A stretch of DNA of 64,000 nucleotides from Candidatus Bathyarchaeota archaeon (GTDB lineage Archaea > Thermoproteota > Bathyarchaeia > Bathyarchaeales > Bathycorpusculaceae). The notes under the pieces are model-generated. The model was not told the DNA's origin and did no database searches. It saw only the letters and a program-made list of their open reading frames with translations. Location: positions 384,001 through 448,000 of the forward strand of contig CAVRFW010000009.1 of the NCBI GenBank assembly GCA_963720565.1, read 5' to 3'. Of this stretch, positions 1 through 64,000 are shown piece after piece. A program made the translations under genes and the position numbers. Position 1 is the stretch's first letter, and every line of letters begins with the position of its first letter.

Positions 1-122
1 AATGATTAGTCAAGAAACCTTTATTGCTTGTTGTTCTTGAAGAGGAACAATCTGTTCCTTCGGGAGAGTATTAAGGCAGTTAGCTCTATTCTTGCAGAAG
101 AGAACATAGTCAGATGATTAGG

Positions 123-598
123 ATGAACAAAGGAAGTCAGATAACTCTTGGTTGCTGTTTTGCTTCTTCTAACAACAATTATTCTCTGCGCTGTCTATTC
201 AATAAGTCTTAATCAGGAATTGGTTCAAAAAGACTCAAAAATAAATGAGCTAACTAGATTTAAATATTGAACTTCAAAATCAATTGGTAAATCAGCAGAA
301 ACCATACTTGGTTACTTCTCTTGGTGTTTCAATAGAGCCTAGAAATGTTACGTATCCTCATCCTCACTTTACAGTAGAAGGCGTAGTTTTCAATGTTGGG
401 AACAGAATTGCATACAATGCCAGACTGGACATAAGCGCTTATTACAAGAATGGGCTTTCAGCTTTTAACATGTCATTGCCGTTAGGAGATCTAGGAAGAT
501 GGCAGGTAGCACAAGTGAGCAAGATAGTGGCTACTTCTGACTGGATAGGCAATTACACTATTACACCCGTGTGGGATGACTGCTCCGTAGACAAGTAA
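123..598 (+). pseudogene. Frameshifted membrane-anchored/secreted protein (N-terminal TM, Ig-like 'V.N.G..A' body)
   Basis: ATG at 123 and a hydrophobic AVLLLLTTIIL stretch lie in different frames from ORF 284..598; architecture resembles 4851..5264. Confidence 0.5.
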
Positions 599-723
599 AG
601 TCTATAGCTTGTATTCAAATCCTTATTCAAAAAACTTTGACTAATCAGCAGGCAAGTTTAGTCAAGAAACCTTTACAAAAACCCCTTTTAGCATGTAGCA
701 ACCCATTAATGGTTGGGGTTGCT

Positions 724-1887
724 GTGAAGAAAACAGCAATAGCAATAGCAATCACCTTTGCGCTGCTATTTAGTCTACTGATTGAAGAGGATGTTGCTAG
801 AGTAGTCAAAGCTAATCCTTACCAGGGAGCAGATCATACAACATGGAGATTCTTCTCTCCCAAAAACCAAACAACCTACAACACTAACAGCCTAAATTTT
901 AATTTTACTTGCACAACCAATGATGTATGGAATGAATACTACCATCACATAGACTTAGAGTACATCTTAGACGGTCCAGATTATTACAATGGCAGCACAT
1001 ACGAAATGCCTTATGCGGATGATAGAATATTCATCGAAGCACCTTTGGTTTCAGAAGCACTCTCTGGAATGGGTAATGTTTCCCGAAAAGTCTTTGAGTA
1101 CAGCGCTCAATTGAGCAATTTAGGTGATGGACAACATACCTTAACTATTTATAAAGAGTTTAATACGTGGGGTCCTGGAACACCTTTTGTTTCAACAGAG
1201 CATGTAACAATCTTCTTTAACATTGAAACAAGCACGCTTGAACCTGAACCGCAATTTGACCTTAAAATGATGCAAGCTCACCTATATGGAAACTCTTGCA
1301 GCCTCACATATAACATAACAAATTCTTTAGGAAAATCTAGCTCTAATAAGACGGTAATTGAAGTTTATTCCATAGAGCTTTTTTCAAACGGAAACCTATT
1401 AGGCAGTAAAGGTCAAGGATTCTTTGTTGGCGACAATTTTGATTCTGAGACTCTATTTGCTTTGACAAGCCATATTCCATATGCCAGTTCTGGAATTTCA
1501 AGCATAAACTATAACGGGTCAAAATTAAAGACAGATTCACTTCAACTTTCACATTCACTTAATTCTCAGGACCTTTCCGGAACTGTTTTGATAAGAGTTG
1601 AAAGGCTTGGTTTAATCATTGTTGAGGACGAATCTGTTGATGATAACTTGTCAAGTGGAGAACTGTTTGATGAAATAGTGCTTGAAAGGCATGGAGATGG
1701 ATTTGTGTATGATGCTTTGCCTGAGCCAACTCCAACAATGCCAAATATGGGTCCAACACAGCCACCACCCTACTTTGATCTTCATCCTGAGTTTGTTTAT
1801 TTGATAATTATGCTGCTGGTTGTGATTGCAGTTGGATTTGGGTTCTGGCTATACTTCAAGAAAAGTGGTGGGCATAAGAGTCCATGA
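724..1887 (+). CDS. Secreted/cell-surface protein with Ig-like domain, Pro/Thr linker and C-terminal TM anchor
   Basis: Likely GTG start at 724 (MKKTAIAIA signal); PEPTPT linker; TM ending WLYFKK. Confidence 0.75.
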   Translation: MKKTAIAIAITFALLFSLLIEEDVARVVKANPYQGADHTTWRFFSPKNQTTYNTNSLNFNFTCTTNDVWNEYYHHIDLEYILDGPDYYNGSTYEMPYADDRIFIEAPLVSEALSGMGNVSRKVFEYSAQLSNLGDGQHTLTIYKEFNTWGPGTPFVSTEHVTIFFNIETSTLEPEPQFDLKMMQAHLYGNSCSLTYNITNSLGKSSSNKTVIEVYSIELFSNGNLLGSKGQGFFVGDNFDSETLFALTSHIPYASSGISSINYNGSKLKTDSLQLSHSLNSQDLSGTVLIRVERLGLIIVEDESVDDNLSSGELFDEIVLERHGDGFVYDALPEPTPTMPNMGPTQPPPYFDLHPEFVYLIIMLLVVIAVGFGFWLYFKKSGGHKSP

Positions 1888-2798
1888 AAAGAACAGCATT
1901 AGCACTAATCTTACTGTTTCTAATCTCTGGGACTATGGGAGAAGCTTTAGCTCAAACAACACTCACCACATCTGTTTCGGCTCCTGCCATTGAATGGCAA
2001 GAAGACTACGGACATCCTGGTCCATATGATGATACCAATGTTCAATCAGCATCCAATCTGATTCAGACAAGTGATGGCGGGTATGCCTTTATGGATTTGG
2101 GTTGGGGTTACCAGTTTACTTTTGTTCCTTCAACAATTTATAGGGTTGATTCTTCGGGAAGTCTACAATGGACCAAGACCATTGATTTCTTAGCAGCGTC
2201 AAAAATTATCCAAACGAACGATGAGGGATACGAAGTAACAGGACACTGGACTACGTATGGCACAACCTACGAGTATACCCCTACACTCATCAAAACTGAC
2301 CCTCAAGGAAACATACAATGGGCTGCAAATTATTCGAGCATACCAGACTTGGGCATTTCCTCAACCGAGATTAAAACCAGTGATGGCGGGTTTGCTTATT
2401 GGAAAGATGGAAGCATTACCAAAACCGATTCTGAAAATAACACGCAATGGGTAAAAATTCTCACCTATACGGGTGCCGACGGTACTGCTCCTCTTAAGTT
2501 ATCTTCGGTTATTGAAACATCTGATGGAGCATTTGCTGCATTGGGTGTTGGATACAGTTTGTTTGATAATCCTCGCACGGGCAGAGTCTACTTGATTAAG
2601 ACAGAAGCGTTCTTGCCTTTGCCTTCACAGACTCCATTGCCAACGCCTATGCCAACACCAACGCCAGAACCCATCTCAACAGGATTAGTCATAGCCATCG
2701 TGATACTGGTTGCAATAAGCACCATAGCCCTAGTAGTTGTCACAGGCGCGGGCTTGCTGGTTTACTTCAAGAAACAACGTAGGAATGAGATTCCATGA
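1884..2798 (+). CDS. Secreted beta-propeller-like protein (QTSDGGY repeats) with C-terminal TM anchor
   Basis: Signal MKRTALAL; repeated IQTSDGGY/KTDxxGNxQW motifs; PTPMPTP linker; GLLVYFKK. Confidence 0.8.
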   Translation: MKRTALALILLFLISGTMGEALAQTTLTTSVSAPAIEWQEDYGHPGPYDDTNVQSASNLIQTSDGGYAFMDLGWGYQFTFVPSTIYRVDSSGSLQWTKTIDFLAASKIIQTNDEGYEVTGHWTTYGTTYEYTPTLIKTDPQGNIQWAANYSSIPDLGISSTEIKTSDGGFAYWKDGSITKTDSENNTQWVKILTYTGADGTAPLKLSSVIETSDGAFAALGVGYSLFDNPRTGRVYLIKTEAFLPLPSQTPLPTPMPTPTPEPISTGLVIAIVILVAISTIALVVVTGAGLLVYFKKQRRNEIP

Positions 2799-3102
2799 AG
2801 AAAACAGCATTAGCACTAGCATTTGCATCGTTGCTGTTAGCCATTCAATAATGGCTGGAATGTAACCTTTTGATGTGGCAGAAGCAGACTATTATCCCCC
2901 GCCATCCTTCGAAGTTTTTTCTCTATTCCCTCCACCTGTGGTGTATTCAAATGTCTCTGTCCTGCTCTAAGTTCGTTTCAACGTTTTGCCAAGTGAACCC
3001 GACATCACTGTCATCCGTTACAGTCTGGATGGAAAAGCCAACATCACACTTGGTAATTTAACAAAAGAAGGCAAAGTATGGTATTGGACTAACAGCGCGC
3101 GC
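2795..3102 (+). pseudogene. Decayed, truncated paralog of the same secreted-protein family
   Basis: MKKTALALAF start overlapping the previous stop, internal stops and frameshift, YSLDGKANIT motif, ends at GCGCGCGC 3095-3102. Confidence 0.65.
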
Positions 3103-3208
3103 TTGTGGTTCCTTGGAGTGGTCAGTTCTGCTTATAAGGACCATTAAAACTAAATCAGGGAGCAGTCTAGAATGAGATGGATAACTTCAGAATCTGTGGG
3201 GACGTAAA

Positions 3209-3574
3209 ATGGAACCCAAGAAGTCGTTCAAAACTATAGATGAATACATCTTAAGTTTTCCAAAGAATGTGCAAAATATTTTGCAGGAACTGAGGCAAGT
3301 CATAAGAGAGACTGCACCTGAAGCTGAAGAGGCAATTAGCTATCAGATGCCTGCTTTCAGATTGAATGGCATCTTGGTGTATTTTGCAGCTTTTAAGAAT
3401 CATATTAGTTTTTTCCCTACTTCTTCAGCCATTGAGGAGTTCAAAGAGAAATTGTCTCCTTATGAAATAAGCAAGGGCACAGTTAGGTTTCCCATGAATG
3501 AGCCGATTCCATTTGACTTGATAAAGGAAATGTTGAGGTTTAGAGTTAAGGAAAACTTGAGTAAGAAGAAATAA
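3209..3574 (+). CDS. DUF1801/YdhG-like protein
   Basis: TIDEYI...APEAEEAISYQMPAF...YFAAFKNHI...KGTVRFP. Confidence 0.9.
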   Translation: MEPKKSFKTIDEYILSFPKNVQNILQELRQVIRETAPEAEEAISYQMPAFRLNGILVYFAAFKNHISFFPTSSAIEEFKEKLSPYEISKGTVRFPMNEPIPFDLIKEMLRFRVKENLSKKK

Positions 3575-3674
3575 CGGAAGCACATGCAATAAAACATATT
3601 TCAATTTGGAGCATAGAGAAAACTTTGCTGCGTATTCATAAAGGAAGAATCTCAATAATCAGAATAGTGACAAA

Positions 3675-3878
3675 ATGAGTCCAATGGACTTCATGGTGTT
3701 TACTCTACTTGGACTGTTAGCACTAGTTGGAGCTAATGCAATACTTTGGTCAATAGCAAAAAAAGCAGAACATGCTGAGAAGAAAGAAACTCAGACCTTA
3801 ATCGTTAGCGTTATTGCCTATGCTATTTGCATGGCCTTTTTGGCTCTGTTCTATTCTTACGGCACTCCAATAGCATGA
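3675..3878 (+). CDS. Small two-TM membrane protein
   Basis: 67 aa, two hydrophobic segments, GTGA SD-like upstream. Confidence 0.65.
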   Translation: MSPMDFMVFTLLGLLALVGANAILWSIAKKAEHAEKKETQTLIVSVIAYAICMAFLALFYSYGTPIA

Positions 3879-3981
3879 CCAACTCTGTAATACTCTCTTT
3901 CTTGGTGCGTAGAGAAAACTTTGCAGAACAAACCTAAACTCTTTAATCTAAAAATACTATAATAACTAGTAGGGAATACAT

Positions 3982-4377
3982 TTGAAGAGGCTATTGTATT
4001 GGGTTCTCTTCATTGTTCTACTGCTTGTGCCTATTGTGATTAACTTTGTCTTTATAGTTGATATTCTTCTTTTCGCCCAGAGAGCCTTTGCATATTATAG
4101 GTATGTTACGCCAGATGTTCTTTTGAGGGATATTCTATTCGCAGAGGGAGCTGTGCTTCTTGTTTTTGGAGCTCTTGTTGGCGGAGTCACTCTGTATAAT
4201 GCTTGGGTTCCAACAGATGTTAGAAAGGCACAATTCACAGAGTATATTTGGAACTGGAAGAAGATAAGGGAAGAACGCAATTTTCCAACTGGATTGATGG
4301 TTGGATTGGCACTCATAGCTTTTGGAATTATCTATGTTTTGGTGGCAATATTCTTTCCAGGTTTTCCAGTGCAGTAG
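3982..4377 (+). CDS. Three-TM membrane protein, unknown function
   Basis: 131 aa hydrophobic ORF with upstream TTTAA box. Confidence 0.7.
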   Translation: MKRLLYWVLFIVLLLVPIVINFVFIVDILLFAQRAFAYYRYVTPDVLLRDILFAEGAVLLVFGALVGGVTLYNAWVPTDVRKAQFTEYIWNWKKIREERNFPTGLMVGLALIAFGIIYVLVAIFFPGFPVQ

Positions 4378-4461
4378 GAATCATTTGGTTTGTGAGCGTA
4401 GAGAAAAATCTAAAATCAAAGGTAGACCAAATGTAACAAAAGACTCTACAAAGTGATAGTC

Positions 4462-4737
4462 ATGTCTAACAAGTTTAAATTAATGGTTTTGGTTAACATC
4501 TTGTTGGGTGTGTTTTTCGTTGCTCTCAATTTTTTGTGTAGCTCTCTTGCTACTGGTGACCATCGTGCTCTATGGAGTCCTCTATAGTTAACGTTTTACA
4601 ACATTTATGCTTTAGGAGACATTGGTGCTGCATTTCCTAACTTTGCTTTCTACTTCTTTTGGGTCTCAACAATAGTCAATCTATATTTCATAATCATGCT
4701 TGGAAGAAGCAAAGAGACAAAACATAACCCAACCTAA
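4462..4737 (+). pseudogene. Small membrane protein interrupted by in-frame TAG (4585-4587)
   Basis: Manual translation MSNKFKLMVLVNILLGVFF...WSPL*LTFY...PNFAFYFFWVSTIVNLYFII...*; not in ORF track. Confidence 0.6.
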
Positions 4738-4850
4738 AATGCGTTTATTCTTTTTGGTGCGTGGACACAACTCCCAAATATTTTTTTTGATTTGGATTTA
4801 GCGATAATGCTTTTACATTCAATAAGAATCATTATTAGCTAGGATCACAG

Positions 4851-5264
4851 GTGAAAGAGAAAACAATAGCAATTCTTCTAATCGCCATTATTGCTTTTTC
4901 CATTGCTGGTTGGGCTGTTTACAGTCAATTCACTCAAGAATCTCCAGACTCAACTATAAGGGTAGAAATCTCAGAGTTTAGTTGGAGAAGTGGCGTTGAC
5001 TCTGCCCCTGGTTGGGAGGGTATAATTCTTAGAAACATGGTTAACATAACAATCCAAAACAGTGGTTCAAAGAATGTTAGTGGATTAACTTTAACGGTTA
5101 AAGTAGTGTATGATGGAAATGAAGTTATACATTCAGAAGGTTTCTCTAAAAATATTGATGTGCTTCATGCTGGAGAAAGCCTAAAGATTTCAGAATATGT
5201 TTATTCTTATGTGAGCTTTCAGACCAGAAGGAGCAGAATGTGTCAGCACACTGCTTCAAGGTAA
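4851..5264 (+). CDS. Membrane-anchored Ig-like protein, 3' end probably frameshifted
   Basis: N-terminal TM; VNITIQNSGSKNVSGL...LHAGES. Confidence 0.6.
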   Translation: MKEKTIAILLIAIIAFSIAGWAVYSQFTQESPDSTIRVEISEFSWRSGVDSAPGWEGIILRNMVNITIQNSGSKNVSGLTLTVKVVYDGNEVIHSEGFSKNIDVLHAGESLKISEYVYSYVSFQTRRSRMCQHTASR

Positions 5265-5737
5265 TACTGTTTTGGATAATAGAACAGACCCAATAACTTG
5301 GGATTGAGAAACGCACATGAAACAAAGATGCTTTAAAACATCTTATTTCATCAAAAACTGGCCTGAAAACACTCTATAAGAGCCACAGAATGCCTGGTTC
5401 AATACACTTTCTTCTTGGACTTATGATTTTCTTGTATGGAGGAAAAACTGTCTAAGATGCTCATGCAAGTGTGAATCTATCCATGCTAAAACAGAATAAT
5501 CTAACATTGATCCATGGAAATTGAGCTAAATCAACATTGACCTGGAGCTTAGTCCTTCATCAGCCTTTCCGCCTGTGTAGATGAACTACTATACCATGGT
5601 GAAGCTCTATGGATAAAATACCGTTGTTACCGTTGATCCGCAAAGAGTGTGCTAGGGCATTGGCAAGAAGATTTGAGCTGAATAGAATGCTGAGCCAATT
5701 TCCCATGAATGGCTTCAAGGGATATCAGTCCTGAATT

Positions 5738-6490
5738 CTTGAAATGTTTGAAGTGAAAAAACAGAAATCTGGTGTCTAAGTAGTTTCAGTTTTGCTTTTG
5801 ACAGGACTTTATGCATTCTACAAGAGATTCGAGGTTTTCTACGTCTTCATTTAAGGTGACGAAATTGCCAACTAGGCTGACTATTTTTGTGGGAATAATT
5901 ATTACTACCTTGCTTAAGAAAGGTCTCTTGAATCCAAGTTCTGTCGCAGCATTATCCGTCAAACCGACCTCTAAGCCTGTAACTTGCCAGTTGCTGAGTT
6001 CTACGTCAAATCCTTCAATTTCCCCAATAGCCTTGCCTTTGGCACCAACTACTTTCTTGCCTTTGAGTTCAACGGAGCTAACCAAAGTTTCTCTTTCTGC
6101 AATATCTTCAAGATTTCTAATTGGCTCTCTAAGGGTTATTATGTCGCCAACAGTTTTTACAAGCTGGGTTGGTAAACATACTGTTATTTTGCTTAGGAAT
6201 GGTTTTTTGAATCCGAGTTCTGCGGTAGCCTCATCACTCAAGTTGACATTGAAAGTGTTGGCTTGCCAAGTGTTTGAATTGATGTTTACGCCATCCACTT
6301 CTCCCAGTATGTAACCTTCAGACCCGACTACTTTCTTACCCTCTAAAACAGTAGGATTCACTGTAAATCACCCATTTTGATAATAGTGCTTGCTTATCTA
6401 AATAAATATGCTAAACTAACATCAGGTTTGCAAAAAAACTAAAATCTTTTGATTGTTTATGGAAGCCCTTGAAATGTTTGAAGTGAAAAA
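5738..6490 (+). repeat. Perfect 23-bp direct repeat CTTGAAATGTTTGAAGTGAAAAA (5738-5760, 6468-6490)
   Basis: Identical copies flank the PRC-barrel gene. Confidence 0.9.
5786..6361 (-). CDS. Tandem PRC-barrel domain protein
   Basis: Two internal repeats LxGKKVVGxxGxxxGExxG...WQ...ATELGFKxPFLSK. Confidence 0.85.
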   Translation of the reverse strand: MNPTVLEGKKVVGSEGYILGEVDGVNINSNTWQANTFNVNLSDEATAELGFKKPFLSKITVCLPTQLVKTVGDIITLREPIRNLEDIAERETLVSSVELKGKKVVGAKGKAIGEIEGFDVELSNWQVTGLEVGLTDNAATELGFKRPFLSKVVIIIPTKIVSLVGNFVTLNEDVENLESLVECIKSCQKQN

Positions 6491-6560
6491 GACGACCGTA
6501 ATTGCTCAGGCTTTTAATGTTTATTAGAGCATGTCTTTACTTAGTGGTTTAGTGAGCCAA

Positions 6561-6941
6561 ATGGTTGACCACACGATTGTGCATTTTGAAATTCCTGCAG
6601 ATGATGTGGAAAAGCTGAGCAAATTCTATTCGAAGCTGTTTGGTTGGAAGATAGTTAGGATGCCTGGTGAAACTGAGTACTGGGGAATCCAGACTGTTCC
6701 TGTTGACGAAAAAGGAATGCTTCTCAGAAATGGCGTCAATGGTGGGATTATGAAGCGGCAAAACCCTGAGCACAAACCAGTGAATTACATTGCTGTTGAA
6801 TCCGTGGATGAATACGTCAAGAAGATTGAGGAATTAGGCGGCAAAGTATTGGTTCCCAAAATGGAGGTTCCTGGTGTGGGTTGGTGGGCTATGGCGCTGG
6901 ACCCAGATGGAAATCAGTTTGCCATTATTCAAGGCATGTAA
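6561..6941 (+). CDS. VOC/glyoxalase-family protein
   Basis: IVHFEIPADD...FYSKLFGW...VESVDE...GGKV...DPDGN. Confidence 0.9.
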   Translation: MVDHTIVHFEIPADDVEKLSKFYSKLFGWKIVRMPGETEYWGIQTVPVDEKGMLLRNGVNGGIMKRQNPEHKPVNYIAVESVDEYVKKIEELGGKVLVPKMEVPGVGWWAMALDPDGNQFAIIQGM

Positions 6942-7032
6942 ATCTTAGTGGCCAAAATTCCCGATCTTTTTTCTTAAATAATTAGCTTCTTAACTGTTTG
7001 TGAAGCAAAAATAGATTGGACCGTTTCTAATG

Positions 7033-7773
7033 TTAATAGTGCAATTTACGAAGGAGTCTTTTCTGTTCTATTTCAGTTATCTTTCCACTCCTAAGTTCCC
7101 ATTCTGTAAAATTTCTGAATTTTGATGGTCTAGTGAAGATTACATAGTTATGTTGATCCAAGAGTTTAGCTAAAGTGTGCCCTCTGCATGATTGTTCAAT
7201 TTGTTTTTTTGCTTCAGCATAAGAGAGGTTCTTTTCTTCCATGCAGCTTGCTATTGCCTCTTTCGCTTCTTTTTGCATTTTTGGCAGAAATTCCCAAACA
7301 TAAGCTGTTCCATAATCTTTGTTAACGTTTTTCAATATCCCTGCTCTAATTTTTCTATCCCACATAACCATTAATTTAGGCAAAATTGTATGAAGTGCTT
7401 TTGAAGCGTCTGTTGATTGGTGCTTGTCGCTCAAGTTTTTGGCAGTCTTATCAAATATGTGGATGATAGATTTCTCAACTTGCTTGTTGTCAAGGTTGAT
7501 GTTATCTATACTTTCATTCTTTAAGAGCTGGATATGAGGCGCTATTTCACTATAGAGACGCTGAAAAGTCTCAGGTTTTCCAACAAAGAAAGGGTCCCAT
7601 GACCTGATAAATCTCAATAGTTTTTTCGCTTCGCCATTGTTGACAGTTTCTGTCCATTGCTTAACATCTTTTTGCCTCATGTAGTCGTCGTAAAGTTCTC
7701 CCATTGGTTCAATTTCATAATAGGCTTTGTGAGTGATCTCAAGGTCACGATAATGCATTTCATAGTCTCCCAA
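7033..7773 (-). CDS. Hypothetical protein, possibly HhH/DNA-glycosylase-like fold
   Basis: ASKALHTILPKLMVMWD and TLAKLLD motifs. Confidence 0.6.
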   Translation of the reverse strand: MGDYEMHYRDLEITHKAYYEIEPMGELYDDYMRQKDVKQWTETVNNGEAKKLLRFIRSWDPFFVGKPETFQRLYSEIAPHIQLLKNESIDNINLDNKQVEKSIIHIFDKTAKNLSDKHQSTDASKALHTILPKLMVMWDRKIRAGILKNVNKDYGTAYVWEFLPKMQKEAKEAIASCMEEKNLSYAEAKKQIEQSCRGHTLAKLLDQHNYVIFTRPSKFRNFTEWELRSGKITEIEQKRLLRKLHY

Positions 7774-8117
7774 ACGGTCTTTCTTCTAGTTGGCAAAATT
7801 ATATTTTACTGAGTTGAGGGAAAAACTTTGTGCAGCTGCAACTTTGCAGACTATCACCCAAGGTCTTGCCGCTCAATGTCTGTTCATGATGTTTTTTCGA
7901 CTTCGACCCAACCAAACCATTCTGTTAGTGTAACCTGAGTTTTGAGTCTTAATTAGGTTCCTATGATTTAAAATGAAGGTACACAGATTATCTTAGTCAA
8001 GACACTAGCAGGAATCATCTATGTCTGCACTAAGTATCAGAGAAATATCAGGGAAAACTTATAGCGCTGATGTATTTTTAGTTTAAGAACGAGTTAATGG
8101 TCTAGGGTTGGCAGAGA

Positions 8118-8399
8118 ATGTCTCCAAAGAAAGAAGCTTTCAGAGTTCTTCCTTCCAGTCAAAAAATCAAAATTTTTCAAAGAGAAGCTAAGCAGCTGAT
8201 TAATGGTCCCTATGACTGCCCTAAATGTGGCAAGACTCTATTGCAGATTGTGATATCGACCAAGAAAAATGAAGTACATGCTGTTTGCGTTTGTGGGATA
8301 GATGAACATTTGACGTATGCTCCAGTCTTTCAAGGTGTAGATTACTACAGCAAGTTTTTAGATAAATGGAAAAGAGAAAATAGGAGAAGGTTGTATTGA
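8118..8399 (+). CDS. Elf1-like Zn-ribbon protein
   Basis: YDCPKCG...AVCVCG...VDYYSKFLD resembles Elf1. Confidence 0.55.
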   Translation: MSPKKEAFRVLPSSQKIKIFQREAKQLINGPYDCPKCGKTLLQIVISTKKNEVHAVCVCGIDEHLTYAPVFQGVDYYSKFLDKWKRENRRRLY

Positions 8400-8576
8400 G
8401 TTGTGCTTCCTGTATTTTATTAGGTACTGGGTTTTGGGGATTGGAATCTTGTTCCAACACCGCGCGTGTTTATGGAACTAGCCCCGATTGCCTAGTTCGG
8501 CTCTAAGGTTTTTCCGTTAAGTCCTTTCAGCATTTGCAGTCGAAAGAAGAAAGAACGAATACTATGTTGAAAGAAT

Positions 8577-8744
8577 ATGGAAAGACAGATATCCGGCTCT
8601 GCATATATTATCTGTGGAGAAGGTTTTTTGAGCAAACGCAGGTTTTTTGATGCAACAGAGTGTGGGGGCTGCATCTACAAAGGCGGCAGTTACTGTTGGG
8701 GTCAATGCTCTTTGAACATCTGGAAAAGAGACAGAGAATACTAA
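8577..8744 (+). pseudogene. Cys-rich remnant, possibly the C-terminal SPASM part of a radical SAM gene
   Basis: Manual translation ...ECGGCIYKGGSYCWGQC...; follows CGCGCG at 8461. Confidence 0.3.
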
Positions 8745-9117
8745 TCCTTTTTAGATTGTGCAGAGTGAAGGCGGAAAGAGAAGAAAAGAGTTCTGATAGA
8801 ACATTTCTTGTGAGAAAAAGAGGGAGAGGGAAAGAGTCTATTTTGAAGTTGTTGGTTCCCTCTTTACTGGTGTGTTTGATAGCAAAGTACTCAATGCTAT
8901 TTGCGTAAGTTTAATCTCTGTTTCTTTAGCTTCGTTTTCAAGAATCTTCGTGTTGTTGAAGCTTTGAGTTTTCCGGGATAGGCTTTGGCTCTTTCCCTCA
9001 AATAATATTAGGCTATGAAAATATATAAGAATTGCGTACTGCGGATACAGCCAGGCTTCAAGCCATTAATTAGTATGTTTGAAGCGAAAGGAATGAGGGT
9101 TCTATCTCGAGAAGCGG

Positions 9118-9498
9118 TTATGGTTGATTGCTGAACATTGGGCTGGAAATCACCAAGTCTGCTGTTGCCCTGTTACAGGCTGTTGGTATATTGTATAGTA
9201 CTGCCATTCTGAGAAGAGCTTTAACATCGACATCATGAGGTAGAGATCCTAGGGGATCCCAGAAGAATATCAAATAATCCAGTTTCTTGTTGGCAATCAT
9301 GGCTCCAATCTCCATGTCTCCTCCATGTGCACCATCTTTTAGCAGCTTGATCTGCAAAGATGTTTTTTCAATGATCTTCTTTCCTGTGCCACCAGTTGCA
9401 TACAGTGTATAATGAGATAACGTTCCTTTGTTGAAGTCGCACCATTCAATCAAATCTTTCTTCTTGTTGTCATGTGCCACAAGAGCAATATCTTTCAT
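9118..9498 (-). CDS. mgsA: Methylglyoxal synthase
   Basis: IALVAHDNKK, ATGGTG, GGD..IGA, FFWDPL..PHDVDVKALLR, PTACNRATAD. Confidence 0.95.
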   Translation of the reverse strand: MKDIALVAHDNKKKDLIEWCDFNKGTLSHYTLYATGGTGKKIIEKTSLQIKLLKDGAHGGDMEIGAMIANKKLDYLIFFWDPLGSLPHDVDVKALLRMAVLYNIPTACNRATADLVISSPMFSNQP

Positions 9499-9650
9499 GC
9501 ATTCACCACCCAGTTAATGTTTGAAATAATTCTCCTAAATAACTAACCGACTATCAGATAAAAACAATACTTGCTATTTTGAACGTTTGTTAGGGAAAAA
9601 ACTAGAAGAGCAATAGAGAAAATAATCACAGTAGGAGTGTGCTTGGCGTG

Positions 9651-9786
9651 TTATTTCTTTCTTCTTGTCAGATAGGTAATATTCATCACTATGGAAAGCC
9701 CAACAGGAACTCCTTCCGAAAAATCTGTAATTGAGAAACCTGAATAACTAAAACGTAAGAAACGGCCAGTCAAAATACCGCGCGCG
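9651..9786 (-). pseudogene. 3' remnant of a small membrane protein gene
   Basis: Open frame GILTGRFLRF...GLSIVMNITYLTRRKK* starting at CGCGCGCG 9779-9786. Confidence 0.35.
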
Positions 9787-9904
9787 TCATTTGTTTTGAA
9801 GCCGCTTGTCTTCGCTAGTGACAAAACAAAACAGCTATCGTACGCTTCTTGGAATGTCTAAAGGGAAAAGGAACCGAACCAGTTTTCTATAATGAACCGA
9901 AATA

Positions 9905-10138
9905 CTAAGCTATCTCTTGAAGGAGAGAAAACCCGGTTAAGTGAATGTGGCTTCCGCAACTGTTGCAGAGAATAACAACTTCTTCCAAGCCGCCGCTATT
10001 GATTTTTGGTTCTAAGAGCGAGTACTTCTTTTCTGTGGAGTCTTCAGGAGAGATCACGATTCCGCATCTGGGGCATGGGAAATCTCCATCTCCATCTATC
10101 TTGGTTAAATCCAGTCTGTGTACATTCGCTTGTTTCAT
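9905..10138 (-). CDS. Small CPxCG Zn-finger protein
   Basis: FPCPRCG...CNSCG; GAGG SD. Confidence 0.75.
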   Translation of the reverse strand: MKQANVHRLDLTKIDGDGDFPCPRCGIVISPEDSTEKKYSLLEPKINSGGLEEVVILCNSCGSHIHLTGFSLLQEIA

Positions 10139-10589
10139 TCATCTCGCCTCTTGTTTTGGGTTCAGTTTTCTATTTTCTTCTGTCTTTTAAAGATTATTTT
10201 TGTTTTTTAGGTTTTTGCTCAAATCAATGCCGAATTTGCTGGTTACCCAGAAAAATGCGCCGTGAAGTGTTTATGACTAAATGACAAAGGCTAGCCTCCG
10301 AAGCATTATTTGGAAGGCAGAACTCCCTCTTGAACTAATATTCACTGCGAAATCCTGCGTATGGCAAACACGGGATTTTTGATTTGCTACATTTATTTCC
10401 TTGAAGACGTTACGGCTCAATAACGCGCGATCCAGGGCAATTTTTCCTTTTGACGTTTCTGTCAAAATTCACTCAGGAAATGAATAGAACAACAAACTGA
10501 AAAGACTGAGATAAACCAAGAAGCGCACTTAAATTGGCATATGAAGCGTGTGCGCTGGGAGTTTGGCCGGTCTCCATTCTCCTCATATC

Positions 10590-11378
10590 CTATCCGTCAA
10601 GTTTCTTGTTGCATGATGGGCACGTTGCGTCTTTTGCTTGAACTGGGCTGTTACAGTAGGGGCATATTCGCTTCTTTCTTATCAGGTGTCGGCCAGGTTT
10701 TTCCTTGGCTATCTTTCCATCACGTAGGAGAAGGAGTCTTTCTGTGTGAGATGCTACGTGTGCGTCGTGTGTGACCATGACTATTGTGGTTCCTCGGTTA
10801 AGATTGAGGTTTGCGAGTAACTCAACAATTTCGCGTTTGTTTTTGCCATCCAAGTTTCCTGTTGGCTCGTCTGCCAAGATTATGGCTGGATCGTTAGCTA
10901 AAGCCCGTGCAATAGCTACTCTCTGTTGTTCCCCAGCGCTGAGGCGTTGAGGTCTGTGCTCTTCTCTTCCCGAGAGGCCAACCATGTTTAGGAGTTCACT
11001 TGCTCTTTGTCTTCTTTCGATTTTGGATTTTTTCGTGTTTTCCATAGGCAGTTCCACGTTTTCTCTGGCGTTTAAGTAAGGAAGTAGATTGAAGGTTTGG
11101 AATACAAAGCCAATTTTGTCTCGTCGTATCTTGTAAAGCTCTCCTTCCGGCAGGTTTGCTACATCAACCCCGTCCAAGAACACTTGTCCGCTTGTGGGCT
11201 TGTCTATACATCCTAGAACATTTAGAAGAGTTGTTTTTCCGGAGCCTGAAGGTCCCATGATTGATACAAACTCGCCTGCGTTGACTTGGAGGTCTAGGTT
11301 TGAGAGTGCATGGACTTTGCGTTTGCCAAGCATGTATTCTTTTGACAGATTCTCTATTCTTAGTACTGCTTCACTCAT
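10590..11378 (-). CDS. LolD/MacB-type ABC ATPase with C-terminal Zn ribbon
   Basis: GPSGSGKT, LSAGEQQRVAIARAL, ADEPTGNLD; CPYC...CPSC tail. Confidence 0.9.
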   Translation of the reverse strand: MSEAVLRIENLSKEYMLGKRKVHALSNLDLQVNAGEFVSIMGPSGSGKTTLLNVLGCIDKPTSGQVFLDGVDVANLPEGELYKIRRDKIGFVFQTFNLLPYLNARENVELPMENTKKSKIERRQRASELLNMVGLSGREEHRPQRLSAGEQQRVAIARALANDPAIILADEPTGNLDGKNKREIVELLANLNLNRGTTIVMVTHDAHVASHTERLLLLRDGKIAKEKPGRHLIRKKRICPYCNSPVQAKDATCPSCNKKLDG

Positions 11379-12102
11379 ATCGCATCGCCTCAGCTGGTCT
11401 TGTTCTGGATGCTCGCCAAGCAGGATACAGACTTCCCAGAGTCCCCAGCAGTACGGATGCTCCAAGCGCAGTCAGCATGAGCTCTGGAGTTACGATTATG
11501 GTTGCGGTCGACGTCGTGTTGAGTGACCCGAAAACGCTTGTCCCTCCAAATTGCGTTACTGTTGGGAGCAGCAGTCCTGAAAGCGCTGGGGCAGCCACGC
11601 TGCCTATTGTAATTCCCACAACTCCTGCGATTAGACTTAGCAGCACACCTTCTAGCATGAACTGACGCATGACGGTCCAGTTGCTGAATCCAATGGCTTT
11701 GAGCGTGCCGATTTCTTTGGTCCTCTCACGCACGGTGTATAACATTACGAACAAAACGATTAGGCTAGTTGCAGCGACGGCGACGACGATTTCCCCAAAA
11801 GCGGTTGTTTGCATTTGACTTACAGAAGCTTCCGCATTTTCGAGCGCAGTAGTGTAGCTTGACTGTAGCGCTTGAAGCTCTTCTAATCGTTCTTGGGCTG
11901 TGCTGACGGAGAGTTCGGGGTGCAAGGCACTTATGGAGCTTGCTACATCAGTTACTGCTTCGCTGTCTTCGGCGAACACGTGAAGGGTTGTTATGTATCC
12001 AGTGTTGTCTGTTAAGGCTTGCGCGTCGGAAAGGTTCATGTAGAGTGTTGTTCGGTCCTCTACTCCTGACGACCCGTGAACACCAATCACTTCAAAGGTA
12101 AA
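11371..12102 (-). pseudogene. FtsX/MacB-type ABC permease, 5'-truncated
   Basis: VRERTKEIGTLKAIGF, LYPAWRASR; N-terminal TM and most of the periplasmic domain are missing; frame closes within a palindrome at 12100-12127. Confidence 0.75.
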
Positions 12103-12178
12103 TTAACTTATCAGAAATAGTTAATTTCCATTAACAAGCCTTAAATAAAGTTGACAGACCATACTTTTTTGAAGATGC

Positions 12179-12430
12179 ATGCTTGAAGAATTTAGTGTTT
12201 TAAACTTTTTCATTATCTTTTTTGTTTTCTGCGCTATCATAATTCCTATTGTTTTAGTAGCTTCAGTTTTTCTAGCACGAGCAAAAAACCATGCTTCTAA
12301 TCAAACTGAAAAAATCATAGAAAAAGAGACTATCAAAGAGATAGTAATGGTGCCTTGCATTTATTGCGGTTCACTGATGCCTCAAACTGCTTTGTTCTGT
12401 AACAATTGTGGGGCTGGAAGAAAAACCTGA
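12179..12430 (+). CDS. Small TM + Zn-ribbon protein
   Basis: TM then CIYCG...CNNCG. Confidence 0.75.
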   Translation: MLEEFSVLNFFIIFFVFCAIIIPIVLVASVFLARAKNHASNQTEKIIEKETIKEIVMVPCIYCGSLMPQTALFCNNCGAGRKT

Positions 12431-12598
12431 ATGGGATTCCCATGGTCGAAAACTGACGCTATTTTCGTCCCTTTTCTCGATAGATAAACAAGCAAAGTAT
12501 TGATAGATTCTTCTTCCTCCTTTGATAGAACACTGCTCCATAATTCATAAAAAGCCCGTATGTGTCATACAATGCACTTAAGAAAGAGGTTAAAATGT

Positions 12599-13129
12599 AT
12601 GCAAATTCTCGGATTGATTTTAGCTCTCATCAGCATCGGTGCCGTCGCTGGGCCGGTGGCTGGAGTGGTACTAATTTACCAAAACAATCCAGTTGAAATG
12701 ATTGTTCCCTCGGAAATTGAAGATTTGATTGCTGGTTCCTTTGGTGCAGATGAACCATTCGAACTTCCGCAATACGTAAGTTCCTCTTTTGACCCCTCAA
12801 CTCAAACCTTGACCGCGACTTTCAGTTTCGCCAATCCATTCGAATTGGACCTAAGAGTCAACTCTCTATCCGCAGACGTTAAATGCGCAATTCATGCTTT
12901 CAACCTTGGAAACGCAGAACTCGTCGATCCAGTGCCTATAGACGCAGGCGACACAGCCCTGATTCCGGTGGTTTTCAAATGGACTCAAGCTGCCGAAGAT
13001 CACTTTCTAACCGCGCACTCGGGAGCAACAAGCATTGATATAGAACTCGTAAACCTCGGGGTAGATGTTAGCGGAATAACTATTGAAACGCCAGAAAGTG
13101 TTAGCGTTAACGTTCCTCTACCGCAGTGA
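12599..13129 (+). CDS. Membrane-anchored LEA-2-like protein
   Basis: N-terminal TM; FANPFELDLRV beta-rich body. Confidence 0.6.
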   Translation: MQILGLILALISIGAVAGPVAGVVLIYQNNPVEMIVPSEIEDLIAGSFGADEPFELPQYVSSSFDPSTQTLTATFSFANPFELDLRVNSLSADVKCAIHAFNLGNAELVDPVPIDAGDTALIPVVFKWTQAAEDHFLTAHSGATSIDIELVNLGVDVSGITIETPESVSVNVPLPQ

Positions 13130-13139
13130 AGGTGAAACA

Positions 13140-13700
13140 TTGCAGGCAAAGATAAACTGGTTTGGTATTGCAGGCGGCATTGCAGTATTATTGCTGATTT
13201 GCCTCTCTGCTTACTTTCCTTGGTGGCAGCTAGTAGTGGGCGAAAACTTGGTGAAGGCCAACGTTTCACCAATTTACACAAACTTTGACTTCATAGGTAA
13301 CTCATTCACTATTCCTTTGTTGTTAGCCCTCAACATTAGCAGCGTAATTCTCATGACTGTAGGCGGCATAGCTTTACTCATCTATTCATTCAAACCACTA
13401 GCGTCCTATTCCAGGCGGTTGCTCAGCTTCGGCTACAAAAAGCCACTGTACTCGCTGATTCTGTTCGTAGTATGCTTAGTAGCGATAACATTAGTAGTCA
13501 AATCCGTTTGGGATTTGAATGTTCCCCTGATGGGTTCAGCACAAACCACCTTGCCCTCGGAAATGACTCAGGGCGCCACAGTCAGTGTTCTCATGGTCGC
13601 TAGCTTCCAATGGCCATTCTTGCTGGCCATAGCCGCTGCAGGGTTATGTATCGCAGCTAGGTTCTACGACAAGAAAATAGCGACAGCTCAACCCGCTTAA
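13140..13700 (+). CDS. Four-TM membrane protein
   Basis: TTG start after GGTGA; PWWQL motif. Confidence 0.7.
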   Translation: MQAKINWFGIAGGIAVLLLICLSAYFPWWQLVVGENLVKANVSPIYTNFDFIGNSFTIPLLLALNISSVILMTVGGIALLIYSFKPLASYSRRLLSFGYKKPLYSLILFVVCLVAITLVVKSVWDLNVPLMGSAQTTLPSEMTQGATVSVLMVASFQWPFLLAIAAAGLCIAARFYDKKIATAQPA

Positions 13701-13725
13701 CATCAAAATTAATACTCTTCGGAGC

Positions 13726-14835
13726 CTATGTTCTCCAGTTTGGCGCTTCTTTTCTTCTAAATGCTAAGACTTGAATGTAGCCGACTATTATGATTGCCAC
13801 CCACAGGACTGAGTAGAAGAAGTAGTAAACGAAAAGTTCATGCAGCTTAATTTCAAAATCTAGCTTTCTCGAAAAAACATAGAAGGTTGTTGCTGTAATG
13901 ACGAAACTGCCAAGCATGATGAGAAGCGTCTTTAGCAGGTCGGCAGTGAAAAGTGACACAAGAAAAATTGGCAGGGCGAGGTTAAGCTTCACGGAAAGAA
14001 ACAGAGAAAACACCAGAATTGAATCGTACATCCACATACTCGGAACTAGCGCGCTAAGGAAGAAAACGGCAATAGATGGATAAAGAAAGAACAAGCCGGG
14101 GAGAAAAACCTGTGGTTTCTTCAAACATTTCTTCGCCAAATCCTTGTACCAATCCTTCAACCACAAGGCTTGGCCGATGCCCCATCTTTTCCTCTGTGTG
14201 AACCAGCTTCGCCAACTCGAGTAAACAACGTTTCCTACTTCAACGTTTTTTGAGTACGCAAAGCTATGGTTTTGCAGGAAAGCCCTTGTCGCGATGTCAA
14301 TGTCTTCAGCCACGACCTTCCTAAAGCCTCCGATTGAATCAAATGTTTCCCGCTTGATGGCAAACGCGGCGCCATTGACAGCAGGACACTTCTTTAAGTA
14401 CTTGGAAGCAAGCCAGGCGCTCACGTTGAAAGTGAAATACTCGTAATACGCCATCTTTGATAGAAACGAATTCTTGCCCGTTACTTTCTTTTTTATGTCA
14501 AGAACGTCAGTATGCTGCATCTCCATTACTACCTTTTTCAAGAAGTCGGGATCATCCGGTAACTGTATGTCAGCATCCAAGAAAAGCAGAACTTTCCCTG
14601 TTGAAGACTTGACGGAGTCGTTCAGAGCATTTGCCTTTCCAACCCGTTCCCGATTAACAATGACTCTTACGTCGCTGAACTGCTTCATTTCTTCCAGAAA
14701 GCTTTCTTCGGGCTCATCGACGGTAACGACAATTTGTTTGTCAACGTCTTGACTGCTTAGCTTATCTAGCATTGCGGGCAGTTGCTCTGACTCTCTGAAG
14801 ACTGGAATGAAGATACTGATGTCTGTCAAAGTCAA
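13726..14835 (-). CDS. GT2 glycosyltransferase with C-terminal TM helices
   Basis: GKANALN, FLDAD, AEDID, QRKRW. Confidence 0.9.
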   Translation of the reverse strand: MTLTDISIFIPVFRESEQLPAMLDKLSSQDVDKQIVVTVDEPEESFLEEMKQFSDVRVIVNRERVGKANALNDSVKSSTGKVLLFLDADIQLPDDPDFLKKVVMEMQHTDVLDIKKKVTGKNSFLSKMAYYEYFTFNVSAWLASKYLKKCPAVNGAAFAIKRETFDSIGGFRKVVAEDIDIATRAFLQNHSFAYSKNVEVGNVVYSSWRSWFTQRKRWGIGQALWLKDWYKDLAKKCLKKPQVFLPGLFFLYPSIAVFFLSALVPSMWMYDSILVFSLFLSVKLNLALPIFLVSLFTADLLKTLLIMLGSFVITATTFYVFSRKLDFEIKLHELFVYYFFYSVLWVAIIIVGYIQVLAFRRKEAPNWRT

Positions 14836-14995
14836 CCATCTTAGCCTTTAGCTTCTCCAACTCCAACATTTGTCGTATGGGTTTATCAATTTTTCTGAAG
14901 AAAGCACCCTTTATGCCTCCTAAAACCCTGGTTTTTTGTCCCAATCCGTCTATCAGATAGATTCATATTCAGACGAGGACAAGGCTAATGTCATC

Positions 14996-15991
14996 ATGAC
15001 TCGCGTAAAAGCCTTAAGTCTGTTTTCTGGCGGTTTGGATAGCATACTCGCCACCAGACTGATTCTCGACCAAGACATTGAAGTTGTAGCATTGAACTTC
15101 ACGAGCCAATTCAATCCAATTGAAAAAGGCAAAAACAAAGTGGCTGAAGCCGCCAATCAACTGGGCGTTCGGCTCCAACTCATCAATCTTGAAAGCGATT
15201 ATGTGCAGCTAATACGGAATCCCAAGCACGGCTATGGAAAGAACATTAACCCTTGCATCGACTGCAGAATTTTCATGCTAAAGAAAGCCAAGCAATATGC
15301 CCGAAAAATCGGCGCCGCCTTCATTTTCACTGGCGAAGTCCTCGACGAAAGACCGCTATCCCAGCGCTTCAACGCCCTAAAAATCGTCGAAAAAGAATCT
15401 GGCCTAGAAGGAAAACTGTTGAGACCCCTCTCCGCCAAACTTCTACCTAAAACCATGGCAGAGAAAAAAGGCTTGGTTGACACAGAGAAACTGGCGGGAA
15501 TACGCGGAAGATCGAGGAAACCACAGATAGAGTTAGCCAAGGAATACGGAATTGACTACTATCCTAGCCCTGCAGGTGGCTGTTTGCTTACCTGCGAGGA
15601 TTACGCTCACAAGCTTCGGGATCTTTTCAAGCACAAGAAACGTGTCTCAATGAGAGATGTTGACCTGCTAAGGGTGGGCAGGCACTTCAGACTTGGTCCC
15701 AACAAGATAATTGTGGGAAGAAACAAAGAAGAGAATCAAACCTTAACCAACAAGAAAGCTTCAAATGATTACTATTTTGAAGTCGCAACTGTTCCGGGTC
15801 CAACAAGTATTCTTCAAGGAACAAAGAGCAGGAAAGCCATCAAGACAGCAGCCGCATTGACAGCATACTATTCTGACTCAAAAGATATTGAGGTCACAAT
15901 AAACTATGGAAAAGAGCAGCTTGACAAGTTTATTACAGTTTCAGCCCCAAACGACGCCGACATCAAAGTTCTCAGAGTCAGCGAAAATTAA
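14996..15991 (+). CDS. ThiI/MnmA-like PP-loop tRNA thiouridylase (DUF814-associated type)
   Basis: SGGLDS PP-loop, NPCIDCR, TGEV, PAGGCLLT, GRHFR. Confidence 0.8.
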   Translation: MTRVKALSLFSGGLDSILATRLILDQDIEVVALNFTSQFNPIEKGKNKVAEAANQLGVRLQLINLESDYVQLIRNPKHGYGKNINPCIDCRIFMLKKAKQYARKIGAAFIFTGEVLDERPLSQRFNALKIVEKESGLEGKLLRPLSAKLLPKTMAEKKGLVDTEKLAGIRGRSRKPQIELAKEYGIDYYPSPAGGCLLTCEDYAHKLRDLFKHKKRVSMRDVDLLRVGRHFRLGPNKIIVGRNKEENQTLTNKKASNDYYFEVATVPGPTSILQGTKSRKAIKTAAALTAYYSDSKDIEVTINYGKEQLDKFITVSAPNDADIKVLRVSEN

Positions 15992-16188
15992 AGGCTCAAT
16001 AATAGCTTGGATTCTATGTAGCTTGTAGCTAAATGGGCTCATTAGGTTTTTTTCCTGTATCGAACTATACTGGAAAAGCAACATCCTAGTTCCGCTGGAC
16101 TAACAGTGATAGAAGTATTCAAAGCCAACTTGAAATCGGTTCGAAGACAATCCTTGGCGACTCTAAATAGACTGTTGAATCTCGGTTC

Positions 16189-16320
16189 TCACTTTCCATC
16201 TACTAAGTGGGCAGTTCCATCCGGACAGTAAATTACAGTGCCTTTCTCAACGATGTTGTAGCGTATGCCGCATGCTTTCATCTGAGAGCATCCATCACAA
16301 TCTCTTGATAACAGTTTCAG
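16189..16320 (-). CDS. 43-aa Cys/His microprotein with CTG start
   Basis: GGAGG SD then CTG; MKLLSRDCDGCSQMKACGIRYNIVEKGTVIYCPDGTAHLVDGK; not in ORF track. Confidence 0.5.
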   Translation of the reverse strand: MKLLSRDCDGCSQMKACGIRYNIVEKGTVIYCPDGTAHLVDGK

Positions 16321-16482
16321 TCGCCTCCCTCTGTTTTTCCTTCAAGGCAACAGCACCATTGTGTCAGTTGGCTAATTATGCTAAGTGGCACAAGTGCCTG
16401 AAGCCTTGATAGAGTCTCATGCAAATGGTTACGTCTCTTTTAAACATTCCTTACTCACAATTTCCAGGAAGCGCGCGAGAGC

Positions 16483-16495
16483 AAAAGTCTTAAGC
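16483..16495 (+). promoter_or_regulatory. BRE/TATA promoter of the candidate sRNA
   Basis: AAAAGTCTTAAGC about 25 bp upstream of box C. Confidence 0.5.
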
Positions 16496-16515
16496 TTATC
16501 ATGCATTTTCACTCT

Positions 16516-16580
16516 TGGATGATGAGCTCTAGAGTCGTGAGCCCTAAGGCTGTGATAATGACTCGACGGGCGAACTGACA
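16516..16580 (+). ncRNA. Candidate box C/D guide sRNA
   Basis: Box C ATGATGA 16519-16525, D' GTGA 16537-16540, GCC-CTAA-GGC hairpin, C'-like TGTGA, box D CTGA 16575-16578. Confidence 0.65.
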
Positions 16581-16848
16581 CCTGAAACTCAATGCACTGT
16601 CACAGCCAGTGACGCTGAAAAGGAAGTAATGAAGAAGAAGCGTTCAGGATAACAACTGTACCTGTGCAGTAGCACAACGCCGTGGTCATTTGTTGAAACA
16701 AGTTAATGTGTAGACTTTTTCTGCTTAAGCAACAAGAAGGACACTTTGGGGTAGCAGTGCTTTCAACACAACCTGACCGACATGGCAACTCTGGTCTCAA
16801 CGTTTTTTAGGTGGAAACCAGCACAACTTGAACTGAGAAGAATCAAGA

Positions 16849-17274
16849 ATGGGTTTAAGCCGGTTCGATACTGTAAAACATCTAATTGTGCGCGTTGAAC
16901 ACGATTCAGACTTGATCACATTCATTACTTCGCTTGCAAAAAACAATGGCTTAAAGGCCGCGACCTTTACCGCAATTGGCGCTTTGAAACATGCAAAGAT
17001 TGGATTTTATGATCAGGAGAAACACGAATATCTGGAGACTCGACTTTCAGCCCCTCAAGAAATAGCCAGCTGCATCGGGAACATCTCCATTAAGAAAGGG
17101 GTCCCTTTTGTTCATGCTCACGCCGTACTAGCTGACCAGAAGGGCGACGTGAAAGCTGGGCATCTGCTTGAAGGAAAGGTTTTTGCTGCCGAAGTTCACA
17201 TAATGGAGTTTGCGGAAAACAAGCTTGTTCGAAAAAATGATGCGGTAACTGGGCTTTCTCTTTGGGACCTTTAG
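16849..17274 (+). CDS. PPC/DUF296 domain protein
   Basis: AIGAL...GNIS...HAHAVL...GHL...EV. Confidence 0.9.
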   Translation: MGLSRFDTVKHLIVRVEHDSDLITFITSLAKNNGLKAATFTAIGALKHAKIGFYDQEKHEYLETRLSAPQEIASCIGNISIKKGVPFVHAHAVLADQKGDVKAGHLLEGKVFAAEVHIMEFAENKLVRKNDAVTGLSLWDL

Positions 17275-17448
17275 CTGGCAATCAGCCCGTTACTTTGCGA
17301 GCGCCCAGAACATGACTGGTTGGCGGGAAAATCAAGATTTTTCGGATGAGTTGACGCGAGTAGCCACGGAAAACTTAATCAGTAAAGTAGTTGTGAAGAG
17401 CACATGGAGACGCCATTTCCAGAGCGACTGTATAGCGAGGTGAATGAT

Positions 17449-17733
17449 ATGTCTGAGATAATGATTGATGCTTCCGAATTGAAAGGAGAAGGAAGCGAAG
17501 TACTTCAAGCTCTTGCAACTTTCCTAAAGGAAAAAACTAGTGCTGACGTGAAAACGGAAGGAAAAAAATTGACAGTGAAGGGTGTAGGAGAAACTGTTAA
17601 CAAGAAATACCTGCGTGTGCTATTGAAAAAGTTTCTTCACAAAAGGGAACTTAAAGAAAGCTTCCGCATCATAAGCGACGAAGAGGAAAACACGCTCAAA
17701 GTGAAAGAAAGGAAATTGTACGAAGAGGAATAG
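17449..17733 (+). CDS. rpl22e: Ribosomal protein eL22-like
   Basis: IDAS...LATFLKEK...NKKYLRVLLKKFLHKRELKESFRII matches the eL22 pattern; GAGGTGA SD. Confidence 0.75.
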   Translation: MSEIMIDASELKGEGSEVLQALATFLKEKTSADVKTEGKKLTVKGVGETVNKKYLRVLLKKFLHKRELKESFRIISDEEENTLKVKERKLYEEE

Positions 17734-17938
17734 TCAAAAGTTCCAAGAAGAATCTAACCTTTTTTCTTAAGAGGCAAGAGCCTCTTTTGAATTTTGAGTA
17801 GACTGTCGGACCCATTATCAGGCTACAGGTAACTAGACGCCATTATTCTAATTTCTCATGATTCCAGGTACGGGTAAATCCGAACATCGTTTCCTTAACG
17901 CTTTAGGGTATGCCCTATGATTGGGAAAGGGTGAGACT

Positions 17939-18175
17939 TTATTGTTTTTTCGGTTTTCTTTTTTTAGCTTTGAGCATTGACTTTGCTGAGGGGTCTCTTT
18001 CTTTAATTTCTCCTTTCTCCACAAGGTTGTTGTAGTGTATTCGGCATGTTTCTAAAGAGACTCCGTGTCTCGAGCAGAATTTGGCTAGAACTTTTTCAAC
18101 CGGTTCCCTGGGTTTTTTCTCTAATACCATTTCTTTTAGTTCTTGAACGTGTTCTTTGTCCATTTTCTCGGTCAT
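17939..18175 (-). CDS. Small basic hypothetical protein
   Basis: 78 aa, GAGG SD. Confidence 0.65.
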   Translation of the reverse strand: MTEKMDKEHVQELKEMVLEKKPREPVEKVLAKFCSRHGVSLETCRIHYNNLVEKGEIKERDPSAKSMLKAKKRKPKKQ

Positions 18176-18333
18176 TTTTTATGGTCTTCCTCGGTGTTTA
18201 TGTATCTTGTATTGATATTATTTTTGGTTTCTCTAAAAACTTGCGCTTCTTTTGCTGGGTCAGTTTGTGCCGTCTTAACCGTTATACGGAATCTTATTAT
18301 ACAAGATTCACTTTATTAGTAGCTAGAAGAGGT

Positions 18334-19027
18334 ATGTTCAACTCTCCAAATTCTGGAGCGCACACTCTCCAGTGTCCTTATTGCAGAAGTTATTCAAAAC
18401 AACAATGGTACAATGTTGCAAAAGGAGTAATGTCCAAAAAAGGATTGGACTACTACGAAGGTTTCATCCCAGAATTACATCTAAGCGTCTGCCCGCAATG
18501 TAATAGATACTCGTTGTGGCTTAGACGACAAAATGATACATCCTCGAGTGTCCATTGCCCCCTGGCCTTCAGAGAGAATGCCCCTAAACATAAAGGAAGA
18601 CTTTATTGAAGCCAGAACTGTTGTAGGAACTTCCCCCAAAGCAGCCTGTGCCCTGCTAAGGTTGTGCCTGCAAAAACTAATGATTTACTTAGGTGAGAAA
18701 GGCAAGAATATCGAACTTGACATAGCCAACTTGACAAGAAAGGGCTTGCCTCACAATTTCATATCCACTATGTTGGATGCAAGAGTCATAGGACCTATGA
18801 CTGTGCCACCTGGGAAAATCAGCCCCAGCGACGACATCGAAACCGCAATGACACTTTTCAATCTAATCAACATGATGATTGAGTCAACGATACCACGTCA
18901 GAGGGAAATAAGCCAACTGTACCCCGAGAGTGCGAAGAAAAGAAAAGTCAAAAAGAATCCGATTCCAAAAAAGAATCCGATCAAGAAAAGAGAGATAATA
19001 CCTACGCCCACAATTCTTTACCGGTAA
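18334..19027 (+). CDS. DUF4145 (HEPN-like) protein with N-terminal Zn ribbon, one frameshift near 18520
   Basis: CPYC...CPQC in one frame; EAR..SPKAACALLRLCLQKL in the next. Confidence 0.7.
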
Positions 19028-19155
19028 CAGAATATTCAGCATATTGCTCTATTTGGCTCGACCGCGTGCTCTTAGGACTAAGTTGTGAACAAAATCACTT
19101 TTGTCTGCAAAAAGGGTTTTAAGTCTTAATCTTTCTTTGTATATAGAGATGAAAA

Positions 19156-19443
19156 ATGGCTATTCATATTCGACGTGTTTTAATTGAGGCTTTGAAGGCT
19201 CGCGATACTTCTTTGGTTGATTTGTCTCAGGCAATTTGTTCTGTAGTCGGGGTTGAAGAGTGCGATATTGTAGTCACCGATGTTGACGCTAAAACTGAAA
19301 CTGTAAAGCTCACCGTTAGGGGCGCTGATATTGAATACAGCGGGATTCTGAGGGTGCTGCAGGAGAATGGTGTTTCAGTTAAAGGCATAGACGAGGTCAA
19401 CGTGTCAAAGGTGAAGCAGCCTTTGCAACGGACGCCGCCTTGA
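19156..19443 (+). CDS. DUF211 family protein
   Basis: IRRVLIEALK...IDEV. Confidence 0.8.
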   Translation: MAIHIRRVLIEALKARDTSLVDLSQAICSVVGVEECDIVVTDVDAKTETVKLTVRGADIEYSGILRVLQENGVSVKGIDEVNVSKVKQPLQRTPP

Positions 19444-19450
19444 CTGCTTG

Positions 19451-20030
19451 CTAGATGAGCAGGTCTAAGAGAAAGCCGACGGCAAAGGCCAACACTCCGA
19501 AGGCCACCATTCTTACTCCTTTTTTGTAGGGGTTTGTTTTCCCGATTCGTCCCATATAGACTCCTGCGGCGAATAATGTGCTTAAGTGCTAGAGCAACAG
19601 AGATCCATGCGGCAGTGTCAATGCGTAGTAGGCCTGTGGCGGCGACGAGAAAGGGTGTGATTGTTATGGCGCACGAAAATAGGGGAGTTGCGAAGTTTAT
19701 CAGTGTGGCGAGCAGCACCGTTTTTCTTGCGGTTTTTTGGATGTTAGTGTCATCTAGATCTGTGAAGAGCGCTTTTTCAAGGTCTGAGATTTTTCGTTCC
19801 TGCTCAAGGCTTTCGGCCTCGTAAACGCTTACCCCTGTCGAGATGCCCAGGGCAAAGCTGGTTGTTAACATGGTAACTGTGATAACGGTCAATCCTGCGT
19901 CGGCGGCGAATGCTGAGCCTACGATTATGCCCAGCAGAATGAAGGTTGAGTCAAACAGCGTGTTAATGAAGAACCTGCGGATTATGGGACCGACGCTTTC
20001 GCGTTCAAGCGTTTCTCGCAGACCATTCAT
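19451..20030 (-). CDS. VIT1/CCC1-like (TIGR00267-type) membrane protein, frameshift near 19585
   Basis: RRFFINTLFD, ALGISTGVSVYEAE; C-terminus TLFAAGVYMGRIG... in another frame. Confidence 0.75.
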
Positions 20031-20200
20031 GACGCTGTCCCCTTCTTTAGTAGAATCAACATTGATGTGGCTATGATTATTCTCGTTTATTTTTGTTTCC
20101 CTTATGCTTCGCTCTCAGATAAAGCGTGCGCTTAGAAATGCCGCCGCAAAAAAATTGCAAGCTGTCCATATGTATTGCTTTCCCAGTGCAAATTCTATAG

Positions 20201-20275
20201 CGGGCCCGACGGGAATTGAACCCGCGACCCCCGGATTAAAAGTCCGGTGCTCTAGCCTGACTGAGCTACGGGCCC
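20201..20275 (-). tRNA. tRNA-Lys(UUU), intron-less, no encoded CCA
   Basis: GGGCCCGTAGCTCAG...CCGGA CT TTT AA TCCGG...GGTTCAATTCC...CGGGCCCG; TTATAA box about 20 bp upstream. Confidence 0.95.
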
Positions 20276-20668
20276 TTGTATGCGTTTTGTGCTTATAAGA
20301 AAAGCAAGGAAGGGGTTTTTTAGCGTTTCTATTCGATAACCTAGAATAGAAGAGTTAAGGGGGCAACTCCCTCGCCTTTCGAGAGAATGAAACTACATTG
20401 TTGCCCTCGGGTTTCTTGTGCTTGTGTTTCACAGAAAACTATTGCAAAACAAGCCACATATTGTTTTTGCCTGAATCGATTTTCGGAGGAATATGTTTGG
20501 AAAAATTTCAACATTTAGTTATATAATTAATTCGAGATGGATAGGATTTTAAACGCATTGTTTCGATTTTCATGGTGTCTGCAGCTGTTTCTACTATTCA
20601 GCGATATATGTGCATGTTAACAAACGTTATTTCTTCTTTTATGATTAAAAAAAGCCACGGTGCCATAA

Positions 20669-21898
20669 TTGATTTCGTGGAAATACTCCTTTAAACGTTT
20701 AAACGAAGAATATGAAATAGCAAAGAAAAAGAAGCGAGCCTTGGACAGCTTATTCGAAACAGGCAGGATTTCACAGACTACGCGTGACTCATTTGATAGT
20801 GACCTGACTAGTGCCATTGCTGAAATTGAAAAACAACAAAAAGATCTCGTTGTTAAAATGCAAGGTAAAGTTCATGAGCTTGAGAATCAAGTTAAAACGT
20901 TGGAGACTCTTCTTGCCAATTACGAAATACAGCATGTGGTTGGCGAGATTGAAGAGGAAGTCTACCAGCGTGAAATAAGCCTTCTCACTAATGGACTTGA
21001 CACTGCAAAACATGAACTGGAAAACATAAAAGATGCTACAAAACAGCTGTGCTCCCCTGTGGAAACCCCTGTAATAGCTTCTCCTCCTGTTGCAGTTCAA
21101 GAAATCGAACCTGTGATAGCGGAAAACCCAGTGGAAGTAAAAGCTGAAAACATTGCTGAAGCAGCCCAGGAAATCGTTTCAGATGCTCCAACCGATGTCA
21201 TCGTCACACCCGAACCTGCTGCAGTTGAGCTTTGTCCTCCTGAACCAGTGATAGCTGAAGAAGCAGTATCGCCCGTACCGATAATTGCAGAACAAGAAGT
21301 AATAGTACCCCCAATTGCACTATCTGAGGAAACTGTTCCAGAAGTGCCAGTAGAAGTGCCAGTAGAAGTGCCAGTAGAAGTGCCAGTAGAAGTGCCAGTA
21401 GAAGTGCCAGTAGAAGTGCCAGTAGAAGTGCCAGTAGAAGTGCCAGTAGAAGTGCCAGTAGAAGTGCCAGTAGAAGTGCCAGTAGAAGTGCCAGTAGAAG
21501 TGCCAGTAGAAGTGCCAGTAGAAGTGCCAGTAGAAGAGTTTTCGCCAGATATGGAGGCTGAAATGCCCTCAACCGAAGAGACAACTGTGGAATCAGAAGT
21601 AGCATCACCTTTGGAAGACGCACAGGAAACTGTTGATGACCAGGTTCAAGATCTTGAGATATCACCCCAAATCGTGGAAGCGAGCTACACAGAAGATCTG
21701 TCGCCAGTGGTGGAGATAACAGAAACAGATGAAATAGTTACAGCTGTAGAGGCGGGTGAAGAGGCCCACCCTCAGGTAGCGCCCAAGGAGGCGCAACCAG
21801 AAGCAATCGTAGAACTTGGAACGGACGAGGAAAACAGGGCAGAAGAAACGACCGCAACCGAAGAAACAAGCACAGAAAACGCTGAAAACTCAGCCTAA
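20669..21898 (+). CDS. CdvA-like coiled-coil protein with long acidic low-complexity tail
   Basis: KKKRALDSLFETGRIS...EIQHVVGEIEEEVY resembles the CdvA coiled coil; E/V/P-rich tail. Confidence 0.7.
   Translation: MISWKYSFKRLNEEYEIAKKKKRALDSLFETGRISQTTRDSFDSDLTSAIAEIEKQQKDLVVKMQGKVHELENQVKTLETLLANYEIQHVVGEIEEEVYQREISLLTNGLDTAKHELENIKDATKQLCSPVETPVIASPPVAVQEIEPVIAENPVEVKAENIAEAAQEIVSDAPTDVIVTPEPAAVELCPPEPVIAEEAVSPVPIIAEQEVIVPPIALSEETVPEVPVEVPVEVPVEVPVEVPVEVPVEVPVEVPVEVPVEVPVEVPVEVPVEVPVEVPVEVPVEVPVEEFSPDMEAEMPSTEETTVESEVASPLEDAQETVDDQVQDLEISPQIVEASYTEDLSPVVEITETDEIVTAVEAGEEAHPQVAPKEAQPEAIVELGTDEENRAEETTATEETSTENAENSA
21341..21532 (+). repeat. Perfect 12-bp tandem repeat GAAGTGCCAGTA x16 encoding (EVPV)16
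   Basis: Counted directly, in frame. Confidence 0.95.
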
Positions 21899-22040
21899 AC
21901 CTAGAAAGTAATATTCTTCCTTTTTTCTTTGTAGAACCAAAATCTGTTTTCAATTGTTATTTGGGCACAACACTACTTTGGATCCTATACAAAACCAAGG
22001 TTTAGAGCCCTGACTGGTTACCATCCAGATAGTTCTGCAG

Positions 22041-22457
22041 TTACATGTGCCTTCTTATGTTCATTGCGACCTGCTGAAGCTTTTCCCTGTTTACGTTGGG
22101 TCTCTCCGAAAATCGTCCCATCCTCTGACCCTCATATCTTGGAACTACGTGAATATGAAAATGAAGAATTTCCTGATCAGCTGCCTTTCCATTTTGCTGG
22201 AATATGCTGATTCCATCTGCTTTCGTAGTTTCTTTGACGGCGATAGCGATTCGCTTAGAAATGCTGTGTAGATAAGCGAGAAGTTCCGCCGGGATTTCAA
22301 AGATGTCTTTATGGTGCTCCTTGGGGATAACAAGTGTATGACCTTCGTTGAGTGGGTTTATGTCAAGAAATGCCATAGCAGTCTCGTCTTCGTAGACAAT
22401 GTTTCCAGGTGATTGTTTTTGGACTATTCTGCAAAAAATGCATGAGTCATCGTTCAT
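22041..22457 (-). CDS. HIT family hydrolase
   Basis: CIFC, AFLDINP..GHTLVIPK, HFHIH. Confidence 0.92.
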   Translation of the reverse strand: MNDDSCIFCRIVQKQSPGNIVYEDETAMAFLDINPLNEGHTLVIPKEHHKDIFEIPAELLAYLHSISKRIAIAVKETTKADGISIFQQNGKAADQEILHFHIHVVPRYEGQRMGRFSERPNVNREKLQQVAMNIRRHM

Positions 22458-22771
22458 GAAGGTCACCGCTACACAATTATCAATTGGCACTCTTAGATAT
22501 TACGCCATACTTGCCTCGACAGTTCATCTATAGTGCGCGCGTTTGTCGGCTGCAGCGACTTGTCGCATAATTTTGTCCATTTGATGGTTCCGATCACGTT
22601 GACTATGGGTTTGTTTCAACAGAATAGCAGATTTCAGAGTCGTGATTCATGTTCATAGGTGGTACTTGTTGACTCTGAAATTGAAACAGTGAATATGAAT
22701 CTTAACTAAAGCCATATCATTCAACGAATGCACACTAGGCTTAAATATAGTTCAAGTTCCTTAGTGAATCC

Positions 22772-23560
22772 GTGGTGCCTTTGGCAAGAGACGGTAACGA
22801 GGCTGTTGAGCTTAGAGGTGTGGTGAAACGATACCACGAGATTTTGGCTGTGAATCAACTTGATTTGAGTATTCAAGCAGGCGAAATCTTTGGCCTTCTT
22901 GGACCGAACGGTTCAGGCAAGTCAACAACTCTGAAAATGATTCTAGGTCTAGTAACGCCCGACTCGGGGTCAATCAATGTTCTTGGGATTGACGTGCAAA
23001 AAGACGCCGTCGCCGTGAAGCAACAAGTCGGCTACGTTCCCGAATCTCCACGATTATATGAATTCTTGACTGGAATAGAATATTTGGATTTTATCGGAGA
23101 CATCTATGGGATGCAGGTCGAGGAGAAGAAGAATCGAATTACTGAATACCTTAGAGCTCTCCAACTTGAAGGTCGAGAAGGCGATATGATTACCAGTTAC
23201 TCTGATGGGATGAAACAGAAGATTGCCTTAATCTCAGCGTTTCTGCACAAGCCCAAACTCTTAATTCTAGACGAACCATTGAGTGCCTTAGACCCACGAT
23301 CCGCAAGGATAGTAAAGGATTTCTTGCAGGAACTAAAGGCGCAAGGCGTAACCACCGTTATGTCAACACATGTGCTTGAGATAGCTCAAGCTATATGCGA
23401 CCGAATAGGGATTATGTACCAAGGAAGACTCTTAGCACTAGGTAATATGAAGGAGTTAAGGGAGATGTCAAAGCTTCCAGATTCGGGTCTTGAAGATATT
23501 TTCTTGAAGCTAACGGGGACGGGAGATACCCGAGCTATCGTCGAGGAACTCCTGAAATGA
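22772..23560 (+). CDS. ABC exporter ATPase
   Basis: GPNGSGKST, YSDGMKQK, LDEP. Confidence 0.92.
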   Translation: MVPLARDGNEAVELRGVVKRYHEILAVNQLDLSIQAGEIFGLLGPNGSGKSTTLKMILGLVTPDSGSINVLGIDVQKDAVAVKQQVGYVPESPRLYEFLTGIEYLDFIGDIYGMQVEEKKNRITEYLRALQLEGREGDMITSYSDGMKQKIALISAFLHKPKLLILDEPLSALDPRSARIVKDFLQELKAQGVTTVMSTHVLEIAQAICDRIGIMYQGRLLALGNMKELREMSKLPDSGLEDIFLKLTGTGDTRAIVEELLK

Positions 23561-25251
23561 ATTGGAAGAACGTGCTTAGCCTAATTCGAGTTGACAGAAA
23601 ATCTGGCAGACTCATTAGAGGGCAGAAGCTGACACGATACCGCGAGAACTTCTTTTTTGCATACTGGCCTTACTGGGTTGCTCTAGGTGTGGGGCTTGCT
23701 GTCGGCTTGCTGGTCGGTGTCGTTTACAACTCTGTCGCCGCGTCTGACCTGAGTGTTGCAAACGAGTTTCACCAGTATGCACAGAGTTTTTTCTTTTCTT
23801 TGCCAACCTTGGTGCTGGTTTACAGTCTAGTTTTCACGTTGTTGCAGCAAATTCAAAAAAGCGGGGTCAAGGTCTCTTCTCAGGTGCCGTACTGGCTACC
23901 TGTAACATGGCAAGAACACACTCTAGCTTCCATCTTAGCTAGTCTCTTAGGTTTTCCACTTGCCTCGGTTGTATTCATTGCATCAGCAATCATAGTCTTC
24001 TCCTTCTTCATTGGGTTATTAATCCCTGCGCTTGCAGCTTCATTGGCAGTATGTGCATCGGCTTTCATAGCCAGTGCTATTACCGAAATTCTTAGAATAC
24101 TGCAGGTGCGATTTATCGGCGCAGTCTACAAGTCCACAGGGCGTGCGGCAGTGTGGGTTCGGTTTGTTGGCTCATTACTTTTTTTTGTTGTTTTCTATGT
24201 TCTCTATTTCTACGTAGTTTCTGGGTCTGGAGCAATTACATTCATTCAAACTGTGGCTTCAACCCAGAATGCAATCTGGTTTGTGCCTTTTGTATGGCTG
24301 GGACTGACACTCTATTCCTTCGCAATCGGGATGCTTCTTCAAGGACTCGTTTTTCTGGTTCTGTCTCTGGTATTTATCTTAGCCTTGTTTCTCCTTGCGT
24401 TTTATTTAAACCGCAAATTCGGGCTTTATGAGCAACCTGCAATAACGGTTTCCCGCGGAGTCTATGCTCCCAAAACCGGCTTGTTGGGCAAGCTGGGCTT
24501 CTCCTTGACAGAAGCAGCAATTGTCCGGAAAGATTTGAAAGCTTTCACGCGGCGTCGAGAGTTAATGACCATTTTCATTATTCCAATTGTACTCATACTC
24601 GTACCCATAATGCAGACGATGGGTCAAACCTCAGAACCTATGCCTCAACAGGTTTCTATTTTCCTAACCGCTATGACAATCCTTATGCCCGCATCTGTTA
24701 TGGCTATGAGCTTAGGCACATTCATGATAGGCGAGGAAGGACAAGCCGTTTGGCGAATATATTCCTCGCCATTATCAGCACGGGGCTTGGTGAAGAGCAA
24801 GTATTTCCTCACCATTTTCTTCGCGCTCATCGTGCTCCTGATCACCGGAATCTTCGGAATAGTATTCTACAATCCGTCATTTAGGGCTACTGCAATAGCG
24901 TTTTCCGAAGCTGTTTTCTTAGTCTTCACTCTGGGAGCAATTTCTCTGTCGAACGGCATAAGCGGCGCTGATTTTACGGAAACACCCAGACCTAAGCTGA
25001 TTCGTCAGTCAACCAGCTTACTTAACCTAGTCGAATGTCTCTTAGCTGGCGTTGCCGTATTGGCACCCTTCATTCCGTACATAATATCCTCCACAATTTC
25101 AGCCTTCATGCCTAGCCTAAACTTCGGTGCTGTCTTGGATCCTACCTTAGCAGCTATCATAAGCGGGGTTATCTCCGTTGTTCTGACAGCGTTTTTCTAT
25201 CGCGTTTCTCTCAGAAAGGCAAGGAAACTCTTATCAAAAGCAGAAATCTAA
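23557..25251 (+). CDS. ABC exporter permease (multi-TM)
   Basis: Overlaps ATPase stop; KDLKAFTRR, EEG motifs. Confidence 0.8.
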   Translation: MNWKNVLSLIRVDRKSGRLIRGQKLTRYRENFFFAYWPYWVALGVGLAVGLLVGVVYNSVAASDLSVANEFHQYAQSFFFSLPTLVLVYSLVFTLLQQIQKSGVKVSSQVPYWLPVTWQEHTLASILASLLGFPLASVVFIASAIIVFSFFIGLLIPALAASLAVCASAFIASAITEILRILQVRFIGAVYKSTGRAAVWVRFVGSLLFFVVFYVLYFYVVSGSGAITFIQTVASTQNAIWFVPFVWLGLTLYSFAIGMLLQGLVFLVLSLVFILALFLLAFYLNRKFGLYEQPAITVSRGVYAPKTGLLGKLGFSLTEAAIVRKDLKAFTRRRELMTIFIIPIVLILVPIMQTMGQTSEPMPQQVSIFLTAMTILMPASVMAMSLGTFMIGEEGQAVWRIYSSPLSARGLVKSKYFLTIFFALIVLLITGIFGIVFYNPSFRATAIAFSEAVFLVFTLGAISLSNGISGADFTETPRPKLIRQSTSLLNLVECLLAGVAVLAPFIPYIISSTISAFMPSLNFGAVLDPTLAAIISGVISVVLTAFFYRVSLRKARKLLSKAEI

Positions 25252-25338
25252 ATATAAATAAAAATCGGAAACTATCTTAAATTGACACCTTATCGACGAG
25301 AGATCGTTTAGATAAGCGGGCAGAATGTCCTGCCCATG

Positions 25339-26088
25339 CTAATGTCGCCTTTTCCGTATTGCAGAGCGCTTCTTGTAAACAATCAATGCTAACAACGCTG
25401 CAACAATTAATATCGGTATGACAAGTGCAACTATCGGGAATTCCGGAACATCCCAGGCGTTTGAGTCTATTATTTTCCAGGTAATCGTCTCTGAGTATTC
25501 TGGATTAGTGTACGTTTTGTAGTCATAGAGTTCGACCAGCATTCCCGTTTGCTTGTCAAAATGAACGGTCATGTAATCACTGTAAGTTCTATTGGTGTTG
25601 TCGGTGCTTGCGAATTCCCCGGTAACCAAGTATCGATTCGTTTCTCTTTTGTTATCTCCAAAATCTCTCGTAGAGGAAGCATTAACCTTTATCATGTCCG
25701 GGCCGTAGGGGTGAATTTTGTCTCCAACGTTTAGGTTTGTAGGGAAGACCGCCCAGAACCAGTACGTGTACATTCCTGTGCCTACATCGATTTCACTGTC
25801 AGTTTCAGATACAGTTCCATTTGTGAAACGCCAAACAATATGCATAGAAACGTCTGCATCAAGGACCTTGGTAATATTCACTTGCACGTACTCAGTTGAA
25901 TTCAAATCAAGAATGCTGTCCGAAATAACTGCGGTCGCATTGCTAGAACTCCAAAATCCTTTTACCTCGTATGTAAATGTGTTCCCAACGCGTACTCCAG
26001 GCTGCGCAATTTGAGCTAGTGTTGCTTCACCCATCACGAAGCATAGGAGTGCCAAGAGCAAGACCACAATTGCCATTTTCTTAGTCAT
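25339..26088 (-). CDS. Secreted protein with PEF-CTERM-like sorting tail
   Basis: Signal peptide; many NxS/T sites; VPEFP + TM + KKR. Confidence 0.8.
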   Translation of the reverse strand: MTKKMAIVVLLLALLCFVMGEATLAQIAQPGVRVGNTFTYEVKGFWSSSNATAVISDSILDLNSTEYVQVNITKVLDADVSMHIVWRFTNGTVSETDSEIDVGTGMYTYWFWAVFPTNLNVGDKIHPYGPDMIKVNASSTRDFGDNKRETNRYLVTGEFASTDNTNRTYSDYMTVHFDKQTGMLVELYDYKTYTNPEYSETITWKIIDSNAWDVPEFPIVALVIPILIVAALLALIVYKKRSAIRKRRH

Positions 26089-26251
26089 TCTGCATCGTTG
26101 CAGTATGCAACACACTTGGTTTTTATACTTTTTGGGAAAACCAAAAAGATTCGAAGTCGTCAAGCCATGTGGACTCTCACTGCAGGTGCTCGAGTTTTCT
26201 CCTAAAGAAAATCGTCACAGAGTGTTGGGGCTGTGTAGCGTTTTGTCTTTT

Positions 26252-27499
26252 CTATTGGCCATATACGCCTGTCTTGATTTTTTCAACAAGCAGTTCCACA
26301 TATTCTATAGGCCAAACATCATCGCACACGTCGTCTGTCAGTATGTTGCGCTGATGATAGAATGGAATCAGATCATTCTTAAGCAGCAATATCAGGAGGA
26401 ACTCCTGCCCATAAGTTCGTTTGAAAAGAGAGTATTTGGAAGATTGTTTTCTGGACATCTCATAGTGAGGTTCCAAAATGATCTTTCTACCCTGTATAGA
26501 CTTGTCAAGGATGAAATCAGGAGTGTATATGTCGCCGGGTAATGGAAAACTGATTGTTTCGTAACCGTAAGGGATTCTCATTTTTGAAAGCGTAATCGCT
26601 GTTTTTTTCTCCCATCCGCTCTTGTAACGGCTTAATTTCTGGTAATAGGCATGTGGCTGTCCAGTTACTTCGTGCATATGGTCGAAGAATTTCAGTGCAT
26701 CCTTCAAAGTATTTCTGTTCAGGTTTTTTTGTTTTAGCCATCTTCCTAGCAGAAAAAACGGGTAATCAACCTTCGCAGGGTCTTGAGGAAAGAGTTGTTT
26801 AGCAAAGCTCGTGATAGTCTCACAAGCCTTCATCGCGCTGTACTCGTCTCTCCAGAGAAATGGCGAAGCTGAGTTTATCAGGCCTAAACTGGTCGCCACA
26901 CTCGCGTTCTCTCTTGTAAGCGGAACGTAGAGGTCCTGAGGCGAAAAGTGATTGAAAATTCCCAGGTCAGGTTCAGGACGCACCATCCACCTCATGTAGA
27001 TCCACGCTTTCTCTTTGTATGGCCCGCTCATTTTCTCAATGTTGCGGGCGATGTCTTCGACAAATTCTTTGGGTTTCGTGAATTTGTGGGATTGTTTTAT
27101 TAGGTCTTTTTCTGTTGTGTTTCTAACATACTCGTTGACAGAAGTCAAGATTTCAGGTATTTTTTCCCTTAAGCGCCCCAAATCACGGTAAAACTCGCAT
27201 TTAATAATTTCTTCTTGAAACATGTGAGGTTTGCGAATCTCGAGGAGTCGATTATCATATTTCTGGTGAAGATGTACTAGGATTCTTCTTGCATTTTCAG
27301 AGAATCCTATGGTGTTGTCGTCAAGCATTGACGCTGCGAGCAGGAAATAGTGTGCTGCTTTCTTCCTTTCTTCGTAGTCATTGGAGTATGGGTTTAGGAG
27401 TAGCTTTGGGCTCATTCGGCGGTCCCATTGGACGTCAACGACGTTGGAATTCATGTTTACAAATTTCAATAATAATGATAGCAATTCGTCGTTTGCCAT
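26252..27499 (-). CDS. DUF2400 (HhH-like) domain fused to a PD-(D/E)xK T7-endonuclease-I-like nuclease
   Basis: YMRWMVR..DLG...VPL...DPAKVDYPFF, then YKSGWEK...YET...YTPDF...LEPH. Confidence 0.7.
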   Translation of the reverse strand: MANDELLSLLLKFVNMNSNVVDVQWDRRMSPKLLLNPYSNDYEERKKAAHYFLLAASMLDDNTIGFSENARRILVHLHQKYDNRLLEIRKPHMFQEEIIKCEFYRDLGRLREKIPEILTSVNEYVRNTTEKDLIKQSHKFTKPKEFVEDIARNIEKMSGPYKEKAWIYMRWMVRPEPDLGIFNHFSPQDLYVPLTRENASVATSLGLINSASPFLWRDEYSAMKACETITSFAKQLFPQDPAKVDYPFFLLGRWLKQKNLNRNTLKDALKFFDHMHEVTGQPHAYYQKLSRYKSGWEKKTAITLSKMRIPYGYETISFPLPGDIYTPDFILDKSIQGRKIILEPHYEMSRKQSSKYSLFKRTYGQEFLLILLLKNDLIPFYHQRNILTDDVCDDVWPIEYVELLVEKIKTGVYGQ

Positions 27500-27641
27500 G
27501 CCTTCACTCCTCTTGCTATAATGTGCGAAATGGCTTAATAACAAATACGTATGCCTAGCCCAACTTCCCGTTAAAACCAAATTGAAAACGGAATGTATAG
27601 CTTGATATAGCAGAAGAATCAAGAAAAGGAAATGCAGAGTA

Positions 27642-30561
27642 TTATTTCTGTTTCTCCTTGTCTTCCCAAAATTCTTTTGTGCGCAAATATTGAATTTTGG
27701 CTTTGATTAAGTCAAGATAAAAATCATCTTGGTTTGGGTGCATCTTACCTAGAATTCTTGAGGCCGTCTCGGGTCCGACACCTTTGACCTGTAAGGCTCT
27801 CAAGGCCTGTTTCCCGTAACTCAGCAGCAAATCCGCTTTGCGTCTTGCCTGCGTGAGTTCTTTAAGCTCTTCGGGGTTCAGCTGTTTGTTTTCACGTCTC
27901 CTGAGCAGGAATTCTTTCAGACGGTTTTCGTCTTGGCCGTGATATGTCACTGTTAAGAGATTTGAACCGCACTTTCCACAAGCTGGCTTTTCAGGCAGGT
28001 CTTTGACTCTAAACTGGCTTGTCCACTCAGCGCAGTTCATGCATAACAACGTAACCATTCGTGCTTCGATGGAGTTTCTCATTTTGTCAATATTGCTCAG
28101 AATCACACGTTCGGGCGCCATCAACTCGGAAATATCCGCGTATTGGGATAGAATATGGTACGCCAGCGGAGTTGGCTTCTCGGACCTGACCACAGTGTTG
28201 ACAACAATCTTTCCCTCCTTCACGTTATGCAATATCTGTTTAACTTTTGGCAAGTCAGCCTTCTCAAGCATCGCTTCGCGTAACGTTTCATCGTAAATCG
28301 GAGTACCCTCAAACGCAGCTTTCAACGTTGCCAGTCGTTCGTAACTCATGGTTTTCCCTCGTGGCAGCGCGCCGAACCTTTCAGCCACAAACTTCATCTT
28401 GTACGCGAAAGGAAACTTGGCTTTCACAGTATTTTCCGAAGGCAGCATCTGCTTCTTCATCCGTAAGATTGAAAAGCCATCCAACCATGTTCCCAATTTC
28501 ATACTTTGATATTTTTCTGGGAGTCTCTACAAGGATGCGGTAGCCATCTGCCCACCAGCCCGTAATAACTTCTCTCTCTGAGAGGACTGAGTCGATGATT
28601 CCTCCCAGAGTCTTGTTGACTATCTCACCGAAACATGCGTGAACAATCAAGTATTTATCGAATGCTTCAACAAGTATCCGACCGTCCGTGGGCAAAGGTA
28701 CGCCTTCCTTCAAGTGTTCTTCGATTTCTTTCACGGTTTCCATGAGTGTTGCTTTGTCAGTTTTTAGTTCTTCAGAAATTTCTTCGGCAACTTGCTCCGA
28801 GCTCTTGTTCTTCCCTAGCATTTTGCCTATTCTATCGCGGGAAGAGCCAGTTTGCTGTGCCAACTCGAATGGTACTGGCAGTATTTCTCCGTCCCAACCT
28901 GGAATTGCAGCGAAAGGATCTTCAGCGGGAAGAACGTGAACGGTTCCTGTTTCTTCTTCGATTTGTATTATTCGCCAGACTTTTCCTCGCATAATGAAGT
29001 GGAGACCTATGCGCGCGTCGAGCGCCATGAATTCATCGCCCAAAGAGCCGATTTTTCTATCCGATAACACGTTTATGACTGGATAGCGCCTCTCGTCGGG
29101 AATCATGCTCAAATTTCCATAGTAGTACTCCCGTGTTCTCCCTGTTCTCCTCAAAACTTTGCCTTCTGGATCCAAACGCAATTTGTTTAGATTTTCTAGA
29201 AAGTCTATTACGTTGTGCAGCTTCCTGCTGGGAAACCTTCGGTAAGGATAAGCCCTACGTACAATTGCAGTCAGCTCTTTCAGCGTTATGCTTTGATTGT
29301 CGAGCAGGATTCCCGCGATCTGATGAGCTAAAACATCCAATGCGTTCTCGTGAAACAATACTGGCTCAATCCGATTTTCAACTGCATTGTTCACAGCGGC
29401 AATAGACTCCAAAGTGTCATCAGAGTAAACCGTGACTATCACGCCTTCGGAAAGTCTTTCCAGACTGTGACCGCTTCTTCCTACTCTTTGGATTAAGCTG
29501 TTGACTTGTCTGGGCGACATGTACTGGATAACCAAGTCCACATTGCCGATGTCTATGCCGAGCTCTAAAGTGCTTGTGCAGATGATTGCTTTTAGCAATC
29601 CAGCCTTGAACTGGTCTTCGATACTCACCCGTTCTTCCTTCGAGAGGGAACCGTGATGAACTGCTATGTCTTGACGGTTTAGCTGACTGAACTTGTGTCC
29701 AAGCATTTCAGCGAGGGTGCGGCTGTTAACAAATACAAGAGTTGAATTGTGGCTGTCTATGAGCTCAGTTAATCGTCTTATTCGGGCGGCAGCTTCTGGA
29801 CTGGTTTCCAGTTTTCCTGCTGTTTCATAATCAGCTTCTGTGGGTGCAGGGCTCTCTATACGGTACTCATATTTCTTGGATAGAACAGATTGGATGATGT
29901 CTACAGCTCTTTTTGTTCCACAGATAAATTTAGCTACTTCTTCCGGGTTGCCAACTGTAGCGGACAAGCCAATTCTCTGAAACTCGTGCTGCGTGACTTC
30001 CTTTAAGCGTTCAAGCGCTATGGTTAATTGGATGCCGCGCTTGCTCTCAGCAAGCTCGTGCACCTCATCGATAATAACGTATCGGACGTTGGCCAGATGT
30101 TTGCGAAACTGTGATCCTGGAAGAACCGCTTGCAGCGTTTCTGGCGTTGTAACAAGAATTTGTGGTGGTTGGCGAGCTTGTTTTCTACGTGTTTTTGTTT
30201 CGGTGTCCCCATGCCTGACTTCAACTTTTATTTCTAGTTGCTCTGACCAGAACTTTAAGCGTTTGAGCATGTCCCGGTTTAATGCTCTTAGCGGCGTGAT
30301 ATAGATGACCTGTATGCCATTTTTTGTTTTTTCTGGATGTTCGCATAGCTCTGAAAAAATTGGAAGAAGAACAGCTTCGGTCTTCCCAGTACCAGTTGGT
30401 GCGATAAGCAGCACGTTCTTGCCCTTTAAAATGGAGGGAAAAGCCATGCTTTGAGGCAGTGTGGGCTTCGAAAACCCAAGTTCAGCCAACACCTTGCGGA
30501 CGGGCTTTGCAAGTAAATCGAAGGCAGAACTGTCATCCTTAAGCATAGTTACACGTGCCAA
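27642..30561 (-). CDS. lhr: Lhr-like SF2 helicase, split by one frameshift near 28430
   Basis: APTGTGKT, DEVH, GLSAT, HHGSLS, LELGIDIG, QRVGRSGH; C-terminal Zn finger and GVGPETA. Confidence 0.85.
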
Positions 30562-30849
30562 GACAACTACTGACTATGTACGTTTTATCTTTTTATCTAT
30601 GTTTCAGACGCGGCAAAGATCGAAAACCATTCCCTCAACCACCTCCACCGCTATAGATCCGAGAAAAGACTCCGACTTCCGCCCTACCGTACTATGAGAT
30701 CGCCAATCAGGCTAACCAGCGCTTGCTACAGTTTCGTAGTGCCCGCATCTTCGTCTTAAGTCTGCTGGATTTACTGCTCTAAGATTAGCGTTGTTGCCCC
30801 TGTGTCGGAACTCTTCTCGGCAGATTTTTCCAAAAGCTGGAATTTCGCG

Positions 30850-31665
30850 TTAAGAAAAGAGAAGAAGACCTAGTGATGGCAACAAACTTAGTGCTGTGGG
30901 AATAGGAAGTCCTGGAAAGCGAGACTGTTTTGCAGCTACTTTCATCGTGATGTAAGAGCCTATCAGAACAAGCACGAGCGATAGGATTCCTGGGTAGATT
31001 CCGAAGTATATTGAGGTGTTTGCAGTAATAATTGAGTAGCAAATTAGGTCTCCTATTCCGATACCCCACTCTGTGGTTGAGAAGGTCAATTGCTGAAGTA
31101 TTTCCTCATATTTCAATTCGCCGAATGATTTCTGAATTGATTTGTTTAAGACTAGAATCGTGTCGGCAATTGAAAACGCAATTAGAACTCCCAAAACTAG
31201 TGAAGTCGGCATTATGACTCCTATGAGTGCTCCAAAAGCTCCGCTGGAAATTACAAATAGTCTATTTCTCTCTCTCACCGGGAGATTGCCAATGAAAACA
31301 AGAAATGCGCCAAACATGCCGACGAAAGTCGCTGCCGCCGGAACCAGTAGCAGAAGCTGAGAATCTGATCCCGTCATGATGAACACAAGCCTCGACACAA
31401 GCAGTATGGAGTAACATCCTGCCAGAATGTAAAAAGACGCCAATACTCTCACGGCAATCTCTTTGCCTGTTTTGACCGCGCGAAGAAAAAGGTACAAGAT
31501 AACAACTGTCGAAACTGCCATTATGAATAGGTTGACTGGCGAGAAAACTTCAAAGTTGAAAAGTGAGAGCAAAGAGTCTTTATTGTAGGGTTGCGAAACC
31601 AGCACTAACTGCGAAAAAACTATAGCTATAAGAATCGTGAAGAAAATTGGAAGTGCAAAACTCAT
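30850..31665 (-). CDS. Presenilin/A22-like intramembrane aspartyl protease
   Basis: Multi-TM; (A)D, GIGIGD and PGLP motifs. Confidence 0.7.
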   Translation of the reverse strand: MSFALPIFFTILIAIVFSQLVLVSQPYNKDSLLSLFNFEVFSPVNLFIMAVSTVVILYLFLRAVKTGKEIAVRVLASFYILAGCYSILLVSRLVFIMTGSDSQLLLLVPAAATFVGMFGAFLVFIGNLPVRERNRLFVISSGAFGALIGVIMPTSLVLGVLIAFSIADTILVLNKSIQKSFGELKYEEILQQLTFSTTEWGIGIGDLICYSIITANTSIYFGIYPGILSLVLVLIGSYITMKVAAKQSRFPGLPIPTALSLLPSLGLLLFS

Positions 31666-31898
31666 TTTGCCTGTCTTGTAGGAGCAGAACGATTTGGAAA
31701 AACTAAATTCTGCCACACAAATCTGCCCACAAATACTTCTTTGTGGATTGTCATTAACTTTTCTATTAATCAGGACATCCAAAGCTACCTGCGGTTTTCT
31801 TCGAGCACAAGCACGGCAGGAGAGGTTTCAAGAGAGCTCTGAAAAAGCTAATTTAAGAGTGGTCGAGATAGTGAGGCTTATTCCCGGCTGATTTGCCC

Positions 31899-33023
31899 AT
31901 GAAGAGAATACTGCTAGTAACCTTTCTGAATTTCTTCGTTTCGGGAGGACTAACATTAGCGATTCCATTATTGCTTCTAGAACAAAACGTCGACTTGATA
32001 AACATCAGCATCGTGATATCTGTTTTGCCTTTGTTTTTCCTAGTAATCCGCTTAGTTCTAGCTTTAGCAGCGGATCTCAAGGGTTGGAGTCGATTTTACC
32101 TCTTGCTAAACTGGCCTGCAAGCATAATATCGACGTTGATTTATTTCGTTGCAACATCCGTTCCCGTCTTTCTCTTGGGAAAAGTGGTTGAAGCAATCAG
32201 AGAATCGTCCTACTGGGCTGTAAATCGGACAGCCATTTTTTCCTTATCTCCGGGACGAGAGGAAAAAGAAGCTACAAGAAACACTGCTGTTTTACTGCTT
32301 TCAACAGCTATAGGCAGCGCAGTGGCAGGCCTCGGGCTGTCATATATTGGATCTCCGCATACGCTAACCATTTTTGTCGTGGTTTCCGCCTTGATTGGGG
32401 TTCCTGCTGCGATGCTGTGGAAGATTCCAAAACAGAATCAGGTTACTTCTTCCAGAGTGAAGACTCTAATCAATTTAAGAGGCCGAGGCAGAATGTTCTG
32501 GTTTGTTTCACTGATAATGCTCTTTTACAGCTTGGCTAGATACCCGCTGATTACTCTGCTCCTGCCAGTTTTCATGTCTCAGCAATTGGGCTTAAGCTAC
32601 ACTACGATAGGACTAGCCTTCATGCTCTACAATGTCATAGCATCAATCGTAGTTGTTATCACTTTGAGATTTTCACTCAGCGCTAAACGAGCAATACTGC
32701 AAAGCCTTATTGCTCTCCTTGCCTCGGTGTTTATGGCTATCTCAAACGGCTATTTCCTGCTGCTCTTTTTCGCGTTAGCTTTTACAGAAGGGCTTGGAAC
32801 AGGTTTTTACGAATCCATAATTGCAAAAGCAACCAAGAAGGGATCAAGCGTGTCATTCGATATAGGACTACTACACTTGCCGAGGCGGTTTGCAGAGTTC
32901 GCTTCTGTCCTGTATGCTGGAGCTATAGCTCAATTTGCCGGGTATCTGCCAGTCTTTGTCTTCTGCGGAGTTTTCTTCGCTATCTTCTCTTTTCTATCGT
33001 TACATTTCCTCAAAAGCGCATGA
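31899..33023 (+). CDS. MFS transporter
   Basis: About 12 TM; ADLKG loop. Confidence 0.8.
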   Translation: MKRILLVTFLNFFVSGGLTLAIPLLLLEQNVDLINISIVISVLPLFFLVIRLVLALAADLKGWSRFYLLLNWPASIISTLIYFVATSVPVFLLGKVVEAIRESSYWAVNRTAIFSLSPGREEKEATRNTAVLLLSTAIGSAVAGLGLSYIGSPHTLTIFVVVSALIGVPAAMLWKIPKQNQVTSSRVKTLINLRGRGRMFWFVSLIMLFYSLARYPLITLLLPVFMSQQLGLSYTTIGLAFMLYNVIASIVVVITLRFSLSAKRAILQSLIALLASVFMAISNGYFLLLFFALAFTEGLGTGFYESIIAKATKKGSSVSFDIGLLHLPRRFAEFASVLYAGAIAQFAGYLPVFVFCGVFFAIFSFLSLHFLKSA

Positions 33024-33140
33024 AGTATGCACCAAGCCAACTGCTATTAACATTCAACATCTGGATAGTGGATTGTTCGCCTCAGTGGACAACTTAATAG
33101 TTTGATGCTTCTATACCTTAATCATTTAGGCCGTGAAGAA

Positions 33141-33842
33141 ATGTCCGCAAGCAAAATAAGAGGTAAACCAAGTGATTCTGGCAAAGGTAAGTCCAGTTCC
33201 AAACCCTACTCCGTCAAGCTCGTACCTGCAGAACTCCATCCTAAAAGGGAATCACTAGTTTCTTCAGGGACTTCAGGTGAAATTCACAATTGTGGTCAGT
33301 TGCTGGTGATTGTTGGCATGCCTGGTGCAGGAAAATCAGTGGTCGTAGAGCATCTTCACAGCAAGGGCTGGACCGTCGTGCACTTTGGGGGCATTACTAT
33401 GCGGGAACTGGAAAAGCGCAGTCTTGCCGTTAACGAATCAAACGAACGGGCAGTTAGGGAAGAGCTAAGAAGAACCTACGGGATGGCAGCTTTTGCCAAA
33501 CTTTCAATTGATGATGTAAGAAATGGTCTCGCAAAAGGCCCCACTGTAATTGACGGTTTGTACTCTTGGTCAGAGTACAAGTTCATCAGAAACGAGTTGT
33601 CCAAAAAATTATGTGTTATCGCAGTCTTTACGTCAAAACACATTCGCTATGAGAGGCTACTACACAGAGAAGTCCGTCCACTTTCCTACGAAGAAGCAGA
33701 AGCCCGCGATTTTGCAGAAATCGAGAACCTTGAAAAAGGTGGACCAATAGCAATGGCTGATTTCACCCTCCCCAATGACGGTTCCTTGAAAACACTCTAT
33801 TCAAACATCGACAAACTCTTGAATTCATTATCCCAAAAATAG
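33141..33842 (+). CDS. P-loop kinase, dephospho-CoA kinase-like (UPF0200-type)
   Basis: GMPGAGKS, IDG, RD..E...GGPIAMAD. Confidence 0.8.
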   Translation: MSASKIRGKPSDSGKGKSSSKPYSVKLVPAELHPKRESLVSSGTSGEIHNCGQLLVIVGMPGAGKSVVVEHLHSKGWTVVHFGGITMRELEKRSLAVNESNERAVREELRRTYGMAAFAKLSIDDVRNGLAKGPTVIDGLYSWSEYKFIRNELSKKLCVIAVFTSKHIRYERLLHREVRPLSYEEAEARDFAEIENLEKGGPIAMADFTLPNDGSLKTLYSNIDKLLNSLSQK

Positions 33843-33932
33843 ATTGACAGCAGCGCGAATTGCGTTCCATGGTAATTTGAAAAAGCGGCTATTCGGGGAA
33901 TTGTTTTTATTGAACTCTTGATATTCTAAGAG

Positions 33933-33991
33933 AAGGAAAAAAGAAGGATTCGGTTCGGCTCACCTCCTACCGAGTCCTTTCTTTTTTCCTT
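33933..33991. terminator. 22-bp hairpin between convergent genes, possibly a bidirectional terminator
   Basis: AAGGAAAAAAGAAGGATTCGGT / ACCGAGTCCTTTCTTTTTTCCTT, 14-nt loop. Confidence 0.55.
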
Positions 33992-34150
33992 TTTGTGTGC
34001 TTATCCTCATTAATGCAGTTATTGTGTACACTCAATACAAGTAGTGAGTGGTTTTTGCTCAATCCAGTTTTGAACGTTTGTTCTTTAGGGAGAGTTTGTA
34101 GGCGCATTATGGCAGGCACAGGCACTTGTCGTTGCTGGCGAAACGGTGGC

Positions 34151-35377
34151 TTACAGAATGAATGGAATTACAGCAATCAGTAGTACAACCGTAATGAGCG
34201 TAACTGTGACTGCAATGGTTATTCTGTGGACGGTTTTTTCCCCTACCCTCCGACCCAATACGTACTCGAGCATAATATTGAACATTCTACCTCCGTCCAT
34301 AGGGTATATGGGCAGTGCATTGAATACTGCGACGTTAACGTTGACAAACCACAACCAAAATAAGATGTTTGCATAAACATGCCATGGCTCACCTAACCAA
34401 TGAGAATAGAGTGGTGCCGCTGAATCCGAGAAAGGCACTAGACCTGGAGCAAGTGCTGGTGGAACCAAGTAAAGGGAGAGGGATGAGAGGGAGAAATTCT
34501 GATAGTAACTTAATCGCTCTCTGGTCATCAACTCGCTCAAGTTGACTCCCATGATTGCGCGACCATCGGATTCAACCAGTTCTACAGAGGTGGAAAACAG
34601 GTTGTCCCACTTTTCTCCTCTGACCACTGTCAAGTTTATTTCGTCTCCAGGAATCTTGCTATCAAGCAAAGCCTTCAGCTGTTCATAATTGGAAATCTGG
34701 ACACCGTCAGCAGAGACAAAAACGTCTTTCGCCAATATCCCTGCTTGATCAGCGGGCATACCATCAATAACATCGTAAACGTAAACCCCGTCGACGACTG
34801 GGGTTAAACCGTTTACAATTAGGAGGACACCAAGAATGCATACCACGGCTACGACAATGTTTGCACCTACCCCTGCAGCCATTACTCTCAAGGAGTTCCT
34901 CGGTCTAGCTCTGGCGATCTGCGTTTCATCAACGTCAACAAAAGCGCCTATGGGAATGAAGATTAGAAAAAGGAGACCGCTTGATTTTACTCTTAAACCT
35001 AAATTCCTTGCGATAACGCCATGTGCTATTTCGTGAATCGTCATTGCACAGATAATTGCGAGCCAACCGTAGAATACTGGAAGAACAGGATTTATGCCTG
35101 GTAGTAGAAGATAGGCTCCTGGACCGAGTGTGCGACTTATTTCTCTGACTGCGGGTGCTCCCAAAACTGTAACCAGGCTACTAAAGAGCATGAAAAGGCC
35201 TATTCCAGCTACGATTGGGACAATTATCGGCGATAGCCAAGACAGTGCTCCTGAAATTCGTAACGCGCCAAATCTGTTAAAAAACCCTGTAAGCTTCTGT
35301 GTTCTGAGCGTCAAAATGGGAAAACTGAATTCAATTGCACTCTGTTTCTCTTCATTCTGTATTGCTGCATCGCTCAA
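34151..35377 (-). CDS. Site-2 protease (M50) with PDZ domain
   Basis: HEIAH, GAFVD, NALPIYPMDGG. Confidence 0.92.
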   Translation of the reverse strand: MSDAAIQNEEKQSAIEFSFPILTLRTQKLTGFFNRFGALRISGALSWLSPIIVPIVAGIGLFMLFSSLVTVLGAPAVREISRTLGPGAYLLLPGINPVLPVFYGWLAIICAMTIHEIAHGVIARNLGLRVKSSGLLFLIFIPIGAFVDVDETQIARARPRNSLRVMAAGVGANIVVAVVCILGVLLIVNGLTPVVDGVYVYDVIDGMPADQAGILAKDVFVSADGVQISNYEQLKALLDSKIPGDEINLTVVRGEKWDNLFSTSVELVESDGRAIMGVNLSELMTRERLSYYQNFSLSSLSLYLVPPALAPGLVPFSDSAAPLYSHWLGEPWHVYANILFWLWFVNVNVAVFNALPIYPMDGGRMFNIMLEYVLGRRVGEKTVHRITIAVTVTLITVVLLIAVIPFIL

Positions 35378-35670
35378 CGATTACATCATACCTTTACGCT
35401 TCAAACATGCCGCACCCAAAGATATAGGCTTCGCAGTATTTCACTACAAATCTACCATTCTCTATAAAACTATACCTGGACTAATTCGGAAAAGACCTTG
35501 AGCACAGATTTTGTGCTAGCAATGGCAAAAATAATTTTCCATACATGCATTTCAATAAATGGATGTACGAGTGTTTGCTATCGAATCGTTGTTGACCAAA
35601 AGAAAAATGAAAAGATGTAAAAGATACAATAATTCAAATGTTTTCAAGCTGCTAGGTCAAGGGAAGGTTC

Positions 35671-36468
35671 ATGACTAAAGTCTATTATTCCGAGAAACTG
35701 GGACGAAGAGCCTTTGCCTTAAGAATTCTAGAGGTTTTCAAAAAGCCCCTGGAAAAGGCTGAGAAAGTTTTCGTTAAGCCGAATATCGTGTCCTACGAGA
35801 CTTATCCAACAACCACTCATCCCGAAATTCTTGACGCTGTTCTGGGGGGCTTAGGAAATCGCAACATAGTTGTTGGTGATGCTCCGGCAGTAGACGCAGG
35901 TAGGTCTAAGAAAATCATGGAGAAATCTCCACTTAGAGAAATCTGCTTATCGCATGGGGTTAGTTTTGTAAACCTATACTCAGAGAAGATGACAAGTATA
36001 GAAAGCGAGAGGGGTTACCGACTTAGAATGTCCGCCTTACCTTTAGCTTGCGATCTCGTTATTTCTCTTCCTGTCTTAAAAGTTCATTTTATGTGCGGTT
36101 TGAGCGGAGCATTGAAGAATCAGTTTGGCTACCTAAGTCGGACAGATAGAATCTTGATGCACAGCCGAATCAAGAATATCGATAAAGGCATTGCAGAGTT
36201 GAATAAAGCTGTTCCAACGAGTATCTACATCGTAGATGCAGTGGAAACTATGGTGAAAGCCCAAGAATGTCGACACGGTGGATGTCCAACTGATTTAGGA
36301 GTTATGCTTGGTGGAACTGACCCCGTGAGCTTAGACTGTTATGGTCTTCAATTGCTTGAGAGGGTCGAACCAGCCTTTAAGGAAATGAAACAAAAATGTT
36401 TAAAGTACATTGACTACGCTTCGGAGATAGGTGTCGGCAGCAAAGACTTCGAATTAACAAAACTCTAA
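35671..36468 (+). CDS. DUF362 family protein
   Basis: VKPN, TTHP, PVLKVH, GALKN.FG, DPVSLD. Confidence 0.85.
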   Translation: MTKVYYSEKLGRRAFALRILEVFKKPLEKAEKVFVKPNIVSYETYPTTTHPEILDAVLGGLGNRNIVVGDAPAVDAGRSKKIMEKSPLREICLSHGVSFVNLYSEKMTSIESERGYRLRMSALPLACDLVISLPVLKVHFMCGLSGALKNQFGYLSRTDRILMHSRIKNIDKGIAELNKAVPTSIYIVDAVETMVKAQECRHGGCPTDLGVMLGGTDPVSLDCYGLQLLERVEPAFKEMKQKCLKYIDYASEIGVGSKDFELTKL

Positions 36469-36472
36469 CCTT

Positions 36473-37702
36473 TCAATTATCGTTGCCTTTTCCAGCAGAA
36501 ACGAGGAGTGCCATGAGGTATTCATTTTCTACTAGGCCAAATGCGCCTTTCTTCGCAGAGAACTCGTCAAACTTGCGAACACCATCCGAGTCCAAAAAGG
36601 GAGAACGGATGGCAAACGGCACTGGGTCTCTGGTATGCGTTCCAATCCTTATCGGAGTGGCGTGATCTGGTAGCACCGCAATTGCATATGGTTCTTTCAA
36701 ACCACTTAGAATTCTGCCTACTACCTTCTTGTCGAAGTCTTCTATTGCCTTAATTTTTAAGTTGACGTCTTTCTCATGTCCCGCTTCATCGGGAGCTTCA
36801 ACATGCACGAAGACCAAGTCATTTTCCTCAAGAGCTTTGAGTGCGGCGTCTGCTTTGCCTTCATAATTCGTGTCATACAAGCCTGTGGCTCCAGGAACAC
36901 TAATTATCTTCATTCCAGCATAGATTCCGATTCCTTTCACCAAATCAACAGCTGATATTACTGCTGCATCCAAACCGTATTTCTTCTTGAATGAAGGCAA
37001 GGACGGTTTCCTGCCTCCTCCCCAAGGCCAAATCATGTTTCCAGGCTTCTTGCCTGCTTTTTGTCGGGCAATGTTGACGGGATGGGATTCCAGAACCCTT
37101 TTTGACTCAAGAATTTTTTCTTTCAGCAGTGATGTTGTCTTCTCTGCTTCTTCCGACTTGGTTTTCGGAAGTATGTTTGAGATATAGGCGCCTATTGCGT
37201 CATGGGGTGGTGTGCACTCAACCAGATTGGAAAAGGGGGAATTCCGCAGAATAAGAAAATGTCTGTAGTCCAGCCCGGAGAAAAACTCAAGTCCATCAGT
37301 TTTCAGGGAAACTTGTAAAGCTCCTATTAGTGAGGAAGCTTCTCTGCTGGTAATGTGGCCGGCAGAGTAATCAACCAGAACTCCGTCATTCTCTGTTACC
37401 AAGTTGCATCTGAAAGCCATATCGTTTTGTCTCAACTTGATTCCTCTCGCAGCAGCTTCGAAAGGTCCCCTGCCTGTGTAAAACCGCTTAGGATCGTATC
37501 CTAGCACCGAAAGAATTGCAACATCAGAGCCGGGGTTCAAGTCTTCGGGCACAGTTCTAAGGAGACCATTTTTTCCATTAGCTGCCACCGCGTTCAAGTT
37601 GGGCGTATTTGCTTTTTGAAGGGGAGTCAAATTTCCAAGTTCAGGGATAGGATAATCAGCCATTCCATCCCCCACTATAAGCACATACTTCATTTTGCCC
37701 AT
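36473..37702 (-). CDS. apgM: Cofactor-independent phosphoglycerate mutase, archaeal type
   Basis: [35 protein letters not shown]. Confidence 0.92.
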
Positions 37703-37886
37703 CTTACTCTTACCTTGACCCTGTTTCCCAGCGGTGGTTAACAAGCCTTTCGATTTGCTTCCAAACGTATCCGCTTCTCCTATTTATCTACATTTTTCTG
37801 CCTTGCATGCGGTTAGTTTTCGATTAGTGTGAACCGAAAAAACTTAAGTGCTCACTACAACTTCTCCTAAAGAAAGAGGCTAAAAC

Positions 37887-39136
37887 ATGGAGCCTACAGC
37901 TAATCGGGAATCGTTTAGGCAGTATCTGTCTTTCCTTCTTGGCCAGCAGTTCTCGTTGCTTGGTTCGTCAGTCGTCCAATTCGCCATAATTTGGTGGATA
38001 ACCATCGAAACTGGCAATCCACTCTATCTGTCTCTCGCAGCTCTAGTAGGCTTTGCTCCAATTGTAGTCTTGGCGCCTTTCACTGGTGTGCTTGTTGACC
38101 GTTTGAATCGCAAGACTGTAATAATGTTGGCTGATTTCTGCCAGTCACTAGCTACAATTGGTCTTATACTTGTTTTCTGGCTTAATTTTGTTTCAATCTA
38201 TGTTGTTCTGGTGCTCCTTACTGTTCGGGGGATTTTCCAGGCTTTTCATGCACCAGCTGTGTCTGCAATTGTACCATCAATGGTGCCTAAAGACAAACTG
38301 AGCCGAATCAATGGCCTTGAATACGTCTTGAACGGCGCAGTCCAACTTGGGGGCCCCATCATCGCGGCGCTTCTGCTGTCTTTCGTTGATATTGAACAAG
38401 TGCTTTGGATTGACCCAATCACCTTCTGCGTGGCCATCGCAGTCTTGATTTTCATCCGAATACCCTCTGTGAGGGAGCACACTGAGAGGTCTTCTTTCAA
38501 GAATGATTTTTTGGAAGGTCTCTCGTATGTAAAAGCTGTGCGAGGATTGATTCCGCTGATATTTCTAGCCACAGCACTCAACTTCTTGATAACACCTTTT
38601 TCCACCCTTCTTCCTTACTTTGTCAGATTTAGTCACTCCGGAGGTGTCGGTGATTTGGCTTTGGTAGAGGCCTTCCTTCAAGGGGGGTTTTTTGCGGGCG
38701 GCGCGGTTATGCTCTTGACAAAGGGCTTCAGTAACAAAATTGCAGCGTTTACGGGGTCGATACTTGTCGCTTTTGTTGGGTATGCAGCTATTTCTTTCAC
38801 TCCTACGGGATATTTCTTGTTCATGGCTGCTGCAGCTCTTGTCTTCACTGTGCCTATTCCAATAGCAAATGTTTCAGTTAGAACGGTTCTTCAAACAGTT
38901 GTCCCTCTAGAAATGCAGGGTCGAGTAATGTCCGTTGTAATCTCGCTATCATCGCTTGCGACGCCACTAGGTATGATTCTTTCCGGTGTTTTTGCAACAT
39001 ACGTGGAACATCAAATCTATTTTTGGCGTGCGCTTTAACGGGAATGGTAGTGACCGTTTCATCCTGGTACCTCACAGGCATTCGACATGTTGAGAATATG
39101 CAGGAAAGAAGAGAGTCAACTATGCAAAGAACTTAA
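37887..39136 (+). CDS. MFS transporter (DHA3/macrolide-efflux-like), frameshift near 39005
   Basis: GQQFSLLGS, DRLNRK, QGRV; last TM continues in another frame to TAA 39136. Confidence 0.85.
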
Positions 39137-39162
39137 AAACAGATCATGACAACTCCTAAAGC

Positions 39163-39927
39163 ATGAGCGACGGAAACATACCTCCACCTCCACGATTTCC
39201 CGTTTTTCCACCAAGACGCCCACCACAAATGCCGCCCCGAACTAGGCCACCCCCTACCAAACAACCCGTCACGAAACAACCTATCAAGCAGGAACCTGCA
39301 AAGCAACAACCAACTGGACCAATTCCCAGTCGTTTTCCCTTCAAAGTTGGAATATCTGTGTTTGGCACTCCCTCTTACTTCAATATCGACGATGCAATAT
39401 CCGAATTCCAGAATTTCGTTCAAGCAAACAGCAAACTAGACCTGAAAATTACTATAACCAAGCATCCGAGACTGGCGCCGGATGAGATTCACGTTATACC
39501 TGGAACAGGCGGACGCTCATTTGCTGACCCCAAATATCTAAAACCGGAAACACGCGCAAAACTGCCATCTGACGCTGCTGTAAAAATAGCAATATATGAC
39601 CTGCAAAACACAACCACTTATTGGGGAGGAGCGACCTATCCGGCCTCAACTCTGATAAACGTACCCTATATCGGAATTCCATTCGGAGAATCTATAAGAA
39701 GTTGGGGAGTAGAAGCCAACTGGAAAACGCGAACAGCAACAGCCCTAGTTCATGAATTCTATCATGCAATCAAGCAAATCCTAACACGGAAAGGACACAA
39801 ACTGCCAAACCCTGACAAAGCAAACGATTATGGATACACTACCGCAAACGACCCTGGATGGATCAGATTCGACAAGTATCTCTATGGGCAGCTCACAGAT
39901 GCCATGTATCTATCATTGATCCAATAA
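39163..39927 (+). CDS. Zincin-like metallopeptidase with Pro-rich N-terminus
   Basis: LVHEFYH (HExxH); PPPPRFPVFPPRRPP leader. Confidence 0.6.
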   Translation: MSDGNIPPPPRFPVFPPRRPPQMPPRTRPPPTKQPVTKQPIKQEPAKQQPTGPIPSRFPFKVGISVFGTPSYFNIDDAISEFQNFVQANSKLDLKITITKHPRLAPDEIHVIPGTGGRSFADPKYLKPETRAKLPSDAAVKIAIYDLQNTTTYWGGATYPASTLINVPYIGIPFGESIRSWGVEANWKTRTATALVHEFYHAIKQILTRKGHKLPNPDKANDYGYTTANDPGWIRFDKYLYGQLTDAMYLSLIQ

Positions 39928-40524
39928 CTGTCGGTCGAAAAGGTTGCGTTTAGAAGTCTTAGCAGACCGACAATTGGATATCGGAGGAACAAAGTTAATT
40001 TTGCATTTCGAGTGGAAACTCTGGCGACTGACTCATCTGTTCAAATACTGTTCAAACAGAACTCGAAATTGCAAAGTTGTCGAGCAACAAGACTTCTATT
40101 TACTTAACATAATAGAAAAATTCTATGTCATCTCACAAAGAAACTCTCAGCGAGGATATTTTCATCAAAGAACTTGACAAGAGAAAACAGGCAAAAATTC
40201 GAAGAGTCCGTCTTGGCATTCTTGCGAAAGAGAAGAAGCGTTGACGGTAATGTGTACACAACTGAAAAAATCGCAAAATAAACTGGCTTGAGTGTTCATT
40301 CGGTAGGGTTTGTGCTGAAAACAGGTCTCTTGTACAAGAAATGGGTTGAATGGGTCGAACACAAAGGCGTTGACTATTTCAGAGCCACATCATAAAGCTC
40401 TTCAGGTAGTCAACTAAATACTATAACCAAGAATTATTGCAAGTTGAGACTCAGCTTCAGCCAAAATTCAGTTCATCCACAGGTATGGTCATTGTCTACT
40501 TTTGAATAGTATGCGAATTTATTG

Positions 40525-41665
40525 TTAAGCCAGGATTCCGTTCTTCATTATTTCTGTTGTTTTGCCGTCAGAGAATGATACAGTAATTGTCGGTTTGTCA
40601 ACTAGCAAGTCAACGTGGCATCTGATGTTGCCTGGAGCCAAATGGCATGTTCCTCTTAGTTTCTCATCTTCCAGCATGTTCCCGGTTATTCTCGCTTTGT
40701 CGTTTAGGCCTATTCCAACTTCCTCGAGAACTGTTGGCAAACCATATTTCTTCTGGGAAAACGTTATGTCTTCTTTGATGCAATCAAGAGCTCTATCTTC
40801 GCATTGAATATTCGGTTAAGATGCCATTTTTGAACTGGGCGATTATCGGCATGTCTGGGTTTATTTTTCCTGCGTAGCCACCGGCTGTAACGTCACAGAC
40901 CACCCTGCCATTTGCCTTTTGTCTAACAGGGTAATGGTGGTGTTCTTCTTTCCCGTTTTCCTTGTTTAGCAGCGTGATGATTTCACTTTTTTCTGACCAC
41001 ACTTCACCGACAGGGAGGTTGCCAAATTTTCCAGGTTGACCGTAGACATTGGGGGGGACAATAATGCAGTCTGTGTCAAACTTGACTTCTTTTGGAACCT
41101 CTACTTCTATGTCTGTGCCTCTGGGTGCAGTTATTCGGATCTTCTCAGTGCCTTGCAGTTTCCGCAGCATAGTCTCTGCTTCCTCAGACATTTTTCTGTA
41201 GTTGCACTGGAGCGGACCGTTTATTGCCATGTCAAGTGTTATGCCTGGAGAATGCCCCCAACTTATGGGGATCTGTTCGATGGTCTGGTGAAGTAATTCT
41301 ATTCTAGCGCCAACCTCTTTCAGGTTCCATTCGGGATTATGGCTGTAGTCAAAGAGACCTATTCCAGCTGTCGGAGTGTTTTTTTGAAGTAGATCTAGAA
41401 GTTTTTTTGGAAAATGCTTGTAGGGTTTTTCTGCAGTTAAATCGAAGGTTTGTGTGCTTAGCTTGCAGTTCTCTGCTGCCTTCTGTGCTGCCTGCGAGAG
41501 TGCGGTCGAGTTTCGGTTCACAATAAGGTATTTGTCGTGGGGTTTTAGTTTTTGGCAGTGTTGCATGAATTCTTCAAATTTTTTGACGACTTTGTTGAAG
41601 TCTTTTTCGTCAATTTTAGACAACTCAAACAACCTCTCAGATAGTGTGCCCTTTGTAGCTTTCAA
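40525..41665 (-). CDS. M29-like aminopeptidase, frameshift near 40800
   Basis: GNLPVGEV; EVGIGLN..A...DEK..GTCHLA...HVD in downstream frame. Confidence 0.75.
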
Positions 41666-41743
41666 TAGATAGGGTGCACGAAGTTAGAGTTAACATGATG
41701 TTACGGGTTCTGTGAAAGCCAAGATGCTCTGGTGAACGTTTGG

Positions 41744-42160
41744 TTATTCTCTTTGTCCGTATTTCTTCCTTTCGCATTCCGGACAGTATCTGTGTCTAAA
41801 TCCTCTTTTTGACTGGGCTTCGAAAAGTTTTCCGCAGCCACGACAAGGTCTTTGGTTAAGGGGTTGTGGTTCAAGTTGCTTCAGCCTTCTTTCAATTTCA
41901 GCTTTGATTTCGGAATCATCTTCCTTTCGCAAAGCACCGTTGAGCAACTTCTTGGCCAATTCTGAACTTTTTTCGCCAAACATTTTCACGAAAACGCTTG
42001 GCGCTTTGCCATCCGCACTCACTCGCAACGGGAGCATGCAAACAAAGTTCGCAGGATAATCTGATGCTCTCTCCAAGTCGACAACGGCAAAGCGAATGCG
42101 TTTCCCGGTTGAATAGTCCTTCAGATTATCGTGTTTAAAAATGTGTAAACTAGTCCTCAT
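41744..42160 (-). CDS. Hypothetical protein with C-terminal Zn finger
   Basis: CRGCG...YCPEC. Confidence 0.75.
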   Translation of the reverse strand: MRTSLHIFKHDNLKDYSTGKRIRFAVVDLERASDYPANFVCMLPLRVSADGKAPSVFVKMFGEKSSELAKKLLNGALRKEDDSEIKAEIERRLKQLEPQPLNQRPCRGCGKLFEAQSKRGFRHRYCPECERKKYGQRE

Positions 42161-42293
42161 TCTTATCCGTCATGAAGAAATGCGTTCCATTTGCTTAATA
42201 TGAGTTGCTGTTAGAACTCTTGTTTCTTGTTTCTTTAGAAAGCTGTTGGCTGTAACGGGCGTATCCAGGAACCGTAAGGGCGTTGTATCTTAC

Positions 42294-42893
42294 TTATCTG
42301 TTGTTCGAATGTTTCTCAGTCATATGTTGCCGGCGTCTCGTGAAAGTCAGCGCCAATAACAGAGCAGCTATGGCGACTACAGTAATGATTGTTGTTGATG
42401 GGAATTCGGGGATTTCTTGTTTGGAGACGTACAGACTCCAGTTGTAGGGAGTAAACTCGTTGTCGTATTCTTTTTTCAGCAAGTGCCCTGCCTGGAAGAG
42501 GGCTTCATTAACGTTAAGCAGGTGCGATGAATTGTGGTTGATGTAGATGATGCCGACAAGTCGGTTCCCATTGCCATGGTCGTCCCAAACATAGAGGTCG
42601 TCAATGTCTAAGTAGACAGATTCTCCGCTGACGAGGCCTCTAAGATATTCTCCAGATTCAGCGTATCCTTCCTCATATCTTTCGGGTGCATCAACATCCG
42701 CTAATCTAATTCTGTATTGCGTTCCATTCGACGCTGTCATATCGAATGTGTCTCCATCGATAACGTTGTTCGCGATGCCCTCAAGATCTATCTCAAGGTT
42801 ATGAATACCGGCAGCTGCGGGATAAAGAGCTGCAGGGAGCAGGAAAACTACAGTTACCAATCCGAGGATCTTAAAATTCCGCATTATCAGCAT
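42294..42893 (-). CDS. Secreted thermonuclease (SNase-like) with PEF-CTERM-like tail
   Basis: VIDGDT, RIRLADVDAPE, VNEAL; IPEFP + TM + RRR. Confidence 0.85.
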   Translation of the reverse strand: MLIMRNFKILGLVTVVFLLPAALYPAAAGIHNLEIDLEGIANNVIDGDTFDMTASNGTQYRIRLADVDAPERYEEGYAESGEYLRGLVSGESVYLDIDDLYVWDDHGNGNRLVGIIYINHNSSHLLNVNEALFQAGHLLKKEYDNEFTPYNWSLYVSKQEIPEFPSTTIITVVAIAALLLALTFTRRRQHMTEKHSNNR

Positions 42894-43046
42894 TTTTCTT
42901 ATCCTAACCTAATATTGGTTGCGGAGGATTGGTGAGAACCTGTTCAAACGAAAAACGATTTTTCAGATTAGCAGTTTCTGGAAGTGGTTTTTGAGGAGAA
43001 ATTTTTAATATGAAACACCCGACGTAATGCTAGGCGAGGATCAGAA

Positions 43047-44399
43047 ATGGCCAAGTTGAAGTTTTTCGGTGGGGTCGATCAGATTGGTGGCAACAAAATT
43101 CTTTTGGAAGAGAAGGGAACTCGGATTCTATTGGATTTTGGGCAGTCCTTCGATTTTGGCACCGAATACTTTACAGGTTGGCTTTCCCCTAGGGGCATAA
43201 ATGGTCTGGGTGATCATTTTGAGTTTGGTTTGTTGCCGAGAATTTCTGGACTCTACGCTAAAGACCAGCTCGAAAAAACTGGCTTTCCATATTGCGAACC
43301 GGAGATCTCAGGGATCTTTCTGAGTCATGGACACTTTGATCATGTAGCACACATTTGTTTCGTCGACCCCAAGATTCCGGTGTATCTTGGAGTTGGCACA
43401 AAGCTTTTCTTGGAGTCAATGGAGGAGACAAGTAATTTCTGCGATTACAAAGACCACACTTACCGAACCTTTCGCACAGGTCAAAAAATCAAGCTTGATG
43501 GAATCGTTATTGAACCCGTTCATGTAGATCATTCGATTCCAGCCGCCTACGGCTTCATAGTACGCACGAAAAACTCTACAATCGCCTATACTGGAGATTT
43601 GAGGCTGCACGGTCCAAGGAGAGACTTGACTGAAGAATTCATAGAAAAAACTAAGGCTGCTGAGCCTGACGCGTTGATTTGCGAAGGCACCAGAATGGCT
43701 CTAAAAGAAAACCGAAAAAACTATTCTGAACTAAATGTTGAACAACGAAGCAACAGGATTGTTTCATCCACAGACAAAATTGTTTTTGTAGCCCGTTACA
43801 GTCGTGATTTAGACCGATTCCGAAGTTTCTACAATGTGGCTAAAGAGAATAAACGCAAAATTGTTATCACACCCAAAAGTGCGTATCTGTTGAGCAAAGT
43901 GACCGCAGATGAGCATCTAAATCTGCCCGATCCTATGAAGGACGAGCATGTTCTAGTATACTTCAAACGCAAAAGGTCTGGAAAATACGACGACTCGGAT
44001 TATTCTCCTTGGGAACGCCCATTCATGAACAAGATGGTCAGTTGTGATTTTGTACATAAAAACCAAAGCAGACTAATTATGGATTTAGATTTCTACCAAC
44101 TGGCAGAGCTTATTGATATTCAACCTGATGCTGGGGGTCACTTCATCCACAGCATGAGCGAACCTTTCAGCGAGGAAGATGTTGAGGAAGAAGTTCTGCG
44201 TAATTGGCTTAAACATTTTGGATTGAAATTTCATCAACTGCATGCATCTGGCCACTTGAACCGGGACCAAATAAGCAAGTTGGTAAATGATGTAAACGCC
44301 AAGCAGGTTTTTCCTGTTCACACCGAAAATGCAGGTCTGTTTAGACAAACATGTAAGAACATCAAACTACCGAAAAGAGAAAGAGAATACAAGATTTAA
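43047..44399 (+). CDS. RNase J-like metallo-beta-lactamase/beta-CASP protein
   Basis: GGVDQIGGN, SHGHFDH, VDHS, YTGD, HASGH, PVH. Confidence 0.85.
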   Translation: MAKLKFFGGVDQIGGNKILLEEKGTRILLDFGQSFDFGTEYFTGWLSPRGINGLGDHFEFGLLPRISGLYAKDQLEKTGFPYCEPEISGIFLSHGHFDHVAHICFVDPKIPVYLGVGTKLFLESMEETSNFCDYKDHTYRTFRTGQKIKLDGIVIEPVHVDHSIPAAYGFIVRTKNSTIAYTGDLRLHGPRRDLTEEFIEKTKAAEPDALICEGTRMALKENRKNYSELNVEQRSNRIVSSTDKIVFVARYSRDLDRFRSFYNVAKENKRKIVITPKSAYLLSKVTADEHLNLPDPMKDEHVLVYFKRKRSGKYDDSDYSPWERPFMNKMVSCDFVHKNQSRLIMDLDFYQLAELIDIQPDAGGHFIHSMSEPFSEEDVEEEVLRNWLKHFGLKFHQLHASGHLNRDQISKLVNDVNAKQVFPVHTENAGLFRQTCKNIKLPKREREYKI

Positions 44400-44579
44400 C
44401 TGTAACGTCAATTCTATGTCATTGTTGACGCATAATAGTCACTTTTTTTATGAAATTGGCGTTGGGGCATCTTTGTTAATAACCTACATATTGTTTTGTT
44501 TGAGAAGTTCGGTATGATACTCTAGACAGAAATATAAGGCTGAATTCTCAAGAATTAATTAACGATAAAGGTGAATTTC

Positions 44580-45329
44580 ATGACAAAAAAGAAAGGAAAG
44601 CCAAAAGTGGAAGTCAGCAAGAAAACAGAGCCAGTAGTTGCGGTTAAGAAGGAGCCAGTAGTTGCGGTTAAGAAGGAGCCAGTAGTTGCGGTTAAGAAAG
44701 AGCCAGTAGTTGCGGTTAAGAAAGAGCCAGTAGTTGCGGTTAAGAAAGAGCCAGTAGTTGCGGTTAAGAAAGAGCCAGTAGTTGCGGTTAAGAAAGAGCC
44801 AGTAGTTGCGGTTAAGAAAGAGCCAGTACCAACTTCTAAGAAAGAACCAGCGCTGGGAAAACCTAGGAAGACCAGTGCCATTGCACCTGCTCCGCCACGC
44901 GTCCTTTGGAAAGCGTTCGACGACGCTTTTGAGAGGTTCCGAAGCGATTTTGAAAATATCCTCTTCCCTTCGTCTTGGGAGAGAGCCCTGTCGACGATAC
45001 CGGAAACGCGAGTTCCGAAGGTTGACTTGGAAGATGGAGAGAAAGACTACATCCTCAAGGCGGAGATGCCGGGGTTCAAGAAAGATGACATTGAAATAGA
45101 AGTTCAAGGCAACTCTGTGGTCATAACGGGCAGAGTAGGATGGAAGTACAGCGAGAAGGCTCAAGCATACATTTGCAAGGAACGAGCATGCGAATCGTTT
45201 TACAGAATGGTTTCATTGCCTGAAGAAATAAACGCGACTGACGTCACTGCAACATTGTCAGAAGGTCTTTTGGAAATCACCCTTCCCAAAAAGGCGCCGA
45301 AGCAGAAACGCAAAGTCTCAGTAAAATAG
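44580..45329 (+). CDS. Hsp20 small heat-shock protein with repetitive N-terminal extension
   Basis: PKVDL...AEMPG..KDDI...FYR...A.L.EGLLEITLPK. Confidence 0.9.
   Translation: MTKKKGKPKVEVSKKTEPVVAVKKEPVVAVKKEPVVAVKKEPVVAVKKEPVVAVKKEPVVAVKKEPVVAVKKEPVVAVKKEPVPTSKKEPALGKPRKTSAIAPAPPRVLWKAFDDAFERFRSDFENILFPSSWERALSTIPETRVPKVDLEDGEKDYILKAEMPGFKKDDIEIEVQGNSVVITGRVGWKYSEKAQAYICKERACESFYRMVSLPEEINATDVTATLSEGLLEITLPKKAPKQKRKVSVK
44628..44828 (+). repeat. 24-bp tandem repeat GAGCCAGTAGTTGCGGTTAAGAAR x8 plus partial, encoding EPVVAVKK
   Basis: Counted directly, in frame. Confidence 0.95.
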
Positions 45330-45555
45330 ACTATCCATTCCCCTTTCTTTTTGGGGAGAAGAAAATTAATTTTTTTTGTTGTCTTTGTTATTGACTATTG
45401 CGAAAGTTATATTTGACATTTTGGCATTAGAGACCAAGCGATAATTATGCAATTGAAACCTCTAAAATCATCAAGCCCGAAAAGTCGAGCTTAGCCTATG
45501 TTTGCTTGAATTTGTTAGTAATACACTTTCGGAATAATTAGCCGCTGTTATGAAA

Positions 45556-45814
45556 GCGCGCGCTCATACAACCCATAACTCCCAGTGCCCCTATTTTGCC
45601 GATGTCAACAGGAGTCTTCATGGCACTATCAGCCTTCGTGGTGTATTTATTGGCGAGAAAAGGTGACTTGAACAGAAAAGATGGTGTTTTGCTGCTTATC
45701 ATCTATGGCATTTTCTTGGTAACTCAATCAGTAATTGAAGGAGTTGGAGTTTGGTCTCGCATGCCTGTTAATGCCGATTCAGTATGTCAACTCTATTTTG
45801 AGTCGAAGATTTAA
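45556..45814 (+). pseudogene. C-terminal fragment of a Na+/Ca2+ (CaCA) antiporter
   Basis: ALIQPI...LNRKDGVLLLIIY; starts at GCGCGCGC 45556-45563. Confidence 0.55.
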
Positions 45815-45944
45815 AATGCCGACTATCTATAGCACTGAATCAGAGACCGAGCGACTTCGATAGCAACCATGGGATGAACAGGTTTTCGATGGGTTCACAG
45901 CTTGATGCAATTTAACTTCTTCGAAGGTATCTCTGTATCTTCAT

Positions 45945-46187
45945 CTAATGTGTTGCCCGGATCTTAATCAACGGCAACTGTCCTTCGTTCTCATGTTCTG
46001 GATTGGACATGTTTACAACTTTCACTCTTGCTGCACCTAATTTCTGTTTTGCGCCCATTTGCGCTTCATTCTTCGTTCGGTATGATTCGCTTAGTTCGAA
46101 CCAAGGCAGAGCGTCGTCGACCTTAATCCACACACTGTATCTTCTGCTTCCGTTTTCCAGTTTGGACATATTTGCATCGTTCAGCAC
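45945..46187 (-). CDS. Small hypothetical protein
   Basis: 80 aa ORF with plausible composition. Confidence 0.5.
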   Translation of the reverse strand: MLNDANMSKLENGSRRYSVWIKVDDALPWFELSESYRTKNEAQMGAKQKLGAARVKVVNMSNPEHENEGQLPLIKIRATH

Positions 46188-46384
46188 TGTAGCCTAAAAG
46201 CAATTGTGAAGGCAGAATATCGATTTGAAGTATATGTGCCCGCTATCAACCACACTATTCGATTCTCGAACAAAGCAACAAGCAATTGTGCAGCTGAAGA
46301 CTGAGAAGTCCCTTAAGCTTAAATACCGATTTCCTTCAAGGCTAATAGCATATTTGCAACCACGTTTTCAAGACGGGAGAAGGC

Positions 46385-48133
46385 ATGAACAAGGGTACTA
46401 ATATGTCAGAAGAAGACATAGCTTGGACAAGGGGATATTCCGATGATTACTGGAACGACAACGTTTCCCCTCTGTTTTTTGAATTGCTTGGAGACCAACT
46501 GACTCAGATAGTCAATGTTGAGCTCAACGGAATAATGGGATACTCCAAACCTGGTGATAAAACGGACAACCTGCTGCTTCTTCATAAGGGTCACGCTTAC
46601 TTCAATCTAGAGGTACTCAAGAGAAAAGTTGAGTATGAAATTCCCCCGATGCTTCGCAACAACGACATCCTAAACTACTTTCAGGAAGGCAAAGGGAAAT
46701 ACGGCAAAGAAACGATGAAAAAACAGCCGTTCCGCTTAACAAAGAGAATACTTGCCGAAATACGAATTATGCTTTACGATGGAAATGGCTCAATAACAAA
46801 AACCGCTTCTGCCTATGAAGAATGGAGCAAAAAAAAGTTTGTGCCTTTCTATGAACAATTCGACCAAAAAATGCTGTACGCCTCTCGGAGCGAGGGCGTC
46901 GACGGATATCTAAAGTTAGCCAATGAATTGGATCGCCTTATGATTGGGCATTTCCGCCTCGTTCGATATGGTATTCCTGTCCATAATATTGGAATGAACC
47001 TGATTGCACAATACCTTCTGACACGTTTCCTTGGCAAAGAAGAGGCTACCGCAAGCTATCCAATCTTGCTGTCTGGTTTGAAACATAAGACAAGTGAGAC
47101 AAACCAGGCTCTTTTTCAGTTGGCTGCGACCATAAAAGCCTCTCCGCAATTGAGATCCGCGATTCTTTCAATCCCTTCCGACAAAATCTTCTCCCGACTC
47201 CGGAGTGATAGGAGTTCGGCTGCTGAGAGACTGACTTCTGAGCTAGAATCCTTCTTCAGAGAATTCGGTATTCGAGGATTCACAAGAGAACCTTACTACC
47301 CTCGCTGGAATGACGCTCCCGAACACGTCTTTAACATATTGAAATCCATGGTGCAAGAAGAAGAACCGAAGAATAAAAAAATAGGTGCCAAGGGGCACAA
47401 TCAAGCCACGATGACAGAACAAGAGATTGCAGAAAGTGTAAAAGCCACGGCGTTAGGCTGGGCAAAATGGAAAGTATTTTCGTTAGTGCTAGACTTCGCA
47501 AGGAAGTACATAATTTTCCGAGAAAACCAGAGGTTCAACCTTGACCATTGGATTACAATGAACCGAAAAATTTTCCTATCTATCGGAAGAAGCTTCCACG
47601 AACAAAAGATTCTCAGCGACCCGTCAGACATTTTCTTTCTCCGGAAGAATGAGATTCACGGAATCGCAAAGCATAGTGTCTCCAGCACCGAAGTGGAAAG
47701 AATTAAGCAAGCAGCTAAAGAGCGAAAGAAAGAGTTTTTGCTCAACGAAAACCTAACTCCGCCCAAATTCTTGATAGGGACTCAGGAATCTGATGTTCCC
47801 AGCCAAAGCCTCGAGGCGATGTTGCATGGAATTCCTGCAAGTCAAGGTGTCCATTCTGGGCCCGTCAGGGTGCTGGACCGCATAGAAGATATCTGGCAAG
47901 TACGCACTGGAGAGATACTGGTTGTCCCACGAACAGATCCTGGCTGGACCCCCGTTTTTCGTATGATAGGCGGGCTGATAACAGAAACCGGAGGCTTACT
48001 CTCTCACGGAGCTGTTGTCTCAAGAGAATACGGAATTCCGGCTGTAACCAATATTCCGAATGCCTGCCGAATATTCAAAACAGGGCAAACAGTAACCATA
48101 GATGGATCCAAAGGCACTGTGAATATTAGATGA
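46385..48133 (+). CDS. PEP-utilising-family phosphotransferase: substrate-binding domain plus phospho-His swivel domain, no ATP-grasp domain
   Basis: GIPASQG...GEILV..TDPGWTP...TETGGLLSHGAVVSREYGIPAV...IDG..G. Confidence 0.85.
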   Translation: MNKGTNMSEEDIAWTRGYSDDYWNDNVSPLFFELLGDQLTQIVNVELNGIMGYSKPGDKTDNLLLLHKGHAYFNLEVLKRKVEYEIPPMLRNNDILNYFQEGKGKYGKETMKKQPFRLTKRILAEIRIMLYDGNGSITKTASAYEEWSKKKFVPFYEQFDQKMLYASRSEGVDGYLKLANELDRLMIGHFRLVRYGIPVHNIGMNLIAQYLLTRFLGKEEATASYPILLSGLKHKTSETNQALFQLAATIKASPQLRSAILSIPSDKIFSRLRSDRSSAAERLTSELESFFREFGIRGFTREPYYPRWNDAPEHVFNILKSMVQEEEPKNKKIGAKGHNQATMTEQEIAESVKATALGWAKWKVFSLVLDFARKYIIFRENQRFNLDHWITMNRKIFLSIGRSFHEQKILSDPSDIFFLRKNEIHGIAKHSVSSTEVERIKQAAKERKKEFLLNENLTPPKFLIGTQESDVPSQSLEAMLHGIPASQGVHSGPVRVLDRIEDIWQVRTGEILVVPRTDPGWTPVFRMIGGLITETGGLLSHGAVVSREYGIPAVTNIPNACRIFKTGQTVTIDGSKGTVNIR

Positions 48134-49114
48134 ACTTTAATCTGAAGCAAACTGAACCCTTAACCCATGTAGCTAACGCGGAGACAGATTGGAATGAATC
48201 ATACTACTTCGTGTTCTATGACAAGAAACTAAGCATAGGCGGAATGACTCGCCTTGGCTTCAAACCCAACAAACAAGAAGGGACCGCCTTCTTCATACTA
48301 TTTCTGCCGAACGGTTCAGCAGCCATGTTCCAGTCTGGAGAAAGAGTCTCGGATGAAAATAGAAAAGTAAACATGAAAGTCAATACAATGGCTCATCAGC
48401 GGTCCCAAACTGGAAAATGGAACTACAAGTTCGCCGGAAAAATGGTAATTGCAAAAAACCCAGAAGATCTTCCTCGAACCTTAAAGCAGCCCGAGCTCAT
48501 CGACAAAGTCTCGAATGTAAATATGGAACTCTCCTTCAATCCAATCAACGACGTTTACGAATACAGCGAGAACATGACTCCAGAATCCCGCGAGCTTGGA
48601 AGAAAATCCGGCGATGCGCACTGGGAACAAATAGGCAAAATAGAAGGGAAACTGGAACTGGAAAACGAAACGTTCCATATTCGCGACACTATCGGACAAA
48701 GAGACCACACGCATGGCGTCCGAGATTGGACAGGAATAGGAAATTGGCTCTACTACGTGGTATGGTTTTCTGAAAGCCTCTGCATAAACCCCGCCGCCAT
48801 AGTCACCGAGGACGGAAAAATATCCTCAGGCGGATTCATATTCGAAAACGGAAAGAACATTCCAATAAAGGCTATCCGGGTTATCGACCAAGAATTTCGA
48901 AACAACATCTTGCCGATAAGTTCCAAAATAGAAATAACTGATTTCTTGAACCGAAAACACGATTTGGAAGGGAAAACTGGACCAATTGTTCCAGTTGCCA
49001 TTCATGGATAACCAAGGAAGACTTTCCATTCTTACACAAGCCTTTGGAAACTTTAGCCTAGACGGCCGCTCAGGCGGTTATGGAAGCTTCGAAACCTTAA
49101 GAAGAACGAAATAG
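48130..49114 (+). CDS. DUF7064/7065-like (tocopherol-cyclase/hydratase-like fold) protein, frameshift near 49000
   Basis: WNESYYF, HWEQ.G, GQRDHTHGVRDW; tail in second frame ends at 49114. Confidence 0.6.
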
Positions 49115-49253
49115 GGCTTGTTACGAAAATATCAACGAATTGCCACTTTCTCGAAGCGTGCGCGATACATGTTTCCGGTCCCTGCCCAATTCTTATATAT
49201 CCAAAGGATCCAGATTGATACGTAACTTACTTTGCCGGCTAGGTGATTTTGGA

Positions 49254-50123
49254 ATGTGCCAGTGGTGCATGAAGCACGGTGCAGGGGGAAAATGGTATCT
49301 TAATGCCAGAAACTACTCTAATGAGCTTGCTGAAGAGGAGAATCTTCAAGCTTATCTTGAGGAGCAATGGAGAAACTTTGAGACAGTCTATATCCGAAAG
49401 ATCATGGGTCTTTCTTCTATAGGCATGGGTTACAAACTCAAAATGCCCATAATCGGGCGCGTGGTACGATGGAAGGCCGAGAGCATGATTCATTCTGAAA
49501 GCAAGAACCGGAACCCAGTTAGAGCAGACGGCCACTTTGGACAGGTAATCCCGATAGAAGAAGCAAAACTCATAATGATGAACCTGGCGGCTGAACCCAT
49601 AATTCAGAACTACTGTATGTGCAGGATGATGCAGAGAGGAGTCAAAGACGTTTGCTGCATCAACTTCGGCTGCCTCTCAGGCGTAATCGAGAAACTGCCC
49701 CGTTTCATTCCCCAAAAAACCAAGGTACGACTAGGCAGGGAAGAAGCTGTTGCGGCTTTAGAGGAGCAGAACAGGAAGGGACGAGTCGCTACAGTTTGGT
49801 TTCAACCGGTCCCTTACGTCAACGCAATATGTTCCTGCGAGGTCCCCCAGTGTGGTGGCCTCAGACTTCGAACCGACTTCGGTTTAGGATCAGTCTACAA
49901 GGCAGAATACGTTGCAGACGTAAATCCTGACTTGTGCCAAGCATGCAAAGCCTGCATTTCAGATTGCCAGTTCGGAGCAGTTCGATATTCACCCACACTA
50001 AAAAGAGTCATTATTGACCAGAACAAATGCTTCGGCTGCGGACTCTGCAAGGACCGTTGCAAGTTCAATGCAATAACACTGATCCCAAGGGAAAATGTTC
50101 CCGGAATAGCCAACATGTACTAG
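49254..50123 (+). CDS. 4Fe-4S dicluster protein with extra Cys motifs
   Basis: CQWC, CMCR, ICSC, two CxxCxxCxxxC motifs. Confidence 0.85.
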   Translation: MCQWCMKHGAGGKWYLNARNYSNELAEEENLQAYLEEQWRNFETVYIRKIMGLSSIGMGYKLKMPIIGRVVRWKAESMIHSESKNRNPVRADGHFGQVIPIEEAKLIMMNLAAEPIIQNYCMCRMMQRGVKDVCCINFGCLSGVIEKLPRFIPQKTKVRLGREEAVAALEEQNRKGRVATVWFQPVPYVNAICSCEVPQCGGLRLRTDFGLGSVYKAEYVADVNPDLCQACKACISDCQFGAVRYSPTLKRVIIDQNKCFGCGLCKDRCKFNAITLIPRENVPGIANMY

Positions 50124-50144
50124 CAAGAGAAACAGGGGATAACG

Positions 50145-50399
50145 ATGAGGAAGAATAAGATCACAATTGATTATTCAAAGTGTGGAAACGCAACGGGGGG
50201 AATCGACCCCCGAGAATGCAGTCTATGCCTGAAGGTGTGCGACCCAGCAATTTTCCTGCGCCATCAGAACATCAAAGCCAAACAACCAAACCCTAACGAT
50301 CCACAATTCTGGCAAATAACCGCGGTCTGGATAGACCTGTGCACTCGTTGCGGAAAATGCGTTGCTGTGTGCCCACAAAAAGCCATAACCGTAACATAA
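50145..50399 (+). CDS. Ferredoxin
   Basis: CSLCLKVC and CTRCGKCVAVCP. Confidence 0.85.
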   Translation: MRKNKITIDYSKCGNATGGIDPRECSLCLKVCDPAIFLRHQNIKAKQPNPNDPQFWQITAVWIDLCTRCGKCVAVCPQKAITVT

Positions 50400-50464
50400 G
50401 AGCTCAATTGACAAACCGTTTCTTTACTTCGAAGTTCGGCCTACTTGAGAAATAAAGTGAAGGT

Positions 50465-51388
50465 TCAGGGTACGGGTTTGGACCAAGACTTAGGGTGAGT
50501 AATGAGGAATTCTATTAATCCCGTTCCTCTCTCTCCGTTCGCAGCTGCCTCATGGATTGCCATTCCTTCAAAAAGCTCGGTTGATCCTTTCGGAAAACTC
50601 CTGGAAAACCTTACGAAGCTCTCAGGCGAAATCAGTCTAGACTTAAGCGTTAGAATGTTTCCGTCCACGAAGCGTATGTTCGTCAAAGCTCCAGTCGGGC
50701 TCGGGCAATCTCCTTTCCCGTAAGTTATTTCAAGGTCTACCTGAGAGGCAGTCGATTGCTTTTTCGCTGAGGTGATTCCTCCGGAAACATGCACTAAACC
50801 ATTCACAGTGTCTCTTCTCAGGCCAACAGCATATGTCTCAAACTGCGCATGGAGGGCAAACCAGTTTTCTATGTGCCAGTCTCGCGGTCCCCAACTTTTG
50901 TCGCGTTGACCATAGCCATCAATATTGATTTTTCTTCCGTCGGATAATTTTGCTGCACCTTTGATAATGCCTGACTGTTCAAAGTGTCCCGTCCAGGAGG
51001 TTCCGCTTCCTTTTCCAAAATCAAACGGAGGAAAACGCGCGGTCCACTGGATATTCAATTCCAGATCGGCGTCGATAAAATCGATTTCCCATTTCTGGAG
51101 CGGTTCAATAAGTTTGTATGTGAGGATTTTGTCCGAGATGAGGCTTGAGGATTGATCGTTTATAGTTGCTTTTTGTTCTTTGTAGTAGAGCTTTTGTTTG
51201 TCTTCATGGATTAGCGCTAGTACGAATTCTGCTTTTTCCTGGTTTGGCAAAATACCTATGGTTGTGAATCCTGATGTTTTGTTATCGCGACTTACAAAAT
51301 TGAAATAGTAGCTTTCTCGCCAATCCAGTTCTTCTTCAGGGATGTGGCGATAATCATCCGTTTTCCAAATTGAACTCGACGTTTTCAG
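50465..51388 (-). CDS. Second DUF7064/7065-like protein, probable CTG start
   Basis: Frame stays open upstream of the track ORF and contains WRESYYFNF; HFEQSG, GQRDKSWGPRDW. Confidence 0.65.
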   Translation of the reverse strand: MKTSSSIWKTDDYRHIPEEELDWRESYYFNFVSRDNKTSGFTTIGILPNQEKAEFVLALIHEDKQKLYYKEQKATINDQSSSLISDKILTYKLIEPLQKWEIDFIDADLELNIQWTARFPPFDFGKGSGTSWTGHFEQSGIIKGAAKLSDGRKINIDGYGQRDKSWGPRDWHIENWFALHAQFETYAVGLRRDTVNGLVHVSGGITSAKKQSTASQVDLEITYGKGDCPSPTGALTNIRFVDGNILTLKSRLISPESFVRFSRSFPKGSTELFEGMAIHEAAANGERGTGLIEFLITHPKSWSKPVP

Positions 51389-51407
51389 CGTCCCTCACTG
51401 CATTTTT

Positions 51408-52586
51408 CTATTCTGGCATCAGATACATTATCGGATCTTTTTCTTTAAGGAACGGAAGGGCTTTCATCTTTATGACTTTTTTCTTGATTCTCGAAAATGC
51501 TGGGTCCTCATTAGCTTTCATAAAAATCGGCAGGTATTCATCGAGAACAGGCTGGGCTAGGTGCCAAGATATCTTCTCCGTGATTCCTGCAGCGTCAGTG
51601 TACCTGGCGAAGCATCTCCAGTAAGCTGTGGCGCCGGAGATTAGGCGATCTTTTCTGTTCATCTCAGCGAACTTCATGTAGAGTTCGGCTTGGGCGTTAT
51701 CCGCAGCTTCTGCGTATGCGGGTAGCTCATCCAATTCTACGGCGACTATTTTTTCCCCGCTTCTCTTGTAGGCGGCAATTCCCTTCACGAGTTTGGAGTA
51801 GTCCCCTGGATCAACTGTTAATGTTCCAATGTCATTGAACTTTGTCTTTGCATCCTTCAGCGTCATCGCTATTCCAAGAGTTGAAGAAGGCAATTTAGCT
51901 TCTGTTGCTGACCATGGAAGCCACAATCTACCGTGTCCATCATGGAGGTTCGTGAATTCAATCAGCACAAGGTTCTCTCCGTTGCCCATAGGGTATGGAC
52001 CGTGATTAACGATCTTAGCCCTCGCTTCACACTCGTCTATGAAAGAATAGAGGTCAACCGAGCCTATGGTTCGTCTCACTCTTGTTGTTTGTTCAGGAGT
52101 GACTGGTTGAATGTGGTTTTTGACCCATTCAATTGCTTCGTTGCTAAGACCGATGTTTTTTCCGTCCGAAGCTGCTACAGTCGGTTTGCCTGAGGAAAAG
52201 TATGTTGTTGCTAGGCTGTGCCACTTTTCAAGCATCCATTTCCACTGCTCTCTCTTTTCAAGCGGTTCTTTGCTGGGGTCTCCCTCGCACTTGTTGTAGA
52301 TTTTGCCCATTCTCGCGAGCGAATAATAGAGCCACAGATACGAGATCGACAATGCTTGAATAGGTGAGAGCAGACCTCTGTTTTTCTCTGCCATTTCCTC
52401 CGGGGATATTCTGTCCCAAACCTGCTTCATGACTCCGTAGAGTTCGCTGTAGGTCTGGTAAAACCCGAGGCTAATGTATGCGTTAACTGGAAAAAGTTTG
52501 GATTCAAGCAGGCTTCTTTCAAGAACGATATTGGCGAAGACCTTGCTCAGATGCGTTATTACCTCGTTTATCTCTGCAATCTCCAT
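51408..52586 (-). CDS. Uncharacterised soluble protein
   Basis: 392 aa; LESKLFPVNAY, ECEAR..NHGPY motifs; 20 bp from next gene. Confidence 0.8.
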   Translation of the reverse strand: MEIAEINEVITHLSKVFANIVLERSLLESKLFPVNAYISLGFYQTYSELYGVMKQVWDRISPEEMAEKNRGLLSPIQALSISYLWLYYSLARMGKIYNKCEGDPSKEPLEKREQWKWMLEKWHSLATTYFSSGKPTVAASDGKNIGLSNEAIEWVKNHIQPVTPEQTTRVRRTIGSVDLYSFIDECEARAKIVNHGPYPMGNGENLVLIEFTNLHDGHGRLWLPWSATEAKLPSSTLGIAMTLKDAKTKFNDIGTLTVDPGDYSKLVKGIAAYKRSGEKIVAVELDELPAYAEAADNAQAELYMKFAEMNRKDRLISGATAYWRCFARYTDAAGITEKISWHLAQPVLDEYLPIFMKANEDPAFSRIKKKVIKMKALPFLKEKDPIMYLMPE

Positions 52587-52711
52587 TGTTAAAATTCAAC
52601 CCGGATGTGATATTTCGTTTTTGATGTAGATAAGATTTGGCATCTGTGAATCCAGCAAATCTAATATTCATCTTTGGCTGATATGAAACCGCGTTGAATG
52701 AGGACAGACTA

Positions 52712-53065
52712 ATGAAGGTCATAGGCAGCGGAAAGATAACGCTGAATATTACAGCTAAGGGCGAGCTTCGGGTGATAACATCGATTCAGGATGTGATTAG
52801 TCTTTGGAAGGAGGGCGCAAACGGGAAAATAGCCGTAGTAGAGGAGGCGGGAACAACCACTCTGGGACCTATTCTTTCCAAGCTTGCTGGCGTGGTCTGC
52901 AAAACCGGGGGAATAGGATCTCATCTAGCGATTGTATCACGAGAATTTTCAATTCCCGCTCTAATGGGAACAAAAATCAAAACAGATGAACCTCTGAACA
53001 AGCGGCTGGCCATGATCCAACCTAATGGTGGCATGGAAGGACTGCTAATACTCTCCGATTCCTGA
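52712..53065 (+). CDS. Stand-alone phospho-His swivel (PEP-utilising mobile) domain protein
   Basis: GVVCKTGGIGSHLAIVSREFSIPALMG. Confidence 0.85.
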   Translation: MKVIGSGKITLNITAKGELRVITSIQDVISLWKEGANGKIAVVEEAGTTTLGPILSKLAGVVCKTGGIGSHLAIVSREFSIPALMGTKIKTDEPLNKRLAMIQPNGGMEGLLILSDS

Positions 53066-53548
53066 CAATTCGGAGAGTGGCATGCACTATCCAGCCTAGA
53101 TAACTGACTCTGAGAGAGCTATCAACTTCTGACCTTCAGGTTCTGGAAACCTTCCATCTCGGCAAGATGCACAGCGCGGGATTTGTCATTACCAATACTG
53201 AAGCGTCAGCGATAATGTATGTAACCAAGATTTCAATTAGATTTGGTGTTGAAAAACACAATAGCCAGTTTAGCGAAATTCTTAAACTCCCGTTCAAAGC
53301 GCGCGCAGAGTGAGAATCGGTGGATTTCTAAAGCAATATGGTGTCAAACTCGACGTAATCTTAGATGATGGACTAAAACTAGACAAAACCTACCGCAAGT
53401 ACATTTTCTGGAATGGCACAATCTACCATCCCTGACTTATATCCTGGTGAACTTGTGAAACTTCACAAAAAATTGTTCAATATGAATTATAGATAAGCAA
53501 GACATAATTTGCCACAGGGGCATGAAAAGCTTAGTTCCACAATAGGCG

Positions 53549-54373
53549 ATGTACATGCAAAGTAAAGTTGGTTTAGCTTGCGAACCCCTGATTGAAGCAT
53601 CTGGACTTACCAAGCAATTTGGTTCCGTTAAGGCATTGATGAATTTGAATTTACGAGTTATGCCTGGCGAGATTTACGGCCTGTTAGGTCCGAATGGTGC
53701 GGGCAAGACTACGACTATCAAAACTATTCTCGGTTTGTTAGAGCCGACTTCAGGCTGGATAAGAGTTGGGGGATTTAACCCTGCTGAGAATCCCATTGAA
53801 GTCAAGTCGAAAATTGGTTATGTATCTGAAAATCCGATTGTTTATGATTCTCTTTCTCCACGGGATTTCTTGGAGTTTGTCGCGTCTATCAGAAAAACTG
53901 GCCAGACTTGTACTAATCAGCTGGTTACTCAGCTGGCAAATGCTTTTGACATGGCGAACTATTTTGACTCGCCCATAGCCACTTTATCTTTGGGCATGAA
54001 ACAGAAGGTAGCAATAATTGCTGCGTTAATCCACCAACCTTCTGTTCTCCTGCTTGACGAACCCCTGAATGGTCTAGACGCGAAGAGCAGTCGCATAGTT
54101 AAGGAGCTGGTGTCCTTTCACGCCGAGAAAGGCGGTGCAGTCTTGTTCTCGACACACATAATGGAAGTTGCCGAACAAGTTTGCACGAGAATCGGAATAA
54201 TAGATCAGGGCGAAGTGATTGCAGAAGGAACACTCAGCCAACTCAAAGGAAAAACCGAAGGCAAGGGCAGCTCGCTGGAAGAAGTCTTCCTAAAGTTGAC
54301 CCACGAAGAAGACGAAGTCGCTGACACAACAAGAATGCTAAGGGAGATTATCCTCAAGAATGAAGTTAGTTGA
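53549..54373 (+). CDS. ABC exporter ATPase
   Basis: GPNGAGKTT, LSLGMKQK, LDEP. Confidence 0.92.
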   Translation: MYMQSKVGLACEPLIEASGLTKQFGSVKALMNLNLRVMPGEIYGLLGPNGAGKTTTIKTILGLLEPTSGWIRVGGFNPAENPIEVKSKIGYVSENPIVYDSLSPRDFLEFVASIRKTGQTCTNQLVTQLANAFDMANYFDSPIATLSLGMKQKVAIIAALIHQPSVLLLDEPLNGLDAKSSRIVKELVSFHAEKGGAVLFSTHIMEVAEQVCTRIGIIDQGEVIAEGTLSQLKGKTEGKGSSLEEVFLKLTHEEDEVADTTRMLREIILKNEVS

Positions 54374-55991
54374 AGCCTGGAATCTGAGTCGGATACCATA
54401 CAAAGAAGTAGTTTATCGGTCAATAGCTGAAGAGAAAGGGCGCATGTGGTGGGGCGCCTTCGGACAAAAGCACTCCAGCAAAGAAGACCAGAATGACTTG
54501 GAACTAACCAAAAAAGCTCTGATGATTGCCAAGTTCGACAAAATCATTGTCGCCATTTTCAGCATAATAGTCTCAGCAATCCCCTTCTTTGGAGCAGCCG
54601 CTTCTAGCTTGGCCAGTTCGGCGGCGTTAAGCTTAGCTGTTACCTTCGGGTTAACAACGTTATATGCAATCCAGACCCTTTCCTCATTTGTGAATACCGA
54701 ATCTTCTGTGTTACTTTCAACTCTGCCCGTAACCAGAAACGATTTTTCTCTAATTACTCTTTTTTCTTTCTTAAGGTCAGTTGACTACATTGTAGTAGGT
54801 TCAATCCTTAGTCAAGTTGTACTAACGGCTTATTTTTCGACGTCTCTATTGGCAACCTTAGTTATGTTTGTAGCCTCTGTGATTAGCGCTGTTTTCGCAA
54901 CTACTGCAGCTCTTTGGTTCTCAAGAGTTTTCCAGAAGAATCTCTTGCGTGGAGGAAGGTCAAGGGCTAACACGGTCTTGCGCCTTGCCTTCATTCTGAT
55001 GTGGGGTTTGCTCCTAGTAGGTGTCGGTTTTTTGTTCAGCATCCCATTATACATAGTGCCCAATCTGGAGCAGATGATGCTCGGAGGTGGCAATGTGCCA
55101 AGCATACTGCTAAGTCTTCTCTTTCCCTTCTCGCCGGGCATAATCGTTGGAGCAACAGTCTATTCCAACGTCCCATCAACTACAGCTTCGTTGGCGTCCG
55201 TTGCAATGGTAGGATACGGGTTGCTTGCGGTACTCGCTGGCAAATGGAGTTTAGGTACCGTGAAACGCATATCACAAGGAAGCGGAGTAAAGATTGCTCG
55301 TGAAATAGCTAAGGATTTTTCGGTAAAAACTCGCAGTCCGCTGCTAGGTTATGTCTTCAAAGACGTAAAAATTGCTTCCAGAAATCCGGCGACTGCCTTC
55401 TTTTTTGCCCTTCCGGCACTTGAAACAGTATTAATTACTCTGATTATTTCCAGTTTTGAATTGCTCAGGACAACCGTGGTGTTAATAGCCGCTTCAATGG
55501 GCGGGCTCTTTGTCCTGCTTCTGCCTCTCGCCTTGTTAAGTGCGGAAGGACGAGGATTTGAATATACAAAAACCTTGCCGGTAAGTTCCAGGAAAATCAT
55601 AGTTTCGAAGGCACTCGTGTCCACAGCAACCTATGTCCCTGTGCCAATTGCTCTGATTTGTTTATCGTTGATTAAACCGTTTGCTTCGATATCTTCAATT
55701 TTTATTCCTCTTCTCATGATAGGTGCAGTTGCTTCTGCAAGTGTTTTCGAAGTTAAAATTTTCCTAAGGTCAGCTGCTAGAGGCAAGATTGCTGCAGTCG
55801 TTAATGACTTGGAGAAACTTGTCATAGGGGGATTTACTGTGCTAGCTCCCGTGGTCGCATATTCAGTTGCGTTTCTGAAGTCATTTGACCATGTTCTATC
55901 CATATGGGCAATGGGTGGAACGGTTCTTGCAGAACTAGCGGTAGCTTTCTACATTCTCGGGCTCACTGGTCGCGATAGCAAGAATACATGA
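54360..55991 (+). CDS. ABC exporter permease
   Basis: Multi-TM; KDVKIASR, EG.G...LPV. Confidence 0.8.
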   Translation: MKLVEAWNLSRIPYKEVVYRSIAEEKGRMWWGAFGQKHSSKEDQNDLELTKKALMIAKFDKIIVAIFSIIVSAIPFFGAAASSLASSAALSLAVTFGLTTLYAIQTLSSFVNTESSVLLSTLPVTRNDFSLITLFSFLRSVDYIVVGSILSQVVLTAYFSTSLLATLVMFVASVISAVFATTAALWFSRVFQKNLLRGGRSRANTVLRLAFILMWGLLLVGVGFLFSIPLYIVPNLEQMMLGGGNVPSILLSLLFPFSPGIIVGATVYSNVPSTTASLASVAMVGYGLLAVLAGKWSLGTVKRISQGSGVKIAREIAKDFSVKTRSPLLGYVFKDVKIASRNPATAFFFALPALETVLITLIISSFELLRTTVVLIAASMGGLFVLLLPLALLSAEGRGFEYTKTLPVSSRKIIVSKALVSTATYVPVPIALICLSLIKPFASISSIFIPLLMIGAVASASVFEVKIFLRSAARGKIAAVVNDLEKLVIGGFTVLAPVVAYSVAFLKSFDHVLSIWAMGGTVLAELAVAFYILGLTGRDSKNT

Positions 55992-56118
55992 AGCGGTTTT
56001 TAGAATAAATTCCGTATTTCGCTTGCTATGTGATAGTCGGAATAGCTAAGACGTGAAAGGTGTTATGAGCGTGGGCTTATAAACTCGATGTTACATTGAG
56101 TGAAATAGGGAATGCCGT

Positions 56119-56709
56119 TTGAGTTCGATTCACGGATTTGAAGTGCCATCTTGGGATCAGGTTCACAGTATGCTTGTTGATTTGGCGGATGAAATTCGCG
56201 CCAGAAAATTTGAGCCAGATATACTTGTGGGTATTTCTAGAGGAGGGTGGGTTCCCGCGAGAGTTTTATCAGATCTGCTCGATAATCCTTACGTGACTAG
56301 CGTAGGAGCCGAATTCTACGTTGGTGTTTATGAAACAAATCGTGAGCCTAGATTGACTCAACCGATTCCAGTCAGCGTGTTCGACAAGAAAGTTCTGCTT
56401 GTAGATGATGTTGTGGACACGGGCAAGAGTGCAGTTATGATAAAAGACCATTTGCTCAGGGAAGGGGTTAAGGAAATTATGGTTCTAACCCTTTATTTCA
56501 AACCATGGAGCATTGTCAGGCCAGACTTCTATAGTAAGGAGACAAGCGACTGGATTGTCTTCCCATGGGAGGTTAAGGAGACGCTCCAGAAACTTGCCAA
56601 GAAAAGCAAACAGCTCAATGAACCCATTGAAGTTGCCCTTTCCAGACTGGTCAAATCCGGCGTAAACGAAAAACTAATTGACCGCTTGCTTGCAAAGGGT
56701 TCTGACTGA
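56119..56709 (+). CDS. Purine phosphoribosyltransferase (Gpt/Hpt-like)
   Basis: GISRGG, VLLVDDVVDTG, WIVFPWE. Confidence 0.9.
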   Translation: MSSIHGFEVPSWDQVHSMLVDLADEIRARKFEPDILVGISRGGWVPARVLSDLLDNPYVTSVGAEFYVGVYETNREPRLTQPIPVSVFDKKVLLVDDVVDTGKSAVMIKDHLLREGVKEIMVLTLYFKPWSIVRPDFYSKETSDWIVFPWEVKETLQKLAKKSKQLNEPIEVALSRLVKSGVNEKLIDRLLAKGSD

Positions 56710-56789
56710 AAACTCCCAAGGGTAGCCATGCGGGGGTCTGACAGAAGAATTTATTTTTAGGCTGCACACATTCTAAACGGGAGATTCTA

Positions 56790-57554
56790 TTGAAAAAGAC
56801 AATACAGCCCCATATAATGTGCGGAACAGAAGATGTGGCAAAATACGTTTTGATTCCTGGTGACCCTAAGAGAGTTGAGACAATCGTCTCTTTTCTGGAT
56901 GAAAGCCGGAAAGTGGCTGATTACCGTGGTTTTGTAACGTATACAGGCAGCAAAGATGGCGTTGGAATCTCTGTTTGTTCAACTGGAATAGGCTGCCCCT
57001 CTGCAGCAATAGCAGTTGAAGAGTTGGCACGTATTGGTGCCGAGACTTTCATAAGAGTTGGCACAACGGGAGCCCTTCAAAAAAACATACATATGGGAGA
57101 CATCGTCGTCGCTTCCGCAGCAGTGCGAGCAGATGGTACATCGAGAATCTATGTACCGCTCGAGTTTCCAGCCGTTGCCAGCTTCGATGTTTCCGCAGCC
57201 CTGCAAAAGGCAGCAAGACAGCGTGGGCGAGAAGTTCATTTTGGTCTTGTCCTCAGCACAGATGCCTTCTACGGCGACTCTGAAAATCTGAAGCGATGGA
57301 GCGAGTTTGGCGTTTTGGCTGTTGAGATGGAGAGCTCCGTTATATTTACAATTGCATCATTGAAGAAATTGAAAGCTGGTTCGATTTTGGCTGTGGACGG
57401 CAACCCCTTGTTAGGGATAGGGAAAGGTGAGTTTGAGCCTGGAGAGCAGACTGGTGAGCTGGATAGCTGCGTTCAACAATCCATAAAAGAAGAGGCCAAG
57501 ATTGCCATCGACGCTATCGTGCTAATGGAAAAAGATTCCAAAACCACAAAATAG
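56790..57554 (+). CDS. Nucleoside phosphorylase (PNP/UDP family)
   Basis: PGDPKR, GIGCPS, IRVGTTG, VEMES. Confidence 0.92.
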   Translation: MKKTIQPHIMCGTEDVAKYVLIPGDPKRVETIVSFLDESRKVADYRGFVTYTGSKDGVGISVCSTGIGCPSAAIAVEELARIGAETFIRVGTTGALQKNIHMGDIVVASAAVRADGTSRIYVPLEFPAVASFDVSAALQKAARQRGREVHFGLVLSTDAFYGDSENLKRWSEFGVLAVEMESSVIFTIASLKKLKAGSILAVDGNPLLGIGKGEFEPGEQTGELDSCVQQSIKEEAKIAIDAIVLMEKDSKTTK

Positions 57555-57620
57555 GCAGAAGAACCCCTATACCCTCGCAGTCCACGCTTTTGTCTGAGCG
57601 TCTTCGTAGTCAACGTTGAT

Positions 57621-58547
57621 CTATTCTTTTATGTAGGGTTTGTAATCGCTAGGAGGCGTGCGCTTTCTGGCGAACACCGCCACGACAATTATGGTGAGAA
57701 CATACGGGAGTGTAAGGATGATTTGAGATGGAAGCAACGCTACCGATTGAAGTCTCATCTGCAAGGCATCTGCAAAGCCGAAGAGGAGACTTGCTCCCAG
57801 TGCTCCAATTGGTGTCCATCCTCCCAGAATCATGGCAGCAAGTGCAATAAAACCTCGGCCTCCTGTCATTCCATTGACAAAGAGGCTTAGGTGACCCAGT
57901 GAGAGAAAGGCTCCACCAAGTCCAGCTAGCATGCCGCTGAGCACGACACACAGGTATTTTGTTTTGTATACGTCTACTCCGGTTGTGTCAGCTGCTGCTG
58001 GGTGTTCGCCCACGGCTCTTATTCTCAATCCCATTGGCGTCTTAAACAGAAGGATGTAGGAGAGTATGACCACTATAATTGATATGTAAACCAATGGAGT
58101 TTGGTTTCCAATGATTTCACCCAGAAAGGGTATGTCTTTCAACAGAGGAATCGAGATTGCTTCAAGTCCTTGTACGCTTTGAGATGCGCCTCTTGACCCC
58201 CATATTGCCTGACATAAGTATCCGGTGCCGCCAAGGGCTAATAGGTTTATTCCTGTTCCGCTGACGATTTGGTTTCCCGCGAATTTCACTGTTAGTAATG
58301 CATGGAGATATCCAAGGAGGCCACCAGCGAGCACGCTTGCTATTACTCCAAGCCATGGGTTGCCTGTGGCAAACGTTGCGAGGACACCTGAGAAGGCTCC
58401 GGTTAGCATCATTCCTTCTAGAGCTATGTTTACGATTCCTGCTCTTTCTGAGAATATCCCGCCGATTGACGTGAAAACGAGCGGCGTTGCCATTCTCAGG
58501 GCTGCTGCAAAGAGTCCGGCGTTGATTATGTCGACAATTTCAACCAT
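57621..58547 (-). CDS. Nucleoside ABC transporter permease II
   Basis: SERAGIVNIALEG, GLRIRAVGE, GRGFIALAA. Confidence 0.92.
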   Translation of the reverse strand: MVEIVDIINAGLFAAALRMATPLVFTSIGGIFSERAGIVNIALEGMMLTGAFSGVLATFATGNPWLGVIASVLAGGLLGYLHALLTVKFAGNQIVSGTGINLLALGGTGYLCQAIWGSRGASQSVQGLEAISIPLLKDIPFLGEIIGNQTPLVYISIIVVILSYILLFKTPMGLRIRAVGEHPAAADTTGVDVYKTKYLCVVLSGMLAGLGGAFLSLGHLSLFVNGMTGGRGFIALAAMILGGWTPIGALGASLLFGFADALQMRLQSVALLPSQIILTLPYVLTIIVVAVFARKRTPPSDYKPYIKE

Positions 58548-59632
58548 TTAAAACCTCCTTTTTTCTTGACATATTCGAAGATTTTGGGTGCTGCGACGAA
58601 GAGCACTACCAGCGCCTGTAATACGTTTATTATGTCTAGCGGTACACCTGTGGATATGTTCATGCTTATGCCGCCGCTTCTTATGGCTCCGAACAGAATT
58701 GCTGCTATTATGGAGCCTAAGGGGTTTAGTCCGCCAATCAGCGCAACGGCTAGTCCGTCCCACCCGTAACCGGGTGAGAAACCATCGATGAATCGTCGGT
58801 GAACGCCGAGTATTTCTCCTGCTCCCCCGACGCCGGCTATTGCGCCACTGATTACGAGGGCGAGTATCAGTCCTCTTTTTGTGCTTATTCCAGCGTTTTC
58901 GGCAGCTGCTGGGTTTAGGCCTATGGCTCTAATTTCGTAGCCTATTGTTGTTTTTTCGAGCAAGTAGACTGTTGCTATTGCTGCGGCGATGGATAGGATG
59001 AATGCTGCAGAGAGTTGCGTTACGGGGAGGAGTCGTGGGAGTTCTGCTGAAGTTGCGATGGGAATGGTTTGAGAAACCCAGCCTGGTGCTTTGAGAGGAT
59101 AGTTCACGAAGTAACTGGTGACGTACAAGGCTACATAGCTTGACATCATGGTTGTGATGACTTCGTGGGCTCCGAGTTTTGCCTTCAAGATTGCTGGGAT
59201 GAATCCCCATATTGCTCCTCCGAGGATTCCTGCTAGCAGGGCTAAAGGTAAATGTATGAAAACTGGTAGTCCGTTTAGAGAAACTCCGACGACTGCGGCA
59301 AAGAATCCTCCTATTATTAGTTGGCCTTCAGCTCCGAGGTTGAAGAGTCCACATTTGAATGCCAGGAGAAATGCAAGAGCAGTGAACAGTATTGGGGTTG
59401 CTTGTGTCAGAGTTTGTCCGATTCCATAGATGTCGCCGAACGCTCCGACAAGCATTGTGCCATACGCTTCAAGAGGAGAGTAACCTGTAGCAGCCAAAAC
59501 TATTGCCCCTATTAGAAAAGCTCCTATGACTGCTATAATTTGGGGAATGGAGTCTCTTAGTGAGGTTATTAATTTTAGCCGTGCCTTCTCAAGGATTTGT
59601 CTGGCCTTTTGTTTGATATTGTCTTCAGTCAT
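58526..59632 (-). CDS. Nucleoside ABC transporter permease I
   Basis: FNLGAEGQ, HEVITTMM, GYGWDG. Confidence 0.92.
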   Translation of the reverse strand: MTEDNIKQKARQILEKARLKLITSLRDSIPQIIAVIGAFLIGAIVLAATGYSPLEAYGTMLVGAFGDIYGIGQTLTQATPILFTALAFLLAFKCGLFNLGAEGQLIIGGFFAAVVGVSLNGLPVFIHLPLALLAGILGGAIWGFIPAILKAKLGAHEVITTMMSSYVALYVTSYFVNYPLKAPGWVSQTIPIATSAELPRLLPVTQLSAAFILSIAAAIATVYLLEKTTIGYEIRAIGLNPAAAENAGISTKRGLILALVISGAIAGVGGAGEILGVHRRFIDGFSPGYGWDGLAVALIGGLNPLGSIIAAILFGAIRSGGISMNISTGVPLDIINVLQALVVLFVAAPKIFEYVKKKGGFKWLKLST

Positions 59633-61142
59633 TCGCTGCACCTGTCATAAGAAGTCCTATTTCAAGTTCGTTTGTTTTGCTGTGTTCTCTAATAGCAACG
59701 ATTTTTCCTTCGTAGATTACCGCGATTCTGTCGCTCAGTGCTAGGACTTCGTCGAGGTCTGCGGATATCAGTAGAATTGCACAACCTTTGTCTCGCATTT
59801 CTATTAGTTTTCTGCGTACGTATTCTGCTGCTCCGATGTCCAGTCCTCTTGTGGGTTGTGAGGCGATTATGAATTTTGGTTGTCTGCTAAACTCCCTTGC
59901 TACCACCACTCTTTGCTGTGTTCCACCTGACAGATGTCTTACCGGGGTTTCTTTAGTTGGGGTCTGAATTGAATATTCTTGGATTAGTTCCTGCGCGAGT
60001 TCGGATTCTTTCTCAAGGTTTAGTTTGTAGAATTTTTCTGCAAATGGAGGTTGATCTTGTCGACCTAGAATCAAGTTGTCGGAGACGGAGAAATCTAGGA
60101 CCAGTCCTGTTTTCTGTCTGTCTTCAGGGATTATGGAAAAGCCCTTTTTATTCTTTCGTGAACAGATGCATTCGTGATTGGTTTTCCGTTTAGGAGTATT
60201 TTCCCTTCGTCGAGTTTTCTCAATCCCATCAGGACTTCAATTAGCTCAGATTGTCCGTTTCCTTCGATTCCTGCCATTCCAAGGATTTCAGATTCATGAA
60301 CTTCGAAAGTGACTGATTTTAAACCAAGCATCTTGCGTTTGTCGAAGGCTTTGAGTCCTTCAGCTTGCAAAACCACTTTTTCCTGACGAAAAGGGTTTTG
60401 CAGGGGGGACAACGGGAATTTCTCGCCCTACCATCATTTTGGCTAGTTCTTCCATGTCTATGTTTTCCTTGTTTACGGTTCCAGAAATTCTCCCCCTTTT
60501 CAACACTGTAATTCTGTCACTAATTGCGCAAACCTCTTTCAGTTTGTGGGAGATGAATACCACGGATTTTCCCTGTTGCTTGAGTGCCGCAATTGCCTTG
60601 AATAGTCCTACGACTTCTTGCGGCGACAAAACCGATGTAGGTTCATCTAGAATCAGAAACTCTGCTCTTCTGAAGAGTGCTTTCAGAATCTCCACTCTCT
60701 GCTGTACTCCCACAGGAAGAGTGTTGACAACGGCCTTAGGGTCAACTTCCAAACCATATTTCCTGGAAAGCTCGGTTACATCTTCGTTGGCTTTTTCAGA
60801 GTCCAACCAGAACCTATATTTTTCGGGCTCACTGCCTAAAACTATGTTCTCAGCCACCGTTAAGGACGGAACCAGCATGAAGTGCTGATGCACCATTCCT
60901 ATCCCAAGGCTTATGGCCTTTGCAGGGTTTTCAATTTTTGCTTCTTTTCCCTTGACGAAAATCTTTCCTTGGTCTGGTTTGTACAGTCCGTAAAGAATGC
61001 TCATCAGAACAGTCTTTCCGGCACCGTTCTCTCCAAGTAAGCTATGAACCTCGCCTTCTTTAACGTCGAAATCTATTCCATCATTTGCCAAAGTGCCCGA
61101 AAAAGACTTGGTAATACCCACCATTTTGATGGCGGAGCTCAT
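59625..61142 (-). CDS. Two-domain sugar/nucleoside ABC ATPase, split by two frameshifts
   Basis: GENGAGKT, HQHF, LDEPT; LSGG.QQ, QPTRGLD spread over three frames. Confidence 0.88.
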
Positions 61143-61179
61143 AAAAAAAAAGAGGAGAGTAACTTTAGTTAAATCTTTC

Positions 61180-62217
61180 CTATGTGTATCCTGAAGGCAC
61201 GGTGATTGTTCCTGCTACGATTGCAGCATTGGCGTCAGTTAGTTTTGTCACTACGTTTTCTGGCAACGCTGTGTAGGTGAAATCGAAAGTTTCTTCCCAG
61301 AAACTCTCTTCGTCTGGTAGCCTACTGCACCCAGTCCATTTCTCCGCTAGCCCTCCGCTATAGATTTTTCCGCCGACGAATTTGCCTTCAATTGCGTCCT
61401 GTATCATCTCGTACACTGCCACGTCCACTCTCTTGGTCGCGCTTGCTATTATTTCAGGGTATAGATAGTCTTGGCATGAGTCAACGCCGAAACCCATTTT
61501 TCCGTTCTCATGAGCTGCTTCAAGTGCTCCGAGTCCGCTTTTTCCAGCGGCTGCAAAAACGCCGTCCGCTCCCAATCCAAATAAAGATACGGTAAGTTCT
61601 TTTCCTCTTGTTGGGTCACCCCAACCTCCAACGAAAACTGGATCAAGGACCGTTGCACTTGGGTTAGCCCACTCAACGCCCGCTTTGTAGCCTACATAGA
61701 AGTCTCTGATTAAGGGTATGTCCATTCCTCCGACGAACCCTACTTTATTGGTCTGGGTGAACATTCCAGCAACTACGCCGGTGAGGAAAGAGCCTTCATT
61801 TGCTTTGAAAGTCAATGATGCTACATTAGGCAAGTCGACTACCATGTCAACGATGGCGAAGTTTTGGTTTGGATAGGCTTGGGCTGTTATATTAAGTGCG
61901 TCTGCCTGGTCGAAGCCGATACAAACGATTAGCGCGTATTCTCCAGTTTTTGCAAAGTTGGTTTGGAAGCCTTCATATTCTGATATGGCTTCTGGTTCAG
62001 CGTAGTCGAATTCTATTCCTAGTTCTTCTTTGGCGTGCATTGCACCTGCATAGGCGATGTCATTGAAGGATTTGTCGCCTAGACCGCCGGTTCCCAGGAT
62101 TATGCCTATTTTGTTTTGGGTGGGAGTGGCTGGCTTGTAGAAAAATGCGAACCATGCTGCTGCTACGATTATGACTATCAGTATTGCTGCGAGTATTCCT
62201 GCATACATCTTTTTCAT
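61180..62217 (-). CDS. BMP-family nucleoside-binding protein
   Basis: GGLGDKSFN, GFVGG, AAGKSGLG, GVD, KRVD. Confidence 0.92.
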   Translation of the reverse strand: MKKMYAGILAAILIVIIVAAAWFAFFYKPATPTQNKIGIILGTGGLGDKSFNDIAYAGAMHAKEELGIEFDYAEPEAISEYEGFQTNFAKTGEYALIVCIGFDQADALNITAQAYPNQNFAIVDMVVDLPNVASLTFKANEGSFLTGVVAGMFTQTNKVGFVGGMDIPLIRDFYVGYKAGVEWANPSATVLDPVFVGGWGDPTRGKELTVSLFGLGADGVFAAAGKSGLGALEAAHENGKMGFGVDSCQDYLYPEIIASATKRVDVAVYEMIQDAIEGKFVGGKIYSGGLAEKWTGCSRLPDEESFWEETFDFTYTALPENVVTKLTDANAAIVAGTITVPSGYT

Positions 62218-62315
62218 TGAAAACCCCCTCAAGCTCATATTGTTTGAACTGCTTTTAAGATTTTTCAGTTTTCCTTAACTATCTGCGAAAAAATGGATGA
62301 GGCTTTTGTATGCGT

Positions 62316-62579
62316 TCATACATCTCCGGATTCTTGAATTTTCTTGTCTTCGTATGGGGCAGCGACCCTTCTGTAGTATTCAAGTTTTATGCATTCCAAA
62401 ACGCCTATAGCCTTGTTGATGTGGAAGTACCGAAGAGGATAAACCTCCTTCAGCATCTTGGTGACGACATAGTTTAGTTCTCCATCCACCTCGTCTGGAG
62501 GTAGAGTCTTGAGAATTTCTAGCAGTTCTCTCAGAACCTTGTTGTATTTGCTCCTGTTACCGACTTTTATGTAAGGCAA
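62316..62579 (-). CDS. Small conserved protein (DUF6899-like)
   Basis: MPYIK...GELNY...[18 protein letters not shown]. Confidence 0.75.
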
Positions 62580-63060
62580 GAGTCTTTCTCTCCTTCAGCA
62601 CATTCTATGAACAGGTTTAGCTTATATATCGTGACCATTTTCAGACCAGCCTCGACGTCACACCATGCTTGGTAAACTTGGATTGGTAGTTGACAAACAG
62701 GCTGCTTTCACACGTCGGTTATCAACAACTAAACGCAGTCTCCAGAGACTATTTTTGAAGATGAGACGTTATCTGCATTCCATTTGAGAGAACGTAAGTT
62801 CTGGAAATTAAGGTGCGTTAACACGATGAAAACATAGCGGATGTCGGCTGCCAATGTATTCTCCCGGTCAAGCCCTCTCAGCTTCAAGAAATCCTCCCAA
62901 GCTACCTCTGATTGAAAAGCATGTCTGGCGCTTGCATTTATCAGATTTCGCCCCTTGTTTTGTTCGAACAATGGTGGAAACCTTTATGTCTATGACTGGA
63001 TATGTAGCCTACAATAATTGAAGATTTACTTTTTTCAATTATAGCGCACAGCAAATAGAG

Positions 63061-63333
63061 GTGATTGTAACGTTCCAAAAACCTATGTTTGAAGTCAAGT
63101 GTACCAGTTGCGGTAATGCAACAACGGTTCCTTTCAAGCCTACACCGGGAAAACCAGTTTACTGTAGAACATGCTTTTCCAAGCAAATGGCCACCAGGTC
63201 TGATAGCCACGGTGGCAGTAACAATGAAGGCTCAGAGCCAAAGCAATTCTGGGCTCGACGAAGAGACAACGGACACGCAAAGAAAGAAGAAGCGTCTATA
63301 AGCGTCTTTCAACGCCGATACGACAGCGTCTAA
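63061..63333 (+). CDS. CxxC-x17-CxxC domain protein
   Basis: CTSCG..VPFKP..GKPVYCRTCF. Confidence 0.85.
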   Translation: MIVTFQKPMFEVKCTSCGNATTVPFKPTPGKPVYCRTCFSKQMATRSDSHGGSNNEGSEPKQFWARRRDNGHAKKEEASISVFQRRYDSV

Positions 63334-63399
63334 GCTTTAAGGCATTAAGCCGCGGCCTTCCGGGCTTGCGGTTTGAATCAAAACTGTGGGGAATGATTC

Positions 63400-63654
63400 A
63401 TTAGGGACATTGAGGGATGGAAGAGAATCGACAATGAGAGAGGTTACCTGAATATCACGACAGGGCAGAATCTCGTTGTTTCGAAGAAACAGTTTGGTCA
63501 GCACTACCTAGTTCTCCTGTTTTCGGAAGTGGGAAGCAGTGATGAAGGTGCAAAAATATCGCCCGAGTACGCGACAGAATCAAAAGCTGAAGCCTTTGCA
63601 TTCAAATGGATGAAAAAACACCCAAAAGGGGTGCCTGGACCTATAGAAGAGTAG
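63400..63654 (+). CDS. Unannotated 84-aa protein with no canonical start (ATT or upstream frameshift)
   Basis: Open frame IRDIEGWKRIDNERGY...AEAFAFKWMKKHPKG...*. Confidence 0.5.
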   Translation: MRDIEGWKRIDNERGYLNITTGQNLVVSKKQFGQHYLVLLFSEVGSSDEGAKISPEYATESKAEAFAFKWMKKHPKGVPGPIEE

Positions 63655-63808
63655 CTGGTTACTTTCAGGTCTGAAAATTTTAGATCGTGGTGTATTCTTT
63701 TTGCAAGATTAGTACAAACGGAAGATTTGTGCATATTGTATTGACAAAAGAGCTTTTCCACATCAACAAAACAGCAATATGAACATGAAGCGTTTTGTTG
63801 TGCACGAT

Positions 63809-64000
63809 TTATGAGAGTTTGATGTGCATGGCTCTCAGCGCGTAGGCTGCCGAGGTCTTTACGGCTGAGATACCGTATGTCCCGCCTCTACGCATCATCT
63901 TTATAACATATCCTGGACGCAGGTAGAATTCTTGATATGCCTTGTAGCGGATTTCCGCCAGTCTCTTCATACTCAGCCAGGGCGTTTCGAAAGTCGGTCC
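63809..64000 (-). CDS. 3' end of a probable B12-binding radical SAM gene running off the window
   Basis: PTFETPWLS...AYQEFYLRPGY C-terminal pattern. Confidence 0.55.
   Translation of the reverse strand, partial: GPTFETPWLSMKRLAEIRYKAYQEFYLRPGYVIKMMRRGGTYGISAVKTSAAYALRAMHIKLS

Follow-up and report, generated by a model that had tools for sequence, protein, structure and literature searches.

A probable orphan gene-cassette array of the type carried by SSV-type integrase elements in Bathyarchaeia

The window, that is the whole stretch of 64,000 nucleotides analysed here (positions 384001-448000 of contig C9 of the 2.09-Mb source genome, G000), carries near its start an array of small genes punctuated by copies of a short site. 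On balance we take this array for an orphan piece of a cassette-array type carried by SSV-type (suicidal-integrase) elements of Bathyarchaeia. With about the same likelihood, the type as a whole would be a convergent, attC-free, integron-like cassette system residing on tRNA-integrating elements and recombined by their SSV-type integrase. The core of the original prediction (single-gene cassettes bounded by a site, free of attC, with a recombinase outside the window) is supported by the refutation tests that were run.

All features of the window array lie on the forward strand. It opens with an orphan, attI-like head site (3106-3172), overlooked when the array was taken to begin at 3209; its last part is a site variant whose right arm is incomplete. 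Elsewhere this head is found directly upstream of an integrase start codon. The window copy shares 95% identity along 43 bp with the head adjoining int(N), the N-terminal integrase piece, at the tRNA-Arg(TCT) gene of the same contig, and 95% along 58 bp with that of locus L071. On its 5' side, GCGCGCGC (3095-3102) stands in place of int(N). The first cassette gene (3209-3574) encodes a DUF1801 protein of 121 aa (PF08818, E = 3.7e-20) and is followed by site 1 (3602-3628; 35.7 bits with our position weight matrix, PWM). Next come a gene for a 67-aa membrane protein (3675-3878) with site 2 (3898-3924; 41.2 bits), a consensus copy, and a gene for a 131-aa membrane protein (3982-4377) with site 3 (4387-4411; 22 bits), which is degenerate. 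Both membrane-like ORFs are without a Pfam family over the cut-off. The fourth cassette is a small-membrane-protein pseudogene (4462-4737) with an internal TAG at 4585-4587. It precedes site 4 (4750-4772), whose right arm is decayed and which has three mismatches to the core and scores below the 12-bit PWM listing. The fifth (4851-5322) comprises a membrane-anchored protein gene (4851-5307) plus a tail. This gene had been ended at 5264; it is frameshifted at ~5220, where one base is missing in the contigs of four out of four runs, and extends to 5307. Its closing site is lost in the window and present after the homologue in the congener G002. The four motif copies first reported, at 3606, 3902, 4391 and 4754, are correct to the letter and lie 31, 23, 13 and 16 bp past the stops at 3574, 3878, 4377 and 4737, and the nature given to the four genes before them holds. 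At no more than three mismatches the window contains 3 matches where 0.02 are expected, and none of 100 shuffles reaches 3.

Several units of the window recur elsewhere. The unit 3606-3917 is 84% identical to one in the C5 array of the same genome, from site position 0 into the next site. The unit 3902-4407 recurs exactly from site to site in L038 (81%) and in L058/L053 (76%), and 4796-5322 is 85% identical to a G002 unit that a site follows. The neighbours differ in every case. Cassettes 1 and 4 were not found as whole units in the 59 site-bearing regions described below; cassette 4 belongs to a family with a variable middle that has members in all four G000 arrays. An int(N) is located 20 kb upstream, at tRNA-Arg(TCT), and neither int(N), int(C) nor an att repeat was found with the window array itself. 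The window's flanks are not syntenic in genomes G001-G004 and no empty allele is definable in the congeners. The window array looks like an ageing remnant: two of its genes are broken, two sites have decayed and the last site is gone.

The site had been described as asymmetric. It is rather an imperfect inverted repeat of ~23 bp with 6-bp arms 11 bp apart (AGTTTT-N11-AAAACT; more fully AGTTTT-GG(A/T)GCGT(AG/CT)AG-AAAACT followed by TT(G/A)C). A PWM scan of the kind proposed, extended to G000, a congener, other Bathyarchaeia MAGs and metagenomes, gave 224 copies in 59 regions, none of mixed strand (a reversed control gave 1); this set omits L046, L081, L087, L089, L091, L094, L095 and L096, which are duplicates or single chance matches. 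With duplicates removed, 152 sites remain in 44 regions, 35 of which hold at least two. At least four of the six arm positions match in 180 of the 224 sites, and across genera information reaches ~2 bits per position with free flanks. As predicted, the site is not an attC: the boxes RYYYAAC...GTTRRRY occur in none of 216 sites, and there is no stable fold (mean dG -1.3 kcal/mol versus -0.9 for shuffled sequences). Two other derivations were rejected. For an origin from a tRNA 3' end or primer-binding site, no tRNA of G000 ends in the complement of the motif beyond the common end CGCACCA, and a search for a reverse transcriptase gave none; for a dif/Xer site, neither consensus nor orientation fits.

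In G000 the site is clustered. All 19 copies with up to three mismatches fall in four islands, each on one strand (C3 168470-169510, C5 11879-22753, C9 368197-371278 and the window), so that the motif is not found after core genes, as had been anticipated. A fourth mismatch adds the copy at 4391, one more copy in C5 and five scattered chance matches. The clusters lie in or beside DNA of 38-40% GC against ~45% (a 5-kb GC scan did not flag that of C3). Each has a tRNA gene upstream of it, for Arg(CCT), Trp or Arg(TCT); the window cluster belongs to the Arg(TCT) island, 20 kb deeper in. Within 61 genomes, matches with up to two mismatches are limited to three: G000, the congener G002, with 4 copies at the same tRNA locus, and a genome with a single match. 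With up to three mismatches, most of 151 genomes show a background of 0-2 matches as in the control; at least three are reached by G000 (19), G075 (8), G002 (4) and G099, G109 and G052 (3 each). Among the matches listed, the exact pattern occurs in 54 metagenomic stretches (53 loci). It is also present in 10 genomic stretches: 7 belong to contigs with Bathyarchaeia or Bathyarchaeota in the title, and the other 3 are bacterial singletons. No match was observed in viral contigs. One MAG carries 26 copies over five contigs.

The units between sites are single genes of either direction. The 110 segments have a median length of 612 bp. Among 97 inter-site segments of up to 1.5 kb, in which ORFs were called mechanically, a single ORF runs forward in 35 and in reverse in 24; 6 segments contain two ORFs and 32 contain none of the size considered. 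Pfam assignments confirm reverse single-gene units (nitroreductase, MntP, ICMT). The one-gene/one-site layout of the original prediction stands as far as the single-gene units are concerned; the site bounds both sides of a gene of any direction and does not close genes. After removal of 12 redundant loci (as also for the segments above and for the integrase directions and head remnants below), 51 sites have a mechanically called ORF of at least 90 aa on either side at a distance of up to 200 bp. The flanking genes are both forward at 12 of these sites, divergent at 15, convergent at 14 and both reverse at 10, with site orientation unchanged throughout. Since genes between sites point either way, the motif is very probably not a promoter or terminator, in line with the earlier claim that it is not simply a promoter. 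That it is an ordinary promoter, operator or terminator motif of co-regulated duplicated genes is hardly credible and is already largely refuted. The right arm does resemble archaeal BRE/TATA-region DNA, which counts for a regulatory role; a second motif, located before surface-protein genes, has this arm too, and TATA-like boxes often follow the sites. Against this stand the gene directions just given, the absence of sites from core genes and the unrelated nature of the cargo genes.

Comparison between loci shows reassortment at the site. The 22 homologous unit pairs all have the same orientation and occur in different orders, and units in common sit at different tRNA loci. L058, for instance, occupies the tRNA-Leu/tRNA-Arg(CCT) locus of the C3 array, yet holds other units, and its GNAT unit is 97% identical to one in the C5 array of G000. 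As expected from the first reading, synteny breaks coincide with the motif. Of the ends of BLAST blocks of at least 150 bp and 80% identity, 73/168 fall in a site on both sequences; on the query side 80 do so, against a random mean of 12.7 and a maximum of 25 in 1000 randomisations. Dropping 15 redundant loci leaves 66 of 147 ends in site windows, which make up 5.5% of the span; when non-coding ends alone are counted, 66 of 121 fall in windows covering 18% of non-coding DNA, although the P values of these breakpoint counts are overstated, as the loci are akin to each other. In flank-sharing pairs (14 upstream-only and 39 downstream-only, both small and non-independent sets), bases up to +10 track the upstream unit and those from +16 the downstream unit. 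Heads devoid of the right arm cease to match at about +8 to +11. Together these data place the exchange zone at about +9 to +15. The left part of the site stays with the unit before it, and the AGAAAACTT arm moves together with the unit that follows. No cassette circle or joint at the site was present among the joints listed from assembled contigs of four contig sets. It is very probable that these units are mobile cassettes bounded by the site.

Many of the arrays begin at a head that lies just upstream of a divergent SSV-type integrase or of its int(N) piece. In array direction, the full layout is tRNA/att, int(N) pointing back into the tRNA, head, repeated cassette-site units, int(C) and att. 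Sites lie on one strand and the integrase on the other, and the one-gene units (~600 bp) take either direction. The arrays of C3, C9 and G002 have at their head a small CxxC ORF that runs toward the tRNA. It is the N-terminal piece of a tyrosine integrase of ~410 aa, whole in L044 (2014-3243, minus strand) and on contig C82 of G152, and with one stop in L093. The integrase matches PF16795 (E = 9.8e-10) and phrog_5127, and its best PDB sequence match, a weak one, is SSV1 Int (E = 0.043). The top Foldseek rows for an AlphaFold model (pLDDT 78.5) are archaeal Xer and SSV1 Int, with no match at E <= 0.001. Residues R257, K307, R350, R373 and Y383 are invariant in 52 sequences, and the motifs K-x-x-R, G-R and H-Y are as in SSV1 Int, with which the C-terminal part was aligned. 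These residues correspond to the R..K..KxxR..R..Y catalytic set of SSV-type integrases. The N-terminal CxxC β-sheet domain has no named family, and in the Atlas it retrieved merely unnamed archaeal clusters under 0.9. L044, L093 and 42 of the 120 listed homologues cover at least 93% of the query. Matches to the family occur in 45 of 151 related genomes, and no relative was found in viral contigs. A tRNA half, either the 5' half in sense or the 3' half in antisense, is contained in the integrase gene, and a tRNA-derived peptide is present in most of the 33 homologues examined among the matches listed. Such an internal tRNA half is the defining trait of suicidal integrases in the accessible text of PMC7253208.

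The association of enzyme and site is observed repeatedly. All 23 integrase matches in 19 site-bearing regions are opposite to the sites. L041 is a complete element of 1.5 kb, composed of tRNA-Thr, int(N), head, two units, int(C) and a 45-bp att repeat. Stacked integrase copies are common, with three on contig C8 of G151. Of 36 int(N) positions, 28 have a conserved head motif before the integrase start, and its site variant begins 72-92 bp from the start codon. Over 3.3 kb, as far as the head, L044 and L094 share 98% identity, and beyond it their cassettes differ; two units further on, L044 resumes with the stretch found before the integrase in L094, which is what a circle or a tandem repeat would produce. 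At least 11 of the 16 bases that make up the left flank of the head recur at 26 of 134 internal sites, compared with 0/134 controls, which shows that the site derives from the head. The recombinase that had been placed outside the window thus has a linked candidate, a putative tRNA-targeting integrase of SSV type. Among the classes originally suggested a tyrosine enzyme is linked; no serine resolvase was found in G000, and IS110 is represented by two distant pieces only.

Given site-bounded mobile cassettes, there is a good likelihood that the SSV-type integrase is the enzyme. Some observations count against this assignment. G000 (88.8% complete) has int(N) at two tRNAs and no convincing int(C), the window array has neither piece, and an intact tyrosine recombinase of another family adjoins the C5 array. 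The site shows no sequence relationship to the tRNA att, which the integrase has to recognise as well, and 6-bp arms with an 11-bp spacer are not the usual core-site layout. The internal sites of G000 have no head-left remnant (4-10 of 16 bases). When int(N) positions were fetched by protein similarity alone, 13 of 18 had the head motif and just 3 the full site, indicating that such an array is absent from many elements of the integrase family; four further cases of head plus site come from genomes chosen for holding sites. Similarly, 3 of 20 integrase-first regions have a site beside int(N) and many lack any repeat. Six (L128, L129, L132, L133, L142 and L143) contain different intergenic repeats, and in those of L128 and L142/L143 a T-rich left arm is followed, 11 bp on, by a similar right arm.

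The same site-bounded cassettes might be moved by another recombinase (a 478-aa enzyme, another Bathyarchaeia integrase or a host Xer-like protein), the SSV-type element being merely their carrier. We regard this as unlikely. It would accommodate the scarcity of full sites at integrase-first loci and the existence of orphan heads and orphan arrays. In addition, the sole intact tyrosine recombinase found in G000 is that 478-aa protein, which adjoins the C5 array at tRNA-Trp. However, it has no tblastn match in the site-bearing loci L032-L096. The head lies at a near-fixed distance from the int(N) start and internal sites carry pieces of it, and neither a resolvase nor a reverse transcriptase was found, the two IS110 pieces being ~55 kb away.

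A second alternative, somewhat less likely still, is that the site originated as a copy of part of the integrase promoter region and that units are shuffled with low specificity or by microhomology between short repeats, as IntpTN3 does on longer homologies, rather than by genuine site-specific recombination. The variable length of the head-left remnants at internal sites and the degenerate site core would agree with it, and an SSV-type integrase with homology-mimicking activity is described in the accessible text of PMC5495485. That activity is, however, reported there for ~100 bp or more, against an identity of ~20 bp here. The inverted arms and the information content retained across genera between free flanks argue against it, as does the narrow exchange zone. 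Growth in the manner of CRISPR, the head site being duplicated at each acquisition, is a very improbable third alternative: three sites of L041 have most of the head's left 19 bp in common, but internal sites differ in type from their own head in G000 and L093, and left halves track the upstream unit between loci.

Under the favoured reading, with the SSV-type integrase as recombinase, the enzyme would use a second class of site besides the tRNA att. Units would be excised as circles by site x site recombination and reinserted mainly at the head. Intact integrase could be supplied by free circles or tandem insertions and may act in trans on orphan arrays such as that of the window. More speculatively, new cassettes might arise by recombination of the head with A/T-rich intergenic look-alikes of the right arm, in promoter or terminator regions. 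Capture at such look-alikes would explain gene-sized units without reverse transcription. L157, where a head is fused at about +8 to a surface-protein gene carrying the second motif, is a possible example. Genome-wide, 21 of 62 occurrences of the right arm are in non-coding DNA against 21% expected (3 of 7 for one control 9-mer), and this mild enrichment lends weak support to capture at promoters.

The array would work like an integron and is not one: it has no IntI, no attC and genes in both directions. As in the integrons described in the available text of PMC9668308, a tyrosine recombinase has a divergent adjacent insertion site and one-gene units, here reassorted, lie between direct sites. 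First cassettes are variable, orphan arrays (CALINs) and ORF-less units occur, and the cargo is rich in membrane and detoxification genes. The head is analogous to attI, not homologous, and the array points away from the integrase start. The differences from that description are the ~23-bp site without attC boxes or hairpin, the adjacent SSV-type enzyme, which matches only PF16795 and phrog_5127 and not IntI, the cassettes with their own promoters, 24 of 59 single-ORF units being reversed, where integron cassettes are mostly promoterless and co-oriented, and a platform that itself integrates in tRNA genes. The main text of this work on archaeal integrons contains neither 'Bathyarch' nor 'SSV'.

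The carrier itself qualifies as an SSV-type element. It shares with SSV1, pTN3 and pT26-2, as far as the available texts of PMC7253208, PMC8371274 and PMC5495485 describe them, an attP inside int, a tRNA half as target, the int(N)/int(C) split with att duplication (L041) and SSV-like catalytic residues. It is set apart by a second site family punctuating the cargo, which those texts do not mention, by targeting of both the 3' half in antisense and the 5' half in sense, and by the N-terminal CxxC domain. Stacked copies are common here, and the available text of PMC7253208 reports no tandem integration in its set of 73 integrases. Acinetobacter pdif (XerC/D) modules are comparable in that short sites bound small accessory modules which recur elsewhere (PMC6449649, accessible text). 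There the sites are of 28 bp (11-6-11), flank modules in inverse orientation and depend on host Xer; here they are direct and accompany an element-borne integrase. With another consensus and no region of mixed orientation, the array is not a pdif module. GInts (PMC5385486) and tycheposons (bioRxiv 2020.12.28.424599) are likewise integrase-bearing cargo islands of very variable content, with other enzymes; the accessible texts of both report no site between each gene.

We found no published description of such arrays in the main texts of the open literature, where an earlier brief mention is possible. With odds only slightly in its favour, the system would represent an independently evolved analogue of integrons. 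In it, a suicidal, tRNA-targeting integrase of viral type would capture and reshuffle single genes with their promoters at a short, double-stranded, head-derived site. Arrays of up to a dozen or more cassettes would move between tRNA loci and species, and related lineages would use diverged sites. Integrons are the textbook gene-cassette system and are detected by attC hairpins and IntI; screens that rely on these features leave arrays of the present kind invisible. If this interpretation is true, it would add a second way of capturing cassettes, present in a group that ranks with the most abundant sediment archaea, and a concrete source for the hypervariable islands of Bathyarchaeia. It would also give a reason for the persistence of self-destroying integrases and of int(N) remnants. 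Finally, it would put into testable form the old idea of 'gene capture' by SSV-type integrases, reportedly due to She et al. (2001/2004), with an intact enzyme and a 23-bp site now named and directly assayable.

The window carries a second motif, GTCAAGAAACCTTTACAAAAA, at positions 5-27, 657-695 and about 7991-8001, with TTGACT/AGTCAA inverted repeats close by. It has its right arm in common with the cassette site, the approximately 23-bp imperfect inverted repeat that bounds the one-gene units, and occurs in 18 copies in the whole source genome, eight of them within 54316-88294 of contig C7. In most cases it stands upstream of a forward surface-protein gene. The unit at 20-640 has this motif at its bounds both in the window and in the congener G002, whereas in a related locus (L058) it has cassette sites instead. 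A join of position 7989 to position 9, at the motif, was present in contigs from three of the four runs checked. The second motif may be an operator-promoter module, a substrate for capture or a second family of sites. It is also borne by a unit of 228-233 bp without a long ORF, found in L035 (2313-2541), L079 (2206-2439) and L055, which resembles the promoter-only cassettes of integrons.

An exact 23-bp direct repeat (5738-5760 and 6468-6490) lies on either side of a reverse PRC-barrel gene and delimits a unit of 730 bp. Position 5761 was joined to 8808 in contigs from all four runs. This repeat is possibly a third type of unit boundary. Small membrane proteins that belong to two paralogous families occur many times in the arrays of the source genome (C3, C5, C9 and 4462-4737 of the window); in both families, the ends are conserved and the middles variable. 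A GCGCGCGC run, of which the genome holds 88, immediately precedes both orphan heads, the attI-like sites without int(N) (window 3095-3102; C5, about 16770).

A plasmid- or virus-like element is integrated at tRNA-Trp in the source genome (L004; C5 22800-29427). It carries a 478-aa tyrosine recombinase gene that is intact, together with an ORF that weakly resembles a primase gene; a search for an att repeat at this element found none. Two decayed integrases of another family (L006, C5 65587; L008, C13 120594) share the strand of tRNA-Arg(GCG) and tRNA-His, respectively, and each ends a short way upstream of its tRNA gene. The target tRNA-Arg genes, here and in related loci, carry differing insertions in the D-loop region (C3 167680-167834 of the source genome; L032 10245-10366; L058, about 1170-1270), some accompanied by short duplications. 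These are either non-canonical introns or insertion scars.

In other genera, elements with the array's integrase family (L128, L129, L132, L133, L142 and L143) have their own intergenic repeats among the cargo genes. At least three integrase pieces are stacked in a single orientation in three related genomes (G151:C8, G078:C18 and G002:C15). These stacks are tandem insertions, a kind of arrangement that the Thermococcales set of PMC7253208 did not show.
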